From NCBI GenBank assembly GCA_016783455.1, contig JADHWN010000006.1:6142-70141 (forward strand): a DNA stretch of 64,000 nt, written 5' to 3'. This document shows positions 1 to 64,000 of the stretch, piece by piece (positions within the stretch are counted from its first letter, which is position 1; each line of letters starts with the position of its first letter). The position numbers and the translations under genes were made by a program. Below the pieces are notes generated by a model that worked only from the letters and a program-made list of their open reading frames with translations, searched no databases and was not told the DNA's origin. The stretch comes from Candidatus Bathyarchaeota archaeon. GTDB lineage: Archaea; Thermoproteota; Bathyarchaeia; TCS64.

Positions 1-815
1 ATGTTGAGCTCGAGGTTCCTGCTGCAGTTGAACATCATCGTCATGTTCTTGAAGGCGAAGACGGCCTGCTCCCTCTCCTGCATGGTCCACTTGAAGCCTT
101 CGGGTGTCACCATGGTGTAGTTATATGCTCGTACATGGGCGGGTATTCCGGGTATGTTCGGTGAGGGTATGGTCGGTGGCTTCTTCATCTCCCTCACCGT
201 CCATGAGGAGAAGTGGCTGGTGTTGCAGACTAGGAAGCCCTCCCTGTCCATCCAGCTCGTGACGGGATCCCATGCGGTGCCGTTCCAGAAGCACCATCTC
301 AGCCTCTGGGCCTCAACGTACCTCCCGAGCTCGTCCTGAAGCTCCTCGTGGTCTATGTAGAGCCTCATGGTCGCCCTGATCCCACTCGTGGAGTTGGGCT
401 CGATCTCCAGGTATTTATGGAGTCCGTCTTCAGGTCTAGGGACCCCCTCAGGAGGCCCAATCCTCGCATGGATCTTCAGGCTGAGGGAGTCGGTTAGTCT
501 CAGGTTCATCTCGAGTTGCCTCATGGCGAACCCCGGATCCGCAGTTATGTTGAGTTTCATGTCCCTGTTCGCGTTGAACATCATCGTCATGTTCCTGAAC
601 TGGAGCGCCTGCATCGAACCAAGAGAGTAGTTATGAACATAGGCGTGGGGAACGACGTCCGTCATGTTGTACCTCTGTGCTATACTGGGGATCTCAGGAG
701 GCCCGTACTTTTCAGGCCTTGCGGCGAGGACCGTAAATGACCCGATCAATCCCAGGGTCAGGATTACGATTAAGGAAGAGATGACTAATTTGCTAACTAA
801 ATTTTTTCCTGTCAT
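1..815 (-). CDS. Partial surface or secreted glycoprotein (C-terminus beyond window edge), PGF-pre-PGF-like domain, internal ~182-aa repeats
   Basis: Not in ORF track because no stop lies inside the window. ATG at 815-813 and the frame stays open to nt 3. N-terminus MTGKNLVSKLVISSLIVILTLGLIGSF is a signal or anchor. About ten N-x-S/T sequons. Block HKYLEIEPNS..RLYIDHEEL..LRWCFWNGTAWDPV..CNTSHFSSWTV resembles the archaeal PGF-pre-PGF domain. The + strand ORFs 154-339, 367-630 and 516-740 are its antisense shadows. Confidence 0.6.
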   Translation of the reverse strand, partial: MTGKNLVSKLVISSLIVILTLGLIGSFTVLAARPEKYGPPEIPSIAQRYNMTDVVPHAYVHNYSLGSMQALQFRNMTMMFNANRDMKLNITADPGFAMRQLEMNLRLTDSLSLKIHARIGPPEGVPRPEDGLHKYLEIEPNSTSGIRATMRLYIDHEELQDELGRYVEAQRLRWCFWNGTAWDPVTSWMDREGFLVCNTSHFSSWTVREMKKPPTIPSPNIPGIPAHVRAYNYTMVTPEGFKWTMQEREQAVFAFKNMTMMFNCSRNLELN

Positions 816-963
816 ATTCTTCTAGTGGGATATATCCCGAGTGTATATTAGGACTCCTTTGAAACAGTTGTTCCAATTTACTCAAACGGCCCTTATACTC
901 GTTAGAACTCCGTCTCCCTCTACTTTCACCCACCTCTCCTACCCTCACATAACTACGTTCCCC

Positions 964-969
964 TTATAT
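964..969 (+). promoter_or_regulatory. TATA-like box (TTATAT) upstream of radA
   Basis: cccTTATATccc lies about 36-41 nt upstream of the radA start at 1005. AGAGGAGAG, SD-like, sits directly before the start. Confidence 0.3.
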
Positions 970-1004
970 CCCGGAAACCGGAGTTCGCGCAGAGGAGAGA
1001 TGAC

Positions 1005-1958
1005 TTGGCTGAAGTACTTGAGCCTGGGCTCCTGAAGGGCGTCGCGAGCACCACCGTCAACAAGCTCCTGAAGGCGGGCTTCACCACCGTTGAGTCCATA
1101 GCGGTCACCCCCGCCAGGGAGATAGCGGATGTCGTCGGGATGGGAAGCGACACCGCCCTGAAGGTCTGCCGCCTCGCCAGGATGCACGTCGACCCCGGGT
1201 TCATCCCCGCCCTGGAGGTACTAGAGATGAGGAAGAGCATGCTCAAATGCACCACCAGCTCCAGCGAGCTGGATCGCATCTTCGGCGGAGGAGTCGAGAC
1301 GGGCGCCATCACCGAGCTCATCGGAGAGTTCGGCTCAGGGAAGACCCAGATCTGCTTCACCCTCAGCGTCAACGCCCAGCTTCCCAAGGAGGAGGGCGGC
1401 CTCGGCGGCAACGTCTGCGCCATAGACACTGAGGGCACCTTCATGCCCGAGCGCGTCATGCAGATAGCCCAGGAGAAGGGCTTAGACTCCGAGAAGATCC
1501 TGGAGGGCATCCTCGTCGCCAGGGCCTACAACAGCGAGCACCAGGCCCTCCTCATCAGCAGCCTCCCCGAGTTGGTGGATAAGAGCAACATCAAGCTCGT
1601 CATCGTCGACAGCATGATAGGCCACTTCAGGGGCGAGTACATTGGCCGCGCCAACCTCTCCGAGCGCCAGCAGAAGCTCGCCGGCTGCCTCAGCCACCTC
1701 CTCAGGCTCGCCGAGGCCTTCAACGTCGCCGTCGTCATCACCAACCAGGTCCTGTCCACCCCGGACACCATGTACGGGGACCCCAACAAGCCGACGGGCG
1801 GCCACGTCATGGCCCACGCCTGCACCCACAGGGTCTTCCTCAGGAAGGGGAAGCAGAACACCCGCCTCGCCAGGGTCATTGACTCCCCCAGCCTTCCGGA
1901 GGAGAGGGTCAGGTTCGCGATAACCGGAGCCGGCGTCGTGGACGCTGATGAGGAGTAG
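1005..1958 (+). CDS. radA: DNA repair and recombination protein RadA
   Basis: N-terminal HhH-type domain (GVASTTVNKLLKAGFTTVESIA). Walker A GEFGSGKTQ, Walker B LVIVDS and the RecA/Rad51 core. The start is TTG at 1005 preceded by GGAG, so the start is uncertain. Confidence 0.93.
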   Translation: MAEVLEPGLLKGVASTTVNKLLKAGFTTVESIAVTPAREIADVVGMGSDTALKVCRLARMHVDPGFIPALEVLEMRKSMLKCTTSSSELDRIFGGGVETGAITELIGEFGSGKTQICFTLSVNAQLPKEEGGLGGNVCAIDTEGTFMPERVMQIAQEKGLDSEKILEGILVARAYNSEHQALLISSLPELVDKSNIKLVIVDSMIGHFRGEYIGRANLSERQQKLAGCLSHLLRLAEAFNVAVVITNQVLSTPDTMYGDPNKPTGGHVMAHACTHRVFLRKGKQNTRLARVIDSPSLPEERVRFAITGAGVVDADEE

Positions 1959-2191
1959 GCACTATGGGGAGTTTACCCCCACAATTGGGGTGCCCCGCTT
2001 GACCAGCTCTAGGAGATACTCTACCTGGTAGAGGCATCCCTCCGGGGAGAAGATGGTGAAGGCTGCGTCGTACTGGTTTGATCTCATCCCAGCTGCCGAA
2101 GATTGGAGTGCATTGCCCATCAAGCATTATTCTGGCCTCGAGAATGCGAAAAATAGAATTAGGCAGTGTAGGTATTCTTAGTCTGAGGTAA

Positions 2192-3724
2192 ATGTCAAGC
2201 AATTGGGACAAACACTACAACTCGTTGCTCGAGAGATCGAAGGAGCTCAGGGTGCTCATGTCCGCTGGATCCATTCTCGGATGGGATATGCAGACCAAGA
2301 TGCCTCCCGGAGGATTGGAGCTCAGGAGCCAGCAGCTGGCGCTCCTCCAGAAGACGGGCCACCAGATGCTCACCAGCCCGGAGCTGGGAAAGACCCTCAA
2401 GTCGATCGAGGGGCACAAGGACTACGAGAGCCTCACGGAGGTTCAGAAGCGGAACGTGTACCTTGCGCGGTTGGCGTACGACGAGGCAACCAAGCTCCCT
2501 GAGAGGCTTGTCGTCGAGCTGGCCAAGCAGAGGACTATAGGCAGAGGCGTCTGGAGGAAGGCCAAGGCCACCAACGACTGGAAGCTCTTCATGCCCGAGC
2601 TGGAGAAGGTAAAGGCACTGACGGAAGAGTCAGCGCACCTCCTCATGGAGGTCAAGGACGCCACCAACCCGTACGACGCGCTGATCTACGACTACGAGCC
2701 CAAGATGAAGGCCGAAGTCATAACCAAGGTCTTCGACGAGATGAGGCGGGGCATCAAGAGGCTCCTTGAAAAGATCATGGCCCAGCCCAAGCCCGATGTC
2801 AGCTTCCTGAGCAGGGAGATCCCCGTAAGGGTTCAGGAGAAGATCGCCGAGAGCCTGGCCGAGTTCGCCCTGTATGACACCAAGTCGGAGAGGGCCGGCG
2901 GCAGGATCGACGCCACCGAGCACCCCTTCACCACGGGCTACTACACCGATGTCAGGATAACCACGAAGTACTTCGTCAACAACTTCCAGAAGAGCATGTT
3001 CAGCGTCCTCCACGAGGCCGGTCACGCGCTCTACAACATGGGGCTGCCCGCGGAGTGGATGTACCAGCCGGTGGGCGCGGGGGCCAGCAGCGGCATACAC
3101 GAGTCGATGAGCCGGTTCGTCGAGAACCACGTCGGCAGGAGCCGCGAGTTCTGGGAATACTTCATGCCCAAGCTGAAGGGGCTCACGGGTAAGAGGCTGC
3201 GCGATGTCTCCCCGGAGCAGATGTACGCGGCGGTCAACTACGTCACTCCCAGCAAGATCAGGACCCAGTCGGACGAGCTCACCTACGGGATGCACATCAT
3301 AATCAGGTTCGAGCTGGAGAGAGACCTGTTCAACGGGGACCTGGAGGTGAAGGAGCTACCCCAGGTCTGGAATCAGAAGTACATGGACTACCTTGGGGTC
3401 GAGATAGAGACCGACACCGAGGGGGTGATGCAGGACACCCACTGGTCCGGCGGCTCCTTCGGCTACTTCCCCAGCTACGCCCTCGGCAACATCTACGACG
3501 GAGTCTGGCGCGCCAAGATCGACGGCGACCTCCCGGACTGGAAAGAGAGGCTACGGAAAGGCAGTTTCAAGGAGGTCAAGGGCTGGCTAACCGAGAACGT
3601 GTACAGGCACGGTAAGCTCTACGACCCGGAGGAGCTGGTGAAGCGAGTCACGGGGAGGGGCCTCGTCGTCAAACCGTTCTTGGACTACCTAGAAGCCAAG
3701 TACAAGGCCATCTACGGATTCTAA
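2192..3724 (+). CDS. M32 family metallo-carboxypeptidase (Taq-type)
   Basis: HEAGHALY (HExxH) motif, HESMSR, IRTQSDELTY, and ~500 aa length typical of M32. Confidence 0.88.
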   Translation: MSSNWDKHYNSLLERSKELRVLMSAGSILGWDMQTKMPPGGLELRSQQLALLQKTGHQMLTSPELGKTLKSIEGHKDYESLTEVQKRNVYLARLAYDEATKLPERLVVELAKQRTIGRGVWRKAKATNDWKLFMPELEKVKALTEESAHLLMEVKDATNPYDALIYDYEPKMKAEVITKVFDEMRRGIKRLLEKIMAQPKPDVSFLSREIPVRVQEKIAESLAEFALYDTKSERAGGRIDATEHPFTTGYYTDVRITTKYFVNNFQKSMFSVLHEAGHALYNMGLPAEWMYQPVGAGASSGIHESMSRFVENHVGRSREFWEYFMPKLKGLTGKRLRDVSPEQMYAAVNYVTPSKIRTQSDELTYGMHIIIRFELERDLFNGDLEVKELPQVWNQKYMDYLGVEIETDTEGVMQDTHWSGGSFGYFPSYALGNIYDGVWRAKIDGDLPDWKERLRKGSFKEVKGWLTENVYRHGKLYDPEELVKRVTGRGLVVKPFLDYLEAKYKAIYGF

Positions 3725-3728
3725 CCCC

Positions 3729-3737
3729 TTTTTTTTT
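3729..3737 (+). terminator. Oligo-T archaeal-type terminator after the carboxypeptidase gene
   Basis: Run of 9 T starting 5 nt after stop TAA (3722-3724). Confidence 0.5.
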
Positions 3738-3822
3738 ACATCGCGTACGCAGAGAAGGACTAGATCACCTTCTCCGGACTAGGCTGTCTATCCTTCAAAT
3801 ATGATAGAAAGATTGATGGAGA

Positions 3823-4524
3823 TCACCGCATATACTTGGCGACGACCTCTTCGGTCAGCCTCTTCATGGCCTTGGTCTCGGTCGGGATGACCGCGACCCT
3901 GACGACCGCCGACGTGAGCTCCTCGCCGGAGCCCTTCTCGACGGCCCCGATGGCCAGCTTTATGGCCTCGTCGAGGGACAGGTCCTCCTTGAAGTTCTCC
4001 TCGAGATACTTGTTGGACTCCTCGGCGTTCCTGCCAAGAGCCCGAGCCCTGTAGCCCCTGTAGGAGCCGCTGGGGTCGGTGGTGAGGAGGTGGGGCCCGG
4101 TGGTGTCGACGCCGGCGAAGATAATGCTCACCCCGAATGGCCTGATGCCCCCGTGCTGGGTGTAGACCTGGATCTGGTCGCTCAGCGTGCCCACGAGGCC
4201 CTCTACGTCGGCGGGCTCGTCGTAGAGGAGCTTGTTGCTCTGGCAGAAGACCCGGCCCTTGTCGATGAGGACCCGTGCGTCGGAGCTGAGGCCGGCGATG
4301 GCGACGCCCACGTGCTCGTCGATCTGGAATATCTTCCTGAACGTGCTGGTGTCCTCAAGGTTGCTCTCCGGGGTCTCGTTGGCCGCAAGGACCACGCCCT
4401 CCAGCGAGTGGATGCCCACGATGGGTGCCCCACGCTTCACGAGCTCCAGGGCGTACTCGACCTGGTAGAGGCGCCCCTCGGGCGAGAATATGGTTATGGC
4501 GGCGTCGTACTGGTTTCCCCTCAT
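3823..4524 (-). CDS. psmA: Proteasome subunit alpha
   Basis: MRGNQYDAAITIFSPEGRLYQVEYALE is the canonical alpha N-terminus. I place the start at the internal ATG 4524, because the track ORF begins 25 codons upstream with non-conserved sequence. Confidence 0.93.
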   Translation of the reverse strand: MRGNQYDAAITIFSPEGRLYQVEYALELVKRGAPIVGIHSLEGVVLAANETPESNLEDTSTFRKIFQIDEHVGVAIAGLSSDARVLIDKGRVFCQSNKLLYDEPADVEGLVGTLSDQIQVYTQHGGIRPFGVSIIFAGVDTTGPHLLTTDPSGSYRGYRARALGRNAEESNKYLEENFKEDLSLDEAIKLAIGAVEKGSGEELTSAVVRVAVIPTETKAMKRLTEEVVAKYMR

Positions 4525-4642
4525 CAACTTTGTGACCTTCCTTGAGCTTCGATATGAAATGTAGTCAGCATATATAAACGTCGTTGAGGGCGGGGGCAAC
4601 AGTCAAATATGGTATGTTGAACGTTCTCAGCGGAGTTATTAT

Positions 4643-5518
4643 ATGGTGAAGACGAACAAGGAGAACCTCCTGGAGATTGCGCTGCAGGGCGAGATAACCC
4701 ACACGGCGATCCCCTCCACTTACACCACCACCTGGGATAACAAGTCCCAGATGAGCCTGGGTAGGGGGGGCATCGTCTACAACGTCAAGGTGGGCGACCC
4801 CTGCTACGGCTGGGAGCTCGGCGACAACGTCGAGCCCGGGGTCTCCGCGGACGGTACGGACACCGACCGTGCCAAGGGGGGCTTCAGGAACCTGTCCAAC
4901 ATAGGGAACAGGGTCAAGGTCCTCGGCGGAGAGGCCAAAGGGAAGTGGGGCACAGTCATCGGGAAGGTGGGGTACCTGCCCGGGAGGGGCCATCACGTGG
5001 TGATGCACTTCAAGCAGGACGTCATAGACGACCTCACCATCGGCGACAAGGTCCAGATACGCGCCAAGGGGGCGGGGCACAAGTTCCTCGACTACCCCGG
5101 CGTGGCCGTCGTCAGCTGCAGCCCGGAGCTGGTGGAGTCCTGGGGGATCGAGGAGAAGGACGGCAAGCTCCACGTGCCCGTGACCAAGGTGGTCCCCATG
5201 GACTACGTGGGCCAGGGCGCCGGGGGCTCCCCGCCTCAGGCCAGCAACTGGGACATCCAGACCCAGAGCCCCGACGCCGTGGAGTTCTGCAAGGACTTCA
5301 GGTTCGGGGACATCGTGCTCCTGGAGGACACATTGTCCTACTACGGCCGGGGCTACTACCACGGCGCGGTGACCGTGGGCGTCGTAATCACGGGCCCAAG
5401 CAACCACATGGGCCACGGCATCGGCGTCTCCACTCTGCTCTCCTGCAAGGAGGGTCAGATCGTGCCCAAGGTGGATCCGGACCTGAACCTGAAGAAGATG
5501 CTGGACCTGGAGGTATGA
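4643..5518 (+). CDS. DUF4438-like protein, paralog A (291 aa), function unknown
   Basis: N-terminus MVKTNKENLLEIALQGEI, GDPCYGWELGDNVEPGV, GRGYYHGAVTVGVV, GHGIGVSTLL. The family is recalled from memory and needs HMM confirmation. Confidence 0.7.
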   Translation: MVKTNKENLLEIALQGEITHTAIPSTYTTTWDNKSQMSLGRGGIVYNVKVGDPCYGWELGDNVEPGVSADGTDTDRAKGGFRNLSNIGNRVKVLGGEAKGKWGTVIGKVGYLPGRGHHVVMHFKQDVIDDLTIGDKVQIRAKGAGHKFLDYPGVAVVSCSPELVESWGIEEKDGKLHVPVTKVVPMDYVGQGAGGSPPQASNWDIQTQSPDAVEFCKDFRFGDIVLLEDTLSYYGRGYYHGAVTVGVVITGPSNHMGHGIGVSTLLSCKEGQIVPKVDPDLNLKKMLDLEV

Positions 5519-5522
5519 GAAG

Positions 5523-6398
5523 ATGATTGAGACTAACAAGGACAAGCTGCTGAAGCTCGCAGTCATGGGCGAGATAGTGCCATCAGGGAGTGGGGGCTAC
5601 AGGCCCACGTGGAACGGCGTCCCCAAGATGTCCCTGGGCATGGGGGGCATCAAGTACAACCTCAGGGTTGGAGACCTCTGCTACGGCTGGGCCTCAGGCG
5701 ACCACGTCGAGCCTGGGGTCACCATCAGAGGGACGGAGAAGCCCTCCCCCAGCGAGTGTGCCCTGGCGCTCCTGGCCTGCATAGGCAACGAGGCGAGGCT
5801 CACCTCAGGCGAGGCGAAGAACGAGAAGGGGGTGTTCACGGGCAGGCACGCAGGCTCGGACGACCTGATCTGGTTCCCGGAGGAGACCATCGAGAAGCTT
5901 GCCATAGGCGACAAGGTCCAGGTGAAGGCCCACGGCGTCGGCCTGAAGATAAAAGGCTTCGAGGACGTCCGGGTCAACAAGTGCAGCCCCAGGCTCCTGG
6001 AAAACTTGGGCATTGAGATCGACGGAGACCAGCTCGTGGTCCCGGTCGTGGCTGAGATACCCGGGTTCCTCATGGGCTCCGGGATCGGCTCATCCCAGAA
6101 CGTGGAGCCGGGCGACTACGACATCCAGACCACGGACCCCGCCACCAACGAGAAGTATGGCCTCAAGAAGCTCCGCCTCGGCGACATCGTCCTCCTGCAG
6201 GACCAGCTGTGCATGAACGGCAGGGGCTACTACAAGGGGTCCATGACCATCGGGACGATAATCCATGGATGGAGCGACTCCGCTGGCCACGGGCCGGGCG
6301 TCAACCCGCTGCTCAGCACCATAGGCAGACGAATTAGGACCGTCATCGACCCGAGGGCCAACACGGCGAGGTACCTGGGGCTGAGGGACGACCTCTAA
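5523..6398 (+). CDS. DUF4438-like protein, paralog B (291 aa), function unknown
   Basis: Collinear with paralog A over the full length (MIETNKDKLLKLAVMGEI, GDLCYGWASGDHVEPGV, GRGYYKGSMTIGTI, GHGPGVNPLL). The ATG lies 4 nt after the stop of A, and GGAGGT sits inside the end of A. Confidence 0.7.
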   Translation: MIETNKDKLLKLAVMGEIVPSGSGGYRPTWNGVPKMSLGMGGIKYNLRVGDLCYGWASGDHVEPGVTIRGTEKPSPSECALALLACIGNEARLTSGEAKNEKGVFTGRHAGSDDLIWFPEETIEKLAIGDKVQVKAHGVGLKIKGFEDVRVNKCSPRLLENLGIEIDGDQLVVPVVAEIPGFLMGSGIGSSQNVEPGDYDIQTTDPATNEKYGLKKLRLGDIVLLQDQLCMNGRGYYKGSMTIGTIIHGWSDSAGHGPGVNPLLSTIGRRIRTVIDPRANTARYLGLRDDL

Positions 6399-6402
6399 CC
6401 CC

Positions 6403-6413
6403 TTTTTCCTTTT
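6403..6413 (+). terminator. T-rich terminator (TTTTTCCTTTT) after the DUF4438 pair
   Basis: Begins 5 nt after stop TAA at 6396-6398. Confidence 0.45.
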
Positions 6414-6451
6414 AACTATAAGTTATCATATTTCTATAACGTGTTCCAGGA

Positions 6452-6949
6452 ATGACGTTGAAGGTAGAGCGGGCGGTCCCCGAGAGGGACGCGGCCCCCA
6501 TCTCGAGGCTCATCAACATCTGCAGGGATGAGCGGAGGACCGTCCTTGACGCCTACACCCCGGAGAGCGAGCGAGAGTACCTGGAGTCCATGGGCTCCAG
6601 GGAGGTCGTTTACGTCGCCCACGTCGACGGCGAGTTCGCGGGCTTCGCGGGGGTGGCCCCCCGGTACGGCTACAGTGAGAGGCTGAGGCACTGTGGCGAG
6701 GGCGGGACGTGGGTGATGCCCGAGATGAGGGGGCGAGGGGTTGGCTCAGCCCTATGGAGGGAGGGGATCCTGCCCTTCTGCGTGGAGACCAGTTTCAGGC
6801 ACGTCGGGGCCTTCGTTATGGCACACAACAAGGACGCCATCGCGTTCTACGAGAGCCTCGGCTTCCACGTGTGCGGGTTCCACAGGCGCCTCGTGGACTG
6901 GGACGGGGAGCTCCTGGACGCCGTCGAGATAGAGAAGTGGCTCGACTGA
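6452..6949 (+). CDS. GNAT family N-acetyltransferase
   Basis: GNAT core motif MPEMRGRGVGSAL..A.NKDAIAFYESLGF. Confidence 0.8.
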   Translation: MTLKVERAVPERDAAPISRLINICRDERRTVLDAYTPESEREYLESMGSREVVYVAHVDGEFAGFAGVAPRYGYSERLRHCGEGGTWVMPEMRGRGVGSALWREGILPFCVETSFRHVGAFVMAHNKDAIAFYESLGFHVCGFHRRLVDWDGELLDAVEIEKWLD

Positions 6950-6989
6950 GGGTATAAAAGGGAGGCTTGCGGGAATTCTCTAGATCGAT

Positions 6990-7487
6990 ATGTCATGTAT
7001 AGACTTAATCCTGAAGAGGAGGAGCATCCGGAAGTACAGCAGCGAGCCCGTCTCCGAGGAGGTGAAGGCGAAGATCCTCGAGGCGGGTAGGCAGGCGCCG
7101 AGCGCGGTGAACGCCCAGCCGTGGCACTTCATCGTCGTCGACGATCCCGCCCTCAAGGAGAGCCTCGCCTCGACGGGCAGGTGGCGCTCGTTCATCAGGG
7201 ACTGTTCCTTCGTCGTCGTGGGGCTCTACAAGTCCCATAACCCGATTACGAAGAGGTGGGGCCAGGTGGACACCGTGATCGCGCTTCAGAACATGGTACT
7301 CGCCGCCCAGGTGCAGGGAGTGGGGAGCTGCTGGATAGGTGACCTGTCTGGGGACGTGAAGGGGCTCCTGGGGATACCAGGGGGCGCGGAGATCGTCGCG
7401 TTGATATCCTTCGGGATCCCGGACGAGGAGCCCGGTCAGAAGTCCAAGAAGGACCCCAAGAAGATATTCCACTACAATAGATGGTGA
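6990..7487 (+). CDS. Nitroreductase family protein
   Basis: ILKRRSIRKY..EAGRQAPSAVNAQPWHFIVV signature. Confidence 0.85.
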   Translation: MSCIDLILKRRSIRKYSSEPVSEEVKAKILEAGRQAPSAVNAQPWHFIVVDDPALKESLASTGRWRSFIRDCSFVVVGLYKSHNPITKRWGQVDTVIALQNMVLAAQVQGVGSCWIGDLSGDVKGLLGIPGGAEIVALISFGIPDEEPGQKSKKDPKKIFHYNRW

Positions 7488-7493
7488 TTTTTT
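7488..7493 (+). terminator. Oligo-T run directly after the nitroreductase stop
   Basis: TGA at 7485-7487 followed by TTTTTT. A (CG)4C run follows at 7503-7511. Confidence 0.35.
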
Positions 7494-7522
7494 CACCAAT
7501 CTCGCGCGCGCTTTGAAACGAT

Positions 7523-8647
7523 TCATTCATTGGCGCTCTTTTCCCTCATAAGGCGTTTATAGTTGATGGCTGCGATGCGGAGGGGCTTCTCCGGTATGAG
7601 CCCCTTGGGCCTCAAGATCATGACCCCCAGGAGGAGAAGTCCCAGCAGCTGCTGCTCGAAGATAACGATGGGGTACCAGACGAACATCTCTAGCTGCCCC
7701 CTGAAGACGATTATCAACCGCCTCATCGCGATAACGAGGGCGCAGCCGATCCATGTGCCCGCGCTGTTACCTGGACCCCCGATCATGAGCATCAACCACG
7801 GTAGGTAGGTCCAGGTGAACGAAGTGAAGCTGGTATCGATCATGTAGGTGTAGTAGTAGGAGAGGAGCACGCCGACGAGGGCGGTGATGCCGGAGCCGAA
7901 CATCAGCACATTCCTCCTTATCGCGGTCACGTCCTTGCCGATGCTGTTCACAGTCAGGCCGTTCTCCCTAGCCGCTCTCATCAGCCTGCCGCTGGGCGAG
8001 TTGAGCATCGTCCTCAGTATGAAGTAGCAGACGACGCCGATGGTCAGTGTGACCACTGCATTCAGGATGGTCCTGTCCCCGGGATACCAAGCTAGAACGT
8101 TCGGGACGAACATCCCCCCCGTTCCGCCGGAAATCAGGACGATTCTCCTTCCGAAGATCCTTAAGGCGTCTCCCATTGTTATCAGCGCGATGATGAGGTA
8201 AGTCGGCTTTAGCCTGATGGCTGGGAGGGAGATCACGTAGCCCAGCGCCCATCCGGCGACGAAGGCCAGCGCCAGGGAGAGGAGGAACATAGTGACTCCC
8301 AGGAAGGCGTGGGATTGCAGGTAGTCGTTCATTATATCGATGTTAACACAGTTGTTTCGCATCCAGTCCATTTTACTCGCCCAGGGAAGGATGTCCAGTC
8401 CGGCCTGCATGCCGATCCAGAAAATGAGCCTCGTGACGATCGAGTTGACCACATAGCCACCTACGGAGGCAGATAATCCGCAGGCCATGTTGGGCACGCC
8501 GGCGTTCCCATACTGGAAGTTGAGGGCCAAAGTGACTATGAAGAGGAGCCCGAACATCATTGCTAGGTCGATGACGATCCTCTGGTATGCGGTCGCGGCT
8601 ATTGAGCCCAATAGACCTATCATTCTGATGGCGTACCCACCAACCAA
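7523..8647 (-). CDS. Branched-chain amino acid ABC transporter permease-like protein (LivM/BPD_transp_2-like), orphan
   Basis: Multi-TM protein. NFQYGNAGVPNM.., GRLMRAARENGLTVNSIGKDV, LMIGGPGNSAGTWIG and RPKGLIPEKP match the LivM-type layout. No ATPase, partner permease or binding protein is adjacent. Confidence 0.6.
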   Translation of the reverse strand: MVGGYAIRMIGLLGSIAATAYQRIVIDLAMMFGLLFIVTLALNFQYGNAGVPNMACGLSASVGGYVVNSIVTRLIFWIGMQAGLDILPWASKMDWMRNNCVNIDIMNDYLQSHAFLGVTMFLLSLALAFVAGWALGYVISLPAIRLKPTYLIIALITMGDALRIFGRRIVLISGGTGGMFVPNVLAWYPGDRTILNAVVTLTIGVVCYFILRTMLNSPSGRLMRAARENGLTVNSIGKDVTAIRRNVLMFGSGITALVGVLLSYYYTYMIDTSFTSFTWTYLPWLMLMIGGPGNSAGTWIGCALVIAMRRLIIVFRGQLEMFVWYPIVIFEQQLLGLLLLGVMILRPKGLIPEKPLRIAAINYKRLMREKSANE

Positions 8648-8731
8648 GAGGTTTTATCATCGCTTTAATCTTACGGAAAAAACTCACACACGCTCAGGGT
8701 TTAAGTTTCAATGCAGCGCGCACAGTGCGGG

Positions 8732-8977
8732 TCATTCGTCGGGGTCTATCATTTTCCCAATATCGCCTAAGGGTTCGTAATTCCCCCCTGCCGAGGAATA
8801 AACAGTTGTGCGATAAAGAATGTCTTCGCTAGCATACGTAGTGAGAGTGTTAGAAGGGTTTATTCCTTTTTTCTTATGTTCATGCTTCAATATCTTGTTA
8901 CGAATTGCAGGTCCAAAAATGAGTATTAGCAACCCTATCACTGGCAGTACCAGAGCGTACGCGATTTTCGTCCACAT
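8732..8977 (-). CDS. Hypothetical single-pass membrane protein (81 aa) in an AT-rich island
   Basis: N-terminal TM helix IAYALVLPVIGLLILIFGPAI followed by a basic stretch. No recognisable family. Local base composition differs from its surroundings. Confidence 0.35.
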   Translation of the reverse strand: MWTKIAYALVLPVIGLLILIFGPAIRNKILKHEHKKKGINPSNTLTTYASEDILYRTTVYSSAGGNYEPLGDIGKMIDPDE

Positions 8978-9130
8978 TGCCCTCTGTTCCCCATTAAATT
9001 ATTACTGTCAGTTTCTAGTATAAACTTTCTGCAGCATTCATAGTGTATTATAAACATTATCCCCGTGAATATTGGATGGTTTTTATTAGAGTAAATCACA
9101 TGTGAACTGCGCGCGCGTAAAAAAGGGGGA

Positions 9131-9664
9131 TTACTTTTCAGATACAGTGTAATAGACGTGGTTCTTCTGGACGATGGGGCGTGCAACCAGGACGTCGAGG
9201 CTCTCCCCCTTCATAACCCCCTCGTTGACGGTCGTCGCCAGGACCTCTCCGACGAAAAGCGTGTGGTCCCCGCAGGTATGTGTCTGCACCACCTTGCACT
9301 CCATGTGGCTGAAGCACTCCTCAATCCTAGGGGGCTTCACCTTAAGTGACGGTATCGGCGTGAGCCCTGTCTCCGCCCACTTGTCCACGTCCCTCCCCGA
9401 CTTAATGCCACAGTAGTGCATCTGCTCCTCAAGGGCTATGGACGGCGTGTTGATCACGAACTCCCCGTTCTCCTCGATGAGGCTGTGGCTGTACCTCCGC
9501 GGCGCGACGCCTATGCAGACCAGGGGAGGGTTGATGCTGATAGGCATGTACATCCCCAGGGTGATGATGTTGGGCTTACCGTCGTTCCCCACGACCGTCG
9601 CCATGACCACGTTCCCCGCCGGGCCGGGCTGAAGCCTCCTCCGCTTGGGCAGCTCCCTCTTCAA
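9131..9664 (-). CDS. Flavin reductase-like FMN-binding domain protein
   Basis: NIITLGMYMPISINPPLVCIGV..GEFVINTP..GDHTLFVGEV is the layout of the flavin reductase (split-barrel) family. Confidence 0.75.
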   Translation of the reverse strand: MKRELPKRRRLQPGPAGNVVMATVVGNDGKPNIITLGMYMPISINPPLVCIGVAPRRYSHSLIEENGEFVINTPSIALEEQMHYCGIKSGRDVDKWAETGLTPIPSLKVKPPRIEECFSHMECKVVQTHTCGDHTLFVGEVLATTVNEGVMKGESLDVLVARPIVQKNHVYYTVSEK

Positions 9665-9670
9665 CGTCGA

Positions 9671-10174
9671 CTACTCCGCGGGCTTCCCGTACTCGCCCCA
9701 GCTAACGATCTCGTCGAGGCCCTTCCGCTCCTTAGGGGCGGGCTCCTCGTCGGGCACACCGACTGGCGTCATCGCGACGACCTTCAGGCACTCCGGTGTG
9801 CAGAGCAGCCCCCGTATCTCCTCGTCCCGCCTGGTCAGCCCCATCCAGCAGGTGCCCAGCCCCAGGTCGGTCGCCGCCAGCACCAGATGCTCGAAGGCGA
9901 TGCCCACGTCGTTGCTGCACCAGCTCGGGGAAGCCTCCTCATCGGCGAAGGCCACCACTGTGACCGGGGCTTCGGCAGCCCAAGACTGCCTCCCCGCCAG
10001 CTTGGCCCTCATCTCCGCGTCCTCGACGACGATGAAGTGCCACGGCTGCCTGTGAGCAGCGGACGGGGCGATGCGCGCCGCCTCCAGGACCTTCAGCACC
10101 GACTCCCTCGGCACGGGGTCGGCCTTGTACTTGCGGACGCTTCTCCTCTTCTTCAGAACCTTGTCAAACTCCAT
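9671..10174 (-). CDS. Nitroreductase family protein
   Basis: LKKRRSVRKY..APSAAHRQPWHFIVV. It is the second nitroreductase paralog in the window. Confidence 0.85.
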   Translation of the reverse strand: MEFDKVLKKRRSVRKYKADPVPRESVLKVLEAARIAPSAAHRQPWHFIVVEDAEMRAKLAGRQSWAAEAPVTVVAFADEEASPSWCSNDVGIAFEHLVLAATDLGLGTCWMGLTRRDEEIRGLLCTPECLKVVAMTPVGVPDEEPAPKERKGLDEIVSWGEYGKPAE

Positions 10175-10258
10175 GATTATACCTCCTACAATTGGATGAT
10201 TATGTAGCCGGGGCTTTATTTACCTTCACTGGAGGCCGAGGAGGCCAGGCTGCGTGCC

Positions 10259-11578
10259 TCAAGCCCCGTGCCAGGGCTGGAACAGCTCCCCGTGCATGTA
10301 CTCCTTCTCCATGCCGTACCTGGAGAGAGGCTTGGTCAGGTGCCTCTGGGCCTTCGCCGGAGGGATGTAGAGGCCGACCTCCAGTCCACGGTCGACCACG
10401 ACCGGATGCTTCTCCAGATTCGAGTCCCTGTGTCCGCAGCGCCGGCATCTGTAGCCCTTCCCCCGCCCCATGGATTCCATAGTTCCTGAGCATTCGGGGC
10501 ATGCGGGGTTGACCAATTGGACGTCCTCTGCGAGCTTGAGGACCTCCATCTTCTCCAGGTTCAGGGTCCTCCTGGAGCCCTCCTCCCTCACCCCCCCGTA
10601 GGCCCTGACGGCATCCCCGGGGATCAGCTTCCTGACGACCTCCCTGAACGAGCCGGTGGGCTCATACGCCGCGCAGTCAATCCGCCCCGTCTCGTCGGAG
10701 AGCCCGAAGATGACGTGCCCCCCCTTGATGGTCCTGGGGGCCTCGGTGACCTCTCCGCTGACGATGGCGGGGCTGTAGGCCTCAATCTCGTCGACGTTGG
10801 ACCGATATCTCAGGTGGGCGTCGGTCCCCTGGTTCGACCTGAAGATGGCCCAGCGCTCCACGGGCTCGAGGGGCTTCACCATCTCGTAGGCCCTGTAGAC
10901 CGCCTCAGGGGTCTCCCCCCTGACGCCGTAGAGGACCGGGTCCGGCCCGTGGGGGGCGATGAGGACCCGCCCCGACTCGGGGTCCACGTTGTTGAAAGTC
11001 GCGTCGCATAAGGCCGCGTCCATGGCCCTCACGGAGCCCTCATCCAGCATCCGGGGGCTCCCACAGTTCTCAGGACTACGATATGTGAGCACCTCGAATG
11101 TGTGGTCCCCCCTCTGGAGGCCGCCGACAGCAGCCAGTGCGCCGATGAGCCCCCTCATGTTCTTGTAGCCGATGGCATGGCCCCCCGCGTCGTTTATGAG
11201 CCTCAGCGCCTCCTCCAGGGTCACGACCCCCTGGACCACTCTATCGGAGAAGTCCATGAGGGAGTCGGGGATCTCCCCCGTGTGGAAGACCACCCCGGGG
11301 TTGGTGTTCTCACACTGGAACTCGGCCTGACCCTCAACGGCGTCGACAACCATCTTCCTCACGACCCCCTCCATCGCGGGCTCGACCTCCATCCTGAGGC
11401 AGACCGCCCCGTTCCCCCGGGTCTTCCAGGGGACGTTGGGGTTGAGCCTCAGGAGGTTGGGGTAGTCCGCGAACATGACCCCTAACGCTTCCAGCTCCTC
11501 GACGAGCCTCGCAACTATGTACGTTGTGCAGCCCCCTTCGGGGGAGTCGGTGTCGTCGAGTCCGATGTGCAGGAGCAA
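10259..11578 (-). CDS. tiaS: tRNA(Ile2) 2-agmatinylcytidine synthetase TiaS
   Basis: N-terminus MLLHIGLDDTDSPEGGCTTY, typical of TiaS. C-terminal Zn ribbon CPECSG..CRRCG. About 440 aa. Confidence 0.85.
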   Translation of the reverse strand: MLLHIGLDDTDSPEGGCTTYIVARLVEELEALGVMFADYPNLLRLNPNVPWKTRGNGAVCLRMEVEPAMEGVVRKMVVDAVEGQAEFQCENTNPGVVFHTGEIPDSLMDFSDRVVQGVVTLEEALRLINDAGGHAIGYKNMRGLIGALAAVGGLQRGDHTFEVLTYRSPENCGSPRMLDEGSVRAMDAALCDATFNNVDPESGRVLIAPHGPDPVLYGVRGETPEAVYRAYEMVKPLEPVERWAIFRSNQGTDAHLRYRSNVDEIEAYSPAIVSGEVTEAPRTIKGGHVIFGLSDETGRIDCAAYEPTGSFREVVRKLIPGDAVRAYGGVREEGSRRTLNLEKMEVLKLAEDVQLVNPACPECSGTMESMGRGKGYRCRRCGHRDSNLEKHPVVVDRGLEVGLYIPPAKAQRHLTKPLSRYGMEKEYMHGELFQPWHGA

Positions 11579-11829
11579 TGAGGGTCCTCCCGAGAATGGT
11601 GAAGAACCGAATAATAAAAGGTGGCGGCATTCTTAGCTAGCCGATAATCAGCATGACCTAACGACCCTAGAGGGCTGGAAGCCTGTTTTTTCCCATTTAT
11701 GGAACCTTTTCCTAAAAACGGAAAAAAAACCCTAATTTTTCCTATTGCTGGTATTCACTTACCGTTTTGGCTAGAGAAGCCTTATATCTAAACAATGTTC
11801 CGTAATAGCATAGGAAACAGGTGGAAATC

Positions 11830-12069
11830 ATGAAGAGAAACAATCTGGATATCTGCGCTGACATCCTCCGGGTGTCCCGGGGCGGGGCGAAGAAGACCCA
11901 CCTCGTGTACAAGGCGAACCTCAACTTCAACATAGTGAAGAAGTACATCACTGGGCTCACGGAGAGCGGCCTTCTGGAGAAGAACGGCGAGAGGTTCTAC
12001 GTCACGGAGGAGGGGAAGCTGTTCATCGACAGGTATGACAAGCTGTCCTCACCGTTCCACGTGATCTAG
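11830..12069 (+). CDS. Small winged-helix DNA-binding protein (COG3432/HTH_45-like), short family member W1
   Basis: NLDICADILRV..GAKKTHLVYKANLNFNIVKKYITGLTESGLLEK. ATG 11830 is preceded by AGGTGG. The track ORF starts at GTG 11821. Confidence 0.65.
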   Translation: MKRNNLDICADILRVSRGGAKKTHLVYKANLNFNIVKKYITGLTESGLLEKNGERFYVTEEGKLFIDRYDKLSSPFHVI

Positions 12070-12081
12070 GAGGATAATGAG

Positions 12082-12198
12082 ATGAAGCGAAGGGTAATGT
12101 GCTACTTCTTCTCGGTGGCCTCAGTCTACCTGACCATGAGCTTCCTGACCCAGCTGTTCGTAAACATGGTCAGCAACTTCACGTTCTCGGTCATATAG
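12082..12198 (+). CDS. Candidate 38-aa hydrophobic micropeptide (MKRRVMCYFFSVASVYLTMSFLTQLFVNMVSNFTFSVI)
   Basis: Below the track cutoff. The ATG is 12 nt after the W1 stop, with TAGGAGGA as an SD 8 nt upstream. Basic N-terminus followed by one predicted TM helix. Confidence 0.4.
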   Translation: MKRRVMCYFFSVASVYLTMSFLTQLFVNMVSNFTFSVI

Positions 12199-12332
12199 AG
12201 GCCGCCCCATCAACCCTCGCTCAATGGGCGTAGGCAACGCGATTCCCCGTAATTTGTCTTATTCCCCTGTTGTAGTCTTTTCAGCTCTATAATTCCGAAA
12301 AGAATATTTCCTTAAGCCCGCATAATACACCC

Positions 12333-12890
12333 ATGCTGCCCGGATTAGAGACCATTGCCATCAGGCGGAGAACACAAGGTCTCACTCAGACCCAGCTCGC
12401 GAACCTAGCGGGTGTGAGCCAATCGTACATTGCCAAGCTCGAGGCCAACAAGATCGAGCCCTCCTACGCGAAGGTGATGGCCATCCTCGGGGCCCTTGAG
12501 GGCCTGGAGAGGGGGAGGGAGGCGAAGGCCAGGGACATCATGACCGGCGCGGTCATCGGCGTCCAGAGAGGCGACCCGGTTCACAGGGTCGTCGCCCTCA
12601 TGGACGAGTACGGTTTCTCCCAGGTGCCCGTCCTCGACGGGGACAGGCCAGTGGGCAGCATCACTGAGAGGACGATAATCGACAGGATGGTGAGGGGAGA
12701 GGGTGAGGAGCCCATCGGGGAGAGACCCGTCTCCGACCTCATGGAAGACCCCTTCCCCCAGGTGGGGGAGGAGGCCCCCATCTCACTCATAGCAAACATG
12801 CTCAGGGTCTACCCAGCGGTGCTTGTCCACAACAAGGGTGAGACGACGGGCATAGTCACCAAGGCAGACCTGCTGAAGGCCCTCACCTGA
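12333..12890 (+). CDS. XRE-type HTH plus CBS-pair domain regulator
   Basis: N-terminus GLTQTQLANLAGVSQSYIAKLE (HTH_3), then two CBS repeats (ARDIMTGAVIGV.., VSDLMEDPFPQV..). Confidence 0.8.
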   Translation: MLPGLETIAIRRRTQGLTQTQLANLAGVSQSYIAKLEANKIEPSYAKVMAILGALEGLERGREAKARDIMTGAVIGVQRGDPVHRVVALMDEYGFSQVPVLDGDRPVGSITERTIIDRMVRGEGEEPIGERPVSDLMEDPFPQVGEEAPISLIANMLRVYPAVLVHNKGETTGIVTKADLLKALT

Positions 12891-12944
12891 TGAGGCTCGG
12901 CCTACTCCCGAATAAGATGAGAATGATATAAAAAACTAGAAAAA

Positions 12945-13172
12945 TTAAACAACGATCATCGTGAGTGTGGATCTGACCTTATCAAGGCGCCTGATCTTCC
13001 AGCTGATTGTGTCCTTTAGATCCTGCATCGTCTCCGTCTCAACCCTGGCGATTATATCGTAGACACCGTAGACCATGTGAGCTTCCTTGACCTCAGGGAT
13101 CGCCGTGAGGTCCTTCAGAACCTCGCTTTCGGAGCTTATCTCAGCGTTGATCAGTACAAAAGCAGTCGCCAA
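12945..13172 (-). CDS. Stand-alone Lrp/AsnC ligand-binding (RAM) domain protein
   Basis: 75 aa: AFVLINAE..V...L..IPEVKEAHMVYGVYDIIARVE..LKD.I..KIR.LDKVRSTLTMIVV. No HTH is attached. Confidence 0.75.
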   Translation of the reverse strand: MATAFVLINAEISSESEVLKDLTAIPEVKEAHMVYGVYDIIARVETETMQDLKDTISWKIRRLDKVRSTLTMIVV

Positions 13173-13363
13173 ATTCTCTCACCTCGAAGAATTTAATCCG
13201 CCACGGGTACTTAACGTTTGCTGGCTACGAAAAAATGAACAAAATAGCGTGTTTAAGTCGAGTTTTTCGGGATATGAAGCGACATTACGAGGGACCACCA
13301 ATTCGATAATATACCCTTTTCATCAAGTAGAGAGAAGACGGGAAGCAGCAGAGGCTGATAATC

Positions 13364-14110
13364 GTGGTTGTCTTGAGAATCGCGGGGAAGCAGTTCGAGT
13401 GCGAGATGGCGGCCTTTGACATGACGGGCACGCTCATGGACGTGAAGGCGAGGACAAGCTCCCGAGCCAGGCTGAGAACGCAGACACTGGCGGAGCTCGC
13501 AGGCGAGGAGGCTGTCAGGCATTGGGCGAAGCTATCGGGGGTCGACACGTGGACATGGGACGTGGACGATGACGGCCCCCTCGCGAAGGCCCCCCGGAGG
13601 GAGGACCTCATCGTGGGCGCGACGGCCCTCTACCTGGCCGGTCACGGATGGCAGGAGGCCAAGGAGCTCGCCAAGAAGGCCTACGATGAGGCGGACAGGC
13701 GGCTGCCCAGCTTCTACAGGCCCACCCTATTTGAGGGGGCAGAGGACGCCCTGAGGAGGCTCAAGGAGGCCGGTGTGATGCTCGCGATTGCCACGAACGA
13801 TCGCAGGGCGGATGCCGAGGAGTCCTTCAGAGTGGCTGGCGTCTTGCCCCTCTTCGATGCCGTGGTGGGGGCGGACGAGGTCGATAACCCGAAGCCGTCC
13901 CCAGAGATGATCCAACTGGCCTGTGAGAGGTGTGGCTCCAAGCCTGGGAACATGATATACTTCGGGGATCAACCCACGGACATGCTGGCCGGGAGGGCAG
14001 GGGGAGTGAAGGCCGTGGTTGCTGTCTGCTATGGCTCGGAGCCTACCCAGGAGATCTCTGAGCTTGCCGACGTCGTCATCGCTTCCTTCGGGGAGGTCGA
14101 GGTTCTCTGA
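13364..14110 (+). CDS. HAD-superfamily hydrolase (phosphoglycolate phosphatase-like) with atypical motif I
   Basis: Motif I is FDMTGTLMD, motif II is AIATND and motif IV is FGDQPTDMLAG. The start is uncertain: GTG 13364 or ATG 13406, the latter directly before motif I. Confidence 0.7.
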   Translation: MVVLRIAGKQFECEMAAFDMTGTLMDVKARTSSRARLRTQTLAELAGEEAVRHWAKLSGVDTWTWDVDDDGPLAKAPRREDLIVGATALYLAGHGWQEAKELAKKAYDEADRRLPSFYRPTLFEGAEDALRRLKEAGVMLAIATNDRRADAEESFRVAGVLPLFDAVVGADEVDNPKPSPEMIQLACERCGSKPGNMIYFGDQPTDMLAGRAGGVKAVVAVCYGSEPTQEISELADVVIASFGEVEVL

Positions 14111-14161
14111 CCTTCTCTGCCGAGGCCTGCATGCTGAGATGACATAAATATCCACGGGTGT

Positions 14162-15703
14162 ATGAATGAGCGAGGGGTCGCCTTGATTCTGGATGAGGCT
14201 GTGACCGCGCGTGAGATGCGGGCCATCGAGATGAACACCGTGTACCTGGGGGTCTCCAAGCTGCAGCTCATGGAGAACGCCGGAAAGGCCGTTGCGGAGG
14301 CAGTGAGGGAGAGGTTCAGCCCCAAGATGAAGGTCCTAATAGCATGCGGTCTCGGCGGGAACGGAGGCGACGGCTTCGTCGCAGCCAGGCACCTGGCAGG
14401 CCAGGGCTACCCCGTCTCGGTGGTTTTACTGGGTAGACCCGAGAACATACGCTCCGAGGAGGCTCGCGTCAACTGGGTATCTCTTGTGAACATGACCGAC
14501 AGCGTCAAGATTACGGAAGTCCACGACTCCGCTGAGATACAGCCACTCAAGGCCAGCGTGATGGTCGACGCCCTAATAGGGACCGGTGTGAGGGGCGTCC
14601 TCTTATCCCCCTACAGGGAGATGGTCCAGGCCATCAACGGCGTTGAAGGCTTCAAGATAGCCGTGGATGTCCCAAGCGGCCTGGACTCCGACTCGGGTGA
14701 GGCAGAGGGCGACGTGGTCCAAGCCGACCTCACACTGACATTCCACAAGCCGAAGACAGGGATGAAGAACGCGGAGAACCTGGGCCAGCTCCAGGTCTGC
14801 CCCATCGGCATCCCACCGGAGGCCGAGACACACACGGGGCCTGGAGACGTTTACATAGCCCACAGGCATCGCGCACCCGAGGCCCACAAGGGAGACTTCG
14901 GGCGCCTCCTCGTCATCGGCGGGAGCGAGACCTACTCCGGGGCACCCGCGCTCACGGCCCTCGGCGCCTACGCCACGGGGGTCGACCTGGTCTACGTCGC
15001 CGCTCCCGAGACGGCCGCCTCGATTATCGCGAGGTTCTCCCCGAGCCTGATAACCGTGAAGCTCAAGGGATCGAAGCTGTCGCCGAGGAACCTCGGAGCC
15101 ATCGCATCCCTTCTCGACAAGGTCGACGCAGTCGCTGTGGGCCCCGGGCTGGGTGTCCACGATGAGACGGTGGAGGCCGTCGAAGCCACTATTGAGGTCG
15201 TGGAGGAGCATGGGCTCCCGCTGCTGCTGGATGCCGATGCACTGAAGGCCTTCTCCAAGAGTAAACGGAAGCTCAGGACCGGCGCCGTCCTCACGCCCCA
15301 CGGGGCGGAGTTCAAGATCCTCACAGGGAAGGCTGCAGAGGGGACGTACAGGGATCGGGGCAAGCTCGTCATGAAGGAGGCGTCCAAGCTCGACGCGACG
15401 GTGCTCCTGAAGGGGAACGTCGACGTCGTGAGCGACGGCGATGCTGTCCGCTTCAACCGGACGGGGAACCCGGGGATGACCGTCGGAGGGACAGGCGACG
15501 TCCTATCGGGGGTCGTGGCCGGATACTTGGCAATGGGGGTCTCGCCGTTCGAGGCAGCCACTGCTGGGGCGTTCATCAACGGGGCCGCGGGGGACGCCGT
15601 CTACGCCGAGAAGGGCTACCACATGCTGCCCTCCGACCTGGTCGAGAAGATACCCTGGGTCATAGAGGAGTCCATTCGTGGCAGGACGAGGCGGAAGGCC
15701 TAG
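14162..15703 (+). CDS. nnr: Bifunctional NAD(P)H-hydrate repair enzyme (epimerase YjeF_N plus ADP-dependent dehydratase)
   Basis: N-terminal half has GLGGNGGDGFV. C-terminal half has a carbohydrate-kinase fold with GGTGDVLSG. Confidence 0.88.
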   Translation: MNERGVALILDEAVTAREMRAIEMNTVYLGVSKLQLMENAGKAVAEAVRERFSPKMKVLIACGLGGNGGDGFVAARHLAGQGYPVSVVLLGRPENIRSEEARVNWVSLVNMTDSVKITEVHDSAEIQPLKASVMVDALIGTGVRGVLLSPYREMVQAINGVEGFKIAVDVPSGLDSDSGEAEGDVVQADLTLTFHKPKTGMKNAENLGQLQVCPIGIPPEAETHTGPGDVYIAHRHRAPEAHKGDFGRLLVIGGSETYSGAPALTALGAYATGVDLVYVAAPETAASIIARFSPSLITVKLKGSKLSPRNLGAIASLLDKVDAVAVGPGLGVHDETVEAVEATIEVVEEHGLPLLLDADALKAFSKSKRKLRTGAVLTPHGAEFKILTGKAAEGTYRDRGKLVMKEASKLDATVLLKGNVDVVSDGDAVRFNRTGNPGMTVGGTGDVLSGVVAGYLAMGVSPFEAATAGAFINGAAGDAVYAEKGYHMLPSDLVEKIPWVIEESIRGRTRRKA

Positions 15704-15739
15704 GGGATAGACTGGATAAAAATTGGGTAATATTAGATT

Positions 15740-16039
15740 TTAGATATCCCGGCTCTTCGCAATCTCCTCGATCTTGAGGAACTCCTTTCCCCTGTTGAAG
15801 TAGTTGATGACGTTCTCTCCCTTCTGGGTGATCCCGAAGACGGTGTTGGTCCTCTTGTCCCTGTTACTGGACGCGTCCATCCGATCGATCAAGCCCTGGG
15901 AGACCATCGACTCCAGTATTTTCTGGAGCGGCTTCCAGGAAAGGTTCGCCTCATACATTATACGCGTGGGTTTCCTGATCCCGCTCTTAATTGCCCATAG
16001 TACGTCAAGGTATATCTCAAGTCTCGATCTGCGAGGCAA
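15740..16039 (-). CDS. Winged-helix DNA-binding protein (COG3432/HTH_45-like), family member W2
   Basis: RRSRLEIYLDVLWAIKSG..KPTRIMYEANLSWKPLQKIL..DKRT..ITQKGENVINYF. Close paralog of 16208-16506 and 38974-39273. Confidence 0.75.
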   Translation of the reverse strand: MPRRSRLEIYLDVLWAIKSGIRKPTRIMYEANLSWKPLQKILESMVSQGLIDRMDASSNRDKRTNTVFGITQKGENVINYFNRGKEFLKIEEIAKSRDI

Positions 16040-16207
16040 ACTCTCACATCCCTTGCTCTAAGTTGAAAGAACTACAGCGGAATCCGTTATCTTCGTTTGT
16101 ATGTAGTTTGGTTCTACATTTTCGGTACCTAACAGGGACCAATAGGACTGATGAGTCACTGTAATTCATTAAAACTGGAAAAGAAGGTGTTTTGAAAAAA
16201 CGTTGGT

Positions 16208-16506
16208 CTAGAGCCTCGCCCTGGGAGTTATCTCCAGCTCAATGAGGTCCTCTGCCCTCTTGAAGTACTGGATGACGTTCTCCCCCTTCTGGGTGAGCTT
16301 GTAACAGTAGGTAGTCCTCTTGTCCCTGAGGTTCTTGGGGCTGTACTCCTCTATAGGTCCTGGCCCATGAGCGAGTCCAGCGTCCTCTGGAGCGGCTTCC
16401 ACGAGAGGTTCGACTCGTACATGATGCGGGTCGGCTTGTTCACACCGCTCTTGATTGCCCAGAGCACGTCGAGGTAGACCTCCAGCTTCGATCTCCTGTT
16501 CTTCAT
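16208..16506 (-). pseudogene. Frameshifted paralog (W3) of the wHTH family
   Basis: From ATG 16506 the frame reads MKNRRSKLEVYLDVLWAIKSGVNKPTRIMYESNLSWKPLQRTLDSLMGQDL and hits TAG at 16351-16356 (ctatag). The conserved C-terminal half (IEEYSPKNLRDKRTTYCYKLTQKGENVIQYFKRAEDL) continues in another frame, which is the track ORF 16208-16525. One nucleotide appears to be missing. Confidence 0.7.
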
Positions 16507-16755
16507 CTTTCACACGTCCCTTCAAACTGTATCGGCGTCATACACGTATACATTATATCGGTTTTCCGATATGTCCGCCATATACCCACTTGACACAGAT
16601 ATAAGTATTTCTGATCCGTATCCCTGATACATTACAGTAAACCGTCAAAAATACCTTAAATACAGTTATGGATCACTGATCTATCTTCTAACAGAGCCTT
16701 TTTGGACACAATCCACGTCCCATATCCCCCTCTCCGAGAGACTCAACGCCCCTCA

Positions 16756-17001
16756 TCAACGCCTTCCGTACAGGCTGATGAGCAAAGACACAGCTGAGAT
16801 TATAATCAGCAGCGGGGAGGTTGCGAAGAAGAAGCCGTCCCTCCTGTAGACCCACAGGATTATCCAAGGCACCCTCTCCAGGCTCGGCATACTGCGTATG
16901 ACGAAGGGGAGGGCGACCAGTATTAGACCGCAGGCTATCAGGACCAGCCCAAGGGTGGTGAACGGCCTGTATAGCGACTCCATATCCCTCTCCGATCCCA
17001 C
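16756..17001 (-). CDS. Small two-TM membrane protein (DUF131/TIGR00304-like)
   Basis: 81 aa with two hydrophobic helices (TLGLVLIACGLILVALPFVI and FFFATSPLLIIISAVSLLISL). The family is recalled from memory only. Confidence 0.5.
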   Translation of the reverse strand: MGSERDMESLYRPFTTLGLVLIACGLILVALPFVIRSMPSLERVPWIILWVYRRDGFFFATSPLLIIISAVSLLISLYGRR

Positions 17002-17090
17002 TCTCCTCTGTGAATTTAAGCTTGGATGGGCCCATCGAAATAGTTATAACGTCTTCCTCCTTCCCCCATCCAGTCATTCGGGGTATTCTG

Positions 17091-17738
17091 ATGAGACTCG
17101 TCATACTTGGGCCTCCGGGGTCCGGTAAGGGGACGCGGGCGAAGATAATCGGGCGGATCTTCGGATACCCGGTTGTCACCACGGGGGCCATGCTCAGGGA
17201 GGCTGTGGCCGCCGGTACCGAGTATGGCAAGATAGCTGAGGGATACATGAAAAAGGGGGAGCTCGTCAGGGACGATGTCGTCATCGGCATCGTTGAGGAG
17301 CGTCTCAGGAAGCCCGACGTGGAGGAGGGCTTCATCTTAGACGGATTCCCTCGGAGCGTCAACCAGGCGAGAGCCCTTGACCGCATCCTCAACAAGATGG
17401 GGGCCATCCTGGACGTCGTGATGTACGTAACGGCCAAGCCGGAGACCATACTGAGCCGGCTCTCCCTCCGCAGGTCCTGCCCCAAGTGCGGCGCCATCTA
17501 CCACCTCAAGGACATACTCCCCAAGGTAGAGGGCGTCTGCGACGAGTGTGGCAGCAAGCTTGTCCAGAGGGATGACGACAAGGAGGCTATCATACTCCAC
17601 CGCCTGGAGGTCTACGAGCAGCAGACCTTCCCCATCCTGGAACGGTACGAGCGGCTCGGCAAGGTCAGGGAGGTAAGCGGCGAGCTTAAGATCGACGAGA
17701 TACCAGGCGAGGTCGAGCGGGTCCTGAAGGGCCTCTAG
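17091..17738 (+). CDS. adk: Adenylate kinase, long bacterial-type with zinc LID
   Basis: MRLVILGPPGSGKGT P-loop. LID with CPKCGAIYH..CDECGSKL (4 Cys). I place the start at the internal ATG 17091 directly before the P-loop. Confidence 0.9.
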   Translation: MRLVILGPPGSGKGTRAKIIGRIFGYPVVTTGAMLREAVAAGTEYGKIAEGYMKKGELVRDDVVIGIVEERLRKPDVEEGFILDGFPRSVNQARALDRILNKMGAILDVVMYVTAKPETILSRLSLRRSCPKCGAIYHLKDILPKVEGVCDECGSKLVQRDDDKEAIILHRLEVYEQQTFPILERYERLGKVREVSGELKIDEIPGEVERVLKGL

Positions 17739-17741
17739 GCC

Positions 17742-18224
17742 TCAGGTCTTGTAGCCGAACTTTCTCAGTATCTCCTTTCTCCACTTGACGCCTTCCTCGT
17801 CCTCGACGCCGAGAGGGCTCTGGCCATCTATGACCCCCAGGATGCCCCTCCCCTGCTCCGTCTCGGCGACGACGACCTCCAAGGGGTTGGCCGTGGCGGC
17901 GTAGATGGTGCAGACCTCGGGTACTATCTTGATCTGGTTGAGGACGTTGATGGGGAAGGCGTCCCTCAGGAGCACCACGAAGCTGTGGCCGCATCCCAAT
18001 CTAAGGGCGTTCTCCGCGGCGACGTCTTTTAGGTCTTCGTCGTTCCCCTCCACCCTCACGAGGCGCTCTCCTGAGGACTCGCAGAACGCAAGGCCGAACT
18101 TCACGCCCGGCGTGGAGGTGGTCATGGCCTCGTAGACGTCCTCCACCGTCTTGATGAAGTGGCTCTGACCGAGGATGAGGTTGCAGCCCTCGGGGGTCTC
18201 CATCTGTACAACCTTGAGCTCCAT
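17742..18224 (-). CDS. Adenosine-specific kinase family protein (PF04008/DUF355-like)
   Basis: GQSHFIKTVEDVYEA, FPINVLNQIKIVPEVCTIYAATANP and GRGILGVIDG are strongly conserved archaeal family signatures as I recall them. Confidence 0.7.
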   Translation of the reverse strand: MELKVVQMETPEGCNLILGQSHFIKTVEDVYEAMTTSTPGVKFGLAFCESSGERLVRVEGNDEDLKDVAAENALRLGCGHSFVVLLRDAFPINVLNQIKIVPEVCTIYAATANPLEVVVAETEQGRGILGVIDGQSPLGVEDEEGVKWRKEILRKFGYKT

Positions 18225-18312
18225 GTCTCACTCGGGGACTGATCAGGCTCAGGGGCCATATGAGGGTTACGACCTGTGACAAACATATTAAGACGCCATA
18301 GGAGAGGATCTC

Positions 18313-18966
18313 ATGATGTCAAGGGAGAGGCGCCGCAAGAGGTCTGAGGATCTGCAACGTGATCTTCCGCGGCTCAGCTGGGGTGACGTCCCCCACAGCG
18401 TCGCCCCCTACGTCCCGACGCCTCACAACGTCGTCGATACGATGCTCACCCTGACCCATGCGAATTCTGATGACGTGGTCTACGACCTGGGGTGTGGCGA
18501 CGGGAGAATCCTATTAGCAGCCGTCGAGGACTTCGGAGCCAAGAAGGCGGTGGGCTACGACCTCAACCCCAAGATGTGCGGCATGGTGAGGCTCAAGGTC
18601 CACGAGAAGGGGTTGAGAGACCGCATCGAGGTGGTGAACGGCAACTTCTTTCTGGCGGACCTCTCGGGCGCCTCGGTGGTCACCCTCTACCTGACGACCT
18701 CGGGAAACTCCAAGCTGAGGCCCAAGCTCGAGGAGGAGCTGGCGCCGGGGTCCAGGGTCGTGAGCCACGACTTCCCCATCCACGGCTGGACCACGGTCAA
18801 AAAGGAGCCGCCTGAGCACTACGTCGTGGGCTCCCACAAGATATACGTCTACTCCATCCCCGAGGCCTACGATCAGAAGTCCTCCATCCTCAGGTCCAAG
18901 GAGGAGGATGGACGATGGAGAAGGATAAGGGATCTATTCGTCAGAGAAAGAAGAGAGCGCCCCTAG
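18313..18966 (+). CDS. Class I SAM-dependent methyltransferase, aKMT-like (putative protein lysine methyltransferase) with basic N- and C-terminal tails
   Basis: YVPTPHNVVDTML..VYDLGCGDGRILL..VVNGNFF..LRPKLEEELAPGSRVVSHDF. Tails are RERRRKR (N-terminal) and RRIRDLFVRERRERP (C-terminal). Confidence 0.65.
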   Translation: MMSRERRRKRSEDLQRDLPRLSWGDVPHSVAPYVPTPHNVVDTMLTLTHANSDDVVYDLGCGDGRILLAAVEDFGAKKAVGYDLNPKMCGMVRLKVHEKGLRDRIEVVNGNFFLADLSGASVVTLYLTTSGNSKLRPKLEEELAPGSRVVSHDFPIHGWTTVKKEPPEHYVVGSHKIYVYSIPEAYDQKSSILRSKEEDGRWRRIRDLFVRERRERP

Positions 18967-19892
18967 AGGACGCCAAGCGCAAGGCCGATAATAGCCATCC
19001 TCGCGTAGATGCCGTGCTTCACCTGCCTGAAGTACCAGGCGTTGGGCAGGGGATCCACGTCGGCTGCGATCTCGTTTATCCTGGGCAGGGGGTGCATGAC
19101 CACAACGTCCTTCTTCCCCTTCTTCAGTAGGTCGGCGTTCACGATGTAGGCGTCCTTCACCTTCTCGTACTCCGCAGGGTCCGCGAACCTCTCCTTCTGC
19201 ACCCTGGTGACGTACATGACGTCGAGTTCGGGGAGCACGCTCTTCAGGTCGTTGGTCTCGCTGATCTCGATCCTGCCTCCAGTACCCTCTATGACGTCGG
19301 TCTTCATCTTCAGCTGATCGGGGCTGATGAGCTTGACCTTGACGTCGAAGTGCCTCAGGGCGAGCAGGAGGCTGTGGACCGTCCTCCCGTGCTTGAGATC
19401 GCCTATCATGCCGATGGTGTTGCCGTCGATCCTGCCCTTGGCGTACCTCATGCAGTGGAGGTCGAGCATTGTCTGGGTGGGATGCTCCCAGGTGCCGCTC
19501 CCACCGTTGATGTACGGGATCTTGGCGACCTTCGCAGCCCTGAGAGCTGCATCGTCGTCCGGGTGCCTCATCGCGATGATGTCGGCGTAGTTCTGGACGG
19601 TCAGGATGGTGTCCTCGAAGGTCTCACCCTTCTTAGCGCTGCTCGTCATGGGGTCCGCCACGGTCGTGACGTTCCCCCCGAGCCTGAACATCGCGGTCTC
19701 GAAGCTCAGCCTGGTCCTAGTGCTCGGCTCGAAGAAGAGGGAGGCGAGTACCTTCCCCTTACACGCGTCTGAGCCCTTCTTCTCGAGCTCGACCATCTCG
19801 TCCGCAGTGTCGAGGATGAACTCTAGCTGCTCCCGGCTGTAGTCCCTCATGCTGATGAAGTGCTTACCCTTGAAATCGGATGCTTTAACCAT
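18963..19892 (-). CDS. pyrB: Aspartate carbamoyltransferase catalytic subunit
   Basis: FFEPSTRTRLSFE, HPTQ, GDLKHGRTVHS and HPLPR motifs. No pyrI is adjacent. Confidence 0.92.
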   Translation of the reverse strand: MVKASDFKGKHFISMRDYSREQLEFILDTADEMVELEKKGSDACKGKVLASLFFEPSTRTRLSFETAMFRLGGNVTTVADPMTSSAKKGETFEDTILTVQNYADIIAMRHPDDDAALRAAKVAKIPYINGGSGTWEHPTQTMLDLHCMRYAKGRIDGNTIGMIGDLKHGRTVHSLLLALRHFDVKVKLISPDQLKMKTDVIEGTGGRIEISETNDLKSVLPELDVMYVTRVQKERFADPAEYEKVKDAYIVNADLLKKGKKDVVVMHPLPRINEIAADVDPLPNAWYFRQVKHGIYARMAIIGLALGVL

Positions 19893-19933
19893 TTACCGCA
19901 CGGTACACAAATTCTCAAGTCGACCTTAAAAGT

Positions 19934-21166
19934 GTGACCGGCCTATTTCTGGAGGACAGCATGGTTTCACTCAAGGAGATCTCGGCTAAGGTTGACGAGC
20001 GCCGGGAGGAGGCCATCTCATTTCTCCAGGAGCTCATCAGGACCCCTAGCCCCAGCTGGGACGAGGCCGCAGCGGCGGAGGTCGTCGCGACGAAGATGAG
20101 GGGCGTAGGCTTCAATGAGGTGGGCGTGGATGAGCTGAACGATGCCACCGGGGTCATAAAGGGCGTAGGTAGCGGCCGGAACATCCTCTTCAACGGTCAC
20201 ATCGACCACGTCCCACCTGGCGAAATGCCCGAGCCATACTCAGGTGAGCTGATGGACGGTGAGCCGTTCGGTGTCAAGGGGGAGGTCGTCTACGGCAGGG
20301 CGGCGTCCGACATGAAGGGGGCCGTGGCCGCGATGGTGATGGCCGGGGGCTTGCTCAGAAGGCTTGGTGTCGTGTTGAAGGGGGACTACATGGTGGCCGC
20401 AGTGGCCCAGGAGGAGGTCGGCGGCGCAGGGACGGCTGCTACGGTTGATGCGGGCTTCCTCGGGGATGTTGTGATCATCGGGGAGGCCACGAACATGGAG
20501 ATGGCCCTTGGCCACAGGGGGAGCACCAAGGCCGAGGTGATCGTCAAGGGGAGGAGCTGCCACGCCAGCGCCCCCGAGAGGGGGATAAACGCCCTCTACA
20601 AGGCTGCAGACATCCTGGACAGGATTAGGTCCGAGCTGATCCCGGCCCTACCCGACCACCGCCTCTACGGGAAGACGACTCTGACTGCCACCCAGATCTC
20701 GGTAAAGCCAGACACGCCCAACGTGGTCCCGGAGGAGTGCAGGTTCACCCTCGACTGCAGGTACAACCCAAACTACTCGGTGAAGGCCCTTGGTGATGAT
20801 CTGGAGGCGGTCATCGCCAAAATGAAGGAGGCGGACCCAGAACTCGAAGCCGAGGTAGTGACCAGGAGGAGTTCCAGGGAGTTCACGGGATTCTACACCG
20901 ACCCCGAGGAATACAGGGAGGTCGAGGAGACCAGGCAGGCCGTGGCGGAAGTGTTAGGGCGAGAGCCTGAGCTTAAGGTCTGGCAGTTCGTCACGGATGG
21001 GCGCTTCTACTCTTGGCGGGGTCTCCCCGTCATCGGCTTTGGGCCGGGGGAGGAGAGGTCCGCTCACACCCACCAGGACTTCGTGAGGGTCGACGACTAC
21101 CTGGAGACGATCAAGGTCTACGCGTGGCTCGCCTGCGTGATCTGCGGCGTGAACGAGAAGGACTAG
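19934..21166 (+). CDS. M20 family metallopeptidase (ArgE/DapE-like deacylase)
   Basis: LFNGHIDHVPPG, GRAASDMKG, AQEEVGG and the dimerisation-domain layout. GTG start. Confidence 0.8.
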   Translation: MTGLFLEDSMVSLKEISAKVDERREEAISFLQELIRTPSPSWDEAAAAEVVATKMRGVGFNEVGVDELNDATGVIKGVGSGRNILFNGHIDHVPPGEMPEPYSGELMDGEPFGVKGEVVYGRAASDMKGAVAAMVMAGGLLRRLGVVLKGDYMVAAVAQEEVGGAGTAATVDAGFLGDVVIIGEATNMEMALGHRGSTKAEVIVKGRSCHASAPERGINALYKAADILDRIRSELIPALPDHRLYGKTTLTATQISVKPDTPNVVPEECRFTLDCRYNPNYSVKALGDDLEAVIAKMKEADPELEAEVVTRRSSREFTGFYTDPEEYREVEETRQAVAEVLGREPELKVWQFVTDGRFYSWRGLPVIGFGPGEERSAHTHQDFVRVDDYLETIKVYAWLACVICGVNEKD

Positions 21167-21567
21167 GCTTCGGGCCAGATATCCACGCGCTTGAGCATCT
21201 CGATGAGGGTCGGGGAGAGCTCATAGTCGGGGAACTCTTCAGCAGTCACCCACCGGGCGTCGAGGGCATCCGAGGCTGCCTGTAGGTCGCCACCTGTGGG
21301 GGATGCCCGGTAGTCCAGGATGACGAAGTGGAACCTGATACGACCGTCCTCTTCCCTGATAATCTTGTCGACGACGTCCAGAAGGCCCGTGATCTCCACG
21401 TCGAGCCCCGTCTCCTCCTTCGCCTCCCTGACGGCGGCATCGGAAGCCCTCTCACCTATCTCCACCATGCCCCCTGGGATGGACCAGAGGCCCTTATCGG
21501 GCTCGACGGCCCGCTTGATGATGAGGTACCTGTCCTCCTCGCTGATGAGGACGCCAACTCCCACCAT
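21163..21567 (-). CDS. NUDIX hydrolase
   Basis: Nudix box GGMVEIGERASDAAVREAKEETGL. I place the start at the internal ATG 21567 (MVGVGVLI), because the upstream 50 codons look non-coding. Confidence 0.82.
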   Translation of the reverse strand: MVGVGVLISEEDRYLIIKRAVEPDKGLWSIPGGMVEIGERASDAAVREAKEETGLDVEITGLLDVVDKIIREEDGRIRFHFVILDYRASPTGGDLQAASDALDARWVTAEEFPDYELSPTLIEMLKRVDIWPEA

Positions 21568-21697
21568 GGGCTTATCCGGGTAGAGGCGCCTGCTGCTCAA
21601 GGATGTCCCCCGTGAATGGTTGCGTACGCTCCTTAAAGAGGTGGCGGGCCCAAGACGATTTATAATGAGTCGTTCTGAAGGACGTTGGAGGGACAGC

Positions 21698-22387
21698 ATG
21701 AGGCTCCTAGTCTTCACCGACGGCGACTACGGCCTGAGGATACTTGAGAACATCCGGCTCAGGGGGCCTCGAGACTGGGAGATAACCAACGTTCCTCTCC
21801 CCGAGTCTCTACCCTCCATCGTGGAGGAGCCCGATCTCCTGGTCGACGGCCTGGTGCCAGAGGGAGCCTGGGACCTCATCCTCTTCATGGGTGAGAGCCC
21901 CTCCGCCTTCACCCTCCTACCCTCGATAGCCGCACGTTCCTCCTCTAAGGCTGTCGTCACTCCCGTGGACGACTACTCATGGCTGCCCCTGGGCCTCGAA
22001 CGGCAGGTGAGGTCGGAGCTGGACGGACTGGGCGTGGCCTCCGTCTTCCCGAGGACCTTCTGCACCCTCTCCCCCGTTGGCGTCGCACCGATCGACGAGT
22101 TCGCCGAGGTCTTCGGCCTACCCCTCCTGAAGTTGGAGGTCGAGGAGGGACGGGTGAAGAGCGTGGATGTCCTGAGGGGCGCGCCATGCGGGTCGACGTG
22201 GTTCATGGCGGAGAGACTTGTGGGTGTCGACGTGGGCGAGGCTGGGGCGAAGGCAGGGACCTTCGTCCAGATCTATCCCTGTCTGGCGTCACGGCATGTA
22301 GAGCGCCTCCTGGGAGACGCCCCCATCCATGTGGCGGGGCACATAGCCGAGAGGGCTGTGAAGAAGGCCCTGAAAGAGGATGCCTGA
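21698..22387 (+). CDS. DUF166/COG1810-like conserved archaeal protein
   Basis: MRLLVFTDGDYG.., GAPCGSTWF and IYPCLAS Cys motifs as I recall for DUF166. Start placed at ATG 21698. Confidence 0.5.
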   Translation: MRLLVFTDGDYGLRILENIRLRGPRDWEITNVPLPESLPSIVEEPDLLVDGLVPEGAWDLILFMGESPSAFTLLPSIAARSSSKAVVTPVDDYSWLPLGLERQVRSELDGLGVASVFPRTFCTLSPVGVAPIDEFAEVFGLPLLKLEVEEGRVKSVDVLRGAPCGSTWFMAERLVGVDVGEAGAKAGTFVQIYPCLASRHVERLLGDAPIHVAGHIAERAVKKALKEDA

Positions 22388-22398
22388 ACACGTTCTGG

Positions 22399-23937
22399 TC
22401 AGCTGTCGTCCGCTAGGATGGGTATCTCTGACACTTGTCTCGAGGCGAGCTCCATGTGGACGAAACGGCTCATAGGGGTCGTCGTTGATGACGCCGGGTA
22501 GACCTCGGGGAGCACCTTCACCCAGATGGGGAACCTGAACTTCAGCGCCGTCCCCTTGACGACCGCCTCCCCCTGGGGCAGGTCCCCGATGAGCTTCGAG
22601 AACTCGTCCCCCACGATCTCCGCCAGCCTCTGCCTGTCCAGGTCCTCCAGGCTGTGGCATATGATGTTGTTGGCGCATTGGGTCACCACAGTCTTATCCA
22701 CGGTCGCCAGGCGCTGGGTGACGATCCAGAGGCCGACCCCGTTCCTGCCGCCGTTGGTGGCGATCTCCTTCACCACCCCGAGGAGCCTCCCCCGGGTATC
22801 CTTATCCCCGACATCAAATACTCCCCGCTGGGGAGCGTAGTACATCGCCTCCTCGAGGACGATGACGCAACCGAACTTCCTGTTCTCCAGGGCCTCCCCG
22901 AAGATCCGCCTGAGGACCTGGGCGACGACGAGGTGCTTCTGGGCCCAGGTGTCCCTTCCCCTGGAGATGTCCATGATTACGACGTGGCGTGAGGAGAGGA
23001 GCTCCACCGGGTCCAGGGGCTGGAGGGTGCCGTCGGGGATCAGCTTGGAACCCCCCACGGCGATATGCACCTGCTGCCTGTAGCTCTCGAACTCGTCCTC
23101 CTTCTTCTTGAATCCCAGGGAGTCCCCGCTGACGTAGCCGACGGCTCTCCTCAGGCTCTCCTTGGTCACCTGGGCCGCCTGGGCGTAGAGAATCTTCAGG
23201 GCCTTCACCAGTATCTTGGCGTTCCACCAGGTCTTCTGCCAGCCGAACTCCGCGACGTAGTCCTCCCACGGGATGTCCGAGGGCTGGAAGAAGCGCTCCC
23301 AGGGGACCTTGAGCACCCTCTCCGCCCCGAGGCGCTCCACGAGGCTCGTGTACTCCCCGTCCTTGTCGACTACGAAGAACCTCACGGGGGGGTCAAGCAT
23401 CGCCGCCCTCGCCACCATGGAGACCGCCGTGGTGGTCTTCCCCGTCCCCACCGCCCCGCAGATGAGGGCGCTCTGCCTGATGAGGGGGTAGACGCCGAGC
23501 TCCACGTCGAGGTCGGTGCTCGGGTCGGTGCCTAGGAGGAGCTTCCATTCGCCGTTTGGCTTCGTGAACTTGGCGATGACGTCCCTCTCGGCGTGTTGGA
23601 CGGGGGTGTTTGGCGCGAGGGGGTGCCGGAGGGGCCTGAGGCTGCCGTCCCCGTCTATCCACCCCCACTGGTAGGCGTTGGCGTGGAGCGTGGTGTCATC
23701 GGCGTCCCCGATGATGCGGCCCTCCCTGAGGAGGGTCTCGTCGTAATCCCTCACCCTCTTGTGGGGGTAGACCTCTGTGACCTGGTAGACCACAGGGGAG
23801 CCGTTCTTGGGGTGCTCCACGTGGACGAGCTCCCCCATGGCGATCTCCTCCCCCCTCAGGAGGACGATGGTAAGCTCGTTGAGCCTGTATTCACCGTTCT
23901 CGCTGTAGGTGTAGCCGACCGTCAAGCCCCGAGCCAT
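22399..23937 (-). CDS. herA: HerA-like (DUF87, FtsK/HerA superfamily) ATPase
   Basis: N-terminal HAS-barrel-like region (GELVHVEHP..VVYQVTEVY). Walker A GAVGTGKTT and Walker B CVIVLEEA. Overlaps the upstream nurA by 16 nt. Confidence 0.8.
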   Translation of the reverse strand: MARGLTVGYTYSENGEYRLNELTIVLLRGEEIAMGELVHVEHPKNGSPVVYQVTEVYPHKRVRDYDETLLREGRIIGDADDTTLHANAYQWGWIDGDGSLRPLRHPLAPNTPVQHAERDVIAKFTKPNGEWKLLLGTDPSTDLDVELGVYPLIRQSALICGAVGTGKTTTAVSMVARAAMLDPPVRFFVVDKDGEYTSLVERLGAERVLKVPWERFFQPSDIPWEDYVAEFGWQKTWWNAKILVKALKILYAQAAQVTKESLRRAVGYVSGDSLGFKKKEDEFESYRQQVHIAVGGSKLIPDGTLQPLDPVELLSSRHVVIMDISRGRDTWAQKHLVVAQVLRRIFGEALENRKFGCVIVLEEAMYYAPQRGVFDVGDKDTRGRLLGVVKEIATNGGRNGVGLWIVTQRLATVDKTVVTQCANNIICHSLEDLDRQRLAEIVGDEFSKLIGDLPQGEAVVKGTALKFRFPIWVKVLPEVYPASSTTTPMSRFVHMELASRQVSEIPILADDS

Positions 23938-24980
23938 CCTCCCTCTCCCCAGTATGGCGCCAGGTGGGAGATCTCCCCAGAAGAGCGGCTCACCCTCCCG
24001 ACGATGTCCCCGTAGACTCCGCTGATGAAGCGCTTGGAGACCTTGACCTCCTCGTCGGCCTTCACGATGGGCAGGGGTATCCCCTCCCAGAAGCTGGAGC
24101 CGTAGCAGTAGTCGGCTATCTCCCCCAGCTCACCGAGGCAGAAGGCGGGGGCGTCGATCCTGATGGGGGGTATCGACCACTCATTGGAGGTCCTGGCGTA
24201 GAACGAGTAGATCGGGGACTCAAGGGCGTCCATGAAAGGTGAGACCCTCACCGCCTTCCGTATCGCTGAACGCGGCGAGAATATGTCGGTCCTCTCCCCG
24301 ACCTTCAGTGTCTGGAGCATCAGGAAGGAGTCAGGCAGGTCGGTCTGGTTCTGGAGCCCCAGGTCGTAGACCAGATAGCGGGCGGAGGGGCGCTTCACTA
24401 TCCCGGCGACGGCCACGCCCTCCTCCCTGCACATGTCCAGGAGCCCATTGACGGCGGATATGAGCCTCCTCCTGTCCTCCTCCCGCCCCGCCATGCTCCA
24501 CCAGTTGCTGAAGGCCAGGGGGCCGTCGACGAGGAGCAGCTCGACATCGGGGTGCCCCTTGACGAAGTGCAGCGCGGTCTCGAAGAGCTTCGCCTCCCGT
24601 CTCACGTTCACGACACCGTTCATCTCAGGGACGTCGGAGTAGGGGAAGGACATGGACTCCGGCTGGAGGAAGTGCCTTGAGCCCGCCGGCAGGGTGTAGA
24701 CGAGGGCGCTGATGACAGCGTACCTCCTCGAGGCGAGGGGAAGGATCTGGCTCCCGGCGTCAGCCCCTGCCACGAAACTATAAGGCTCGCGCTTGCCCAT
24801 CGTGTAGAGAGTGAGATCATCCCTTAGTTTTTCGGCTAATTCAGCGATGGCGGGCGAGCTCCGCTCAACGTCGGCGCTGACACGCTCCAGGAGCAGGTCC
24901 CTGATGGCGAGGCAGAGGTTATGGAGGGGCTTACCGACCTCGACGACTTCCTCCTCCACCTTTTCGCGTAGTATCTGCAC
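23922..24980 (-). CDS. nurA: NurA-like nuclease
   Basis: FVAGADAGSQ catalytic-Asp region, LLLVDGPLAF, and the size plus gene order nurA-herA. Confidence 0.7.
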   Translation of the reverse strand: MQILREKVEEEVVEVGKPLHNLCLAIRDLLLERVSADVERSSPAIAELAEKLRDDLTLYTMGKREPYSFVAGADAGSQILPLASRRYAVISALVYTLPAGSRHFLQPESMSFPYSDVPEMNGVVNVRREAKLFETALHFVKGHPDVELLLVDGPLAFSNWWSMAGREEDRRRLISAVNGLLDMCREEGVAVAGIVKRPSARYLVYDLGLQNQTDLPDSFLMLQTLKVGERTDIFSPRSAIRKAVRVSPFMDALESPIYSFYARTSNEWSIPPIRIDAPAFCLGELGEIADYCYGSSFWEGIPLPIVKADEEVKVSKRFISGVYGDIVGRVSRSSGEISHLAPYWGEGGWLGA

Positions 24981-24995
24981 CCGTCCCCGCCCCCA

Positions 24996-25008
24996 GAAAA
25001 ACCGTTTA
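24996..25008. promoter_or_regulatory. Palindromic element GAAAAACCGTTTA (AAAC-C-GTTT) between the nurA start and its TATA-like box
   Basis: A related copy lies at 25068-25082. A TATA-like ggTATTTAAATcc at 25030-25042 is suitably placed for the minus-strand nurA-herA operon. Confidence 0.35.
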
Positions 25009-25067
25009 CATACAACACTTTTTTTCTAAGGTATTTAAATCCTGTGATTATTTCGAGCTTAATTTCT

Positions 25068-25093
25068 GAAAAACCCGGTTTAGTATATAAAGG
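25068..25093 (+). promoter_or_regulatory. Palindromic element GAAAAACCCGGTTTA abutting the TATA-like box GTATATAAAGG of the wHTH operon
   Basis: AAACC-C-GGTTT palindrome at 25068-25082, immediately 5' of TATATAAA (25083-25093). A second TATA-like TTAATAA at about 25151 is closer to the start. Confidence 0.35.
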
Positions 25094-25186
25094 AAGAAAT
25101 TATTACGCTCAATATCAAACTCCATAAAATTGGGCACCCAAAAGCAAAGTTAATAAGAAGATCGAAAAAGTGTAGGTTGACCCGAA

Positions 25187-25432
25187 TTGACCGAGGAATA
25201 CACCCTCCGGGAGAAGGTTTTCCGGACCTTTTTGAAGCAGCCGAGTCTTGGCCCAAGCGAGATGGCCGAGCACCTAGGGGCCAAGTACAACTCCGTAAAG
25301 GCCGCCTATGCGAAGCTCTCAGATGAGGGCCTCCTGATGCGTAGGGGGCGCGGCAGCTATTCGCCGAACGTCCCGGGTATCCTCCTCCATCTAATGGACA
25401 GGGTCGAGGCCCAGGAGAAAGGGTCGAAATAG
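25187..25432 (+). CDS. Small winged-helix protein P1 (81 aa), first of five tandem paralogs
   Basis: LREKVFRTFLKQPSLGPSEMAEHLGAKYNSVKAAYAKLSDEGLLMRRGRGSY has the wHTH layout. TTG start, so the start is uncertain. Confidence 0.55.
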   Translation: MTEEYTLREKVFRTFLKQPSLGPSEMAEHLGAKYNSVKAAYAKLSDEGLLMRRGRGSYSPNVPGILLHLMDRVEAQEKGSK

Positions 25433-25444
25433 GAGTGGATCGAA

Positions 25445-25714
25445 ATGTCTAGTCTGCTTGATAAGGCCCTAAAGGACCTGAGGCCGGGGACCAGCCAGTT
25501 CAAGGTGCTGGTCTACCTCGCCTTCAAGGGCCCAGCCTCCCCGAACCAGATCAGCGAGGAGACGGGGATCTCCCCGGGCACCGTCCGTCCGGCCCTCAGG
25601 GCCCTCCTAGTGAAGAAGTACCTGAACCAGAGGCGGGACGGCTCGTACCAGTCGAAGATCGCCTTCACCGACTTCGTGTCCGACATCTACCTGAACTACA
25701 TCCGGAAGCAGTGA
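25445..25714 (+). CDS. Small winged-helix protein P2 (89 aa)
   Basis: SQFKVLVYLAFKGPASPNQISEETGISPGTVRPALRALLVKKYLNQRRDGSY. GGAG SD, and a 12-nt gap after P1. Confidence 0.7.
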   Translation: MSSLLDKALKDLRPGTSQFKVLVYLAFKGPASPNQISEETGISPGTVRPALRALLVKKYLNQRRDGSYQSKIAFTDFVSDIYLNYIRKQ

Positions 25715-25730
25715 GCGGGAGCCGGTGACC

Positions 25731-25988
25731 ATGAGCGGATCCGAGGAGCTTGACGGACTGAGGCGGGCTGAGAGCCAGCGAGAGGTCCTGCTCCTCCTCG
25801 TGGAGAGGGGGGAGGCGATGTCCTCCAAGGACGTGGCGGAGGCCCTGGGCCTCACCGTGAACGCCGTGAACATAGCCCTCTTCAACCTCTTCAACAAGGG
25901 GCTCGTGGACAGGGTCTCCAGGGGGATCTACAGGTACAAGATGGGGCCCATCCTCGTGAAGCTCCTAGAGCAGTACCTTGAGAGGTAG
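25731..25988 (+). CDS. Small winged-helix protein P3 (about 85 aa)
   Basis: SQREVLLLLVERGEAMSSKDVAEALGLTVNAVNIALFNLFNKGLVDRVSRGIYRY. ATG 25731, with GTG 25725 also possible. Confidence 0.7.
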   Translation: MSGSEELDGLRRAESQREVLLLLVERGEAMSSKDVAEALGLTVNAVNIALFNLFNKGLVDRVSRGIYRYKMGPILVKLLEQYLER

Positions 25989-25992
25989 AGAC

Positions 25993-26253
25993 ATGCCCGT
26001 GGACAACGAGAAGCTCGATGCCCTGAAGCTGCGGACGTCGGCATTCAAGGTCCTCTGCTTCCTCGCATTCAAGGACGGCGCCCTGAAGCCCTCGGAGATC
26101 GCCGAAGGCACCGGGGAGAAGCCCTCGACGGTCCGGGCGCGCCTCACGGAGCTGAAGGCCTCGGGCCTCGTGGAATCAAGACCAAGGGGATGGGTCTCCG
26201 CTGTAAGACCCTACGATATACTCATGAAGATGTATCGAGAATTAAGGACGTAG
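25993..26253 (+). CDS. Small winged-helix protein P4 (about 86 aa)
   Basis: SAFKVLCFLAFKDGALKPSEIAEGTGEKPSTVRARLTELKASGLVESRPRGW is a clear paralog of P2. The ATG is 4 nt after the P3 stop, and GAGAGGT acts as the SD. Confidence 0.7.
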   Translation: MPVDNEKLDALKLRTSAFKVLCFLAFKDGALKPSEIAEGTGEKPSTVRARLTELKASGLVESRPRGWVSAVRPYDILMKMYRELRT

Positions 26254-26269
26254 AAGAGTTGACTGAAGC

Positions 26270-26587
26270 ATGACTGAAGAGCAGGTCTCTGAACTTAGGA
26301 GCATGATGGACGAGATAGCGAAGCTTTCCAAAGCCCCCAGCCAGATGCAGGTCTTCTACCATCTCCTGGGAACGGGGCGCTCCATGTCCGTCAAGGAGCT
26401 CTCCACGGAGCTCTCCCTCACCTCCAAGGCCACGGAGAGGGCAGTGGCCAAGCTCGTTGACAAGGATCTCATCCAGAGGGCTTCTTTCCGGCAGCGCTCC
26501 TACACCTGCGACAGCAAGCAGATACTCCTGGGATTGCTGGTCAACCTGACGGATCTCAAGGACCGGCTGGACAGAAAGGGGCTCTAG
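26270..26587 (+). CDS. Small winged-helix protein P5 (105 aa)
   Basis: SQMQVFYHLLGTGRSMSVKELSTELSLTSKATERAVAKLVDKDLIQRASFRQRSY plus a C-terminal helix. Confidence 0.65.
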   Translation: MTEEQVSELRSMMDEIAKLSKAPSQMQVFYHLLGTGRSMSVKELSTELSLTSKATERAVAKLVDKDLIQRASFRQRSYTCDSKQILLGLLVNLTDLKDRLDRKGL

Positions 26588-27055
26588 CTACTTCTTCTTG
26601 AGGGGAGGGATGACCTCCTCCTCGATCCACTTGACCCCCTTCGACGAGAGCTTGTAGTAGGGCGCCCTGTCCACGGGCTTGAAGATGTGCCCCCTCCGCC
26701 TCATCTCGTGGAGCCGGGCCGGGACTGTCACCTTCTTCCCGCTGGCGGTCAGCCTCCGGGTGATCTCCCGGGAGCTCGCCTGATGGTCCCTCACGCAGTA
26801 GAGTATCAGGCCGATGCAGGCGTAGTGGCTGAGCTTCTTCTTGGTCACGATGATGGGGCCGTCCCTGCCCACCTCGATGACCCCCTTCAGGTCGTCCTTC
26901 GCCTGGGTGGCGAGGAGCTCCGAGACCCTCTCGTTGACCTCGCCGATGAACTTCTGGTCGAGCCTCTCAAGGGCGTCCAGGACCTCCTCGGGGGTCTCCC
27001 CGCTCACCTCTATCTCCCCGAACGGGGTGTTGATGGAGAGGGCGATCCGGGGCAT
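26588..27055 (-). CDS. Two-domain protein P6: novel N-terminal domain plus C-terminal winged helix
   Basis: Start placed at ATG 27055 (MPRIALSINTPFGEIEVSGETPEEVLDALERL). C-terminal wHTH is SSREITRRLTASGKKVTVPARLHEMRRRGHIFKP..YYKLSSKG. Its stop abuts the P5 stop with a 0-nt spacer. Confidence 0.6.
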   Translation of the reverse strand: MPRIALSINTPFGEIEVSGETPEEVLDALERLDQKFIGEVNERVSELLATQAKDDLKGVIEVGRDGPIIVTKKKLSHYACIGLILYCVRDHQASSREITRRLTASGKKVTVPARLHEMRRRGHIFKPVDRAPYYKLSSKGVKWIEEEVIPPLKKK

Positions 27056-27501
27056 CACTCGGCCTCCGGCTCGTTGACGACGTAGAGGTAGCCCCTCTTC
27101 TTGTCCTTCCACCGCCTAAGCTGACCCTTCTTCACGAGCCAGACCAGGACCCCCGAGAGGGTGGTCTTGGGGAAGAAGACGGCGTTCGCCTCCATCGCCT
27201 CCCTGAGCTGCCCGATAGGCCTGGGGGTCTTCCCCCAATCCGTGGAGAGGAGGCTAACGACGGCCTCGCTGCACTGGTTGGTCCGGGGGATCTTGGGGTA
27301 CTTGAGGGACTCGTCTTCCTCCTCTTTCGCGGGCTCCACGAGCCTGGTCTCGGGAATCGGGCCGCTGTTGAAGGCGATGGTCACCTTGTCCACTATTTCC
27401 TTGAGGTCGTCGAGCGTCGAGAGGACCTCCTGCTTCTCCCCGCCGAGCTCAACCTCCATCTCCCCGATCTTGACCTTGAGACGAAAAGGAGTCTGCTCCA
27501 T
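27055..27501 (-). CDS. Two-domain protein P7: paralog of P6 (novel N-terminal domain plus C-terminal winged helix)
   Basis: MEQTPFRLKVKIGEMEVELGGEKQEVLSTLDDLKEIV parallels the P6 N-terminus. C-terminus is IGQLREAMEANAVFFPKTTLSGVLVWLVKKGQLRRW. The TGA stop overlaps the P6 ATG (gTGATGc). Confidence 0.6.
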   Translation of the reverse strand: MEQTPFRLKVKIGEMEVELGGEKQEVLSTLDDLKEIVDKVTIAFNSGPIPETRLVEPAKEEEDESLKYPKIPRTNQCSEAVVSLLSTDWGKTPRPIGQLREAMEANAVFFPKTTLSGVLVWLVKKGQLRRWKDKKRGYLYVVNEPEAE

Positions 27502-27557
27502 GAGATCACAAACTGAACTAATACCCGTAATAATTATGATGGTTATTATATAATACT

Positions 27558-29459
27558 CTATTCCCGGCTCAGGGCCCCGATGGCCTCACGCAGGAGGGCC
27601 TGGACCTCCTTCGCCTCTGCCCGGCCCCTCACCTCGCCCATCATCATCCCCATCAGGGGCCCTATCGCCCTGTCACCCATCCTCTCCACCATCTCACGGT
27701 TCTCGGAGACCTTCGCCTCCACCATGCTCCTCAGATCATCGCCGCTGAGCATGCCCAGGTCGAGGGCCTTCAAGGCATCCGCCGGGGAGCCGTCGGGGTT
27801 CTCTGCGAGCCACGTGAAGATCTGGGGCAGGGACTCCTTGGCTGTCTTTCCGGCTTTCAGGAGCCCGAAGGTGTCCCGAATCAAGGCGTCGCTGATGTTG
27901 TCGATCTCCACGCCGTCCCTTTGGAGCCCCCTGAAGTCCTCGGTGAGCGTGACCGCCAGCTGCACGGGGTCCGCAAGGTCCTCGCCCATCATCTCCTCGA
28001 AGAGCTGGGTGTAGTCGGAGTTGATGACCTGCCTGGCGAGCTTCTCGTTTATCCCGTAGTCGGTCGTGAATCGTTCAAGTTTCGCCTCGGGCATCTCGGG
28101 GAGGTTCGCCCTCAACTTGGCGAGACGCTCCGAGGAGACGACGATGGGGGGCATATCGGTCTCCGGGTACATCCTCGCCGCCCCGGGCCTCGGCCTCGTG
28201 AAGTGGGTGGTTCCATCCGGGTTCGCGGCCCTTGTCTCGCTGGGTACCCCCTCCAGGGCCTCCCTCGCCCTCTTGACGACGGCGGAGAGGGCTCTCCTGC
28301 AGCTCTCCTCCTCGTCAGCGACGATGACCACTGCGTCCGAGTCGGAGGCGCCAACCTTCTTCCTTAGGGCTTTGACCTCCTCGACGGTGATATCGTAGGC
28401 GGGAAGCTCGTCGGTGTGGAAGATGCCCCTGACGCCTCCGGCGAACTTGGCGTGATCCGCCATCTCGGTCCCCAGCCTCCTGTCGGGGCAGAGCTCGATC
28501 CCCATGCAGCCTGCGAACCCTCCCAGCTTGACAGCTAGGACGCGGCCTCCCTTGCTGAGGGCGTTCTTGACGATGCGGCTCTTCGTCTCACCGAAGAGGT
28601 CGGACACGTCCAGCGGTTTATCTGTGAGATCTGTGGCCTTGATGCCTCTTTCCTTCAGAATATCGACTATCTTGAGGAGCTTGACCTGTCTCTGCACCTC
28701 GTACTCCACGACCTTGGAGACCAGGTTGAGCTCCTGTACCCCTTTGATCTCGATTAGGGCCCCGCCTACTATGGAGATGTTCACGTCCTGCCTGATGGTG
28801 CCCAGGCCCCTCCTGACCTGACCGGTGGCCCTCAGGATGCGGCCGATAGCCAGGGCGACCTCCTCGGCCTCCTCCGGCGAGTAGATCACTGGGTCCGTCG
28901 TCACCTCGATGAGAGGTATCCCAAGCCTGTCGATACGGTAGCGGCTGACACCCCCCTCATCCGCGATCTTCCGGGCGGCGTCCTCCTCCAAGCCCACCTG
29001 CTGGAGGCTGTAGGTCTTGCCGCCGACCTCTAGCTTCCCGCCGAGGGAGGTGACGCAGGTCCTCTGGAACCCCGTGGTGTTCGAGCCGTCCACCACTATC
29101 TTACGCATCACGTGGACCTCGTCGACGGGGGTGCCCCCCGTGAGAAGGGTGAACGTTAGGCAGATGTCCAGCGCCTCGGCGTTGAGGGGTCCCGGGGGCT
29201 CCTCGTCCATCTCCACAAGGCACGAGGTCTCCCGGTTCGCCTCATAGATGATGGTCTTCCCCTTTAGGAACTCGAACAATGCGGCGGGGTCTATCTCCCC
29301 CAGCTCGCTCTGGCTCGGCCTGAGGCGGCGGATGAAAGTGTACTCGGGATCATCCCTGAAGAGCATGGGCGGACACTGGCAGAACAGCTTATGCTTGGTG
29401 GCAAGTTCCTGGTGGACCTCGAGGCCCACCTTCAGCCCCAGCTTCGCATAGTCCATCAA
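27558..29459 (-). CDS. gatE: Glutamyl-tRNA(Gln) amidotransferase subunit E
   Basis: MMDYAKLGLKVGLEVHQEL..KLFCQCP N-terminus, about 630 aa, immediately downstream of gatD. Confidence 0.93.
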   Translation of the reverse strand: MMDYAKLGLKVGLEVHQELATKHKLFCQCPPMLFRDDPEYTFIRRLRPSQSELGEIDPAALFEFLKGKTIIYEANRETSCLVEMDEEPPGPLNAEALDICLTFTLLTGGTPVDEVHVMRKIVVDGSNTTGFQRTCVTSLGGKLEVGGKTYSLQQVGLEEDAARKIADEGGVSRYRIDRLGIPLIEVTTDPVIYSPEEAEEVALAIGRILRATGQVRRGLGTIRQDVNISIVGGALIEIKGVQELNLVSKVVEYEVQRQVKLLKIVDILKERGIKATDLTDKPLDVSDLFGETKSRIVKNALSKGGRVLAVKLGGFAGCMGIELCPDRRLGTEMADHAKFAGGVRGIFHTDELPAYDITVEEVKALRKKVGASDSDAVVIVADEEESCRRALSAVVKRAREALEGVPSETRAANPDGTTHFTRPRPGAARMYPETDMPPIVVSSERLAKLRANLPEMPEAKLERFTTDYGINEKLARQVINSDYTQLFEEMMGEDLADPVQLAVTLTEDFRGLQRDGVEIDNISDALIRDTFGLLKAGKTAKESLPQIFTWLAENPDGSPADALKALDLGMLSGDDLRSMVEAKVSENREMVERMGDRAIGPLMGMMMGEVRGRAEAKEVQALLREAIGALSRE

Positions 29460-30787
29460 CCGAACCTCCCCGTATACAGGGTGCGGTCGCTGTACTCGCC
29501 CGCAATGTTCCTCCTCATCAGCTCCATGGCTTCCTCGATATCATCGGAGTTGGCGAGAGCCCACCTCAGCTTGACGAAAGCCGTCTCGGCCAGCATGTCT
29601 CCCAAGGGCTCGACGCCGATCTCCTGTAGCTCCCTCCCCGTCGAGTAGACGTCCATGTCTATGCGCCCCCAGACGCACTGAGGGGCCATGCCCAGGACCA
29701 CACCCGCCTTCACGGCCCCCCTCAGGGCCTCGTAGAGCCCCGTGCTAACGTGGCCGAGGCCCGTGCCCTCGAGGATGACGCCCTTGTAGCCGTCGTCGAC
29801 GTACCAGTCGATGGTGCTAGGCTGGAAGCCCGGGTGGAACTTTATGAGGGCGACCTTGCTCTCGAAGCTGTCCATGAGCTCCAACTCACCCTCACCCCGC
29901 TTACGGTAACTCTCGGCGATCATCTCGACCTTGCCGTCAACGTACCTGGCAAGGGGCTCGGTGTTCACTGACTGGAAGGCGTATCGTGTGCTCGTGTGGA
30001 GCTTCCTGGCCTTGGTCCCCCAGTGGAAGACGATACTCGTATCACTGGTGGTCTCATGCATCCCCAGGACGACCTCGGCGAAGGGGGCGTGGGCCGCCGT
30101 CGACACGACCCCCAACAGGTTCGTCGCCGCGTCCGAGCTGGGCCTGTCCGAGCTCCGCTGGGAGCCCACGAAAATGACGGGTATCGGGAGGTTCCGCAGG
30201 ACGAAGCTGAGGGCGGCCGAAGAGTATCCCAGCGTGTCGGTCCCGTGGGTTATGACCACCCCCTGCGCTCCCTCCTTCACCTTCTCGGCGATCCTGCGGG
30301 CGATCCCCGTCCACTGCTCAGCGTCGATGTTCTCGCTGAACGTGCTGTAGAGGATGTCGGCGTCCACGGCTGCGATGTCCGATAGCTCGGGGACGATGCT
30401 GAGGAGGTCCCTCGATGACATGGCGGCGTGCACCCCGCCGGTGATGTAGTCGACCCGGCTCGCGATGGTGCCCCCCGTGCTGACGATGCTGACCTTGGGG
30501 AGCCCCGCCTTCACCTCGGGGAGGGGGGGCGGCCTGAACTCGGGCTTCTCCGCCTGCCCGAGGCGCACGACCTTGGCCCCCTCACCGAATGCGATCCCGA
30601 CGTTATAACCGGACTTCAACTTGAGGACTACGTGCCAGTCATCGGCGGTCTCGACCCTAGGCATAAGTGAGCCCTCGAAGCTCCCGTCCCCCGACTCGAA
30701 CCTGAGGAGATCGCCTATACCGACACCGGCGGCCTCTAGGGCCTCCTTGAGTTTTCCCCTGTAGCCGTGCAGCTGCTCGTCGCCCAT
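29456..30787 (-). CDS. gatD: Glutamyl-tRNA(Gln) amidotransferase subunit D
   Basis: Asparaginase-like core (STGGTIAS, HGTDT). 4-nt ATGA overlap with gatE. Confidence 0.92.
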   Translation of the reverse strand: MGDEQLHGYRGKLKEALEAAGVGIGDLLRFESGDGSFEGSLMPRVETADDWHVVLKLKSGYNVGIAFGEGAKVVRLGQAEKPEFRPPPLPEVKAGLPKVSIVSTGGTIASRVDYITGGVHAAMSSRDLLSIVPELSDIAAVDADILYSTFSENIDAEQWTGIARRIAEKVKEGAQGVVITHGTDTLGYSSAALSFVLRNLPIPVIFVGSQRSSDRPSSDAATNLLGVVSTAAHAPFAEVVLGMHETTSDTSIVFHWGTKARKLHTSTRYAFQSVNTEPLARYVDGKVEMIAESYRKRGEGELELMDSFESKVALIKFHPGFQPSTIDWYVDDGYKGVILEGTGLGHVSTGLYEALRGAVKAGVVLGMAPQCVWGRIDMDVYSTGRELQEIGVEPLGDMLAETAFVKLRWALANSDDIEEAMELMRRNIAGEYSDRTLYTGRFG

Positions 30788-30840
30788 GGAGAATCAGAGA
30801 AAACTATTGCGGATGGGGCTTATATTTACGACTGGTGCCC

Positions 30841-31146
30841 CTAGAGCATCCTGTAGTAGCTGGTCTTCTGGGGGCGGCCCGCCTCGTCGTCGAAGAGGCT
30901 CATGAACTCCTCGAAGACGGGCTTGATCCTCGGGTCCTTGTCTACGGCGGAGACAACGGTGTTGTGGTGCCCCAGGTCCCTGTACCTGTTGATCTCCATC
31001 CAGCGCCCGGAGTCCTTTGCGTCCCTGTAGATCTCCACGCCCAGGCATCCGTGCTCCAGGTAGATCTCGATGGCCTTCTTCTCGAGCATGACGAACTGTT
31101 CTGTCTTCTCCTTGTTTACTCGGTAGTGGTAGACCGCGACATACAT
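30841..31146 (-). CDS. Small dimeric alpha/beta-barrel (ABM/NIPSNAP-like) protein, function unknown
   Basis: 101 aa: MYVAVYHYRVNKEKTEQF..LGVEIYRD..WMEINRY. The assignment is by pattern only. Confidence 0.4.
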   Translation of the reverse strand: MYVAVYHYRVNKEKTEQFVMLEKKAIEIYLEHGCLGVEIYRDAKDSGRWMEINRYRDLGHHNTVVSAVDKDPRIKPVFEEFMSLFDDEAGRPQKTSYYRML

Positions 31147-31195
31147 GGTTAGACCCTGAAGCTATTCAACGCTGCACACGTTAAAAGCTTCACCC

Positions 31196-32770
31196 TCAGA
31201 GGTTCTTCGAGACGTAGACGCCGTCCCTGCGGTAGCCCAGGCTGGCGTAGTACTCCTTCGTCCCGAGGGCGCTCATGACCAGCAGCTTCTTTGAGTCGCA
31301 ATCCTCGCGTGCTATCCTCTCTGCCTCGGACATGAGGGCTCTCCCCCAGCCCCTGTGCTGCCACCCCTTGGCGCGGCTGCTGCCCACGGGGACCATCTCC
31401 CCATAGACGTGGAGCTCCCGCACGATGGCTGAGCCCGGTGATGTCTCCGGCCTGAAGGTCTTCTCGGAGGGTATCCTCATCCTCAGGAAGCCGACGAGGA
31501 TATCCGATGTTTCGTCCTCAGCAGAGATGAAGACCTCCGTCCCCCCCGACGCCTCATAATTCTTATGGATGACCTCAATTTCGTCCTGCTCAACCCCGTC
31601 CCTGTGCCCGACCTCCCTGCACCTTATGCACCTGCATCTGGACCCTCGCTCAGCGAGGCGCTCCTGGGCTAGCTGCCTCAGGTGGCTCTTGTCGACGCCC
31701 GCCCCGATGATGTTCGAGGGTATGTCCCTCTGGACCCGCATTATCCGCACCCAAGGCGGGACGAGCTCCTTCATGTCAGCCACCAACTCTACAGCCTCCT
31801 CGGTCAAGAGGGGCGTGTACCTGCCCTCCCTCCACCAGTCGTGGAGCTTCGTCCCCTCCATCACCAGGGTCGGGTAGATCTTCAGCATGTCGGGCCTGAA
31901 ATGAGGGTCTTCGAAGAGCGTCCTGAAGCCTTCTAGGTCCCTCTCCCGGGTGGAGCCGGGGAGCCCCGGCATCATGTGGTAGCAGACCTTGAGGCCCGAG
32001 TCCTTGAGCAGCCTCGTCGCCTCCACGACGTCGCCGACGGTATGCCCCCTCTCCACGAGCTCGTAGATGTCGTCGTAGACGTTCTGGACGCCCAGTTCGA
32101 CCCTGGTGACCCCGAGGTCCAGGAGCCTGTCCACCTCCTCGACATTGACGCAGTCGGGCCTCGTCTCGACGGTGATCCCCACGTTCCTGATGCCATCGTA
32201 CTCGGCCCTCGCCTTCGCTTTGTCAAGGGTCTCTGACTCCTCAGCTGCGAGGGCGTCGAGGCAACCCTTCACGAACCAGTCCTGATACTCGGGAGGGGCC
32301 GCGGGGAATGTGCCCCCCATGATGATGAGGTCCACCTTGTCGACCTCGTGCCCTATTGCCCTCAGCTGCTCGATGCGACTCGTCACCTGTCCGTAGGGGT
32401 CGTAGGAGTTCTGGGCGCCCCTCATGGCTGCGGGCTCGTGCCCCGTGTAGCTCTGCGGGACACCGTCGTCAGGGCCGCCGGGACAGTAGGCGCATCGCCC
32501 ATGGGGGCAGGCCCGGGGCTCGGTCATGACCGCAACAACGTTGACTCCGCTGGCCGCCCTGACCTCCTTCCGCCTGAGCAGCGGGATGAGGGCCTCACCC
32601 TCTTCAGGTTTTAGAACCGCGATGATCTCGGAGTTTCCGGGTATCCTGCCCAGTTGGTACTCCCTGCTCAACTCGACCTTCAGGCGTTCCACGTCACCCC
32701 TGGTGGGCGAGGGGTGCTCGAGAAGCCTCTCGACGAGAGCTCTAAGGGCTGGCTCCAACTCGGGTATCAC
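31196..32770 (-). CDS. elp3: Elp3-like radical SAM plus GNAT tRNA-modifying acetyltransferase
   Basis: Radical-SAM cluster CPHGRCAYCPGG, TIM-barrel core, and a C-terminal GNAT (QHRGWGRALMSEAERIA). Confidence 0.9.
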   Translation of the reverse strand: MIPELEPALRALVERLLEHPSPTRGDVERLKVELSREYQLGRIPGNSEIIAVLKPEEGEALIPLLRRKEVRAASGVNVVAVMTEPRACPHGRCAYCPGGPDDGVPQSYTGHEPAAMRGAQNSYDPYGQVTSRIEQLRAIGHEVDKVDLIIMGGTFPAAPPEYQDWFVKGCLDALAAEESETLDKAKARAEYDGIRNVGITVETRPDCVNVEEVDRLLDLGVTRVELGVQNVYDDIYELVERGHTVGDVVEATRLLKDSGLKVCYHMMPGLPGSTRERDLEGFRTLFEDPHFRPDMLKIYPTLVMEGTKLHDWWREGRYTPLLTEEAVELVADMKELVPPWVRIMRVQRDIPSNIIGAGVDKSHLRQLAQERLAERGSRCRCIRCREVGHRDGVEQDEIEVIHKNYEASGGTEVFISAEDETSDILVGFLRMRIPSEKTFRPETSPGSAIVRELHVYGEMVPVGSSRAKGWQHRGWGRALMSEAERIAREDCDSKKLLVMSALGTKEYYASLGYRRDGVYVSKNL

Positions 32771-32804
32771 TTAGAATGATGGGGTTAAAAGGGTTGAACC
32801 GAGA

Positions 32805-32975
32805 CTAGCGGCGACGCCTTCTCCGGAAGCCGTCCCGGGGCGCTGCAAGCTGCCTCTTGACGTAGTTGCTCCTGTTCCTGCGTCTGGGCGCCAGGCTCTT
32901 CCTCTCCCTACCCTCTATCTTCGGGGTCTGGGCCCGGACCTTGCCCGCCTTCGTCAATGAACCGTGTGTAGGCAT
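32805..32975 (-). CDS. rps30e: 30S ribosomal protein eS30
   Basis: 56 aa, below the track cutoff: MPTHGSLTKAGKVRAQTPKIEGRERKSLAPRRRNRSNYVKRQLAAPRDGFRRRRRR is the canonical eS30 N-terminus. A TATA-like GGTTTATAGA lies about 35 nt upstream. Confidence 0.85.
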   Translation of the reverse strand: MPTHGSLTKAGKVRAQTPKIEGRERKSLAPRRRNRSNYVKRQLAAPRDGFRRRRRR

Positions 32976-33020
32976 TTAAGCACCGCCAACCCCTTCAGCC
33001 CCATGGTCTATAAACCTTTC

Positions 33021-33755
33021 TCAGCCCCCGGGGGCAAAGGCCGCGTCATGCCCCGGGACCACGAGGGCGGGCTTAAGGGCCGCCACCCGCTTCAGACTCG
33101 CGATGGAGACGTCTGGTGAGATGTTCTTGGTCACAACAGAGGGAGCCCTGAACTCCAGGTAGTCCTCCTTGACGATGGCCGCGTCCCCTATGCAGGCCAC
33201 CAGTCCATCGGCCGTCTCCGCGGTCACGGAGATGCTGCCGGGGGTGTGGCCGGGGGTCTCCATTATCATCACGTTCTCGCTGAGCCTCGTGGGGCCGGAT
33301 ATCTCCTTCACGTCCATGATGCCCATGAACGCGTCGGCGAACTCGGGCCAGTAGAGCTCCCTGCAGTACTGGTACTCCTTCTCGTGGACGTAGAGGGGTT
33401 TCCCCCTGAACAGGTAGTTGCCCTCGACGTGGTCGTAGTGGCAGTGGGTGTTCACGACGATGTCTATGTCCCCGGGCTTGAGGCCGAACTCGGCCAGCCT
33501 CTTCTGGAACACCCCGTACCTGCCCAGCTGGATTATACCGGGGTCCACGATGATCTTCTTCCCCTCGTCGCGGATGAGGACCGTGTTCGTGGACCCCAGG
33601 TTGAACGTGAGGCCCCCGTAGACCTGCCCCACCTCGGGCTCGGGCATCGGCGTGAGGGGCCAGCGGACGCTGAGCACCGGATGCCCCTCGGTGACCCCCA
33701 GCTGCATGTAGAAGCACTCGAAGAGGATGTCTACTTCTGCCTTCTCGGATACCAT
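33021..33755 (-). CDS. MBL-fold metallo-hydrolase
   Basis: VVNTHCHYDHVEGN (HxHxDH) and METPGHTPGS. Confidence 0.82.
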   Translation of the reverse strand: MVSEKAEVDILFECFYMQLGVTEGHPVLSVRWPLTPMPEPEVGQVYGGLTFNLGSTNTVLIRDEGKKIIVDPGIIQLGRYGVFQKRLAEFGLKPGDIDIVVNTHCHYDHVEGNYLFRGKPLYVHEKEYQYCRELYWPEFADAFMGIMDVKEISGPTRLSENVMIMETPGHTPGSISVTAETADGLVACIGDAAIVKEDYLEFRAPSVVTKNISPDVSIASLKRVAALKPALVVPGHDAAFAPGG

Positions 33756-33795
33756 GAATGAAGAAAGAGTGTATCCCTTGATAACAGCTGTGCCC

Positions 33796-34620
33796 TCAGT
33801 GGTCCACCTTTACGGACCGCCCCGAGGGGTCCATCCGACTCTTCCCGAACTCGTCCCGGACCTCCCTCAGCTGCTCCGAGCTGAAGACCGGGCCATCCTT
33901 GCAGACCCTGTAGGGTCCCAGGCCGCAGCTTCCGCAGAGGCCGACGGCGCATTTGATGTACCTGTCGAGGCTCGCCTGCATCGGGATGCCCCGCTCCTCG
34001 GCCACCCGGAACACGGCCGCCATCATGATCTCCGGCCCACACGTGTAGATCATATCATACTTCTTTTCCTTCATCAGCTGCTTGGCGTACGTTGAGGCGT
34101 ACCCTCGGTAGCCGTGGGAGCCATCGTCCGTGACGGTGAGGAGGTCCTCCCCCAGCAGACTCTCAAGTCTCTCCTTCAGGAGGAGCTGATCCTTGCTTCG
34201 TGCCCCGAGGATGAATATCGGCTTCAAGCCCTTGGCGACCATCTCCTCGGCCAGGGGCCTCAGTGAAGCTGCTCCGGTGCCTCCTGCGACAAGGAGTGGG
34301 GAACTCCCTTGGACTGTGTAGCCGTTCCCGAAGGGACCTCTCAGGCCGATCTTGTCGCCCGCGCTCATCCCGCAGAGGGCCTCAGTGGACTCTCCGACGG
34401 GACGTACGACGACCGACACATTCCCGTCTTTCCCTATGCTCGCCAGGGACATTGGCACCTCCTCCGCGGCCGGGTTCCAGATCATCACGTACTGGCCCGG
34501 GACGCCCTCCGAGCATCTCTCGTCAGCGAAGTGGAGGCTCCTCATGCCCCGTGCCTCCTCCTTCACCTTCATGAGCTTCACAACCCTCATTGCCTCAGCC
34601 TCCGTGCGCCAGTCCGACAA
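33796..34620 (-). CDS. pyrK: Dihydroorotate dehydrogenase electron-transfer subunit
   Basis: FAD/NAD-binding ferredoxin-reductase fold plus a C-terminal 2Fe-2S motif CAVGLCGSCGLG. The start may be ATG 34590, 5 nt after the pyrD stop. Confidence 0.88.
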   Translation of the reverse strand: MSDWRTEAEAMRVVKLMKVKEEARGMRSLHFADERCSEGVPGQYVMIWNPAAEEVPMSLASIGKDGNVSVVVRPVGESTEALCGMSAGDKIGLRGPFGNGYTVQGSSPLLVAGGTGAASLRPLAEEMVAKGLKPIFILGARSKDQLLLKERLESLLGEDLLTVTDDGSHGYRGYASTYAKQLMKEKKYDMIYTCGPEIMMAAVFRVAEERGIPMQASLDRYIKCAVGLCGSCGLGPYRVCKDGPVFSSEQLREVRDEFGKSRMDPSGRSVKVDH

Positions 34621-35512
34621 TCTCCTTTACCTCCTTGAAACCGTTCTCCGTCAGGTATCCCCTGATGCCCTCCGCTATCTCCCCGTAGATGTCGAATCCT
34701 CCATCCATTGCGGCTGTTCCGATCTCGACGGCCGTGGCCCCGGAGAGGAGGTACTCCACCGCGTCCCTCCAGTTGGAGATGCCCCCGCACCCGATGATGG
34801 GGACCTCCACCGCCTCGTAGATCTCCCAGACGCACCTCAAGGCCACGGGCTTCAGAGCCGGCCCCGAGAGGCCCCCCGTGACGTTGGTGAGGATGGGCCT
34901 CCTCAGGTCGGCGTCAACCGCCAGCCCCTTGAGGGTGTTGACGGCAGTGATGGCGTCCGCCCCACCCCGCTCGGCGGCCCTAGCGATCTCGCAGATATCG
35001 GTGACGTTGGGTGAGAGCTTAACTATGACCGGTGAATTGGCGACCTCCTTGACCGCCTCGGTCACCTTCTCCGTATTCAGCGGGTCGGCCCCAAGCATTC
35101 CCAGCTCCTCGGCGACGTTGGGGCAGCTCACGTTAACCTCCAGTGCATCAACCCCTGCCTCGGAGAGGACATTTGCCACCTCCCTGAACTCCTCGATGGA
35201 TCCTCCGAAGAAGCTCGCAACGACGGGAATTCCATCACCCTGGAGCTCCCTGATCATCTCCACGAAGTAATCGGCTCCCGGGTTAGGCAGTCCCATCGCG
35301 TTGAGGGCGCCTCCCTCCACCGAGACCAGGGTGGGGTTGCTGTGCCCCATCCTCTGGACCCCTCCGAGGCTCTTGGTCACCACAGCCCCGGCTCCACCCT
35401 CGTAGACCCTCTTAAGGAGGGGCGCGGAGATGCCAAGGACCCCGGCGGCGTTCATCGTGGGATTCCTGAGCTCCAGCCCAGCTATGCTCACTGCTAAGCT
35501 TAATTGGGACAT
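34595..35512 (-). CDS. pyrD: Dihydroorotate dehydrogenase (class 1B) catalytic subunit
   Basis: LRNPTMNAAGV, NVSCPN, GLSGPALKP, and adjacency to pyrK. Confidence 0.92.
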   Translation of the reverse strand: MSQLSLAVSIAGLELRNPTMNAAGVLGISAPLLKRVYEGGAGAVVTKSLGGVQRMGHSNPTLVSVEGGALNAMGLPNPGADYFVEMIRELQGDGIPVVASFFGGSIEEFREVANVLSEAGVDALEVNVSCPNVAEELGMLGADPLNTEKVTEAVKEVANSPVIVKLSPNVTDICEIARAAERGGADAITAVNTLKGLAVDADLRRPILTNVTGGLSGPALKPVALRCVWEIYEAVEVPIIGCGGISNWRDAVEYLLSGATAVEIGTAAMDGGFDIYGEIAEGIRGYLTENGFKEVKEIVGLAHGG

Positions 35513-35558
35513 CCCGTCTTTACTTGCGTATATCGTTGATAAACCTTAGGAGAGTGAC

Positions 35559-36731
35559 GTGTTGAGCGAACCGGGAAGCGAAGGGAAAAAGGTGCACGTC
35601 GTCGAGACTATAATCGGGGTCCTAGGGGTCACCGGGGAGAGCGTCGTAGAACGCGTCCTCTATCCCAGGGATCCAAAGCAGATAGCGGCGGCGCTGGACC
35701 GGCAGCGGGACGGCGAGGTGAATAAGGAAGCCGCCGAGCTGGTTGAGAAGCTGATGCAGAGGGGCTTCAAGGGGCTCGTGCTATCCAACGAAGCCCTGGC
35801 GAAGACGATCGCTGACAAGTATGGCCTGGACACTGAGACCTCCGGTCCTTCCGGATCCGGCGAATACGTCAGGGACAACCTTGAGGCCTTGGCTGTTGAG
35901 TACGGATGGGTAGAGGATGCTGCCCAGCTTCGAGGCGTGGTCCACGAGGTCTCCATGGAGAGGGCCCAGAGGGCTGTGAGGAGGGCCCAGTCTGCGCGGG
36001 GCGCCGTCATCCCCCAGATGGTCCAGCTCCTCAACGAGCTCGACAAGACCCTCAACGTCCTCTCCAGCAAGCTCCGGGAGTGGTACGGGCTCCACTTCCC
36101 CGAGCTGGACCGCCAGGTGGACAGCCACGAGACCTACGCCCGTATCGTGGAATCAATAGGGGCCAGGTCCAGCTTGGAAGCCGATGCTCTAGCTACCCTG
36201 GGGTTCAAACCCGACAAGGCTAGTAGGATCGTCAACGCCGCCCAAGGCTCCATGGGGGCTCCCATGTCACCCGACGACCTGGAGCAGCAGCAGGCCCTAG
36301 CCTCCCGTCTCCTTTCCCTCTACGAGTACCGGGAGGAGCTGGAGGGTCACATCTCCTCGACGGCTCAGGAGGTAGCTCCCAACCTCTCGGAAGTTGCTGG
36401 TCCAGTGTTGGCTGCGAAGCTCATCGAGAGGGGCGGGGGGCTGAGAAAGCTCGCCATGAAGCCCTCCGGAGCCATCCAGATCCTGGGAGCGGAGAAGGCT
36501 CTTTTCCGGGCTAAAAAGACGAGGGCGAGGCCCCCCAAGCATGGTCTCATCTTCCAACATCCCTTCGTACACTCCAAGAAGAGGAAGCTGCGGGGACGCT
36601 CAGCACGTGTCCTGGCGGCGAAGCTCGCCTTGGCAGCCAGGGCGGATGCCTTCACGGGCAACTCCCTGGGATCTGAGCTGAAGAGACAGCTCGACGAGTA
36701 CGAAAAAGGGGATAAATCTGGTGCCGATTAG
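35559..36731 (+). CDS. nop5: C/D box sRNP core protein Nop5 (Nop56/58)
   Basis: NOSIC/Nop domain: LREWYGLHFPEL, NLSEVAGPVLAAKLI..GGL.KLA..PSGAIQILGAEKALFRA. GTG start is uncertain. Confidence 0.9.
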   Translation: MLSEPGSEGKKVHVVETIIGVLGVTGESVVERVLYPRDPKQIAAALDRQRDGEVNKEAAELVEKLMQRGFKGLVLSNEALAKTIADKYGLDTETSGPSGSGEYVRDNLEALAVEYGWVEDAAQLRGVVHEVSMERAQRAVRRAQSARGAVIPQMVQLLNELDKTLNVLSSKLREWYGLHFPELDRQVDSHETYARIVESIGARSSLEADALATLGFKPDKASRIVNAAQGSMGAPMSPDDLEQQQALASRLLSLYEYREELEGHISSTAQEVAPNLSEVAGPVLAAKLIERGGGLRKLAMKPSGAIQILGAEKALFRAKKTRARPPKHGLIFQHPFVHSKKRKLRGRSARVLAAKLALAARADAFTGNSLGSELKRQLDEYEKGDKSGAD

Positions 36732-36795
36732 CTGAGTTACGTTTTCAGGGGCTTCTGTTCCGCTCCTGCTCCGTTCTCTGGGCTCGAACCTGCTT

Positions 36796-37065
36796 CTATG
36801 GCTTCGACAGCTTTATGGCAATAGTCGAGACGTTCCTCTTGTTGCCTTCCTCTCCCAAGATCTCCGTGCCGATGCTGACATCATCCACTATCATGTCCCT
36901 CATGAAGCTCCTCTTGGTGACCTCTACGACATCGACGGCGCTGCTTATGGCCCTGCCACGGGCCATGACGTTGACGCTATCAGCTCTTGAGAAAGCGGTT
37001 ATAACCGCTGTCACGTATGCCAGAATGGGCTTTGAGCCTATGTATACCCTCTCGTCATTAGACAT
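36796..37065 (-). CDS. albA: Alba chromatin / RNA-binding protein
   Basis: MSNDERVYIGSKPILAYVTAVITAF..VNVMARGRAISSAVDVVE. Start placed at the internal ATG 37065. Confidence 0.88.
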   Translation of the reverse strand: MSNDERVYIGSKPILAYVTAVITAFSRADSVNVMARGRAISSAVDVVEVTKRSFMRDMIVDDVSIGTEILGEEGNKRNVSTIAIKLSKP

Positions 37066-37239
37066 GGCAGTCTCAATTCTGTAAAAAAACACTACATGTA
37101 CTTAAAACATACTCACCGGTGTATGAAGCGCGTATAGTAACATTGTTACTTAACTCTGATACAGGTAAGTATAAATCGGATGATCATGTACCACTAATAC
37201 AGGTTCAAAAACCATATACTGTGAAAAGGTGAAAAGGTG

Positions 37240-37476
37240 ATGTCCTCGCTCTCTGAAGCTTTCCAGAAGAAGCTCAACCGGAAAGACTGCCCGTACCTCC
37301 ACGACTGCAGCGTCGCCATCACCAAGGACTTCTTCTCCAGGATATGCAACTCACCGTCATACGTGAACTGCCACCACTTCGCCAAGAAGGTGAACGAGCT
37401 CAGGACCCCCATGGCGTGGCTCCAGAAGCTCGCGGTCGACCAGGCGAAGATGATGGAGCAGCGTGTCGAAGCATAG
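37240..37476 (+). CDS. Small Cys/His-rich protein (78 aa), unknown function
   Basis: GC3-rich coding frame. CPYLHDC-x13-C-x7-CHH pattern followed by an amphipathic C-terminal helix. AAAGGTGA SD. Ends 54 nt before the fibrillarin ATG. Confidence 0.55.
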   Translation: MSSLSEAFQKKLNRKDCPYLHDCSVAITKDFFSRICNSPSYVNCHHFAKKVNELRTPMAWLQKLAVDQAKMMEQRVEA

Positions 37477-37530
37477 AAGCCTCCACGGTAGATTTTTCTC
37501 CTCGTAACCTGAGTAGAGTTGAGGCCGAAC

Positions 37531-38214
37531 ATGGCACCGGAAGAGGCCTTCCCTGGGATATTCAGATTTGAAGTGGACTCCAGGGCGGTCCTGGCCACGA
37601 GGAACATGACCCCGGGTAGGAAGGTCTACGGCGAGCAGCTAGTCGAGGTCGACGGAATCGAGTACCGCACTTGGAACCCCTATCGCAGCAAGCTTGCCGC
37701 CGCCGTGCTGAAAGGCCTAGTCAAATCCCCCCTCTCCATCGGGGACAGGGTCCTCTACCTGGGCGTGGCCTCCGGGACCACCTGCTCCCACATATCCGAC
37801 GTGGTAGGTCCCAAGGGCTACATCTGGGGCGTGGATTTCGCCCCTCGCTCCTTGCGAGACCTCGTGTCCAACGTCGCCAGGTACAGGCAGAATATATCAC
37901 CCATACTGGGCGACGCCCGAGACCCCGCCTCCTATTCAGCGGAAGTACAGAGGGTGGATGTCCTATATGCCGACGTGGCCCAGCCCGCACAGGCGGAGAT
38001 CGTTGTGAAGAACGCTGAGATGTACCTCAGAAAAGGGGGAAGGCTGGCTATAGCGATCAAGTCCAGGAGCGTCAACGTCACGCGGAGCCCCAGGGAGGTC
38101 TACTCCGACCAGATTGGGGTGCTGGAGAAGGGAGGCTTCACCATCGGAGAGATGCTCGAGCTTGAGCCCTACGAGAAGGACCACGCGATGGTGACCGCCA
38201 TCTATCGAGCCTGA
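37531..38214 (+). CDS. flpA: Fibrillarin-like rRNA/tRNA 2'-O-methyltransferase
   Basis: YRTWNPYRSKLAAA, VLYLGVASGTTCSHISD and DVAQPAQAEI. ATG 37531 is preferred over TTG 37519. Confidence 0.93.
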   Translation: MAPEEAFPGIFRFEVDSRAVLATRNMTPGRKVYGEQLVEVDGIEYRTWNPYRSKLAAAVLKGLVKSPLSIGDRVLYLGVASGTTCSHISDVVGPKGYIWGVDFAPRSLRDLVSNVARYRQNISPILGDARDPASYSAEVQRVDVLYADVAQPAQAEIVVKNAEMYLRKGGRLAIAIKSRSVNVTRSPREVYSDQIGVLEKGGFTIGEMLELEPYEKDHAMVTAIYRA

Positions 38215-38849
38215 GCCGCCCTTATCCTCCTAACGGTGGCCCATGAGCACCGCATGAAGGGAGGGCAGTCATCGCGGTCCTCGAACCAGGACTCCAGGAA
38301 CGAGACCGTCCTCCTGTCGCTGCTGTAGCCTGAGCCGAAGTCGCCGTGCTCCTCCCTGAGCTCCGCCACGAACCTGTCACGCCTCACCTTGGCCAGGATG
38401 GACGCCGCTGAGACGACCGGGTAGATGTCGTCGGCATGGCTCTCTCCGTGGACCTCGATCCCCGGGGGGATCACCCTCTTGATATCCTCCACGAACCTGT
38501 TGATGACCGTGTCAGCTGGATCCACTATCGCGCGGTGGGGTCCAAGGTCCCTGATGACCTTCGCCATGGCCATTGCCTCGAGGTAGTTCAACTTCCTGTA
38601 GACGACCCCCCTGTTCACAACCTTGTCTATGGTCCTGGGCTGCAGATCGAAGAAGGCCCAGCTGTCGGCGAGATCCATGATCTCCACCTCCAGGGATTCT
38701 CTCCTCCTTGGCGAGAGCTTCTTGGAGTCCTTGACTCCCATCGATGGGAGGTCTTCAGCCGTCTCCTCGTCGAACAGGACGCCCCCTACGACAAGGGGTC
38801 CGATCGCGGGGCCCCTTCCCGCTTCGTCTACGCCCGCGACTTTGACCAT
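38202..38849 (-). CDS. rnhB: Ribonuclease HII
   Basis: VAGVDEAGRGPAIGPLVV and the DSKKLS motif. Start placed at the internal ATG 38849. The 3' end overlaps the fibrillarin 3' end by 13 nt. Confidence 0.9.
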   Translation of the reverse strand: MVKVAGVDEAGRGPAIGPLVVGGVLFDEETAEDLPSMGVKDSKKLSPRRRESLEVEIMDLADSWAFFDLQPRTIDKVVNRGVVYRKLNYLEAMAMAKVIRDLGPHRAIVDPADTVINRFVEDIKRVIPPGIEVHGESHADDIYPVVSAASILAKVRRDRFVAELREEHGDFGSGYSSDRRTVSFLESWFEDRDDCPPFMRCSWATVRRIRAAQAR

Positions 38850-38973
38850 AGGATTACAGTGTACACTTTGATGGAGGTCGGTTTTAACCCCTCTCTTCAC
38901 AACTACGTATAAGGGATAATGCCTGTTGTTTGAGTAGGCTTATTGTGGTAAAAAAGAGTGTATTTTGTGTCGT

Positions 38974-39273
38974 CTACAGGGGGATGTTGACGTCCCTGAG
39001 CTCGAAGTCCTTGACCCCCTTGAAGTACCTGATGACCTGCTCCCCCTTCATCGTGATGACGTAGATCCTGCTGGTCCTCTTGTCCCTCCTCCTCCCGGTC
39101 GTCATGTCTATCTCCTCGATGAGCTCCTGGGACACCATCGAGGTGAGGATCTTCATGAGGGGCTGCCACGAAATGTTCGCTTGGTACATGATGCGCGTCG
39201 GCTTGTCCGTGCCCCCCTTGATTATCTTGAGGACCTCTAGGTATATCTCCAACTTTGACCTTCTTGTCTCCAT
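38974..39273 (-). CDS. Winged-helix DNA-binding protein (COG3432/HTH_45-like), family member W4
   Basis: RRSKLEIYLEVLKIIKGG.DKPTRIMYQANISWQPLMKIL..DKRT..ITMKGEQVIRYF. Confidence 0.75.
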   Translation of the reverse strand: METRRSKLEIYLEVLKIIKGGTDKPTRIMYQANISWQPLMKILTSMVSQELIEEIDMTTGRRRDKRTSRIYVITMKGEQVIRYFKGVKDFELRDVNIPL

Positions 39274-39380
39274 GGTCTGACCTCCCCTTTACGGGGCTGA
39301 ACCCTTGAATCACAAAGGGATCGGACTCTATTTGAGCCGACGTGTGTGTTTCTCTACTACAACGCTATTCTATAAACAAC

Positions 39381-40529
39381 TCAGGGACCGGGAAAGAGCT
39401 CTCTGTATATATTTAGGTAACGCCTGACGCCCTCGTCAGGGCTGAAACACCTCACAATGGTCTCCCTAGCCTTCCTGCCGAGACGTAGGTTCGAGGCGGC
39501 TAGGAGGACCTTCTCCGCCAGCCCCTCCACGTCCCGGGGTCTGAAGAGGAAGCCGTTCACACCGTCCGTGATGACCTCGGGGCATCCAAAGCCATCTACC
39601 GCCACAGGAACGCAGCCCGTCGCCATGGCCTCCTGCAGAGACATGGAGAGCCCCTCACCGACGGAGGTCAGGACGAAGACGTCGCAGAGCCGATGGAACA
39701 TCGAGGCGTCGGCTACTCTGCCGAGGAACATCATGTTGGCTACTCCGAGTTCCCTGGACAGCCTCTCCAGGTATGGGCGGTGGAACCCCTCACCTCCAAC
39801 GACGAAAAAGGCGTCAATCTCACCCTGGATCCTCACTGCAGCCCTGATGAAATCCTCGACCCGCTTCTCCGGGACGAGCCGTCTCAGAGTACCCACGACG
39901 AGGCTGTCAGTGGGAATGCCCAGCGCCACTCGTAGGGCGTTCCGGTCCCGTGCAGGCCTGAATCTCTCCGAGTCTACACCGAGGTAGATGACCTCGACCC
40001 TCTCTTCGGGAGCTCCGAGCCTTACGGCGAGGTTCTTAATGAAGGCGGAGACGGCGACGACTCTGTCCGCTTTTCTGAGGGCACGTCTAACGAAGGGCCT
40101 GTACACTGGTTTCGCGAGGGGCAGGAGGCAGTCGCCTCCGTGGCAGGTCACCACGAGGGGTGTCTCCCTGGGTGAAAGGGAGGCCAGGAACCCCATGGGG
40201 ATGGCGAGGTGGGCGTGGACGATGTCAGCCGATTGCCCCACCAAGTGCAGGTAGGCTGAGAAGAGGTAGGGTGGAAGCTGCATCAAATCAATCGGTGAGG
40301 CGTGCTTCAAGGTCTGCTCTGGCAGAACCTCGAGACGCTTGGATGGCATGAACGGGAATCGCACGATCTTGAGTTTCCCGGTGCCCTTCCTTGATGAGCG
40401 CGTCCTGGGCGCGAGGACCGTGATGTCCACACCCGCCTCTGCCAGCCTGAGGCACTGGTCGCGCACGAAGTTGCCGTAGTAGTCTCCCTCGTATCGGGGG
40501 AAGCTGGAAGTCGCCGTGAGAACCTTCAA
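39381..40529 (-). CDS. Glycosyltransferase, GT4-like (GT-B fold)
   Basis: N-terminal Glyco_trans_4-like and C-terminal Glycos_transf_1-like layout (GEGFHRP..LTSVGEGLSMSLQEAMATGCVPV). Confidence 0.8.
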   Translation of the reverse strand: MKVLTATSSFPRYEGDYYGNFVRDQCLRLAEAGVDITVLAPRTRSSRKGTGKLKIVRFPFMPSKRLEVLPEQTLKHASPIDLMQLPPYLFSAYLHLVGQSADIVHAHLAIPMGFLASLSPRETPLVVTCHGGDCLLPLAKPVYRPFVRRALRKADRVVAVSAFIKNLAVRLGAPEERVEVIYLGVDSERFRPARDRNALRVALGIPTDSLVVGTLRRLVPEKRVEDFIRAAVRIQGEIDAFFVVGGEGFHRPYLERLSRELGVANMMFLGRVADASMFHRLCDVFVLTSVGEGLSMSLQEAMATGCVPVAVDGFGCPEVITDGVNGFLFRPRDVEGLAEKVLLAASNLRLGRKARETIVRCFSPDEGVRRYLNIYRELFPGP

Positions 40530-40585
40530 TCGTGGCCCCTGGACCTACGGATAACTTATCTTCAGTTACAGATAACGGTTCTCTA

Positions 40586-41659
40586 ATGGACCTCTCCCTC
40601 TGCCTCGTGGCCACGGAACTCTTCGAGTGGGGGCGTCACGGGGGCATTGGCATGGCGACCCGTACAATTGGAGCGGCCCTCGTTGATCGAGGAGTCGATG
40701 TCTCGGTCGTGGTTCCCCGGGGGGTGGAGCAGGCGTCGGTCGAGGAGCTTGACGGGATGACCGTCTACGGCTTCCCCCTCTGGAGGTATCCCCTCACGGG
40801 CTCCCTCTACAGGCGCGTCGACGCTGACATCTATCACTCCGAGGGGTTGAGCTGGGGGAGCGTCCTTGCGATGAATTCTGTACCTGAGAGGAGGCACATC
40901 GTCACCTTCCAGAACCCTCGGACCAGGGAGGAGTGGGGGGCGCTCTACCGCTTCTATCCGATGAGGCGCAGACTCTTCAACGCCCTCTACTGGGGCAGGC
41001 TCGTGGAGGCGGTAGGGCGGATGGACGCCGTCTACTGCCAGTCCAGAGATATGATCCCCAAGGCGAAGGAGCTGTATAATATTGCGGAGGACCCCGGATT
41101 CCTGCCTAATCCCGTCGATGTCCCATCCGATATACCCCGGAAGTCGGGGGAGCCGACGGTCTGCTTCCTCGGGAGGTTCGACGGGGAGAAACGCCCCGAG
41201 CTCTTCCTCGAGCTGGCTGAGAGGTTCCCCGGGGTCAGGTTCGTAGCTATGGGGAGGGCAAACGAAGAGTCCATGGACAGAGCGTTGAGGAGGAGATATG
41301 GGGGTTCAACGAACGTGGAGATGCCCGGCTTCATCTCTGGAGAAAGGAAGAATCAGGTCTTGGAGGAGGCTTGGATTCTCGTCAACACCAGCGTGAGCGA
41401 AGGATTCCCCGTCTCCTTCCTGGAGGCAGCTGCGCATGGCTGCGCCATCCTCAGCTCCCACGATCCAGAGGGCTTCGCCAGCCGCTTCGGATACCACGTG
41501 GGGGATGGGGATCTGGATACGGGTCTAAGGTTCATGTTAGATTCGGACCGCTGGAAGCGGAAAGGTGAGGAGGGCTATGCCTACGTCTCGGAGTTCCACG
41601 AAAAGGGGAGGATCATGGACATGCATATGACTGCTTACGAGAGGCTGATAGGGGCCTAG
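40586..41659 (+). CDS. Glycosyltransferase, GT4-like (GT-B fold)
   Basis: GGIGMATRTIGAALVDRGVDVSVV..LVNTSVSEGFPVSFLEAAAHGCAIL. Start placed at ATG 40586. Divergent from the previous GT. Confidence 0.78.
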   Translation: MDLSLCLVATELFEWGRHGGIGMATRTIGAALVDRGVDVSVVVPRGVEQASVEELDGMTVYGFPLWRYPLTGSLYRRVDADIYHSEGLSWGSVLAMNSVPERRHIVTFQNPRTREEWGALYRFYPMRRRLFNALYWGRLVEAVGRMDAVYCQSRDMIPKAKELYNIAEDPGFLPNPVDVPSDIPRKSGEPTVCFLGRFDGEKRPELFLELAERFPGVRFVAMGRANEESMDRALRRRYGGSTNVEMPGFISGERKNQVLEEAWILVNTSVSEGFPVSFLEAAAHGCAILSSHDPEGFASRFGYHVGDGDLDTGLRFMLDSDRWKRKGEEGYAYVSEFHEKGRIMDMHMTAYERLIGA

Positions 41660-42786
41660 ACGACCCCTGCTTTCCGTAGTTCCTCTAGTTTCTCCTTGGA
41701 GAGGCCTAAGAGCTCGGAATAAACCTCCTCGTTGTGCTGGCCCAGGAGGGGTGCCGGCATTGTTATGTCCCCCTTGGTCTCGGAGAACTTGATGGGGAAC
41801 CCGGGGAGGATAACCTCACCCAAGGTGGGGTGATCCACCTTGACGAACATCTCCCTGGCTATAGCGTGCTCGTTCGCCTTCACCTGGTCTAGGTCCAGGA
41901 CGGGTGCGACGGGTACGCCTGTCTTGGCGAGGAGCTTCACGACTTCCTCTACCGGTCGCCGTTCCACCCACTCGCCTACGTTCTCTGGGGTGACCTCCTC
42001 CACGTCCAGGAGCTCCTTGAACCAGTCGGTGATCCGCCCCGCCGGGAGGCTGAACATCACGTATCCGTCTAGGGCCTTGTGGAGTCCCGAGACTCCAACC
42101 CTCCCCGACCTGGCTGCACTCCTGAATGTGGTCTGGGCCAGCTCCCAGAATGAGAAGCTCTGCATCACCCCTATCATTGCGTCCATCTGGGCGACGTCGA
42201 TGCGCTGCCCCCTCCCCGTCCTGTTCCGGTACTGGAGGGCAGCGAGGATGCCGATTAGGGCGGAGAATCCAGGGATGGTGTCGGCTATGGCCTCCACAGC
42301 CTGAAGGGGTGGCCCGTCGGGGTTGATGCCCTCCTGCATTGTCCACATATAGCCACTGGCGGCCTGGGCGATGGGGTCGAAGCTCCGCCTGTCACTCCAT
42401 GGGCCGTACTGGCCGAAACCGGAGATGGAGGCGAAGATGATGCCGGGGTTGAGTCCCTGGAGGACATCCCAGCCCAGGTCGAGGCGGTCCATGGTGCCGG
42501 CGGAGAAGTTCTCCATGACGACGTCGGCCTTCTTCACCATCTCCATGAACATCTCCCTCCCCCTGGGGTCCTTGAGGTTCAGGGTGACCCCCTTCTTGCA
42601 GCGGTCCACGAACATGAAGTAGGGACTAACTCCCTTGACGAGGGGCGGGAACATCCGTGTCATCTCGCCCCAGGTGGGCTCAATCTTGATGACCTCGGCC
42701 CCCATGGCCCCCAGGAACATGGTGCAGATGGGGCCTGCGTGGGCGTGGGTGAGATCTAGAACCCTAACTCCTTCGAGTGCGCTCAT
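41656..42786 (-). CDS. CoA transferase family III (CaiB/BaiF-like)
   Basis: LEGVRVLDLTHAHAGPICTMFLGAMGAEVIKIE N-terminal signature. Confidence 0.85.
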   Translation of the reverse strand: MSALEGVRVLDLTHAHAGPICTMFLGAMGAEVIKIEPTWGEMTRMFPPLVKGVSPYFMFVDRCKKGVTLNLKDPRGREMFMEMVKKADVVMENFSAGTMDRLDLGWDVLQGLNPGIIFASISGFGQYGPWSDRRSFDPIAQAASGYMWTMQEGINPDGPPLQAVEAIADTIPGFSALIGILAALQYRNRTGRGQRIDVAQMDAMIGVMQSFSFWELAQTTFRSAARSGRVGVSGLHKALDGYVMFSLPAGRITDWFKELLDVEEVTPENVGEWVERRPVEEVVKLLAKTGVPVAPVLDLDQVKANEHAIAREMFVKVDHPTLGEVILPGFPIKFSETKGDITMPAPLLGQHNEEVYSELLGLSKEKLEELRKAGVV

Positions 42787-42795
42787 ATAATGAAA

Positions 42796-43359
42796 TTAGG
42801 TGAAGAAGCTCTTAAGATCAACGTCGTCCTCGGGTCTGTCCTCGACGCGGGGCAGAACCCCCTCCACGTTCAGGAACAGTCTCTTCACATCCAGGCTCTC
42901 CTTGACGTAGCCCCCGCCAAAGCCACCGATGCCCCCGTTGGACCAGACGACCCGGTGGCATGGGATGACGATACCCAGGGGATTGGCCCCGACGGCGTTC
43001 CCCACCGCCCTCGCGGCTGCGGGCCTCCCGATGTCCTTGGCCAGCAGGCCGTACGACGAGAGCTTCCCGTAGGGGATCCTGTGGATGGCGTGCCAGACCT
43101 CCTTCTGGAACTCGGTGCCCCTCAGGTCAAAGGGTAGGTCGAACTCCGTGGGCCTACCCTCGACCCACCGGCTCAGCATCGTCTTTAGCTCGTTAAACCT
43201 GTCTGGATCCGGGATCAGCTCGGCCTTGAGTCCCTTCAGCCCGGTCTTGAACCTCTCCCCGGTCCCGAGGGCGTGCACTCGGACCAGGCCTTTCTCTGTG
43301 GTCGCCGCCCAGACCGTCCCTACGGGGAGCTCGATGTCGTCGTAGTAGACCTTCTCCAT
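42796..43359 (-). CDS. ogt: Methylated-DNA-protein-cysteine methyltransferase
   Basis: Active site VIPCHRVV and helix-turn-wing YGLLAKDIGRPAAARAVGNAVGANP. Carries a ~35-aa acidic C-terminal extension. Start placed at ATG 43359. Confidence 0.88.
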   Translation of the reverse strand: MEKVYYDDIELPVGTVWAATTEKGLVRVHALGTGERFKTGLKGLKAELIPDPDRFNELKTMLSRWVEGRPTEFDLPFDLRGTEFQKEVWHAIHRIPYGKLSSYGLLAKDIGRPAAARAVGNAVGANPLGIVIPCHRVVWSNGGIGGFGGGYVKESLDVKRLFLNVEGVLPRVEDRPEDDVDLKSFFT

Positions 43360-43403
43360 CTTTCCACCATCCTTTAAACGTCTCGTCAATAGACCTTTAC
43401 AAT

Positions 43404-43994
43404 ATGGTGAGAACGGCAGGGCTGCCTAAAATAGTGTTGGCATCCTCCTCCCCGAGGCGGGTGAAACTGTTGAGGCAGCTGGGGGTGCCCTTTGAGGTTA
43501 TAAAGCCCGATGGCGTCCATGAGGAGGACGACGGGGTCCCCGAGGAGGTCGTCCTCAGGAACGCCCAGGCCAAGGCGGACCATGTCGCCTCGAAGCTAGA
43601 TGAGGGGATCGTGGTAGGGGCTGACACGATAGTGGTGCTGGGCGATGCGATAATCGGGAAGGCCATGAATGACCAGGAGGCCGCGGAGATGCTCGGAGCC
43701 CTCCAGGGAAGGACTCACAGGGTCCTCACGGGCTTGGCGGTGGTCGACGCCTCCTCGAAGCGGATGGAGACGGATGTGGTTGAGACCCACGTCACGTTCC
43801 AGCCCCTCTCGGAGGAGGAGATCGCCAGATACGTGGCCACCGGGGAGCCCCTGGGGAAGGCGGGGGGCTACGCTGTCCAGGGTATTGGCGCCGTCATCGT
43901 GGAGGAGATTCATGGGTGTTTCTACAACGTCGTGGGTCTTCCCCTCTATGGGCTGAACGTGCTGCTGGAGAAGTATGGCGTCTGTCTACTCTAA
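43404..43994 (+). CDS. maf: Maf-like nucleoside triphosphate pyrophosphatase
   Basis: LASSSPRRVKLLRQLGVPFEV, GADTIVV, GKAGGYAVQG. Confidence 0.88.
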   Translation: MVRTAGLPKIVLASSSPRRVKLLRQLGVPFEVIKPDGVHEEDDGVPEEVVLRNAQAKADHVASKLDEGIVVGADTIVVLGDAIIGKAMNDQEAAEMLGALQGRTHRVLTGLAVVDASSKRMETDVVETHVTFQPLSEEEIARYVATGEPLGKAGGYAVQGIGAVIVEEIHGCFYNVVGLPLYGLNVLLEKYGVCLL

Positions 43995-44069
43995 TTTATG
44001 GGGTCACAGATGGAATTTAGTGTACATCATAATCTATAGAGGCTCATATAGCCTATATATCCTATATAA

Positions 44070-45185
44070 ATGAGGTTTTTATCTCATATACGAAGTTATA
44101 CTTGGATTCGCGTGGCTGCCAGATACAAGAACGCTATAGGCTCCATCCTTGCGATTTACTTCTTCGTATCTGGCATCGTGGTCATCAAGACCTCAGCCGT
44201 CATCATGGGGGAGTCCCTCGCCGAGAAGATCGTCCTCCTCATCAGTGACACGACGAGCGGCGTCTTCATAGGCTGGATCGGTACCGCCATCATCCAGAGC
44301 AGCGGGGCCTTCGACTCCATCGTCGTCACATTCACGTCGTCGGGGGTGATACCCCTCACCCTCGCCGTGGCCACCATCATCGGAGCCGAGATAGGGACGA
44401 CAGTCACGCCCTTCCTCGTCTCGGTCCTGGGTCAGATTCGCGGCGGGAAGAGGCTCGACGCCACGTTCAACGTGACCATGTCCCATGTCCTCTACAACCT
44501 CTTCACACTGCTCCTGTTCTATCCTGCAGAGCTGTTCTTCGGGGTCTTCTCCAGTATCGCAATGAGTGGTAAGGACGTCTTCATCAGGGCCCCCTGGCTC
44601 AGCGCGTTCCCGGACATCATCGACATCGCCACGCCGTGGGTGGATGGGCTATACGAGTTCATCCCTGCCTGGTTGGGGCTCATCCTAGGAGGGTTCATGT
44701 TGGTAGGTGCCCTCATGACCCTGGAGAAGTTCATGACCGAGATCTTCAGTATGCCCCGGTCATGGAACCTCCTCCGGGCCACCTTCGCGAAGCCCCTGAG
44801 GGCATTCTTCGCGGGTTTCATCTTCACAGTCCTAGTACCCAGCACATCGGTCATGGTCTCACTATTGGTTCCGCTGGCCGGGAGCGGTGCGATCCTCGCT
44901 GACTACTATATACTTCCCTACATCCTGGGCGCAAACATAGGGACGGTCTTCGACGTCTTTATCGCGGCCCTGGCCACGGGAACACCCACAAGCATGGGCG
45001 TCTGGCTCGTCCATCTAGCGATTAACCTCATCGGGGCCATCATCTTCTTCCCCCTGATGAAGCCCTTCAGTAGACTAGTGAGGAGGACAGCTGAAATAAT
45101 GGCTGAGAACCCCAAGATAACAGCGGTGATAGGCATCCTTTTCATCTTGATCCCCATCTCCGTCGTCCTGCTTTACCTCATCTAG
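44070..45185 (+). CDS. Na/Pi cotransporter family membrane protein (PF02690-like)
   Basis: Duplicated signature GAEIGTTVT and GANIGTVF within a multi-TM protein. Confidence 0.75.
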   Translation: MRFLSHIRSYTWIRVAARYKNAIGSILAIYFFVSGIVVIKTSAVIMGESLAEKIVLLISDTTSGVFIGWIGTAIIQSSGAFDSIVVTFTSSGVIPLTLAVATIIGAEIGTTVTPFLVSVLGQIRGGKRLDATFNVTMSHVLYNLFTLLLFYPAELFFGVFSSIAMSGKDVFIRAPWLSAFPDIIDIATPWVDGLYEFIPAWLGLILGGFMLVGALMTLEKFMTEIFSMPRSWNLLRATFAKPLRAFFAGFIFTVLVPSTSVMVSLLVPLAGSGAILADYYILPYILGANIGTVFDVFIAALATGTPTSMGVWLVHLAINLIGAIIFFPLMKPFSRLVRRTAEIMAENPKITAVIGILFILIPISVVLLYLI

Positions 45186-45229
45186 ACCTTGAGTCTGGGG
45201 AAACTATATATTATATGGTATCTATATAA

Positions 45230-45925
45230 TTGGAAGCTGACGGAGGAAATCAATTGGCGAGAAGGCTTTTCGGATGGTTCGCCCCAAAACGGGGGGAAAA
45301 CGTGCTAGCGATGGTCGAGGAGCACCTTGAGCTCACCCAGAACGCAGTAATGGACCTATACAAGATGGTGGAGGCCTCAGCAAACTGCCTCGAAAATGAC
45401 TGCAAAAACTTCTTCGAAAGCGTCTCGCAGCTCGAGATGAAGGCTGACGCCCTCAGGAGGAAGATGGTCGAGGAGCTCACCAGGAGCGAGATGTTCCCGG
45501 AGGAGAGGGGGGACCTCATGGAGCTGGTGAGGGCGGTCGACTGGGTCGCTGACTGGTCAAAGGAGGCCGGCAGAATACTTGTGATAATTCCCTTTGAAAA
45601 CGCCCCAGACGAGATGAAGGAGGCCGCCAAGAACATGTGCAAGGCCAACGTGGACTGCGTCGGTGTGCTCGGTGACTGCGTACGGGCACTACACGAGAAA
45701 AACTCCACAAAAGCTCTTAGCCTCGCAGATAAGGTCGAGATCCTCGAGGAGGAGATCGACGAGCTCTACTCCGTGGCAAGGGGTCACCTAGCCAACCTGG
45801 AGTACCCCGGCTTCTCGGTGGGTGCACTGATACTCCTCAACGAGTTCCTTGACGCCCTGGAGACCGTGGCAGACTGGTGTGAGAACACCGCGGACATAGT
45901 GAGGGCCATAGCTGTCCGGGGATAG
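45230..45925 (+). CDS. DUF47/TIGR00153 PhoU-related phosphate-transport regulator-like protein
   Basis: Helical repeat protein (LAMVEEHLELTQNAVMDLYKMV..) immediately downstream of a Pi transporter, the usual context of this family. The TTG start is uncertain. Confidence 0.65.
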   Translation: MEADGGNQLARRLFGWFAPKRGENVLAMVEEHLELTQNAVMDLYKMVEASANCLENDCKNFFESVSQLEMKADALRRKMVEELTRSEMFPEERGDLMELVRAVDWVADWSKEAGRILVIIPFENAPDEMKEAAKNMCKANVDCVGVLGDCVRALHEKNSTKALSLADKVEILEEEIDELYSVARGHLANLEYPGFSVGALILLNEFLDALETVADWCENTADIVRAIAVRG

Positions 45926-45973
45926 AATATTAAAAAATTAATTCAGAAAGAGGCTTAGAACCTAATTAGATGC

Positions 45974-46168
45974 CTACTCCTCGACTGTGATGGCCTGGGT
46001 CGGACATGCGTTCACGCAGGCCATACAGAGGATGCAGTCCTCTGACCGGGTGGGCTCCGCCTTCTTCCCTCCCCCGGCGTCCACCATGTCGTAGACGTTC
46101 ATGGGGCAGACCTCAGCGCAGACCCCGGCACCCTCACATACGTCCTTATCAACTTTTACAATTGGCAA
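45974..46168 (-). CDS. 2x[4Fe-4S] ferredoxin
   Basis: CEGAGVCAEVCP and CILCMACVNACP motifs, 64 aa. Confidence 0.88.
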   Translation of the reverse strand: MPIVKVDKDVCEGAGVCAEVCPMNVYDMVDAGGGKKAEPTRSEDCILCMACVNACPTQAITVEE

Positions 46169-46353
46169 CGGAATTACGCTCCATTTACTTGTTAAGAATC
46201 CTCAACTCCCGTCTACTTTAAACCTTTTTGATATCCTGAACTCGGAGTTTGGTCAACGATAATCGTAATTCCCCCATCGATTGCATGACGGATAAGGATT
46301 CGCGCCTATTACGTTGTGATATGCATTGAAATAGAAAAATTAAATTTGGTAGG

Positions 46354-46986
46354 TTAACTATTCAGGAGTTCCTTCGCAGCGTCGATTATCTTAGTCGCGA
46401 CTTTCTCGGATAGACCCGTCTTCTCCGACAGTGTGCTTGGCTTGGCTCTGGCTATCGACTTGGGGCTCTTGTATCCTGCTTCCGCCAGCTTCTCCACGGT
46501 AGTCTTCCCAACCCCCTTGATATCGGAGAGGCCGACGTCTATCTTCGGTGCAGCCTTGACCTCAGTCGGAGGCTCCGGCTTGGGCTCTTCCTTTGTCTCC
46601 TCAACGGGCTTCGGCTCTTCTATGGGCTCGGGTTCTTCCTTGGTCTCCTCAACGGGCTTTGGCTCCTCCACACGTTCGGGCGCGGCCTCGGCCTTCACCG
46701 CCGACTCAGCTCCCTTCCGCAACGTTATCGCTATGGTAGAGACTCCTCTAGTTCTCCCGTCCTCTGTCGGCATCTGCTCCGATCCGATCTCGATCTTCTC
46801 GGTCTTGAGGTCGTTCAGGTAGCGGCCCTTCGCGATCTCCGCGACATCCACGGCCCTGGAGATGGCTCTCCCCCTCGCCTTGAGGACGACGCTATCCGCA
46901 CCGGATCTGTTGAAGGCAGTGATCAGTGCCATGACATATGCCATTGGTGGCTTGCTACCGATGTAGACTGTGTTAACATCTTTCAT
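46354..46986 (-). CDS. Alba domain fused to a Pro/Glu repeat linker and a C-terminal (HhH)2 domain
   Basis: N-terminus MKDVNTVYIGSKPPMAYVMALITAF..VLKARGRAISRAVDVAE (Alba). Linker EEPKPVEETKEEPEPI/EEPKPVEETKEEPKPE. C-terminus LSDIKGVGKTTVEKLAEAGYKSPKSIARAKPSTLSEKTGLSEKVATKIIDAA (RadA-N-terminal-like HhH pair). Confidence 0.8.
   Translation of the reverse strand: MKDVNTVYIGSKPPMAYVMALITAFNRSGADSVVLKARGRAISRAVDVAEIAKGRYLNDLKTEKIEIGSEQMPTEDGRTRGVSTIAITLRKGAESAVKAEAAPERVEEPKPVEETKEEPEPIEEPKPVEETKEEPKPEPPTEVKAAPKIDVGLSDIKGVGKTTVEKLAEAGYKSPKSIARAKPSTLSEKTGLSEKVATKIIDAAKELLNS
46573..46668 (-). repeat. Tandem 48-nt (16-codon) imperfect repeat, 2 copies, inside the Alba-HhH gene
   Basis: Encodes EEPKPVEETKEEPEPI followed by EEPKPVEETKEEPKPE. 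The DNA copies are visibly similar. Confidence 0.8.
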
Positions 46987-47056
46987 TTTTGCCAAAAAGA
47001 AGGGCACTTCTCCGTTTAAAAAGGTTAAGGGAAGTCCTTACGGACTTTTGATCCCC

Positions 47057-48016
47057 CTAGATCACGACTGGATGGTCGGGCCTCTCCCCTTTCAGGACCT
47101 TGAAGACCCCGTCCGCCACCTGCGTGGCCATCCGCCACATCGCCTCCTGGCTGCTAGCCCCCAGGTGCGGGGCCAGGATGACGTTGTCCATGGAGGCTAG
47201 GGCGTCGCCCTGTGGAAGGGGTTCGACCTCGAAGACGTCAAGGGCGGCACCAGCCACCTTCCCCGACTTCAATGCCTCGACGAGGACCTCCTGGTCTATA
47301 ATCTTCCCCCTTGCTGAGTTGACGATGTAGACCCCGTCCTTCATCTTCTTGAACTCGGCGGACGAGAGCATGTGGTATGTCTCCGGGTTGTGGGGTACGT
47401 GGAGGGAGATGATGTCGCTCCTCCTCAGGAGCTCCTCAAGGTTAGCCCACTCCATGCCCAGCTCCTCCTCGACGTCCTCCTTCCTCGTCCGAGAGTGGTA
47501 GACGAGGTCCACCCCGAAGGGCTTCAGTCGACGGGCTGTGGCCGTTCCGATCTTTCCGAGGCCGATGAGGCCGACGGTCTTCCCCATGACCTCGACGCCC
47601 CTCAGGTCCCCGTACTTGCGGGACCACTCCCCAGCCCTGACAGCCTTGTCGGCGCTCACGACCCTCCTAGTCATGGAGAGCATCAGGGCCATGGCCATCT
47701 CCGCGACCGTCTCGGTGAGGGCCGTAGGCGTGTTGAGGACGACCTTCCCCAGCTCCCTCGCGGCCTCGAGGTCCACGTGGTCGCAGCCGATCCCGTGGAC
47801 CCCCACGGCCTTGAGCCTTGGAGAGGAGGCCATGATCTCCCGTGTCACCTTGATGCTCCCCCTGGTTATGAATCCGTCAGCCCTGGGGGCCACCTCCCCC
47901 AGCGCGTTGATGTCCGAGCCCGGGGGAAGCGAGATGACATCTACTCCTTTTTCCTCCAGGAATTCTATCCCGGCCTGGTGGATGGGCTCGGTGACAACTA
48001 CAGTGAACTTCTCCAA
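47057..48016 (-). CDS. D-isomer-specific 2-hydroxyacid dehydrogenase (phosphoglycerate dehydrogenase / glyoxylate reductase-like)
   Basis: NAD-binding GLIGLGKIGTATA, and catalytic-region NSARG, LDVFE.EP, PHLGAS. Confidence 0.85.
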   Translation of the reverse strand: MEKFTVVVTEPIHQAGIEFLEEKGVDVISLPPGSDINALGEVAPRADGFITRGSIKVTREIMASSPRLKAVGVHGIGCDHVDLEAARELGKVVLNTPTALTETVAEMAMALMLSMTRRVVSADKAVRAGEWSRKYGDLRGVEVMGKTVGLIGLGKIGTATARRLKPFGVDLVYHSRTRKEDVEEELGMEWANLEELLRRSDIISLHVPHNPETYHMLSSAEFKKMKDGVYIVNSARGKIIDQEVLVEALKSGKVAGAALDVFEVEPLPQGDALASMDNVILAPHLGASSQEAMWRMATQVADGVFKVLKGERPDHPVVI

Positions 48017-48068
48017 TCTGGCACCCGGAAACGGATCCCCTTCAGTGGCTAAAAGGTTTGGCCGCGTC

Positions 48069-49238
48069 TTACCTCCGGGAGCGTCTCCTCCTCGTCCCTC
48101 CGGGGGTCTCGGCCTTCGTTCTCCTTATGGCCTTCTCGAGGGTCGTGCAGAGCTCGTCGAACACCTCCAGGAGGTCCCAGCCCTCCGCCTTGGCGTTGAC
48201 CTGCCCACTTGGACTCAGGGCGCGAGCCGTCAGCTCGTATCGGTTCCTTAAGCCCTGTGTCTGGGAGACCTTGATCCTGATTGAGACCTCGTTGATGTCC
48301 GGCCTGAACTTCCTCCCCCTCCGCACAACCCTCCGGACCTTCTCCTCGGCGACCGCCCTCTCGAAGAAGTCCTCATCGGAGAGGCCCATGATGTAGACGG
48401 GCATCTCCTCCTGCACCCTGAACCTGAGGATTGGGGCGAGGAGCTCTCTCGGCGTCAGTATGCCCAGCATTCGGCCCCCTTCGTCGGTTATGTAGCAGGC
48501 CCCCTTCCCCCGGTCCCTGAGGCCACGTACGGCGTCCAGGACCGTCGAGTCGGGCCTCAACGTGACGGGGTGGATGTCCATCACGCCCATCACTTGCCCT
48601 GGGAACCTGGAGCCCCTCTCCCCGACACGATCCCCAGTGGTTGTCTTAGACGAGGGCGTGATGAAGGCGTGGACTATGGTCTCGGCTGTGACCTCCCCCA
48701 CGAGCCTCCCGTACTCGACGACGGGGATGTGGCTTATACCCCTCTCAAGCATGAGGCGCCGAGCTGTTGCGTTCCTCTCGTCGATGTCCAGTGACCAGAC
48801 CGGGCTCCGCAGCAGCTCCTTGACGCCGTAGCCAGAGAGCTCATTGACGTCGCACATGACCCTGATTAGATCCTCCTGTGAGATGATCCCAGTCACCTCC
48901 CCTCTTTCGACGACGGGAAGCGCCCTGACGTTGTTCCTCACGAGGAGCTCAGCTACCTCGATGACGCTTGTCGAGGGGGAGACAGAGCCCGTGGCCCGCC
49001 AGACCTTATCGACTCTCCTCTGAGCCGGCTGGTCCACATCAAGGAGGTCCCTGACGGTGATCAGCCCCACGGATCCCCCCGACGAGACGGCCGCCTCGTA
49101 CCGGTCGGTCTCCTTGAGGACCCCCAGTACCTGGGAGGCGAAGTCTTCGGGGCTGAAGACGCTGATGGGGCTATGAGCGATGTCCCGTATCTCCGATAGA
49201 ACTAGTTCCCTTAGTGAAGTAACCAAGTAAAGAACCAC
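48069..49238 (-). CDS. Four-CBS-domain protein with HPF/RaiA-like C-terminal domain and basic tail
   Basis: Repeated CBS units over about 275 aa. The C-terminal ~110 aa (VYIMGL..ERAVAEEKVRRVVRRGRKF..VSIRIKVS..YELTARALSPSGQVNAKAEGWDLLEVFDELCTTLEKAIRRTKA) follow the beta-alpha-beta-beta-beta-alpha pattern of YfiA/HPF. GTG start is uncertain. Confidence 0.7.
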   Translation of the reverse strand: MVLYLVTSLRELVLSEIRDIAHSPISVFSPEDFASQVLGVLKETDRYEAAVSSGGSVGLITVRDLLDVDQPAQRRVDKVWRATGSVSPSTSVIEVAELLVRNNVRALPVVERGEVTGIISQEDLIRVMCDVNELSGYGVKELLRSPVWSLDIDERNATARRLMLERGISHIPVVEYGRLVGEVTAETIVHAFITPSSKTTTGDRVGERGSRFPGQVMGVMDIHPVTLRPDSTVLDAVRGLRDRGKGACYITDEGGRMLGILTPRELLAPILRFRVQEEMPVYIMGLSDEDFFERAVAEEKVRRVVRRGRKFRPDINEVSIRIKVSQTQGLRNRYELTARALSPSGQVNAKAEGWDLLEVFDELCTTLEKAIRRTKAETPGGTRRRRSRR

Positions 49239-49336
49239 TTATAGTAAAGCTTGGACTCGAATATAGTTTGCTCTATTCATCAGACTCTTCTGTAGGAAGG
49301 GTTGGGAGTATTGGTATATAGCCCATAAGGCGTTAG

Positions 49337-50314
49337 CTAGATCTCCTTCCCTATTCCCCCCATCTTGGCGAGAGTGTAGACCTTGTGGGCCGTGCCCACG
49401 TCCTGGATGGCGAGGCCAGTTGCCTTGAACAGGGTTATCTCGTCGGGGCTGGTCCGCCCCTTCTTCTTACCCGCCACGATCTCCCCCATCTCCGCGTAGA
49501 TATCCCCCTCGGTGATGACCCCCTCCTCCTTGGGCTTCGCGAAGTCCCCGACCACGAAGGCCTGGGGGATGAAGTCCACGACGAGCTTGTCACACTTCTC
49601 GATGACGCTGGTCATGAGCTCCCTCTTCGCGCCTGTGTCTGCCCCGATGGCCGAGACGTGGCAGCCCTTCTTGAGCCATGCGCCGTCCATGAAGGCCTCC
49701 GGGCTGGGGGTGCAGGTGATGACGATGTCGCTGCCCTCCGCCGCTGCCCTCGGGGAGTCCACGGGCACGAACTTGGTCTTCGGGTACCTCTGGCCCATCT
49801 CCTTGACGAAGGCGTCCTTCGCCTCGGGGATGATGTCGTAGACCTTGACCTTCTCGACGCCGGGGCGCACTTCCATTAGGCCCATGACCTGGCTCCTGCC
49901 CTGGACGCCCAGGCCACAGAGGCCGACCTCCTTGCTGTCCTCCCTGCTGAGGTACTTGATCCCCGTCGCCCCAGCCGCCCCCGTCCTTAGGGCGGTGATG
50001 TACGTGCCGTCCATGATGGCGAGGGGCACGCCGTTCTCGGGGCTGTTTAATACGATGCGGGCGATAACCGCGGGCAGTCCGTAGTCCTTCTTGTTGCCTG
50101 GGTGGACCGTGACAAGCTTTGTCCCAGCGGCGCCGAGGCCGGGCATGTAGGCCGGCATGGCTATGAGGACCCCCTTCTCGAAGTGGAGGTAGACCCGAGC
50201 CGGCATCTCGATGTTGTCGTTGCCCATCTCCCTGAAGCCGCTCTCCACGGCCTCGAAGGTACTCTTCATGTCGAGGACCGACTTGACCTCGTCTTGAGTA
50301 AGATACAGAGTCAA
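49337..50314 (-). CDS. Ornithine cyclodeaminase / mu-crystallin family protein (archaeal alanine dehydrogenase-like)
   Basis: LTQDEVKSVLDM..AVESGF, GTKLVTVHPGN, GLCGLGVQG. I prefer the TTG start at 50314 (GGAG 7 nt upstream), which removes the overlap with the GPN gene. Confidence 0.8.
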   Translation of the reverse strand: MTLYLTQDEVKSVLDMKSTFEAVESGFREMGNDNIEMPARVYLHFEKGVLIAMPAYMPGLGAAGTKLVTVHPGNKKDYGLPAVIARIVLNSPENGVPLAIMDGTYITALRTGAAGATGIKYLSREDSKEVGLCGLGVQGRSQVMGLMEVRPGVEKVKVYDIIPEAKDAFVKEMGQRYPKTKFVPVDSPRAAAEGSDIVITCTPSPEAFMDGAWLKKGCHVSAIGADTGAKRELMTSVIEKCDKLVVDFIPQAFVVGDFAKPKEEGVITEGDIYAEMGEIVAGKKKGRTSPDEITLFKATGLAIQDVGTAHKVYTLAKMGGIGKEI

Positions 50315-50363
50315 AATTATCTCCGAGAGGAAAGAGTGGACTGAGAATTTAACAGTTTCACTG

Positions 50364-51122
50364 TCAGGTTGTGAAGGGCTCCCCGCCATTGAAGACCCGG
50401 GTCACCGTCGAGTAGAGCCTGTTGAAACCCAGATTGGTGCGTGTGGAGAATGGTATAGGATCGTACTCGACCCCCAGCCTGTCTATGACATCCATCATGT
50501 CCTGGCTCATGAGCCGGTTCATCCCCGATAAGCGGTTGTCGATGGCCTCCTTAAGGTTTAGCGGCTCCTCGGCCCAGCCTTCGATCTCCTCCAGCTCGTC
50601 CCCCAGTATGTCGGCCTTGGAGAGTACCGAGATCTGGGGCAGCATGAAACGGCTGTTGATGGCGGAGACGAGGAACATGTTCATCACGTAGTTCAGGGGA
50701 TCCCTGCAGAGGGCGGAGTCGAAGAGGTAGATGATGCCCTTCCCCTCGCCTGAGAGGCCCTCGGCTATCTGCGCCCCCACGTCCCTGAAGGCGAACATCT
50801 CCAGCTGCCCAGGGGTGTCGATTACCGCCACATCTGGGCCGAAGTCGTCGATGTCCGATGATAGCTGGTCGATGAGCTCCACCATCAGCTCGCTGGCGAG
50901 CATGAGTCCGCCATTGGGCCCCAGGCCGTACTCCTCCATGAGGGCCTCCACCTTGATGTAGTCCCTGACATCCACGTTGGCCGAGTAGGGGATCGTGATG
51001 GCACCCGGGTCCAGGTTGACGGCCAGGGCGTTCTCCCCCTGCATCTCCATCCACCGTGTGAAGACGTGTGTCAACTCGGACTTGCCTGAGCCGGCCGTGC
51101 CTAGAATGAAGATGAGGAACAA
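50364..51122 (-). CDS. GPN-loop GTPase
   Basis: P-loop GTAGSGKS, the GPN motif GLGPNGG, and DTPGQLE. The start is TTG right after the upstream stop, so it is uncertain. Confidence 0.85.
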   Translation of the reverse strand: MFLIFILGTAGSGKSELTHVFTRWMEMQGENALAVNLDPGAITIPYSANVDVRDYIKVEALMEEYGLGPNGGLMLASELMVELIDQLSSDIDDFGPDVAVIDTPGQLEMFAFRDVGAQIAEGLSGEGKGIIYLFDSALCRDPLNYVMNMFLVSAINSRFMLPQISVLSKADILGDELEEIEGWAEEPLNLKEAIDNRLSGMNRLMSQDMMDVIDRLGVEYDPIPFSTRTNLGFNRLYSTVTRVFNGGEPFTT

Positions 51123-51137
51123 TGGTTCACCCAGGGA

Positions 51138-52184
51138 TTAGCCTTCTACGAACTCCTTGAAAAGCTTGTAGGCCTCGGCGAGGGGATACCTCTCCGGCGG
51201 CCTCTTGAAGCCGTAGGCGCAGATAGGTGCGATGGCCCCTCCCAGCCCCCTGTCCGAGGCGATCTTGACCCCCCGGATCACGTCCAGGAGGATGGCTCCG
51301 GCGTTGGGTGCGTCAGCCGTGTTGAGCTTCACGTCCATCGTGAACGGGGCGCCGCCGAAGTACCTTCCCTTGAACCAGAAGAAGCTGTCCCTGCTGTTCC
51401 CCAGGAAGTCGACGTAGTCGGTGGAGCCCGAGACGAGGGGGAACTCGTAGGGCACGGCGTCCGAGACCGCCGAGGTCTTTATGTCCCGCTTAAGCTCCCG
51501 GGTCTTCCAGAGGGTGTTCACCGACTCGGCCCCGCCCCCTACGTCCAGCTGGTAGCTCTCGTCGACTCGGACCCCCCTCTCGTGGAGGAACTCGAGGAGC
51601 CCGATGTGGACCACCGTGGCCCCGATCTGGTCCAGGAGGTCGTCGCCCACGAGGGGCACCCCTGCCTCCTCGAATCTCCCTGACCACTCCCCGTTAACCA
51701 GGGGGGAGGGGGTGGCGTTCACGAGGGCGCACCCCGCCTCCAGGGCTGCCTTCGCGTAGAACCCGGATGACTCCAGTGCGCTCCCTGAGATGAGGTTCAG
51801 CAGGATGTCGGCCCCTACATCTTTAAGCACGGCCGAGATGTTGGTCTCGACCTCCTCGGCGACATCGACGACGCCAGCGTTGTACTCAAGCTTGTCGAGG
51901 GCGGCCCCCATCTTGACAGTGACCCCCAGCGGTGAGAGCTCAGCGACCCGCGGGACCTTGTTGGGCTCGGAGAAGATCGCCTCCGAGAGGTCAAGTCCCA
52001 CCTTCCTCCTGTCGACGTCGAAGGCCGCTACGAACTCGATCTCGTCAATCCCGTAGCCCCCCACCTCTCCGTTTATCAGGCCCAGCCTCTCTCCGCCGTT
52101 CTGGTAGTAATAGACGCCCTGCACGAGCGAGGAGCAGCAGTTCCCCACGCCGGCGACGGCCACTCTGATATTTCCCATTTTCAT
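51138..52184 (-). CDS. Inositol-3-phosphate synthase (archaeal short type)
   Basis: IRVAVAGVGNCCSSLVQGVYYY N-terminus and the overall layout of the archaeal/bacterial MIPS family. Confidence 0.8.
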   Translation of the reverse strand: MKMGNIRVAVAGVGNCCSSLVQGVYYYQNGGERLGLINGEVGGYGIDEIEFVAAFDVDRRKVGLDLSEAIFSEPNKVPRVAELSPLGVTVKMGAALDKLEYNAGVVDVAEEVETNISAVLKDVGADILLNLISGSALESSGFYAKAALEAGCALVNATPSPLVNGEWSGRFEEAGVPLVGDDLLDQIGATVVHIGLLEFLHERGVRVDESYQLDVGGGAESVNTLWKTRELKRDIKTSAVSDAVPYEFPLVSGSTDYVDFLGNSRDSFFWFKGRYFGGAPFTMDVKLNTADAPNAGAILLDVIRGVKIASDRGLGGAIAPICAYGFKRPPERYPLAEAYKLFKEFVEG

Positions 52185-52252
52185 TCTCCTTCGGTAAAGT
52201 CGGATAAAAAGAGGGGGCGTTGGTCTATATAACCGAGGCGTCTACGGAGGGG

Positions 52253-52708
52253 TCAGAGGGACTTCCGCATGATGATGGCGTCCTCGTCGCCGTAGTAAGC
52301 CTGCACCCTTCCGATGTCCTCGTATCCCCTGTTGACGTAGAATGTCCTGGCTGTCGTGTTTGACTCCCTGACCTCGAGGGTCACCTGCTGGGCGTCTCTC
52401 TCCTTGAACCGGGTCTCGATCTCGTCCAGGAGCAGGCTTCCGACGCCCCTCTCCCTCCACTCCTTCTCGACGGCTATATTCATGACGTGACCTGCCTTCG
52501 ACCTGTGGGGGATGCCGCTGATTATCAGTTCCCTGATCTCACCGACGATGTATCCCAAAAGCTCGTCCTCCTCAGCAACGAGGAAGAGGTCTGGGGTCCT
52601 GTCGAGGATGTAGCCGAAGATCGTGAGGGGCCAGGGGTCGGGGAATGATGTGGTCTCTATCGACTGAATGTGCTCAAGGTCCTCTCTTCTACACAGCCGA
52701 ATTCTCAT
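52253..52708 (-). CDS. rimI: Ribosomal-protein-alanine N-acetyltransferase-like GNAT
   Basis: IQSIETTSFPDPW, AVEKEWRERGVGSLLL and ARTFYVNRGY are typical of archaeal RimI/Ard1. Confidence 0.8.
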   Translation of the reverse strand: MRIRLCRREDLEHIQSIETTSFPDPWPLTIFGYILDRTPDLFLVAEEDELLGYIVGEIRELIISGIPHRSKAGHVMNIAVEKEWRERGVGSLLLDEIETRFKERDAQQVTLEVRESNTTARTFYVNRGYEDIGRVQAYYGDEDAIIMRKSL

Positions 52709-52754
52709 TGGTCATCTTCCTCCCATACACTTCATCTGCTATCTAATACTGACC

Positions 52755-53774
52755 TCAACTTCTCCTAAAGATTATCCTGAGGAGCTGGGCTATGCCCCCC
52801 ATAGTGAAGAAAAATCCTCGCGCCACGTCCAGGATGGGGTAGAGGATGAGCTTCCTCAGGCTGCGGCTCTTTATGGCTATCCCCAGGTAGAAGGAGATGA
52901 GCACCATGAACCCGAAGGTGTAGAAGCCGATGCCGAAGCTGAGGGGAAGCATCTTGGGCCAGTACAAGCTGGTCCAGATGAGCAGTATGAAGAGGCTGAT
53001 GCCAAACGTGGATGTGAAGAGGTAGGTGCTGAACCAGTGGGCAAGCCTGCTGGAGCTCCTGTGGACTAGGAGGAGGGAGCCCCCCCGCCCGTAGTTGTAG
53101 TGCTGCTTCAGGAGCTCCCTCAGGTCCGTCCTGTGCTGATGGAAGACCCTCACGTCGGTGTCAAGGACGAGGCTGAAGCCCCTGTCGCTGAGCTTCTCCA
53201 CGGGGAAGAGGTCGTCGAAGCCGTGGTCGATCCTTTCGTCGAAGAAGTCTATCTTCTCCATGGCTTTACGCCTGAAAGCCATGTTGCAGCCCGCGGGGAA
53301 GTTGAAGAGGTACAGCTCGTTGACCTTGTGCCTCCCGCTGAAACTGGGCTTGACCTGGAAGAAGGTCTCATCCATGTAGGTGGAGATGAAGTCCGTCTCG
53401 TCGTATCCCATCACCATCCCCCCGACGAAGCTGACTCCCGGCTCCCTGAAGTTCCTCGCGATACCCTTAGCCCATTCAGGGGGGACGACGCAGTCACCGT
53501 CCGTGTAGGCCAGTATCTCCCCCTTCGAATGCCTGATCCCGGTGTTCCTGGCGGCATTGAGCCCCCTCCCCTCCTCGTCGACAAGCTTCACGGGATACTC
53601 CCCTATGATCTGCCTGGTGTCGTCGGTCGAGTTCCCGTCGACGAAGACGATCTCAAGTTTTTCCTCGTCGTAGTCCAGCTTCATCAGGGAGTCTAGGAGG
53701 TCCCTCACCGTCCTGGCCATGTTCCTGACTGGCACAATAACCGCAATGGAGGGGTCATCAGAGGAGTCGGCCAT
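52755..53774 (-). CDS. Family 2 glycosyltransferase with C-terminal transmembrane region
   Basis: VIVPVRNMARTV..FVDGNSTDDT..TDGD. The C-terminal third is hydrophobic. Confidence 0.82.
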   Translation of the reverse strand: MADSSDDPSIAVIVPVRNMARTVRDLLDSLMKLDYDEEKLEIVFVDGNSTDDTRQIIGEYPVKLVDEEGRGLNAARNTGIRHSKGEILAYTDGDCVVPPEWAKGIARNFREPGVSFVGGMVMGYDETDFISTYMDETFFQVKPSFSGRHKVNELYLFNFPAGCNMAFRRKAMEKIDFFDERIDHGFDDLFPVEKLSDRGFSLVLDTDVRVFHQHRTDLRELLKQHYNYGRGGSLLLVHRSSSRLAHWFSTYLFTSTFGISLFILLIWTSLYWPKMLPLSFGIGFYTFGFMVLISFYLGIAIKSRSLRKLILYPILDVARGFFFTMGGIAQLLRIIFRRS

Positions 53775-53830
53775 TCTATCCGCATTTCACAGTAGACTCA
53801 GTTTATTAATTAAACGTTTTACTCTTTGAA

Positions 53831-54712
53831 TCAAGTTTCGATAAACCGTATCTCCGGGTCCCCAGCGAGGGAGTACTCGTAGACCCCCCTGTTCTTATGG
53901 TATCGATTGGGATATAGCGTGGCCTCCTTTCTCAAGATGTGGGCCGTTATGGCGACGTGGAGGCGGTCAGTGTGCACCTGCCTCGCGTTTGCCACGGTTG
54001 AGATGAAATCGCCGAGGTCTCCCTTCTTGGAGATGTCATCAACAAGTGGAGCATCCGAGGACTCGATGATCTCTCTCCTCTTCTCCGGAGCTATAATGGA
54101 CTCCTTGTCCTTCCTGAAGCAGATGAGGTCATATGGCTCCCGCGCGGGCTTGATGAGGGTCCGCAGGTCCTCCGCGTCTAGGTATAGAGCCGTGTCCCCT
54201 GAGGTCTTGATGTCCACGTTGGGGCGCTGAGGCATCCCCAGTAGTAATTCGAGGCTTCTTCTTTCTCGGCAGAAGAGGGTCACAGAGCGGTCGTCCGTGA
54301 AGTGGCCCATGAGGTCAGTGGACTCGAACCAGTAGCTCTGGGGGGCGACGGCGACGGGCTGGCTGTGCCTCTTGAGTATCTGCTTCAGGAGGACGGGGCC
54401 GTACCATATGTCGTTCATGTAGCCTCCCCCCTCGAAGAGGATGAGGTCGGCGTCCTCGGGTATCTCCAGGAGCTGGAACCCCCTATCGAGGCCCAGCTTC
54501 CACGCGGCGATGTTGAGGACATACTTGAGCCCGCTGACGACGTCTCTGCTGTAGATCTCCTCCAGGTTCAGGCTCGTGTAATCTATTCCGTTCTCGTCAA
54601 GCTTCTTGTTGAGCCCCATGTGGATGAGGGTGTCTCCGTGGTTTCCGCCCGGGGTCACGGTGCAGAATTTCTCGTTTGAATGCTCTCTCAGGAACTCCTC
54701 GAAAGCATCCAT
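53831..54712 (-). CDS. Polysaccharide pyruvyl transferase-like protein
   Basis: GGNHGDTLI, FEGGGYM, LFCRERRSLELL, GDTALYL, VHTDRLHVAITAHIL. The layout matches PS_pyruv_trans as I recall it. Confidence 0.55.
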   Translation of the reverse strand: MDAFEEFLREHSNEKFCTVTPGGNHGDTLIHMGLNKKLDENGIDYTSLNLEEIYSRDVVSGLKYVLNIAAWKLGLDRGFQLLEIPEDADLILFEGGGYMNDIWYGPVLLKQILKRHSQPVAVAPQSYWFESTDLMGHFTDDRSVTLFCRERRSLELLLGMPQRPNVDIKTSGDTALYLDAEDLRTLIKPAREPYDLICFRKDKESIIAPEKRREIIESSDAPLVDDISKKGDLGDFISTVANARQVHTDRLHVAITAHILRKEATLYPNRYHKNRGVYEYSLAGDPEIRFIET

Positions 54713-54816
54713 ACCCTCCGCTCACCCGTCATAGGTTTGTCCTCTGGATATTTCGGTGTTGCCCTGATGGTCAACACATTTATGGGTATCGCGTTGATTT
54801 CAGTGGGGGGATTCTG

Positions 54817-55845
54817 GTGCTGCGCGGTAAAAGGGGCCTCCTTCTGACCTCTCTGGGGCTGGTCATCTTCATCGTCTACCTCGCCTACTCCAATCCCTTC
54901 CCCGTGCTCCTTGAGGTGGGGCGCTTCGACCCAGTCATCTTCGCCCTGGCTGTGGTGATAAACTGGGTGGGTCTCTTCTTCTTCGCCTCCTCCTGGTACG
55001 TTCTACTCCACGCCCTGGGTGTGGGCGTGAGCATCTGGGAGGCGGTGAAGGCGATGTTCGTCAGCCTCTTCGTTGTCTGGATGGTGCCCATCCCCGTGGG
55101 GACGGAGATCATCCGGGCCTACATGGTGAAGGACGAGGAGGGCTCTGACCTCGGGAAGGCCGTCTCCTCGGTGGTGGTCCACAAGGCCTACTACAACATC
55201 GCCTTCGGTTTCCTTATCGGCCTGGGGGTTGTCATGGTGAGCCTCTTCCGGGGTGCGTCCATCCCGGTGAGACCTGAGCTCGTCTGGTTCGTCATCGTAT
55301 TCGCCGTGGTCTCCAGCCTCCTATACGGCCTCATCCTGAACCCCGCGCTCCTCAAGAGCGTCTACTCCCGGAGCCCCGCCTGGGCGCAGAGGAACGTCTT
55401 CGACAGGGTCTACGACCCGGGGAAGGGGGGAGGGGGCTTTCTGGAGGCCATAGATGAGATAGAGTCGGCGATGCAGACGCTGATGAGTAGGCCCCTCAAC
55501 AACCTGGCTTCCCTCCTCATGGTCGCATTCCACTGGAGCACGGGGGCCCTGACGGCGTACCTGGTCTCCCTGTCGATGGGGTGGCACATCGACTTCTGGG
55601 TGGTCATCCTCATCTACGCCGTCATCGAGTTCATCCAGCAGCTGAACGTCCTCATCCCGGGAGGTCTCGGGGTGATAGATGCGAGCCTGACCGGGGCCTT
55701 CGTCATCCTGGGGATGCCCCTCTCCGTCGCCTCGGCCATCTCCCTGCTGACGCGGTTGGCCACCTACTGGTTCGAGCTTCTCCTGTGCGGTGCGGTCACG
55801 TTCATGTTCGGCTACGGGGAGACGTTGAAGGAGTACCTGGAGTAG
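54817..55845 (+). CDS. Flippase-like / LPG-synthase-TM (UPF0104) family membrane protein
   Basis: Basic N-terminus followed by about 8 TM helices, with LIPGGLGVIDASL near the C-terminus. The start is uncertain. GTG 54817 is chosen because the track ORF start overlaps the divergent upstream gene. Confidence 0.6.
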   Translation: MLRGKRGLLLTSLGLVIFIVYLAYSNPFPVLLEVGRFDPVIFALAVVINWVGLFFFASSWYVLLHALGVGVSIWEAVKAMFVSLFVVWMVPIPVGTEIIRAYMVKDEEGSDLGKAVSSVVVHKAYYNIAFGFLIGLGVVMVSLFRGASIPVRPELVWFVIVFAVVSSLLYGLILNPALLKSVYSRSPAWAQRNVFDRVYDPGKGGGGFLEAIDEIESAMQTLMSRPLNNLASLLMVAFHWSTGALTAYLVSLSMGWHIDFWVVILIYAVIEFIQQLNVLIPGGLGVIDASLTGAFVILGMPLSVASAISLLTRLATYWFELLLCGAVTFMFGYGETLKEYLE

Positions 55846-55859
55846 CGGGGCTCCCAGTA

Positions 55860-55908
55860 TCTCTAGCGATGTGCTTATATATCACTAGCGTAATGATATC
55901 GCTAGAGA
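55860..55908. repeat. Perfect 11-nt inverted repeat TCTCTAGCGAT...ATCGCTAGAGA with a 27-nt spacer containing CTTATATATC
   Basis: Arms at 55860-55870 and 55898-55908. A third partial copy, CACTAGCG, lies in the spacer. Sits 18 nt upstream of the ATG at 55926. Confidence 0.7.
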
Positions 55909-55925
55909 CTAAAAGGGTGAATGAG

Positions 55926-56177
55926 ATGGAATGGTGGATTAGCGTCCTGATGGCCATAGGCGGCTACCTCCTGGGCATGGCCTTCGCCGGGAGCTTCATC
56001 GGCAGGAAGTGGATGGGGACCGTCGACGTCTTCCTCCACAAGGTCTTCAAGAAGGAGGTGACCACGAGCAAGTACCTCGTCTGGAAGCACTTCTACTGCA
56101 TAGACGACCCCCCGAAGCCCAAGAACCTGGTCTACCCCAACAAGCTCGTGGACATAGTCCTCTCCAAGCTGGTCTGA
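55926..56177 (+). CDS. Small membrane protein (83 aa), unknown function
   Basis: MEWWISVLMAIGGYLLGMAFAGSFIG TM helix, then a basic soluble tail. This is the 3' part of track ORF 55581-56177, whose 5' part is an alternative frame of the flippase-like gene. Confidence 0.45.
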   Translation: MEWWISVLMAIGGYLLGMAFAGSFIGRKWMGTVDVFLHKVFKKEVTTSKYLVWKHFYCIDDPPKPKNLVYPNKLVDIVLSKLV

Positions 56178-56234
56178 ACCGTCCCCCTCAGGGTGCTGCC
56201 CGCTCCCCTGGGGGCCCTGCTGCGCTCCATCGAG

Positions 56235-56244
56235 TTTTTTATAG
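56235..56244 (+). promoter_or_regulatory. TATA-like TTTTTTATAG upstream of Ntn-hydrolase gene 1
   Basis: 29-38 nt upstream of ATG 56273. An identical 10-mer lies upstream of gene 2. Confidence 0.45.
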
Positions 56245-56272
56245 TTCCGGTCAACAGGATATCTGAGGTCTT

Positions 56273-57211
56273 ATGGTCAAACCCTTTATCATCGGAACCC
56301 GGAACGCCAAGGACATGATCCACCTCGGGGCGGAGATCCTGAGGGAGGGCGGCTCGGCTATGGACGCCGTGGAGGCCGCAGTGAACGCCGTGGAGGACAA
56401 CCCCCTCGACGGGGGCGTCGGCGTTGGTGGCACACCCAACCTCCTCGGGGTGACCCAGCTTGACGCCTCCATAATGGACGGGAGGAACCGGAGGTCAGGA
56501 GCGGTTGCAGGCCTGGAGAACGTGGCACACGCCATCTCCGTCGCCCGCAAGGTCTTGGAGCTCACTCCCCACGACCTCCTCGTGGGCCCGGGGGCCGAGA
56601 TGTTCGCCAGGGCTGTCGGCATCGAGAAGTCGGACCTCTCCACGGAGAGGACCCGGAAGATCGCTGCAGCCATGAGGGCGGGTTCACCCGAGGGCATACT
56701 GGAGGACGAGAAGGAGAAAGAACGCTTCCTCCGCATGTGGCTTGAGGAGGGCCGCGGGGAGTGGTATGAGAAGATCTCCAAGGCGGACTGGGGCACTGTA
56801 AACATCATGGCCATGGACGCCAACGGTGACATGTGCGTCGGGGTCTCAACCAGCGGCCTCGGATACAAGCTTCCGGGGCGGGTCGGTGATTCCCCCTACA
56901 TCGGCGCCGGGAACTACTGTGACAACAGGTTCGGCTCCGCTGCGTGCACTGGGAAGGGTGAGCTGGCCATACGGCTGTCCTCGGCCCGGATGATCGTGAG
57001 CTACCTGGAGAACGGGCTGACACTCAGGGGGGCGGTGAGGAAGGCCCTCAAGGACGTCCACAGCCTCCAGGATGGAACGATAAGCTGCCTCGTCTTCGAT
57101 GGGGAGGGGAACACCATGTCGGGCTCCATGACAGGGGAGTCCATCCACTACTACATGGACGTCGACTCCGAGGGGCCCGAGGAGCGTAAGGGCGTCTGGG
57201 TGAAGCCTTAG
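56273..57211 (+). CDS. Ntn-hydrolase, asparaginase_2 family (glycosylasparaginase / isoaspartyl peptidase-like), copy 1
   Basis: GGSAMDAVEAAV..EDNP, GVGGTPN, DASIMDG, autoprocessing site DWGTVNIMAMD, GRVGDSPYIGAG, ACTGKGE. Confidence 0.82.
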   Translation: MVKPFIIGTRNAKDMIHLGAEILREGGSAMDAVEAAVNAVEDNPLDGGVGVGGTPNLLGVTQLDASIMDGRNRRSGAVAGLENVAHAISVARKVLELTPHDLLVGPGAEMFARAVGIEKSDLSTERTRKIAAAMRAGSPEGILEDEKEKERFLRMWLEEGRGEWYEKISKADWGTVNIMAMDANGDMCVGVSTSGLGYKLPGRVGDSPYIGAGNYCDNRFGSAACTGKGELAIRLSSARMIVSYLENGLTLRGAVRKALKDVHSLQDGTISCLVFDGEGNTMSGSMTGESIHYYMDVDSEGPEERKGVWVKP

Positions 57212-57257
57212 GGTCAAGAAGAGCGGAGAAACCGGAAGCTCCCCTTGAGGGAATATC

Positions 57258-57267
57258 TTTTTTATAG
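57258..57267 (+). promoter_or_regulatory. TATA-like TTTTTTATAG upstream of Ntn-hydrolase gene 2
   Basis: 31-40 nt upstream of ATG 57298. Same 10-mer as at 56235. Confidence 0.45.
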
Positions 57268-57297
57268 ATCATAGAGAGTTCGAGGCATGGGAACCTT

Positions 57298-58242
57298 ATG
57301 GTCAAATCTTTTCTCATCGGAACCCGGAACGCGAGCCCCCACCTTCATGAGGGGATAGAGGTCCTCAGGAAGGGAGGTTCCATAATGGACGCCGTCGAGA
57401 CTGCCGTGAGGGGCATAGAGGAGAGTACCGAGTCTGGTAACGTCGGTGTGGGTGGAGCCCCGACGATCCTGGGGGATGTTGAGCTTGACGCCTCTATAAT
57501 GGATGGTGCGACGCTTCGGACTGGCGCCGTGGCCTCGGTCTCCAAGTACGTTCATGTCATCTCCATCGCCCGGAAGGTGATGGAGGAGACCCCCCACGTC
57601 TTACTCGTCGGGGACGGGGCCCACCGCTTCGCCCGGGCCATGGGCTTCGAGGAGTGGGACCTCTCCACGGAGCGTACAAGGATGATCGGGGAGGCCATCG
57701 CCAAGGACATAGCAGAGGACCTGCCCGACGACTTCAGGGGCAAGGACTACTACGTCCAGGCCATCAAGAGCCAAAAGCTCCACGAGTGGTACAAGAGGCT
57801 CTCCAACGAGCAGTACGGCACCACCAACGTCATCGGCATGGACTCCGATGGGAATATCGTCGTTGGCGTCTCCACCAGCGGAATGAGCTGGAAGTACCCG
57901 GGGCGGGTCGGTGACTCCCCCATCATCGGTGCCGGCAACTACTGCGACAACAGGTACGGCGGCGTCGCCTGCACGGGGAAGGGGGAGCTGAGCATCAGAC
58001 TCCTCACCGCCAGGATGACGATCAAATACCTGGAGGAGGGTATGAGCCTTGAAGAGGCGATAACGAAGTCCTTCAACGAGATACACGGCCTCAAGGAGAC
58101 GGGAACCATGCAGTGCATCGCCGTGGACAAGGACGGGAACACGATTTCGGCCTCCTCGGCCAGGGAGTCCACTCACTGGTACATGGACGTCGACATGGAA
58201 GAGCCCGAGGAGCGCCCAGGAATCTGGGTGAAGGCTGATTAA
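57298..58242 (+). CDS. Ntn-hydrolase, asparaginase_2 family, copy 2
   Basis: Collinear paralog of copy 1 (GGSIMDAVETAV, GVGGAPT, DASIMDG, QYGTTNVIGMD, GRVGDSPIIGAG, ACTGKGE). The first ~40 nt of the two genes are nearly identical. Confidence 0.82.
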   Translation: MVKSFLIGTRNASPHLHEGIEVLRKGGSIMDAVETAVRGIEESTESGNVGVGGAPTILGDVELDASIMDGATLRTGAVASVSKYVHVISIARKVMEETPHVLLVGDGAHRFARAMGFEEWDLSTERTRMIGEAIAKDIAEDLPDDFRGKDYYVQAIKSQKLHEWYKRLSNEQYGTTNVIGMDSDGNIVVGVSTSGMSWKYPGRVGDSPIIGAGNYCDNRYGGVACTGKGELSIRLLTARMTIKYLEEGMSLEEAITKSFNEIHGLKETGTMQCIAVDKDGNTISASSARESTHWYMDVDMEEPEERPGIWVKAD

Positions 58243-58243
58243 C

Positions 58244-58672
58244 ATGGCTGAGCCCCCCTACGACCCCAACCTCATCACTTCCTCAGTCTACGGGAGCAGG
58301 CGCCCCGTCACAGGGGAGCTGGTCGCCCTCCTCCACATCACGTTCGAGGAGAGGGGCCTCGCGTTTATCCAGTCCCGCAGCCGGGCGCTCCTCAAAGGCG
58401 AGATCCACGAGCTGATGGTCACGGACGAGGAGGATGCAGCCCCCGGCGGGGGCGCGGACAGGGTCTCGGCCATCGCCTTCTTCGAGGTCGAGCAGGGGGG
58501 GCTGGCGGTCGTCGGGGACGAGGTCTCAGTGGGCGGAGCGGTCCTGGGGACCCTAGCTGGATTCGACGTGACCCACATGCCCAACCACATAAATGTGGTC
58601 GTGAAGAGGAATAGCCTGGATGTTCTCCCCCTCAGCGTGAGGGACCGGGTGGAGATACGCAGGAAGATATGA
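58244..58672 (+). CDS. Hypothetical 142-aa protein translationally coupled to Ntn-hydrolase copy 2
   Basis: The ATG is 1 nt after stop TAA (58240-58242). GC3-rich frame. No family recognised with confidence. Confidence 0.55.
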   Translation: MAEPPYDPNLITSSVYGSRRPVTGELVALLHITFEERGLAFIQSRSRALLKGEIHELMVTDEEDAAPGGGADRVSAIAFFEVEQGGLAVVGDEVSVGGAVLGTLAGFDVTHMPNHINVVVKRNSLDVLPLSVRDRVEIRRKI

Positions 58673-58676
58673 CGGG

Positions 58677-59525
58677 TCAGCCCTTGTCCGGGGCGCCAAT
58701 GCTGAACCTTCCCCTCTGGTCACCCATAACGGAACACTCCCCGTAGCACATCCTGAGGCTGCTGGGAAGGCCACTGAATTCGTGTTCGGTCAGGATCTCC
58801 ACGGAGGCCCTGTTCCCCTCGGGGACGCCGATCCATAGCCTCTCACCGGCCGTGGCGTCCATCATTTTCCGGAGGAGGTCCTCTGCCCGCTCGGCTCTGG
58901 AGGGCTCACATACCCAGGGGCCAATCCTGACGTTGCTCTCCCCCCTCTTCGCCATTATGTACCCCCTGACTACCCCCTCCTCGCATGCGACGAAGCAGTA
59001 CTCGGGGAAGTCCTCGAACACACGCCTCAGCATCCTCTCCCTATTGACGCCAAAGTATCTCGAATCGAGGTCCAGGACTCCCTCAAGATGAGACGCATTC
59101 ATTTCCTCGACGTCAGGCACATCGAAGGCCATGCCCAGGCCGCTGAACCTGAGGCTAGCATATTCAGCCCTGAATCCGAGCCGCTCGTAGAGGGGTATCG
59201 CTTTCTCGACGGAGTCGAGCCGTATCGAGGCAGCCCCGGAATCGGTGAGGTGCTCCATGGCCCTGCTCATGAGGGCGGCGCCTATCCCCTCTCCCCTGTG
59301 CCCCGGGTGGACCACGAGGTTCCCAATCCATCCCACAGAGCCGTATAGTGTGCTGTTCACCATTCCCACGTCGACCCCATCACGAGACGCTAGGAAGCAG
59401 CCCCCCGGCTCATAGTGGAGCATCCTCCGGAAGTCGGCTACGGTGTTCCCCCAGCCGGTGAGGCCTATGAGCTCAAGGAAGAACCCCTCGTCCTCGGGGA
59501 CCATGCGGCGGATCGACGTCGGCAT
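58677..59525 (-). CDS. GNAT acetyltransferase with a second (YitH-like) C-terminal domain
   Basis: IGNLVVHPGHRGEGIGAALMSRAMEHL core motif, 282 aa. Confidence 0.78.
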   Translation of the reverse strand: MPTSIRRMVPEDEGFFLELIGLTGWGNTVADFRRMLHYEPGGCFLASRDGVDVGMVNSTLYGSVGWIGNLVVHPGHRGEGIGAALMSRAMEHLTDSGAASIRLDSVEKAIPLYERLGFRAEYASLRFSGLGMAFDVPDVEEMNASHLEGVLDLDSRYFGVNRERMLRRVFEDFPEYCFVACEEGVVRGYIMAKRGESNVRIGPWVCEPSRAERAEDLLRKMMDATAGERLWIGVPEGNRASVEILTEHEFSGLPSSLRMCYGECSVMGDQRGRFSIGAPDKG

Positions 59526-59550
59526 TGTACACCTCCTGAGTTCATCTCAA

Positions 59551-60825
59551 CTAGTTGGATCCCCTTTTATCGATTCCGTCCGGGACGGTGATCAGGAGGC
59601 TGACAAAGGAGACCGAGAGGAGGACCCCCGAGAGGATGAGCCAGCCCGACCAATAGGAGTCCGTGGTGTCCTTGAGGAAGCCCAGGAAGAGGGGGAGCAC
59701 GAGGGCCCCCAGGGAGGCGAAGGTGTTCTGAACCCCCGAGATGCGCCCCGCGTTGTCCACGCCGTAGAGCTTGGGGAGGATCGCGAAGTTTGGGCTGCGG
59801 ACGAAGTTGATGAACCAGCCTATGAGGAGGACGGTGGCGTTGATCATGAGGGTGGAGCTCGCCCTGGCAAAGAGGTAGGTCGCCACGCAGAGCACGGCGA
59901 AGGAGACGGCGAGGACCTCCTTCTCCCCGAACCTGTCGGAGGCGATGCCCCCCAGGGGATTCGAGATCATCCCCGTCAGGTTGTACAGGGCGAAGACAGC
60001 ACCTGCGGCCACCAGTCCGAGGCCCAACTCCTCGGTCAGGATGAGGGGGAGCCACGCTATGAATGCGTAGTTGGACCCGAGGCGCACCATCTGGATCCAG
60101 GCAAGGGCCCAGAAGCTCCTAGTCCTGATGACCTCCGAGACGTTTGCGCTCCGTACGTGGGGCTGGGGCTCCACACGCCTGTCCCTCAGTGAGAGCAGTA
60201 TCACGGCGCTTGAGAGGATCCCGATGACTCCCGAGGCAGTCATGGCGCCCCTCCAACCTACGCTCAGGGAGGTGTAGGGGGTGAGCCACGAGGCGATGAC
60301 GAGGCCGATGCTCCCGCCTATGCTCATGACCCCAAGGGCGGTCCCCCTGGAGCCCGGTGAGAACCAGGCCGAGATGAGCTTCACCCCGGGGACGAAGACG
60401 CCGGCCCCTAAGAGGCCTGACAGGAACCTGGTGAGGAGTATCTGCCAGAACGACTGGGACATCCCGAAGAAGACAGTCGCGGAGGCTGTGCCTAGGATGC
60501 TCGCCGCCATCACCCTCCGGGGGCCGTGCCTATCCGCTAAGGTTCCCCAGGGGATCTGGCCGATGGTGTAGCCCGTGAAGTAGGCGGACATGAGGGCGCC
60601 GCTCATGGTGTAGCTCAGGCTCAGCTCCTCCTTGATGAGGGCCACCACTGTCGTGTAGGAGTTGTTCAGAACGTGGAGGAGGCAGAAGGCGATGAAGCCG
60701 CCAGCGAGTATCCTGAGGTTCCCGGACAGCTCACCCCTTTCAATTCCCACTCTCGCTCTGCCCCTTCTTCTCTGGATGTGAAACGCGGATGGTCTCAGCG
60801 AGCCCTTCAGATAAGGTTTATTCAT
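59551..60825 (-). CDS. MFS transporter
   Basis: 12-TM layout with GTLADRHGPRRV (MFS loop 2-3 motif). The start is ambiguous. ATG 60825 leaves only 21 nt to the divergent gene. GTG 60750 would free a TATA-like GGTTTATTCA for the flavodoxin gene. Confidence 0.8.
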   Translation of the reverse strand: MNKPYLKGSLRPSAFHIQRRRGRARVGIERGELSGNLRILAGGFIAFCLLHVLNNSYTTVVALIKEELSLSYTMSGALMSAYFTGYTIGQIPWGTLADRHGPRRVMAASILGTASATVFFGMSQSFWQILLTRFLSGLLGAGVFVPGVKLISAWFSPGSRGTALGVMSIGGSIGLVIASWLTPYTSLSVGWRGAMTASGVIGILSSAVILLSLRDRRVEPQPHVRSANVSEVIRTRSFWALAWIQMVRLGSNYAFIAWLPLILTEELGLGLVAAGAVFALYNLTGMISNPLGGIASDRFGEKEVLAVSFAVLCVATYLFARASSTLMINATVLLIGWFINFVRSPNFAILPKLYGVDNAGRISGVQNTFASLGALVLPLFLGFLKDTTDSYWSGWLILSGVLLSVSFVSLLITVPDGIDKRGSN

Positions 60826-60846
60826 GCGTTCTGCGTCTAGAACTCC

Positions 60847-61389
60847 ATGAAGTGTTTAGCGATCCAGTCCAGCCCCAATCTCGACGGGCTCACCGCGTCC
60901 CTGGCATCGGCTGTCCTGAAGGGATACGCTGAAGCCGGAGGGCAGGCCGAGCTCGTCAACCTCAACGAGAGGGACATCAAGACGTGCATCGCCTGCGAGA
61001 ACGGGTGGGGACAGTGCAGAAACGGAGACTGCATCCTCGAGGACGACTTCGAGGCCCTCAGGGGCATGATACGGGAGGCGGACGCCTTCGTCTTCGCAAC
61101 CCCTGTCTACTGGCACGACCTTAGCGAGTCAGCCAAGTCTTTCCTGGACCGCCTGCGGAGGTGTGAGACCTTCAGCGGCAGGGACACCTGCAGGGGGAAG
61201 AAGGCTATAGGCATCACCGCTGCGGGAGGCAGTGGCAACGGCGCCGCAAGCTCCCTCCTTAACCTGGAGGGCTACCTGAGGCGGGTGGGATTCGAAATAT
61301 TCGACCTCGTCCCAGTGACCAAGTTCTCGAAGGACCACAAGCTCCCCATGCTCAAGGCTGCTGGGGTGCGTATGGCGAGTCAGGAGTAG
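60847..61389 (+). CDS. Flavodoxin-like fold FMN reductase / iron-sulfur flavoprotein (Isf)-like
   Basis: MKCLAIQSSP.., compact Cys cluster CIACENGWGQCRNGDC, FATPVYWHDLS. Confidence 0.75.
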   Translation: MKCLAIQSSPNLDGLTASLASAVLKGYAEAGGQAELVNLNERDIKTCIACENGWGQCRNGDCILEDDFEALRGMIREADAFVFATPVYWHDLSESAKSFLDRLRRCETFSGRDTCRGKKAIGITAAGGSGNGAASSLLNLEGYLRRVGFEIFDLVPVTKFSKDHKLPMLKAAGVRMASQE

Positions 61390-61401
61390 GAGACACGGAG
61401 C

Positions 61402-61557
61402 CTAGCTGCGTTTCCTGAAGCTGACCCTTCCCTCTTCGCCTTCCACGGAGTAGAAGACGATCTCATCGTCCTCGGATAGGCTCAGGAGGTCCCGCACTTC
61501 CTGGGGCAGGGTCACCCTGAAGTTCTGACCTATCTTGGTTGAAGCTAGAACAGTCAT
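61402..61557 (-). CDS. AbrB/MazE/SpoVT-type DNA-binding domain protein (51 aa)
   Basis: Below the track cutoff: MTVLASTKIGQNFRVTLPQEVRDLLSLSEDDEIVFYSVEGEEGRVSFRKRS is the swapped-hairpin motif G..-.-vtlPkevR..l.l..gd.v.f. Confidence 0.65.
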   Translation of the reverse strand: MTVLASTKIGQNFRVTLPQEVRDLLSLSEDDEIVFYSVEGEEGRVSFRKRS

Positions 61558-61709
61558 ATTACTCATTATAATTGTGTTGTTAGAATATATTTATTGTTTA
61601 AGAAAAGCGCCCGTATCACCATCTTTACAGTATTAACTGCATTTATCCTATGTGCCAGCTGGAAGTAACCTTAATTACGGCGACTTGGGTGTGGATTTAT
61701 GGGATTCCT

Positions 61710-61937
61710 ATGCCGAAAGCATTCGTTTTAATTAATGTCGAGCTTGATGGCGGAAGAGAGGTCATCGATGGCCTTGAGGCGATAGAGGAGGTGAAGGAGG
61801 CCTACCCCCTCTACGGCGTCTACGATATCATAGCCAGCGTCGAGGCGGCGACCGAGCAGGAGCTCAAGGACATCATCGGGCAGAAGATCCGGAGCTTGGA
61901 CAAGGTCCGCTCCACCATGACAATGATCGCCATGTGA
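61710..61937 (+). CDS. Stand-alone Lrp/AsnC ligand-binding (RAM) domain protein, second copy
   Basis: MPKAFVLINVELDGGREVIDGLEAIEEVKEAYPLYGVYDIIASVE..IGQKIRSLDKVRSTMTMIAM. Start placed at the internal ATG 61710. Confidence 0.75.
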   Translation: MPKAFVLINVELDGGREVIDGLEAIEEVKEAYPLYGVYDIIASVEAATEQELKDIIGQKIRSLDKVRSTMTMIAM

Positions 61938-61973
61938 CAGCCAAGGGCCCAATCATAACTATACACGTTTTTA

Positions 61974-62945
61974 CTAGATCCTGCCCTTGATATCCGCCAT
62001 CGAGGCTGCCATGCCCCGGAGCTCCTCGGTCACGGTTGATAGGTAGACTATCCTCTTCTCGAGCCGTCCCCTCATCTCGACGATCTGATGGCGGACCTTG
62101 GGGAAGACGTCGTTGATTACATCGACGAGCAGGTCCCTGTTCTCGGGGTCATTGAGCTCAACGGCGTCCATCTCGCCGTCCAGATACAGTATCAGCAGCT
62201 CACCGCTCGAGCTCACGCTCAGCCGATCGACATCGCTGGCCTCCCCGGGAAGGAGCTCTGGGTTCACCGGGAGCCCCCCTGGGATGCTCGACATCACCTC
62301 GAGGAACGCCTCCAATAGGGCCTCGACGATCCTGTCCTCCTCTTCCCTCAGCTCGTTGACCTGTATCGTGTCGTCCCTCAGCTTCCTCAGTGCCTCAAGG
62401 ATGACGGCGGGAGGATCGCTGATCACGGGCTCCCGTGGCGGTACGTTCTCCTCTCTCTCAGCCGGTTTCTCCTCGATTACAGGGACCTCAATTGGAGCTG
62501 GAGGTAGTTCCTCGGTCTTGTCCTCGATTACTGGTGTCTCTTCGACCTCAAGAGCCTCAGGTGGAGGAGGCAGATCCTCAGCCTTCTCCTCCTCGATAAC
62601 AGGCTCCTCTTCTGGGGCAGGATCTGCCTGCTCTTCTACCAACTCGTAGATCTCCACATCGGCCTTGGGAACCGTGTGGTTGAACACCTCATCCCTGTAA
62701 TAGGCGCTGAATCTCTTCTCGCACTCAACACAGCTGTAGCCCCTGCCCTCGAAGACCCCGAAGGCGAAGGACCTGCCATTGGGTTCCGTGCGGGCTCCGC
62801 AGCGGGGGCACGTGAGGCCTTTCACCCACTCTTCCCTCGGCTGAACCTTGTCAAGCCTCGAAGTCTTCAACCTATCGAAGAGTCCTCTCCCGAATGCCTG
62901 CAAGGCCGTACCCCTTATGAGATATTGCTGAAACTGACCTGACAA
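61974..62945 (-). CDS. Zinc-ribbon protein with acidic Pro-rich repeat linker and an unknown C-terminal domain
   Basis: CPRCG..x23..CVECE ribbon. Three repeats containing PVIE[ED][EK] followed by LPP/VPP. C-terminal ~150 aa of alpha/beta character with no family recognised. Confidence 0.55.
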   Translation of the reverse strand: MSGQFQQYLIRGTALQAFGRGLFDRLKTSRLDKVQPREEWVKGLTCPRCGARTEPNGRSFAFGVFEGRGYSCVECEKRFSAYYRDEVFNHTVPKADVEIYELVEEQADPAPEEEPVIEEEKAEDLPPPPEALEVEETPVIEDKTEELPPAPIEVPVIEEKPAEREENVPPREPVISDPPAVILEALRKLRDDTIQVNELREEEDRIVEALLEAFLEVMSSIPGGLPVNPELLPGEASDVDRLSVSSSGELLILYLDGEMDAVELNDPENRDLLVDVINDVFPKVRHQIVEMRGRLEKRIVYLSTVTEELRGMAASMADIKGRI

Positions 62946-63076
62946 TAAGAATTTGTATGTAGCCCCCCCACATACCCATATGCCCGGAAACCCTTATCCT
63001 AAGCCAGCCGCATACGCCGACCACCCCAGCACAATTCATAAGGGAAGAACCCCCAAAGACTTCAACCAGTGATAGG

Positions 63077-63970
63077 ATGATAGTCACCGTCGGCTCCATC
63101 TGCCTCGACACCACCAGGACCCCCTTCAAGACAGCCGAGGAGGTCCTCGGAGGCTCAGGATGCTACTTCAGCCTAGCATCCAGCCTCTTCACCGAGACCG
63201 GCCTCATCGGCGTCATAGGCACCGACTTCCCCGAGACCTATCGGAGCACGCTCGAACAGCGCCTCGACCTCAGAGGCCTGGAGGTCAAGGAGGGCAGGAC
63301 ATTCAGATTCGACTCCAGCTTCGGATACGACCTAGGGGTCAGGACCGCCAACAAGACGGAGCTCAACGTATTCGGGGACTGGGACCCCGTCGTCCCCGAC
63401 GAGTACAGGGATGCCGAGTACCTCTACCTCGGCAACGTCGGCCCGGAGCAGCAGCTCCATGTACTCGACCAGATGAAGGAACCCAAGCTAACCGTGGCCG
63501 ACACCATAGAGTACTGGATCGTCAACCAGAAGGACAGCCTCATAGAGGTCCTCTCCCGGGTCAACGGGGCAGTCCTCAACGACGAGGAGGTAAGACATCT
63601 CTGCGACACCACCAACATCATCACAGGAGCCAGGAAGATAATGGACTGGGGCACCGACTTCGTCATCGTCAAGAAGGGCGAACACGGAGCCACCCTCTTC
63701 ACCAAGGACACCATATTCCCCACATGCAGCTTCCCCCTTGAGGAGATCTCCGACCCCACGGGGGCGGGAGACTCATTCGCAGGAGGCTTCATGGGGCACA
63801 TAGCCAGAAGAGGAGACTCCAGCAATCAGACGTACAGGGAAGCTGTGATCTACGGCAACATCATGGGATCCTACGTCGTCGAGAGATTCAGCGTGGAGAG
63901 ACTCCTCTCCCTAACCATACACGACATAGAGGGAAGATACAGGATATATCGGGAGATGGTGCAGTTCTGA
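63077..63970 (+). CDS. PfkB family carbohydrate/nucleoside kinase
   Basis: GGSGCYFS N-terminal motif and DPTGAGDSFAGGF C-terminal PfkB signature. Confidence 0.85.
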   Translation: MIVTVGSICLDTTRTPFKTAEEVLGGSGCYFSLASSLFTETGLIGVIGTDFPETYRSTLEQRLDLRGLEVKEGRTFRFDSSFGYDLGVRTANKTELNVFGDWDPVVPDEYRDAEYLYLGNVGPEQQLHVLDQMKEPKLTVADTIEYWIVNQKDSLIEVLSRVNGAVLNDEEVRHLCDTTNIITGARKIMDWGTDFVIVKKGEHGATLFTKDTIFPTCSFPLEEISDPTGAGDSFAGGFMGHIARRGDSSNQTYREAVIYGNIMGSYVVERFSVERLLSLTIHDIEGRYRIYREMVQF

Positions 63971-64000
63971 CGAGCCCACCCGCAGTGAATGGAGGTCACC

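Follow-up and report, generated by a model that had tools for sequence, protein, structure and literature searches.

The window, i.e. the whole 64,000-nucleotide stretch of bathyarchaeal DNA analyzed here, contains a tandem pair of genes, termed here A and B, which encode diverged paralogs of the DUF4438 family. We consider it reasonably probable that their products form a heteromer, in which B is the functional subunit and A a degenerate structural one, and which probably acts as an enzyme in the catabolism of amino acids or peptides. A hetero-oligomer had already been proposed in a preliminary description of this DNA; what now argues for it is the mirrored branching of the A and B clades, the occurrence of natural A-B fusions, and the packing of the two halves in an AF2 model of one such fusion, in place of the equal length of the two proteins that was invoked there.

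Organization of the gene pair

The features of the A-B unit are as follows:

4643-5518, plus strand: gene A, open reading frame of 291 aa with Pfam matches; DUF4438 paralog, putative degenerate ("dead") subunit
5509-5514, plus strand: GGAGGT, Shine-Dalgarno-like site for B within the 3' end of A, 8 nt ahead of the B ATG (direct sequence reading)
5523-6398, plus strand: gene B, open reading frame of 291 aa with Pfam matches; DUF4438 paralog, conserved, putative "live" subunit
6403-6413, plus strand: oligo-T tracts T5 (6403-6407) and T4 (6410-6413), starting 5 nt past the B stop (direct reading)

The two collinear reading frames, the gap of four nucleotides between them and the GGAGGT embedded in the end of A are thus located as first described: A ends with TGA at 5516-5518, the spacer "gaag" occupies 5519-5522, B begins with ATG at 5523 and terminates with TAA at 6396-6398. 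We looked for the 3' end of 16S rRNA, which would contain the anti-Shine-Dalgarno sequence, in the source metagenome-assembled genome (MAG) and did not find it. BLASTP aligns A with B over 294 columns with 41% identity (E 9e-68), which excludes a chance similarity; the earlier estimate by eye was about 40%, and all five motif blocks quoted with it are present in both proteins.

The proposed translational coupling extends beyond this locus, as the start of B lies between -8 and +6 nt from the stop of A in 19 of the 20 pairs examined. The equal length (291/291) holds for this pair and not as a conserved property: the other three pairs of the source genome measure 294/293, 305/~286 and 309/297 aa, and we rejected the corresponding argument for a heteromer because the remaining pairs are unequal. 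The oligo-T tracts probably represent the archaeal terminator of a two-gene unit; a tract of at least five T occurs no more than 30 nt past the B stop in 15 of 19 pairs and the downstream genes vary between genera, which agrees with the claim of a self-contained unit ending in a T-rich terminator. The locus does not stem from an assembly error, as the same DNA turned up in several sediment and subsurface metagenomes of independent origin. RNA evidence for co-transcription of A and B was sought and none was found, the metagenomes with the locus being DNA only.

Family membership and fold

An HMM search confirmed the suspected membership in DUF4438. Both genes match the N-terminal PF14505 (A 119.1 bits, B 147.0 bits; gathering cut-off 24.9) and PF20999, DUF4438_C (A 110.9 bits, B 130.3 bits; cut-off 27), with the two domains collinear and the length of 291 aa within the ~273-300 aa expected for the family. 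Both can be aligned end to end with TM1086 (PDB 3dcl/3n99; A E 6e-58, B E 2e-64). The AF2 model of A (pLDDT 92.8, pTM 0.93) was compared with known structures by Foldseek, as had been suggested, and matches 3dcl with TM 0.91-0.94 and an rmsd of 1.9 A. For the model of A and that of a fused relative, only TM1086 was matched in the PDB: no other fold exceeded TM 0.25, the next entries being Spt5 KOW arrays and BesA/CusB barrels (TM <0.25). NCBIfam, PADLOC and permissive Pfam searches returned only DUF4438 and insignificant KOW matches; the PADLOC anti-phage defence models gave no match to A or B at E <= 1, and neither sequence nor fold comparison detected a peptidase family in them.

The TM1086 crystals contain 5 and 30 chains per asymmetric unit, which fits pentamer-based assemblies, and these assemblies are very large (>1 MDa per asymmetric unit). 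A crystal structure from this family has been available since 2008. In agreement with the statement that DUF4438 lacks an assigned function, a literature search for DUF4438, TM1086, 3DCL/3N99 and PF14505 returned nothing on function and no paper discussing the family. The sole mention of PF14505 was a mislabelled CAP_assoc_N.

Distribution and evolution of pairs, singletons and fusions

The source Bathyarchaeia MAG encodes eight DUF4438 copies, arranged as four tandem pairs. An initial alignment of broader scope (A1) proved too divergent to serve as a locus query. Among 251 Bathyarchaeia genomes sampled (at least 80% complete), pairs are confined to the family that we term f1 and one genome of its sister family f2. 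The remaining family-carrying Bathyarchaeia have singletons, which are the commonest state of DUF4438 in this sample, except for one genome (G251) with two unlinked high-scoring copies. In some singletons the reading frame is interrupted by an in-frame TAG, for which pyrrolysine was ruled out as the cause, as no PylS is present. Bacteria possess singletons and fused doubles. The suggestion that archaea carry pairs and bacteria carry singletons was therefore abandoned.

Two trees, calculated for 44 and for 148 sequences, group the A copies in a single clade and likewise the B copies, apart from the C59-type B, which could not be placed with certainty. Both clades comprise the same four subfamilies (named here C2, C5, C17 and C59; the pair in the window is of the C2 type), and the order of A followed by B is constant in all pairs. 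The mirror-tree correlation between A and B amounts to r 0.915, a value reached by 0 of 2000 permutations, although part of it is expected from linkage alone. Since the A and B clades are separate and show mirrored branching, one old duplication into A and B predates the multiplication of the pairs.

We also identified 21 loci that encode A-B fusions, each with an A-type N-terminal half and a B-type C-terminal half; A-A and B-B fusions were not found among them. The fusions are 589-668 aa long, two further incomplete reading frames being shorter, and occur in one Bathyarchaeon (L034, JAFGHP010000020.1) and in about 20 bacteria from Aminicenantes/Saccharicenans, Acidobacteriota, Eubacteriales and KSB1. 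They nest within the C5-type pair subfamily and not within the C2 type of the window. All 19 complete bacterial fusions begin with a signal-peptide-like segment, which makes their export probable and argues for chemistry outside the cytoplasm, e.g. that of a hydrolase or lyase.

The AF2 model of the L034 fusion (pLDDT 87, pTM 0.88) places the two halves confidently relative to each other, and both match TM1086 at TMt 0.92; this packing result is that of L034, whose halves are 47% identical to A and 61% identical to B of the window. A read-through pseudo-fusion of A and B from the window was ruled out as AF2 input, because the two genes are read in different frames and such a fusion is impossible; in the in-frame pairs found elsewhere the read-through linker would comprise 1-2 residues, compared with at least 15 in the natural fusions.

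Signature residues and selection

Comparison of the family revealed 11 polar signature positions that are 98-100% conserved in 54 singletons and 91-100% conserved in 47 B copies, and degenerate across 47 A copies. B of the window retains all 11 (H61, E63, C86, H109, S186, D198, Y199, D200, R234, H248 and H256), i.e. four His, one Cys, one Ser, two Asp, one Glu, one Arg and one Tyr. In A the corresponding row reads N E N V Q N W D R T H against H E C H S D Y D R H H in B, so that only 4 of the 11 are kept (the Glu, D200, the Arg and H256 in the numbering of B), which identifies A as a degenerate member of DUF4438.

Both genes are nevertheless under strong purifying selection: dN/dS relative to close orthologs (G003) is about 0.07 for A and 0.06 for B (range about 0.06-0.08), and relative to a more distant ortholog (G002) 0.26 and 0.17, respectively. 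A evolves faster than B, with a mean p-distance of 0.49 vs 0.40. A polar cluster that is invariant across distant phyla and lost as a set in a partner protein typically marks a catalytic or metal center, and the cluster in B is most likely a metal-binding or catalytic site. The 11 residues could equally be structural, or contacts of a homo-oligomer that became needless in A.

Functional context

The gene contexts of the family are heterogeneous. The C2-type pair in the window sits amid housekeeping genes (RadA, MobA, TiaS, Nnr), hence the reading as a catabolic enzyme relies on the paralogs and more distant relatives. Other types of pairs adjoin genes for a class-III aminotransferase, a SelA-like PLP enzyme, PEPCK and a PK_C-like protein, and are also found near a predicted DmpA-type peptidase and MFS or Liv-type permeases (assigned by eye). 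The fusions adjoin D-aminoacylase-type amidohydrolases, and a singleton of Lutispora is the last gene in an operon with sigma54, an amino-acid permease, OYE and an epimerase.

Proposed role of the A-B pair and alternatives

In the explanation that we favor, the ancient DUF4438/TM1086 paralogs A and B would be made together from one short transcript. The functional unit would be an A:B heterodimer, possibly incorporated in a larger ring comparable to the big TM1086 assemblies. B would contribute the putative metal-binding or catalytic site with its invariant polar cluster, and A would act as a non-catalytic structural or specificity partner, as it has lost most of the cluster but kept the fold under equally strong purifying selection. 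Most likely the complex is an enzyme whose substrate is a compound of the amino-acid, peptide or amide type; the four pairs of the source genome would then be isoforms. Physical contact of A and B, the active site in B, and the class of enzyme and substrate are what we infer from the genes and models described above.

Alternatively, A and B may build a ring or cage that is not an enzyme and binds a metal, a ligand or a partner protein, the conserved residues being the binding site. Such a role would suit a fold made only of small beta-barrels, with weak similarity to KOW/SH3-like and membrane-fusion-protein barrels and no resemblance to known enzymes, as well as the size of the TM1086 assemblies, the predicted export of bacterial fusions and the diversity of gene contexts. 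We regard it as unlikely, because four His, one Cys, two Asp, one Glu, one Ser and one Arg are invariant even between distant phyla and were lost as a set in the partner, and because of the position of the Lutispora singleton within a catabolic operon.

It is also conceivable that A and B do not interact at all, being sub- or neo-functionalized paralogs that form separate homo-oligomers and remain adjacent owing to co-regulation. This would not predict the invariant gene order, the stop/start coupling, the duplication and transfer of A and B as one block, the repeated fusion of A to B, or the confident packing of the fused halves. The homo-oligomeric state of TM1086 in both crystals (5 and 30 identical chains), the prevalence of singletons in Bathyarchaeia, and the purifying selection that acts on A in its own right are compatible with independent functions, which we nonetheless find quite improbable.

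The neighboring proteasome gene

Upstream of A, the region shared with the divergent neighbor contains:

3823-4524, minus strand: psmA-2, second paralog of the proteasome alpha subunit (PF00227 and PF10584), with a conserved MRGNQYD start
4547-4561: conserved CTTCGATATGAAATG in the psmA leader, from the intergenic comparison of relatives
4570-4579, minus strand: ATATATAAAC, reading GTTTATATAT on the minus strand, TATA box towards psmA, conserved in relatives
4602-4610, plus strand: GTCAAATAT, TATA-like box about 33-41 nt ahead of the A ATG, conserved across genera

The gap between psmA-2 and A spans 118 nt (4525-4642) and includes a GGAG at 4632-4635, ahead of A. We compared this intergenic region with that of seven relatives, an eighth extract (L023) being shortened by an over-long ORF call. 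On the side of A, the relatives have GTCAAATA, GTAAAATA or TTAAAAATA at the position of GTCAAATAT, which is probably the core promoter of the A-B unit. The box on the psmA side, which by its orientation would act as the psmA promoter, is identical in four relatives (G000, G003, G015, G005), differs by one base in two (G002, G012) and is more degenerate in G011. The common control region of the preliminary description is thus physically present, but it comprises two separate conserved TATA-like boxes.

The linkage to psmA suggested there applies to the C2 type, in which the pair adjoins psmA-2 in 9 of 9 loci from at least six genera, whereas the genes outside the trio vary (RadA or c16 upstream; GNAT, TiaS or others downstream). 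It does not extend to the C5-, C17- and C59-type pairs, the fusions or the singletons, which are located away from psmA, and the canonical psmA is encoded on a different contig, ahead of SBDS, Rrp4 and Rrp41. Moreover, psmA-2 persists without the pair in G019, G023, G021, G014 and the family f4, as orthologs that are 75-76% identical. In G019, a member of the same genus as G015, which carries the pair, the order RadA-psmA2-...-TiaS is preserved, with no more than a relic of gene A, some 30-70 codons, in place. The link between the pair and psmA therefore appears to be positional only, and we regard psmA-2 as a neighbor of the system; in the heteromer explanation favored above, the adjacency would reflect the insertion site of the pair and not a shared function.

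A broader scenario would make DUF4438 a hitherto unrecognized family of enzymes. Composed of nothing but small beta-barrels and equipped with a center of His/Cys/Asp/Glu (metal or triad), they would work as a ring of live/dead heterodimers; the four isoforms in Bathyarchaeia would be hydrolases of peptide-derived compounds, the C2 type being co-expressed with a specialized psmA-2 proteasome to finish protein breakdown, and the module would have been fused, gained a signal peptide and been passed to sediment bacteria. In this full extent the scenario is a long shot. Co-regulation of A and B with psmA-2, as a peptidase for proteasome products or a factor for psmA-2 particles, would account for the constant neighborhood and the short intergenic region with conserved motifs, the M32 carboxypeptidase just past psmA in the window, the singletons of the same family by the thermosome (immediately adjacent in 2 of 3 loci and six genes off in the third), the C59-type pairs near an HtpX-type M48 protease, and a conserved Cys/Ser-His-Asp set suited to a hydrolase, but it is highly improbable given psmA-2 orthologs without the pair, three pair types, fusions and singletons elsewhere, two boxes instead of one shared element, and the failure to detect a peptidase family.

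Comparison with known systems

A and B resemble TM1086 of Thermotoga maritima (PDB 3DCL, 3N99), which represents Pfam DUF4438 structurally, in the two-domain architecture, the length and the end-to-end alignment; of the residues invariant in TM1086-like singletons, nearly all are retained in B. TM1086 is the product of a single gene and forms homo-oligomers, whereas here there are two diverged and coupled genes, in one of which (A) 7 of the 11 signature residues are gone. As TM1086 itself has no known function, it is silent on the mechanism.

The fused two-copy proteins are like the pair in that the N-terminal half belongs to the A clade and is degenerate, and the C-terminal half belongs to the B clade and is conserved (56-64% identical to B of the window). 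They differ in being a single polypeptide, the halves of which are joined by some 15-45 linker residues, and the signal-peptide-like N-terminus of the bacterial fusions is lacking in archaeal A and B. The paired and fused forms offer handles on the family: they point to B as the subunit to mutate, with the four His, Cys, two Asp, Glu, Ser and Arg as targets, to expression as A plus B or as a natural fusion, and to versions predicted to work extracellularly. In anoxic sediments Bathyarchaeia rank among the archaea of highest abundance, and detrital protein is believed to be their main food source; with four coupled pairs per genome, the system may matter for their catabolism.

A parallel, by analogy and not by homology, is the archaeal exosome, in which Rrp41 and Rrp42, the active and inactive RNase PH paralogs encoded by adjacent genes, form an experimentally demonstrated heteromer; this pair is also encoded in the source genome. 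In both cases a homo-oligomeric ancestor would have given rise to a heterodimer of a catalytic and a degenerate subunit, with genes coupled side by side. Fold and chemistry are unrelated, and the A-B heteromer is deduced from genes and models. The family-wide tree suggests that the change from a homo-oligomer to a live/dead heteromer occurred at least four times in DUF4438.

Organization of the tandem pair

The locus consists of two collinear DUF4438 genes, here A and B, transcribed divergently from a proteasome alpha gene:

3823..4524, minus strand: psmA (PF00227 and PF10584)
4570-4579, minus strand: TATA-like box toward psmA, ATATATAAAC (minus-strand reading GTTTATATAT), conserved in relatives
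4602-4610, plus strand: TATA-like box toward gene A, GTCAAATAT, conserved in relatives
4643..5518, plus strand: gene A, DUF4438 ORF, 291 aa (PF14505, 119 bits; PF20999, 111 bits)
5509-5514, plus strand: GGAGGT, read in the sequence, within the 3' end of A
5523..6398, plus strand: gene B, DUF4438 ORF, 291 aa (PF14505, 147 bits; PF20999, 130 bits)

The layout given in the preliminary description was confirmed on the sequence, including the tandem arrangement, the 4-nt gap (the TGA stop of A at 5516-5518 is followed by four bases and the ATG of B at 5523), GGAGGT in the end of A, the 118-nt divergent spacer to psmA, and the T-rich end (T5 and T4 tracts downstream of the stop codon of B). The control region said to be shared with psmA stands as this spacer; its contents are the two conserved TATA-like boxes, one toward each side, and the psmA leader also contains a conserved motif. 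A and B both match the two Pfam models of DUF4438, as had been expected, and every conserved block named earlier occurs in both; the identity estimated by eye at about 40% is 41% over the full length according to BLASTP (E 9e-68). Both proteins align end to end with TM1086 from Thermotoga maritima, the structural representative of the family (PDB 3DCL, 3N99; E 6e-58 for A and 2e-64 for B). The equal length of A and B, one of the grounds given earlier for an obligate hetero-oligomer, is a coincidence of this pair alone, not shown by the other pairs of the genome. The locus was recovered in several independent metagenomes from marine sediment and the subsurface.

Distribution and evolution of the pairs

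The source MAG (2.19 Mb, ~75% complete) encodes eight DUF4438 genes in four tandem pairs, and we name four pair subfamilies after the contigs that carry them, C2 (the window), C5, C17 and C59; a closed genome from that genus has three pairs, and another genome five. Among 251 sampled Bathyarchaeia genomes, each at least 80% complete, 90 possess DUF4438. Pairs are restricted to one lineage in this sample, since the family-bearing genomes other than those of f1 (the taxonomic family of the window) and one sister-family genome have unpaired copies: one high-scoring singleton each, save G251 with two unlinked copies. DUF4438 as a whole is small: at E <= 1e-3 it accounts for 659 of 1.84 billion cluster representatives (50% identity).

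When 44 copies, taken from this genome and related ones, are placed in a tree, A separates from B, with the same four subfamilies on each side and the singletons outside. With 148 sequences, single clades unite the singletons (support 99) and the A copies (support 93), and likewise the B copies, except for the C59-type B, whose placement is uncertain. Since the A and B clades contain matching subfamilies, a single old A/B duplication preceded later duplications of whole pairs. Distances among A copies correlate with those among their partner B copies (r = 0.915, a value reached in 0/2000 permutations). The gene order is invariably A then B, the start of B lies at -8 to +6 nt from the stop of A in 19/20 pairs, and a tract of at least five T occurs within 30 nt past B in 15/19. 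Irregular gene models were found at three loci: L009 (G002:C1, 7698-8540, minus strand), in which B has no ATG, GTG or TTG near the stop of A (the first is at +47), L026 (G005:C29, 5038-5951), in which B is broken into two overlapping frames, and an Acidobacteriota "pair" (L032, 9160-10873) that resembles a frameshifted fusion; each could be explained by an error in the sequence, by pseudogenization or by a non-standard start.

Regarding singletons, the window's genus has none, and that of G024 (L115) is a decayed pseudogene. Two singletons from different genera (L113, G017:C38, minus strand; L114, G012:C172, plus strand) have an in-frame TAG at codon 58, in place of the family-invariant Trp of the "GDxxxGW" motif, in otherwise intact ORFs. 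As their dS is ~1.0 and dN/dS is 0.15 on either side of the TAG, the codon seems to have been inherited in a gene still under selection, and it may be read through or recoded; PylS was not found in either genome.

Asymmetry of A and B

Eleven polar positions (H61, E63, C86, H109, S186, D198, Y199, D200, R234, H248 and H256 in B numbering) stand out when 54 singletons are compared with 47 copies each of B and A: conservation is 98-100% among the singletons and 91-100% among the B copies, whereas the A copies are degenerate there. The window's B retains 11/11 and its A only 4/11 (reading N E N V Q N W D R T H), so that B is a full and A a degenerate member of the family. A evolves faster (mean p-distance 0.49 vs 0.40 in B), but it is not decaying, because its dN/dS against close orthologs is 0.07 (0.06 for B). 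Its AlphaFold2 model (pLDDT 92.8, pTM 0.93) superposes on TM1086 at TM 0.91-0.94. In the family at large, about half of 86 full-length representatives have degenerate signatures, which require at least four origins across its tree; the clade of Bathyarchaeia and fusions shows an A/B split of its own (support 99).

Fusion proteins

The nearest relatives of B beyond the pair lineage are the C-terminal halves of two-unit DUF4438 proteins (56-64% identity, compared with only ~46% for Bathyarchaeial singletons). These proteins comprise 589-668 aa; two more, with incomplete ORFs, are shorter. The 21 fusion loci include one from a Bathyarchaeon (L034, 589 aa) and ~20 from Aminicenantes/Saccharicenans, Acidobacteriota, Eubacteriales and KSB1 MAGs (L031, L033, L035-L052). 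Their N halves group with the A copies and their C halves with the B copies, in both cases nested within the C5-type subfamily, with the split Bathyarchaeial pairs basal. This nesting inside an archaeal clade suggests, within the limited sampling, that fusion came first and bacteria acquired the fused gene later. A signal-peptide-like N-terminus, basic and then strongly hydrophobic, is present in all 19 complete bacterial fusions and lacking in the archaeal proteins.

The archaeal fusion was modeled with AlphaFold2 as a stand-in for the multimer prediction proposed earlier. Based on 19 aligned fusions and 5 split pairs, the model has pLDDT 87.4 and pTM 0.88; residues 290-295 form a disordered linker. 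Given this pTM, the relative placement of the halves is predicted with confidence, and they pack on each other in the model; each matches TM1086 at TMt 0.92 (Foldseek).

Association with the proteasome gene

The C2-type pair adjoins psmA in 9/9 loci from at least six genera, while the genes outside the trio vary at both ends. Such conservation could indicate a functional link between the pair and psmA. However, the genome encodes two proteasome alpha paralogs, ~68% identical (window 3823..4524, minus strand, and G000:C5:68922-69626); the canonical gene on contig C5 heads the exosome superoperon, followed by SBDS, Rrp4 and Rrp41, and the window gene is a second paralog (psmA-2). The latter is found throughout the order (families f1 and f4), and more distant Bathyarchaeia families have a single alpha gene. 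No pair accompanies psmA-2 in G023, G021, G014 or the f4 genomes. In G019, from the same genus as the pair-bearing G015, the RadA-psmA2-...-TiaS synteny is intact and the pair has been deleted, so that presence and absence of the pair are cleanly polymorphic inside a single genus; a relic of gene A (~30-70 codons) remains beside psmA-2 (L116, G019:C50; relic at 8281-8492, with 28 aa at 61% identity plus fragments, and psmA-2 at 7450-8229). The linkage is conserved for the C2-type alone: none was seen in the neighborhoods examined for the other three pair types, the fusions and the singletons elsewhere. As psmA-2 occurs without the pair and other DUF4438 loci are unlinked to psmA, we conclude that an ancestor probably gained the pair by insertion next to psmA-2, which does not depend on it; a functional link appears very improbable. 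An M32 (Taq-type) carboxypeptidase gene just beyond psmA (2192..3724, plus strand) is absent at that position in the relatives examined, hence not in the conserved trio.

Functional prediction

Foldseek searches with the model of A and the halves of the fused relative, one of the checks proposed earlier, returned TM1086 as the sole match; no other PDB entry had a similar fold, the next matches (TM < 0.25) being small-barrel arrays such as Spt5 KOW domains and membrane-fusion-protein barrels. Beyond DUF4438, Pfam yielded just an insignificant KOW-like match. As neither search provided an informative relative, we infer the mechanism from conservation and context.

The signature includes four His, two Asp and one each of Cys, Ser, Glu and Arg; a set of this kind that does not vary between phyla, and that the partner has lost as a whole, looks like a metal or catalytic center. 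C17-type pairs adjoin PEPCK, a class-III aminotransferase, a SelA-like PLP enzyme and a predicted DmpA-type peptidase (the peptidase assigned by eye). A gene for a PK_C-like protein precedes the C5-type pairs as well as the archaeal fusion orthologous to them; nearby are those for a SelA-like enzyme, an MFS transporter and a Liv-type permease (the last two assigned by eye). Several fusions adjoin D-aminoacylase-type amidohydrolases, one with its own signal peptide, and a Lutispora singleton is the last gene of a sigma54/amino-acid-permease/OYE/epimerase operon. These contexts point to amino-acid or peptide catabolism, and the predicted export of the bacterial fusions favors chemistry without a cytoplasmic cofactor. 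The C2-type surroundings add nothing on function because they are housekeeping genes (MobA, RadA, psmA, GNAT, nitroreductase, TiaS, CBS, HAD, Nnr).

In the reading we prefer, B would be the catalytic subunit, with the complete polar signature, and A its structural partner in a heteromer acting on an amino-acid- or peptide-derived compound. A heteromer of live and dead subunits, i.e. with conserved and degenerate signatures, we regard as quite probable; the statement as a whole we favor with somewhat less assurance, the enzyme part being held lower than the heteromer and live/dead part.

Two further features of the neighborhoods were observed. LivM-like branched-chain amino-acid ABC permease genes (assigned by eye; homology cluster c26) lie within ~1-4 kb of both the C2-type and the C5-type pair (window 7523..8647, minus strand, and G000:C5:46601-47701). 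The fusion L043 is followed by genes for a secreted D-aminoacylase-like amidohydrolase, a GntR regulator and an apparent glutamate-mutase/methylaspartase set, in which the MutL family alone is Pfam-confirmed, on an orthologous locus.

Comparison with known systems

Our literature search found no published account of DUF4438 function, pairing or fusions. We rate the A/B pair as a new variant within a known, uncharacterized family, a solid and useful lead, though not a startling one. As we read it, the arrangement parallels other heteromers in which a homo-oligomer gave rise to active and inactive paralogs, for instance Rrp41/Rrp42 of the archaeal exosome, encoded in the same genome; the likeness is one of analogy, not homology.

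Follow-up and report, generated by a model that had tools for sequence, protein, structure and literature searches.

The block at positions 22399-27501 of the window (the whole 64-kb stretch of DNA analysed here, from a Bathyarchaeia archaeon) encodes a second NurA-HerA pair together with seven small genes. On balance, we favour the view that it is one vertically inherited module built around this pair, in which a core DNA-end-processing machine is equipped with winged helix-turn-helix (wHTH) adaptor or regulator subunits. The gene cluster is real and apparently new to description, and no paper describing it was found in the literature. Pfam analysis bore out the gene content and borders given in the original prediction, with NurA, HerA and a set of small ORFs flanked by DUF166 and, at the opposite end, by GatE/GatD. 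The block comprises overlapping nurA-herA genes, a divergent w1-w5 operon and a convergent x148/x155 pair adjoining gatE:

22399..23937, minus strand: herA2, a HerA-type hexameric translocase ATPase of 512 aa (Pfam DUF87, 37 bits; cutoff 23.2)
23922..24980, minus strand: nurA2, a NurA-family nuclease of 352 aa (Pfam NurA, 49.3 bits; cutoff 21)
24981..25186: divergent control region between nurA2 and w1, 206 nt in the window
25187..25432, plus strand: w1, a small wHTH protein of 81 aa with a GntR-like helix-turn-helix (sub-threshold GntR, Crp and TrmB Pfam matches)
25445..25714, plus strand: w2, a small wHTH protein of 89 aa (MarR_2, IclR and HTH_24 slightly under the Pfam cutoff)
25725..25988, plus strand: w3, a small wHTH protein of 87 aa (TrmB, 25.2 bits; cutoff 25.6)
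25978..26253, plus strand: w4, a small wHTH protein of 91 aa as an ORF (HTH_IclR, 30.2 bits; cutoff 22)
26270..26587, plus strand: w5, a wHTH protein of 105 aa extended by helices at both termini (MarR_2, 27.6 bits; cutoff 27)
26588..27055, minus strand: x155, 155 aa, an N-terminal beta-hairpin and helices followed by a C-terminal wHTH (ortholog comparison and AF2 model)
27055..27501, minus strand: x148, 148 aa, an x155 paralog (full-length hhalign match to x155, P 94)

Judged from their sequence, these genes fall into three transcription-unit-like blocks: nurA2-herA2, the tightly packed w1-w5 array and x148-x155, which has its own promoter-like region. nurA2 and herA2 overlap by 16 nt, the stop codons of the convergent w5 and x155 abut with 0 nt between them, and the x148-x155 pair appears to be translationally coupled, the x155 ATG overlapping the x148 stop by 1 nt. 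The start codon of w1 is TTG in the window versus ATG in 58 of 59 orthologs. The true start of w4 is probably the ATG at 25993 (86 aa), which lies 4 nt past the w3 stop; the first 12 residues of the annotated w4 ORF are not conserved among orthologs. The ORF of x155, first read as 174 aa, is really 155 aa: orthologs carry in-frame stops upstream of Met20, and the database homologs listed are about 155 aa long.

The NurA2-HerA2 pair is a paralogue of, and distinct from, the pair in the canonical rad50-nurA-herA-mre11 operon. The HerA2 Walker A motif (GAVGTGKTT) and an acidic LEEA motif are invariant across 60 homologs, and homologs across Bathyarchaeia share 56-97% identity. The top Foldseek match to the HerA2 AF2 model (pLDDT 84) is Thermococcus kodakarensis HerA in the HerA-NurA complex (9x1m_A, E 1.8e-26, TMq 0.73), and the model also matches Sulfolobus solfataricus HerA (4d2i). 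In NurA2, D74, E129, D152, K196/R197 and D309 are invariant among 25 orthologs; the protein has no sequence-level match to solved NurA structures and its catalytic residues cannot be mapped onto them.

The original prediction counted seven wHTH proteins. Of the w proteins, only w4 and w5 passed Pfam cutoffs and w1-w3 are sub-threshold; all five are mutual paralogs (hhalign P 86-99.6), with w2 pairing with w4 (P 99.6) and w5 with w3 (P 98.7). PDB profile searches matched w1 to the GabR/GntR wHTH (E 0.005) and w3 to ST1889/Lrs14-like, ZitR/AdcR and TFE wHTH domains (E ~1e-3). The x proteins form a narrow family that no Pfam model matches, with an N-terminal domain and a C-terminal wHTH. None of the 478 database homologs of x155 has a Pfam match, those listed are of similar length to x155, and just 83 relatives were found among 1.84 billion representatives. 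The wHTH of x155 is assigned from its AF2 model (pLDDT 66) and generic Foldseek winged-helix matches (E 0.08 or worse), and a Foldseek search with this model matched no known fold for the N-terminal domain. For x148, the predicted wHTH derives from its paralogy to x155 and a weak BlaI/MarR-like similarity in its C-terminal part (E 0.07).

To place the block in its wider context, 80 species-level Bathyarchaeia loci were retrieved by a HerA search, and the window's own clade was defined by HerA at least 62% identical (43 informative species loci). The cluster is present in all 80 retrieved loci. The original prediction was to be rejected if the wHTH genes showed no conserved co-occurrence with this NurA-HerA clade; the w array was found in 43 of the 43 informative loci, with all seven small genes detected by HMM in 39. 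Positional orthologs of every small gene were found by tblastn, and the order gatD-gatE-x148-x155-w5..w1-nurA-herA was unchanged wherever the matches were read. Orthologs of w1 are 53-98% identical (59 loci) and those of w2 45-78%; one subclade carries an unrelated 257-aa gene between w5 and w4. Across 31 species, mean identity to the window is 74% for HerA, 70% for w3 (the most conserved member of the array), 64.5% for x148, 64% for gatD, 63% for gatE and w1, 59% for w2 and NurA, 58% for w4, 56% for x155 and 54% for w5. The small proteins roughly match the neighbouring GatD and GatE in their slow divergence.

This pattern bears on the suggestion that the locus is an anti-virus or anti-plasmid defence machine, with NurA-HerA as a DNA-degrading effector and the wHTH proteins as sensors, specificity subunits or regulators. 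HerA ATPases drive known anti-phage systems, Sir2-HerA and DUF4297-HerA among them, and HerA2 partially matches PADLOC HerA models (best E 4.4e-21) and anti-phage HerA structures in Foldseek (E ~1e-21), while the w proteins weakly match the HTH domains of CasR, Csa3 and AbiEi. However, HerA2 scores 54 bits against the NCBIfam HerA_antiphage model, whose cutoff is 800 bits, its top structural matches are repair-type archaeal HerA proteins, PADLOC has no match for NurA or either x protein, and the Sir2 or DUF4297 partner that accompanies HerA in the known systems is absent. Defence genes are patchy, fast-evolving and island-associated; the cluster shows the opposite, retaining the same housekeeping context in all retrieved loci and diverging as slowly as gatDE or more slowly. 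The defence reading is not supported, and we regard it as improbable.

A more serious alternative is that the cluster reflects conserved synteny only. A repair module made up of NurA2-HerA2, and perhaps the x proteins, would then have the w genes as independent neighbours in a slowly rearranging region, encoding small transcription factors or chromatin-like proteins of the Lrs14/MarR type. In the same loci, synteny is just as strong for the gatDE, NUDIX and pyrB genes of the flanks, so adjacency of the w array alone could be conserved gene order. In addition, the w proteins resemble ordinary archaeal wHTH regulators (ST1889/Lrs14-like, ZitR, TFE and GntR; E 1e-3 to 5e-3), deep lineages keep nurA2-herA2 without w1-w5, and one subclade has the 257-aa gene inserted within the array. 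Against this stand the unbroken retention of the array in the window's clade and two further lines of evidence, the first of which is the control region that the w operon shares with nurA2 (listed here together with the separate promoter-like region of x148-x155):

25012-25026: conserved GAAAAAAAGTGTTGTA after the nurA2-herA2 TATA-like box
25032..25039, minus strand: TATA-like box TTTAAATA for nurA2-herA2
25055..25110: inverted repeat GAGC-TTAATTTC ... TATATAAA ... GAAATTATTAC-GCTC, a putative operator centred on a TATA-like box
25138..25160, plus strand: promoter-like block CCAAAAGCAAAGTTAATAAGAAG close to w1; TATA-like TTAATAAG lies some 30 nt ahead of the w1 start
27502..27557, minus strand: promoter-like region of x148-x155, downstream of gatE, of putative function
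27505-27510: GTGAT Shine-Dalgarno-like motif before x148
27544-27556: AAGTATTATA box upstream of x148-x155, along with TAATTATTA

Over 60 loci, the divergent region has a nearly fixed length (192-219 nt), a GC content of 0.26-0.42 and blocks that are at least 90% conserved. The GGGTTTAAATAT and GAAAAAAAGTGTTGTA blocks are conserved in the alignment of these 60 intergenic regions, and the reverse complement of the w1-proximal block, CTTCTTATTAACTTT-ACTTTTGG, is ~90% conserved. The archaeal TATA consensus suggests a promoter role for TTTAAATA, and the w1 mRNA may be leaderless or have a short leader, because the spacing of TTAATAAG to the start suggests so. The promoter-like blocks of x148-x155 are likewise conserved in an alignment of 51 upstream regions. 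The divergent region had been predicted to hold paired palindromes; it is conserved and contains only one interrupted inverted repeat, both arms and the central TATATA of which are conserved over the 60 loci. Its core, AATTTC-N29-GAAATT, occurs once in the window versus 0.01 times expected by chance, is present as the exact pattern at the equivalent position in 31 loci and has no other occurrence in the window or the loci. The exact pattern is confined to w-carrying loci and one locus whose contig ends before the w1 position (L013), and is absent from every deep-clade locus.

The second line of evidence comes from the deeper lineages. There, two to four x paralogs lie upstream of nurA-herA in the same direction, usually directly and in several loci overlapping; at least two x genes in this orientation are present in 7 of 7 deep loci, and most deep lineages have a conserved hairpin immediately before nurA2. 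The gene directly upstream of nurA2 is usually the x148 ortholog (L061, L065, L069, L076 and L080). In a distant lineage (L084 and L085), whose NurA and HerA are no longer BLAST-detectable against those of the window, the layout of four x genes, hairpin, NurA and HerA persists amid unrelated flanks. Two of the paralogs, xb and xc, match x155 over their full length (P ~99), share an operon with nurA2-herA2 and are absent precisely from the loci that have the w array. Their wHTH domains are the closest to those of w1-w4 (P 88-95), with a weak match to w5 (P 40-50). All ties of the w genes to NurA-HerA are indirect, namely the shared divergent promoter and this homology. We consider mere synteny unlikely. 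One further protein, P0413, joins an x-like module (residues 335-464; profile E 8.8e-7 in a search of 1.84 billion proteins) to a DUF87 ATPase, of which it has the N-terminal part only; it sits in a different context without NurA. The proposal of one undescribed system survives because the wHTH genes co-occur with the NurA-HerA clade, and the x-gene layout and the DUF87 fusion add to it; the functions originally proposed for that system are not supported.

Archaeal mobile elements often carry FtsK/HerA-type ATPases and wHTH proteins. 'Dark matter islands' show an enrichment of HerA-like helicase and wHTH arCOGs (PMC4158269). The AT-rich intergenic region with its inverted repeat superficially resembles an origin or partition site. 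On these grounds the locus might be a partition or DNA-processing module domesticated from a plasmid or virus, or else a site linked to a replication origin, its winged-helix proteins serving as initiators; we regard this as highly improbable. No close plasmid relative was found (HerA at most 34% identity over ~30%) and no phage relative, and neither NurA nor the x proteins have a PHROG. As originally stated, the coding composition is host-like (GC 0.59-0.66, the same as in the flanks), and Pfam found no integrase or capsid gene among the block ORFs and 11 flanking ORFs. Pfam likewise found no ParA/ParB-type protein, the window contains no tRNA gene, the GC skew shows no switch beyond the effect of gene orientation, and the single inverted repeat contrasts with multiple ORB-like boxes. 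A plasmid or provirus origin is not supported.

The preferred reading of a vertically inherited DNA-end-processing module receives further context from four deep-clade loci, the only ones in which Mre11, Rad50 or Hel308 genes lie close to the block; none does so in the window. One contig (L061) carries both nurA2-herA2 and the canonical rad50-nurA1-herA1-mre11 operon, the latter ~3.5 kb upstream of the first x gene and ~5.5 kb from nurA2. In L073, herA2 is directly followed by an Mre11-like gene, with a Rad50-like gene another 3.6 kb on; an Mre11-like gene is nearby in L064, and a Hel308-type helicase gene adjoins herA2 in L068. The presence of these genes near the block or on the same contig in relatives points to genome maintenance.

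On this preferred reading, HerA2 would act as a hexameric DNA translocase and NurA2 as a dimeric nuclease, together threading and degrading DNA ends like known HerA-NurA complexes. The x proteins may serve as adaptor or loader subunits whose N-terminal domains oligomerise or dock on HerA2/NurA2 and whose wHTH domains contact DNA. In the window's clade, an expanded w array lacking this N-terminal domain would have taken the place of two ancestral x genes, and one or more w proteins might recognise the inverted repeat and regulate the two divergent promoters. The cluster looks more like core machinery than like an antiviral island or one derived from a plasmid, and its role would be in core genome maintenance, such as the processing of breaks or stalled forks, and not in immunity.

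An ORF listing and Pfam scans bore out the predicted gene layout of the block (window 22399-27501), in which a nurA-herA pair (nurA2-herA2) is divergent from five small paralogous winged helix-turn-helix (wHTH) genes, w1-w5, and these converge on two x-family genes, x155 and x148, whose products feature an N-terminal domain and a C-terminal wHTH. Corrections were required for the x155 start and for an inverted repeat in the control region.

Features of the block and its surroundings (window positions)
21620-22387, plus strand: DUF166 gene (ORF listing and Pfam)
22399-23937, minus strand: herA2, HerA/DUF87 (ORF listing and Pfam)
23922-24980, minus strand: nurA2, NurA (Pfam), overlapping herA2 by 16 nt
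24981-25186: AT-rich gap between nurA2 and w1 (GC 0.36 versus ~0.62 around it)
25187-25432, plus strand: w1, sub-threshold Pfam wHTH matches
25445-25714, plus strand: w2, sub-threshold Pfam wHTH matches
25725-25988, plus strand: w3, sub-threshold Pfam wHTH matches
25978-26253, plus strand: w4, HTH_IclR above the Pfam cutoff (30.2 bits)
26270-26587, plus strand: w5, MarR_2 above the Pfam cutoff (27.6 bits)
26588-27055, minus strand: x155, start corrected from a 174-aa ORF
Beyond x155: x148 (minus strand), whose stop is overlapped by 1 base by the x155 ATG, then gatE and gatD

Intergenic spacing in the w operon ranges from -11 to +16 nt. The stop codons of the convergent w5 and x155 genes abut (0 nt apart, window 26575-26600), and the gap between these genes has a median of -4 nt over 39 loci. 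Because there is no gap between the stops, the two transcripts must overlap or end within the opposing gene, and antisense interplay at this junction is conceivable. Many x155 orthologs have in-frame stops within the first 19 codons of the 174-aa ORF, and those listed among its 478 database homologs are ~155 aa long, so the longer ORF was mis-started and the gene spans 26588-27055. The w1 start codon (window 25187) is TTG, as it is in one ortholog locus, while 58 others have ATG at that position. The flanking genes are housekeeping genes (GatE, GatD, Elp3-like, PyrB, M20 peptidase and NUDIX); no tRNA gene was found in the window, and no integrase among the ORFs scanned with Pfam.

HerA2 matches DUF87 (Pfam PF01935, residues 139-345) at 37 bits (cutoff 23.2), and its Walker A residues (G161, G164, G166, K167, T168 and T169) and Walker B acidic residues (E362 and E363) are invariant in 60 homologs. 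The full-length fold of its AF2 model (pLDDT 84, pTM 0.82), an N-terminal barrel and a RecA-like core with a helical insert, agrees with solved HerA subunits. The best Foldseek match was Thermococcus kodakarensis HerA from its complex with NurA (9x1m_A, E 1.8e-26, TMq 0.73), Sulfolobus solfataricus HerA (4d2i_B) was matched at E 1e-25, and bacterial anti-phage HerA structures ranked after these repair-type archaeal proteins. Scores against the NCBIfam models HerA_Thermprot, helicase_HerA and HerA_antiphage (44.7, 39.3 and 54 bits, respectively) are far below the curated cutoffs of 800-970, which places HerA2 outside every named HerA equivalog. NurA2 matches Pfam PF09376 (residues 82-314) at 49.3 bits (cutoff 21), and 25 orthologs show no variation at D74, E129, D152 and D309. 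NurA2 had no sequence match in the PDB, so these acidic residues could not be placed on a solved NurA.

The archaeal HerA-NurA end-resection complex is usually encoded with mre11 and rad50. The block resembles the systems of S. solfataricus (4d2i) and T. kodakarensis (9x1l/9x1m) in its adjacent, overlapping nurA and herA genes and in its NurA and DUF87 domains, but its pair is unlinked to mre11 or rad50 in the 64-kb window, where neither Mre11 nor Rad50 was found, and x or w genes are always present. No description of such wHTH partners for HerA-NurA was found in the literature. In one related genome (locus L061), a canonical rad50-nurA1-herA1-mre11 operon (54-4657) lies on the same contig as nurA2-herA2, ending ~3.5 kb upstream of the first x gene and ~5.5 kb from nurA2. 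Since L061 carries both pairs, and HerA1 is only ~27% identical to the window's HerA2, the block encodes a distinct paralogue, NurA2-HerA2. The canonical operon also occurs at a separate locus in L081, L086-L089 and L090-L091. A HerA1 search in which the 8000 best word-sharing candidates were scored listed no match on the complete HerA2-bearing chromosomes (1.50 and 2.30 Mb). Repair genes do occur near herA2 in some relatives: L073 is the only locus with an adjoining Mre11-like gene (immediately downstream, with a Rad50-like gene 3.6 kb beyond), L064 has an Mre11-like gene close to the operon, and in L068 a Hel308-type helicase adjoins herA2.

A recognisable wHTH was identified in all seven small proteins, as originally predicted, on evidence that differs between them. 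While w4 and w5 exceed Pfam cutoffs, w1-w3 are assigned by paralogy to the w set (P 86-99.6), all five being paralogs of one another (for example, w2/w4 at P 99.6 and w3/w5 at P 98.7). The weakest case is x148, which is paralogous to x155 end to end (P 94) and has a weak BlaI match. With the exception of w3 and x148, the small proteins have basic pI values (9.2-9.9). The AF2 model of x155 (pLDDT 66) comprises a beta-hairpin, two helices, a disordered linker, a C-terminal winged helix (H-H-H-strand-strand) and a trailing helix, and Foldseek matched it only to generic forkhead, MarR and PadR winged helices (E 0.08 or worse). Sequence and profile searches of the PDB with x155, x148, w1 and w3 gave only weak generic wHTH matches, which for the w1 and w3 profiles (E ~1e-3) were GntR-type and Lrs14-like, MarR or TFE-type domains, and gave no match for the x N-terminal domain. 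Against NCBIfam Lrs14/Sta1 models (cutoff 80-90), w3 scored 25.7-26.2 bits and w5 25.2-28.2 bits, a likeness that, judged by these scores, is to the generic wHTH only. As single-domain wHTH proteins of 81-105 aa, w1-w5 are comparable to small archaeal regulators (Lrs14/Sta1, MarR/ArsR/TrmB and GntR-type), the families that gave their best matches, although all five fall well short of the Lrs14 and Sta1 cutoffs. Five paralogs in fixed order in one operon are unusual, and each w paralog shows a conserved signature of its own and has positional orthologs in other species.

HerA2 homologs are 58-97% identical, and all named ones are from Bathyarchaeota/Bathyarchaeia, an uncultured archaeal class whose sequenced members come from many environments. 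A scan of species-representative genomes with HerA provided 80 loci, and tblastn of all window proteins against these recovered the order gatD-gatE-x148-x155-w5-w4-w3-w2-w1-nurA-herA, with a positional ortholog of every small gene in relatives. HMMs built from the orthologs were then run against all ORFs of the loci, 43 of which were informative (HerA at least 62% identical, with sufficient upstream sequence). The w array was present in all 43 and the complete set of seven small genes was detected in 39, which supports the predicted co-occurrence of the wHTH genes with this NurA-HerA clade. One apparent locus without small genes, L004 (CP070640), was rejected because an N run inside nurA marks an assembly gap. 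Three contigs under bacterial MAG names (L003, L015 and L029; DATLAV, DATKWN and DATKWY; Patescibacteria, Krumholzibacteriaceae and Desulfaltia) carry the full archaeal cluster and gatDE synteny, and are most likely mis-binned. One subclade has an extra 257-aa gene that separates w5 from w4 and is read from the opposite strand (L028 6962-7735; same gap in L023, L025, L045 and L062); judged by eye, its product appears to have an acetyltransferase-like N-terminus and an OB-fold-like C-terminus.

Adjacency alone is weak proof of a shared function because the flanking housekeeping genes are equally syntenic. Four observations extend beyond gene order. Deep lineages (HerA 56-60% identical) lack the w genes, and there two to four x paralogs (xa-xd) are co-directional with nurA-herA, upstream and usually directly so, with overlapping genes in several loci. 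In L065 and L080, gatDE has shifted to the opposite side and the x genes are still with nurA. A distant x-family relative, P0391, is encoded on an 817-kb contig with the layout x-x-x-x148-like, then NurA, then HerA; the flanks (PheRS, DUF1512 and TatD) are wholly unlike those of the window, and this NurA and HerA have no BLAST-detectable match to the window's pair. An exhaustive profile search identified 83 x-family proteins among 1.84 billion representatives, and the family has no Pfam match. Overall, NurA2-HerA2 and the x family are supported as one system, so that the predicted single undescribed system stands for these components; membership of the w array is probable on indirect evidence. 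No paper on this cluster was found in literature searches.

The connection between the two sets of small genes comes from the deep-clade paralogs xb and xc, which match x155 over their full length (P ~99) and whose wHTH domains resemble those of w1-w4 (P 88-95) and, weakly, that of w5. The simplest history would start from an ancestral operon, xa-xb-xc-xd-nurA-herA, in which xb and xc would have been replaced in the window's clade by an expanded, divergently placed w array lacking the N-terminal domain.

Two x-family relatives combine the module with an ATPase. P0413 (466 aa; L082/L083 8001-9401), one of the 83 proteins of the profile search, has a DUF87 P-loop N-terminus and an x-like C-terminal module (x-profile match at residues 335-464, E 8.8e-7), a fusion that hints that x modules work with HerA-type ATPases. 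It comes from an unclassified archaeon, in which PFOR and ProRS genes flank it and no nurA gene is adjacent. The distant match P0411 joins AAA_22/AAA_16 to an x-like wHTH, and these two architectures suggest that the x wHTH acts together with an ATPase. Both proteins recall the Orc1/Cdc6-type ATPases with a C-terminal winged helix, although in the block the wHTH modules are separate small proteins, the x ones with their own N-terminal domain, and Pfam detected no Orc/Cdc6 domain at the locus. A replication origin was also considered and rejected, as GC skew merely tracks gene orientation.

The nurA/w1 spacer is 192-219 nt long and AT-rich in 60 loci, and its alignment features blocks that are at least 90% conserved. 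On the nurA side these are a TTTAAATA box and GAAAAAAAGTGTTGTA; in the middle, GAGC..AATTTC is followed by a TATATAAA core and then GAAATT..GCTC; and CCAAAAG(C/T)AAAGTTAATAAGAAG lies ~30 nt ahead of the w1 start. The spacing of the w1 promoter points to an mRNA with a very short leader or none. The motif AATTTC-N29-GAAATT occurs once in the 64-kb window, against 0.01 expected by chance, and the exact motif occurs once in the equivalent place in 31 loci, all of them from w-bearing lineages. The paired palindromes of the original prediction are therefore reduced to a single interrupted inverted repeat with a TATA-like box between its arms, an arrangement classically seen in repressor operators. 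Small wHTH regulators typically have palindromic operators in divergent promoters that they autoregulate, and the w proteins would bind this candidate operator. The x148-x155 genes have their own conserved promoter-like block downstream of gatE. Within this region, TAATTATTAC (window 27529-27538) resembles AATTATTACG of the right arm of the nurA/w1 repeat and may represent a shared half-site, its conservation being only moderate.

Deep-clade loci feature a conserved GC-rich hairpin, absent from the window, between the last x gene and nurA2 and directly upstream of a G-rich Shine-Dalgarno-like run. Its sequence is GGGTC, a 10-bp stem of variable sequence, then GACAAACC.

Positions of the hairpin in deep-clade loci
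L061: 8834-8933
L064: 5172-5262
L070: 8842-8933
L080: 5725-5804
L069: 1605-1679
L068: about 250-329
L085: 9949-10020

RNAalifold analysis of seven sequences, whose alignment is made inconsistent by a stem indel, found 7 of 15 pairs with compensatory double changes. Rfam had no match in window 21-29 kb or in five deep-clade loci. Located between cistrons, the hairpin may serve as an element for processing, stability or attenuation.

The block had also been proposed to be a DNA-targeting or defence machine. In bacterial anti-phage systems such as Sir2-HerA/Nezha and DUF4297-HerA, a nuclease or NADase effector relies on a hexameric HerA-type ATPase as its scaffold or motor, and HerA2 shares this ATPase type and structural similarity (E ~1e-21). 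However, the block has a NurA partner and extra wHTH subunits, with no Sir2 or DUF4297 effector next to HerA2, and PADLOC returned partial HerA matches only and nothing for NurA2 or the x proteins. The patchy distribution and variable, island-like context expected of such systems were not seen: the set is present in every locus retrieved, and all 43 informative loci share the same arrangement, flanked by gatDE, NUDIX and pyrB. In the 31 species that carry the complete set, identity to the window averages 74% for HerA, 70% for w3, 64.5% for x148, 63% for w1, 59% for w2 and NurA, 58% for w4, 56% for x155 and 54% for w5, compared with 64% for gatD and 63% for gatE. The whole gene set thus evolves like housekeeping genes, and HerA2 is better conserved than gatDE. 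The other proposal, a domesticated plasmid partition/processing module, fared no better: no ParA/ParB-type protein or integrase was found among the proteins scanned, and searches of plasmids, phages and PHROGs identified neither a phage relative nor a close relative on plasmids, with NurA and the x proteins matching no PHROG. Slow divergence, presence in every retrieved locus and the housekeeping context speak against the block being a defence island or an element domesticated recently, and neither origin was retained as a leading explanation, as there was no system-level or close match in PADLOC, PHROGs, plasmids or phages.

The block most likely encodes a core DNA-end or fork-processing nuclease-translocase with wHTH adaptor and regulator subunits and an autoregulated divergent promoter; its enzymology, complex formation and operator binding are all inferred. 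More tentatively, and with greater doubt than conviction, we propose that NurA2-HerA2 and the x proteins, joined in this clade by the w proteins, form an unrecognised multi-subunit holo-complex for core genome maintenance specific to Bathyarchaeia, operator-autoregulated and, in deep lineages, hairpin-tuned. Four to seven dedicated wHTH subunits would load or target the HerA-NurA nuclease motor onto specific DNA structures, and the complex would work in parallel to the Mre11-Rad50-linked pair or replace that pair in some lineages. Autoregulation would act via the TATA-straddling operator, and the intercistronic RNA hairpin would tune nurA-herA expression in deep lineages.

HerA-NurA is the archaeal end-resection motor, otherwise known with Mre11-Rad50 or rewired for bacterial anti-phage defence. 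The present locus points to a third arrangement, in which a paralogous NurA-HerA is tied to a private wHTH family in all Bathyarchaeia lineages examined. The conserved operator and the covarying hairpin of relatives are regulatory elements ready for testing. If the small proteins are subunits, they would show how a ring translocase-nuclease acquires DNA-structure or site specificity. The locus would then also add new protein families, including the x family, and offer a concrete entry point for testing genome maintenance in organisms that are as yet uncultivable.
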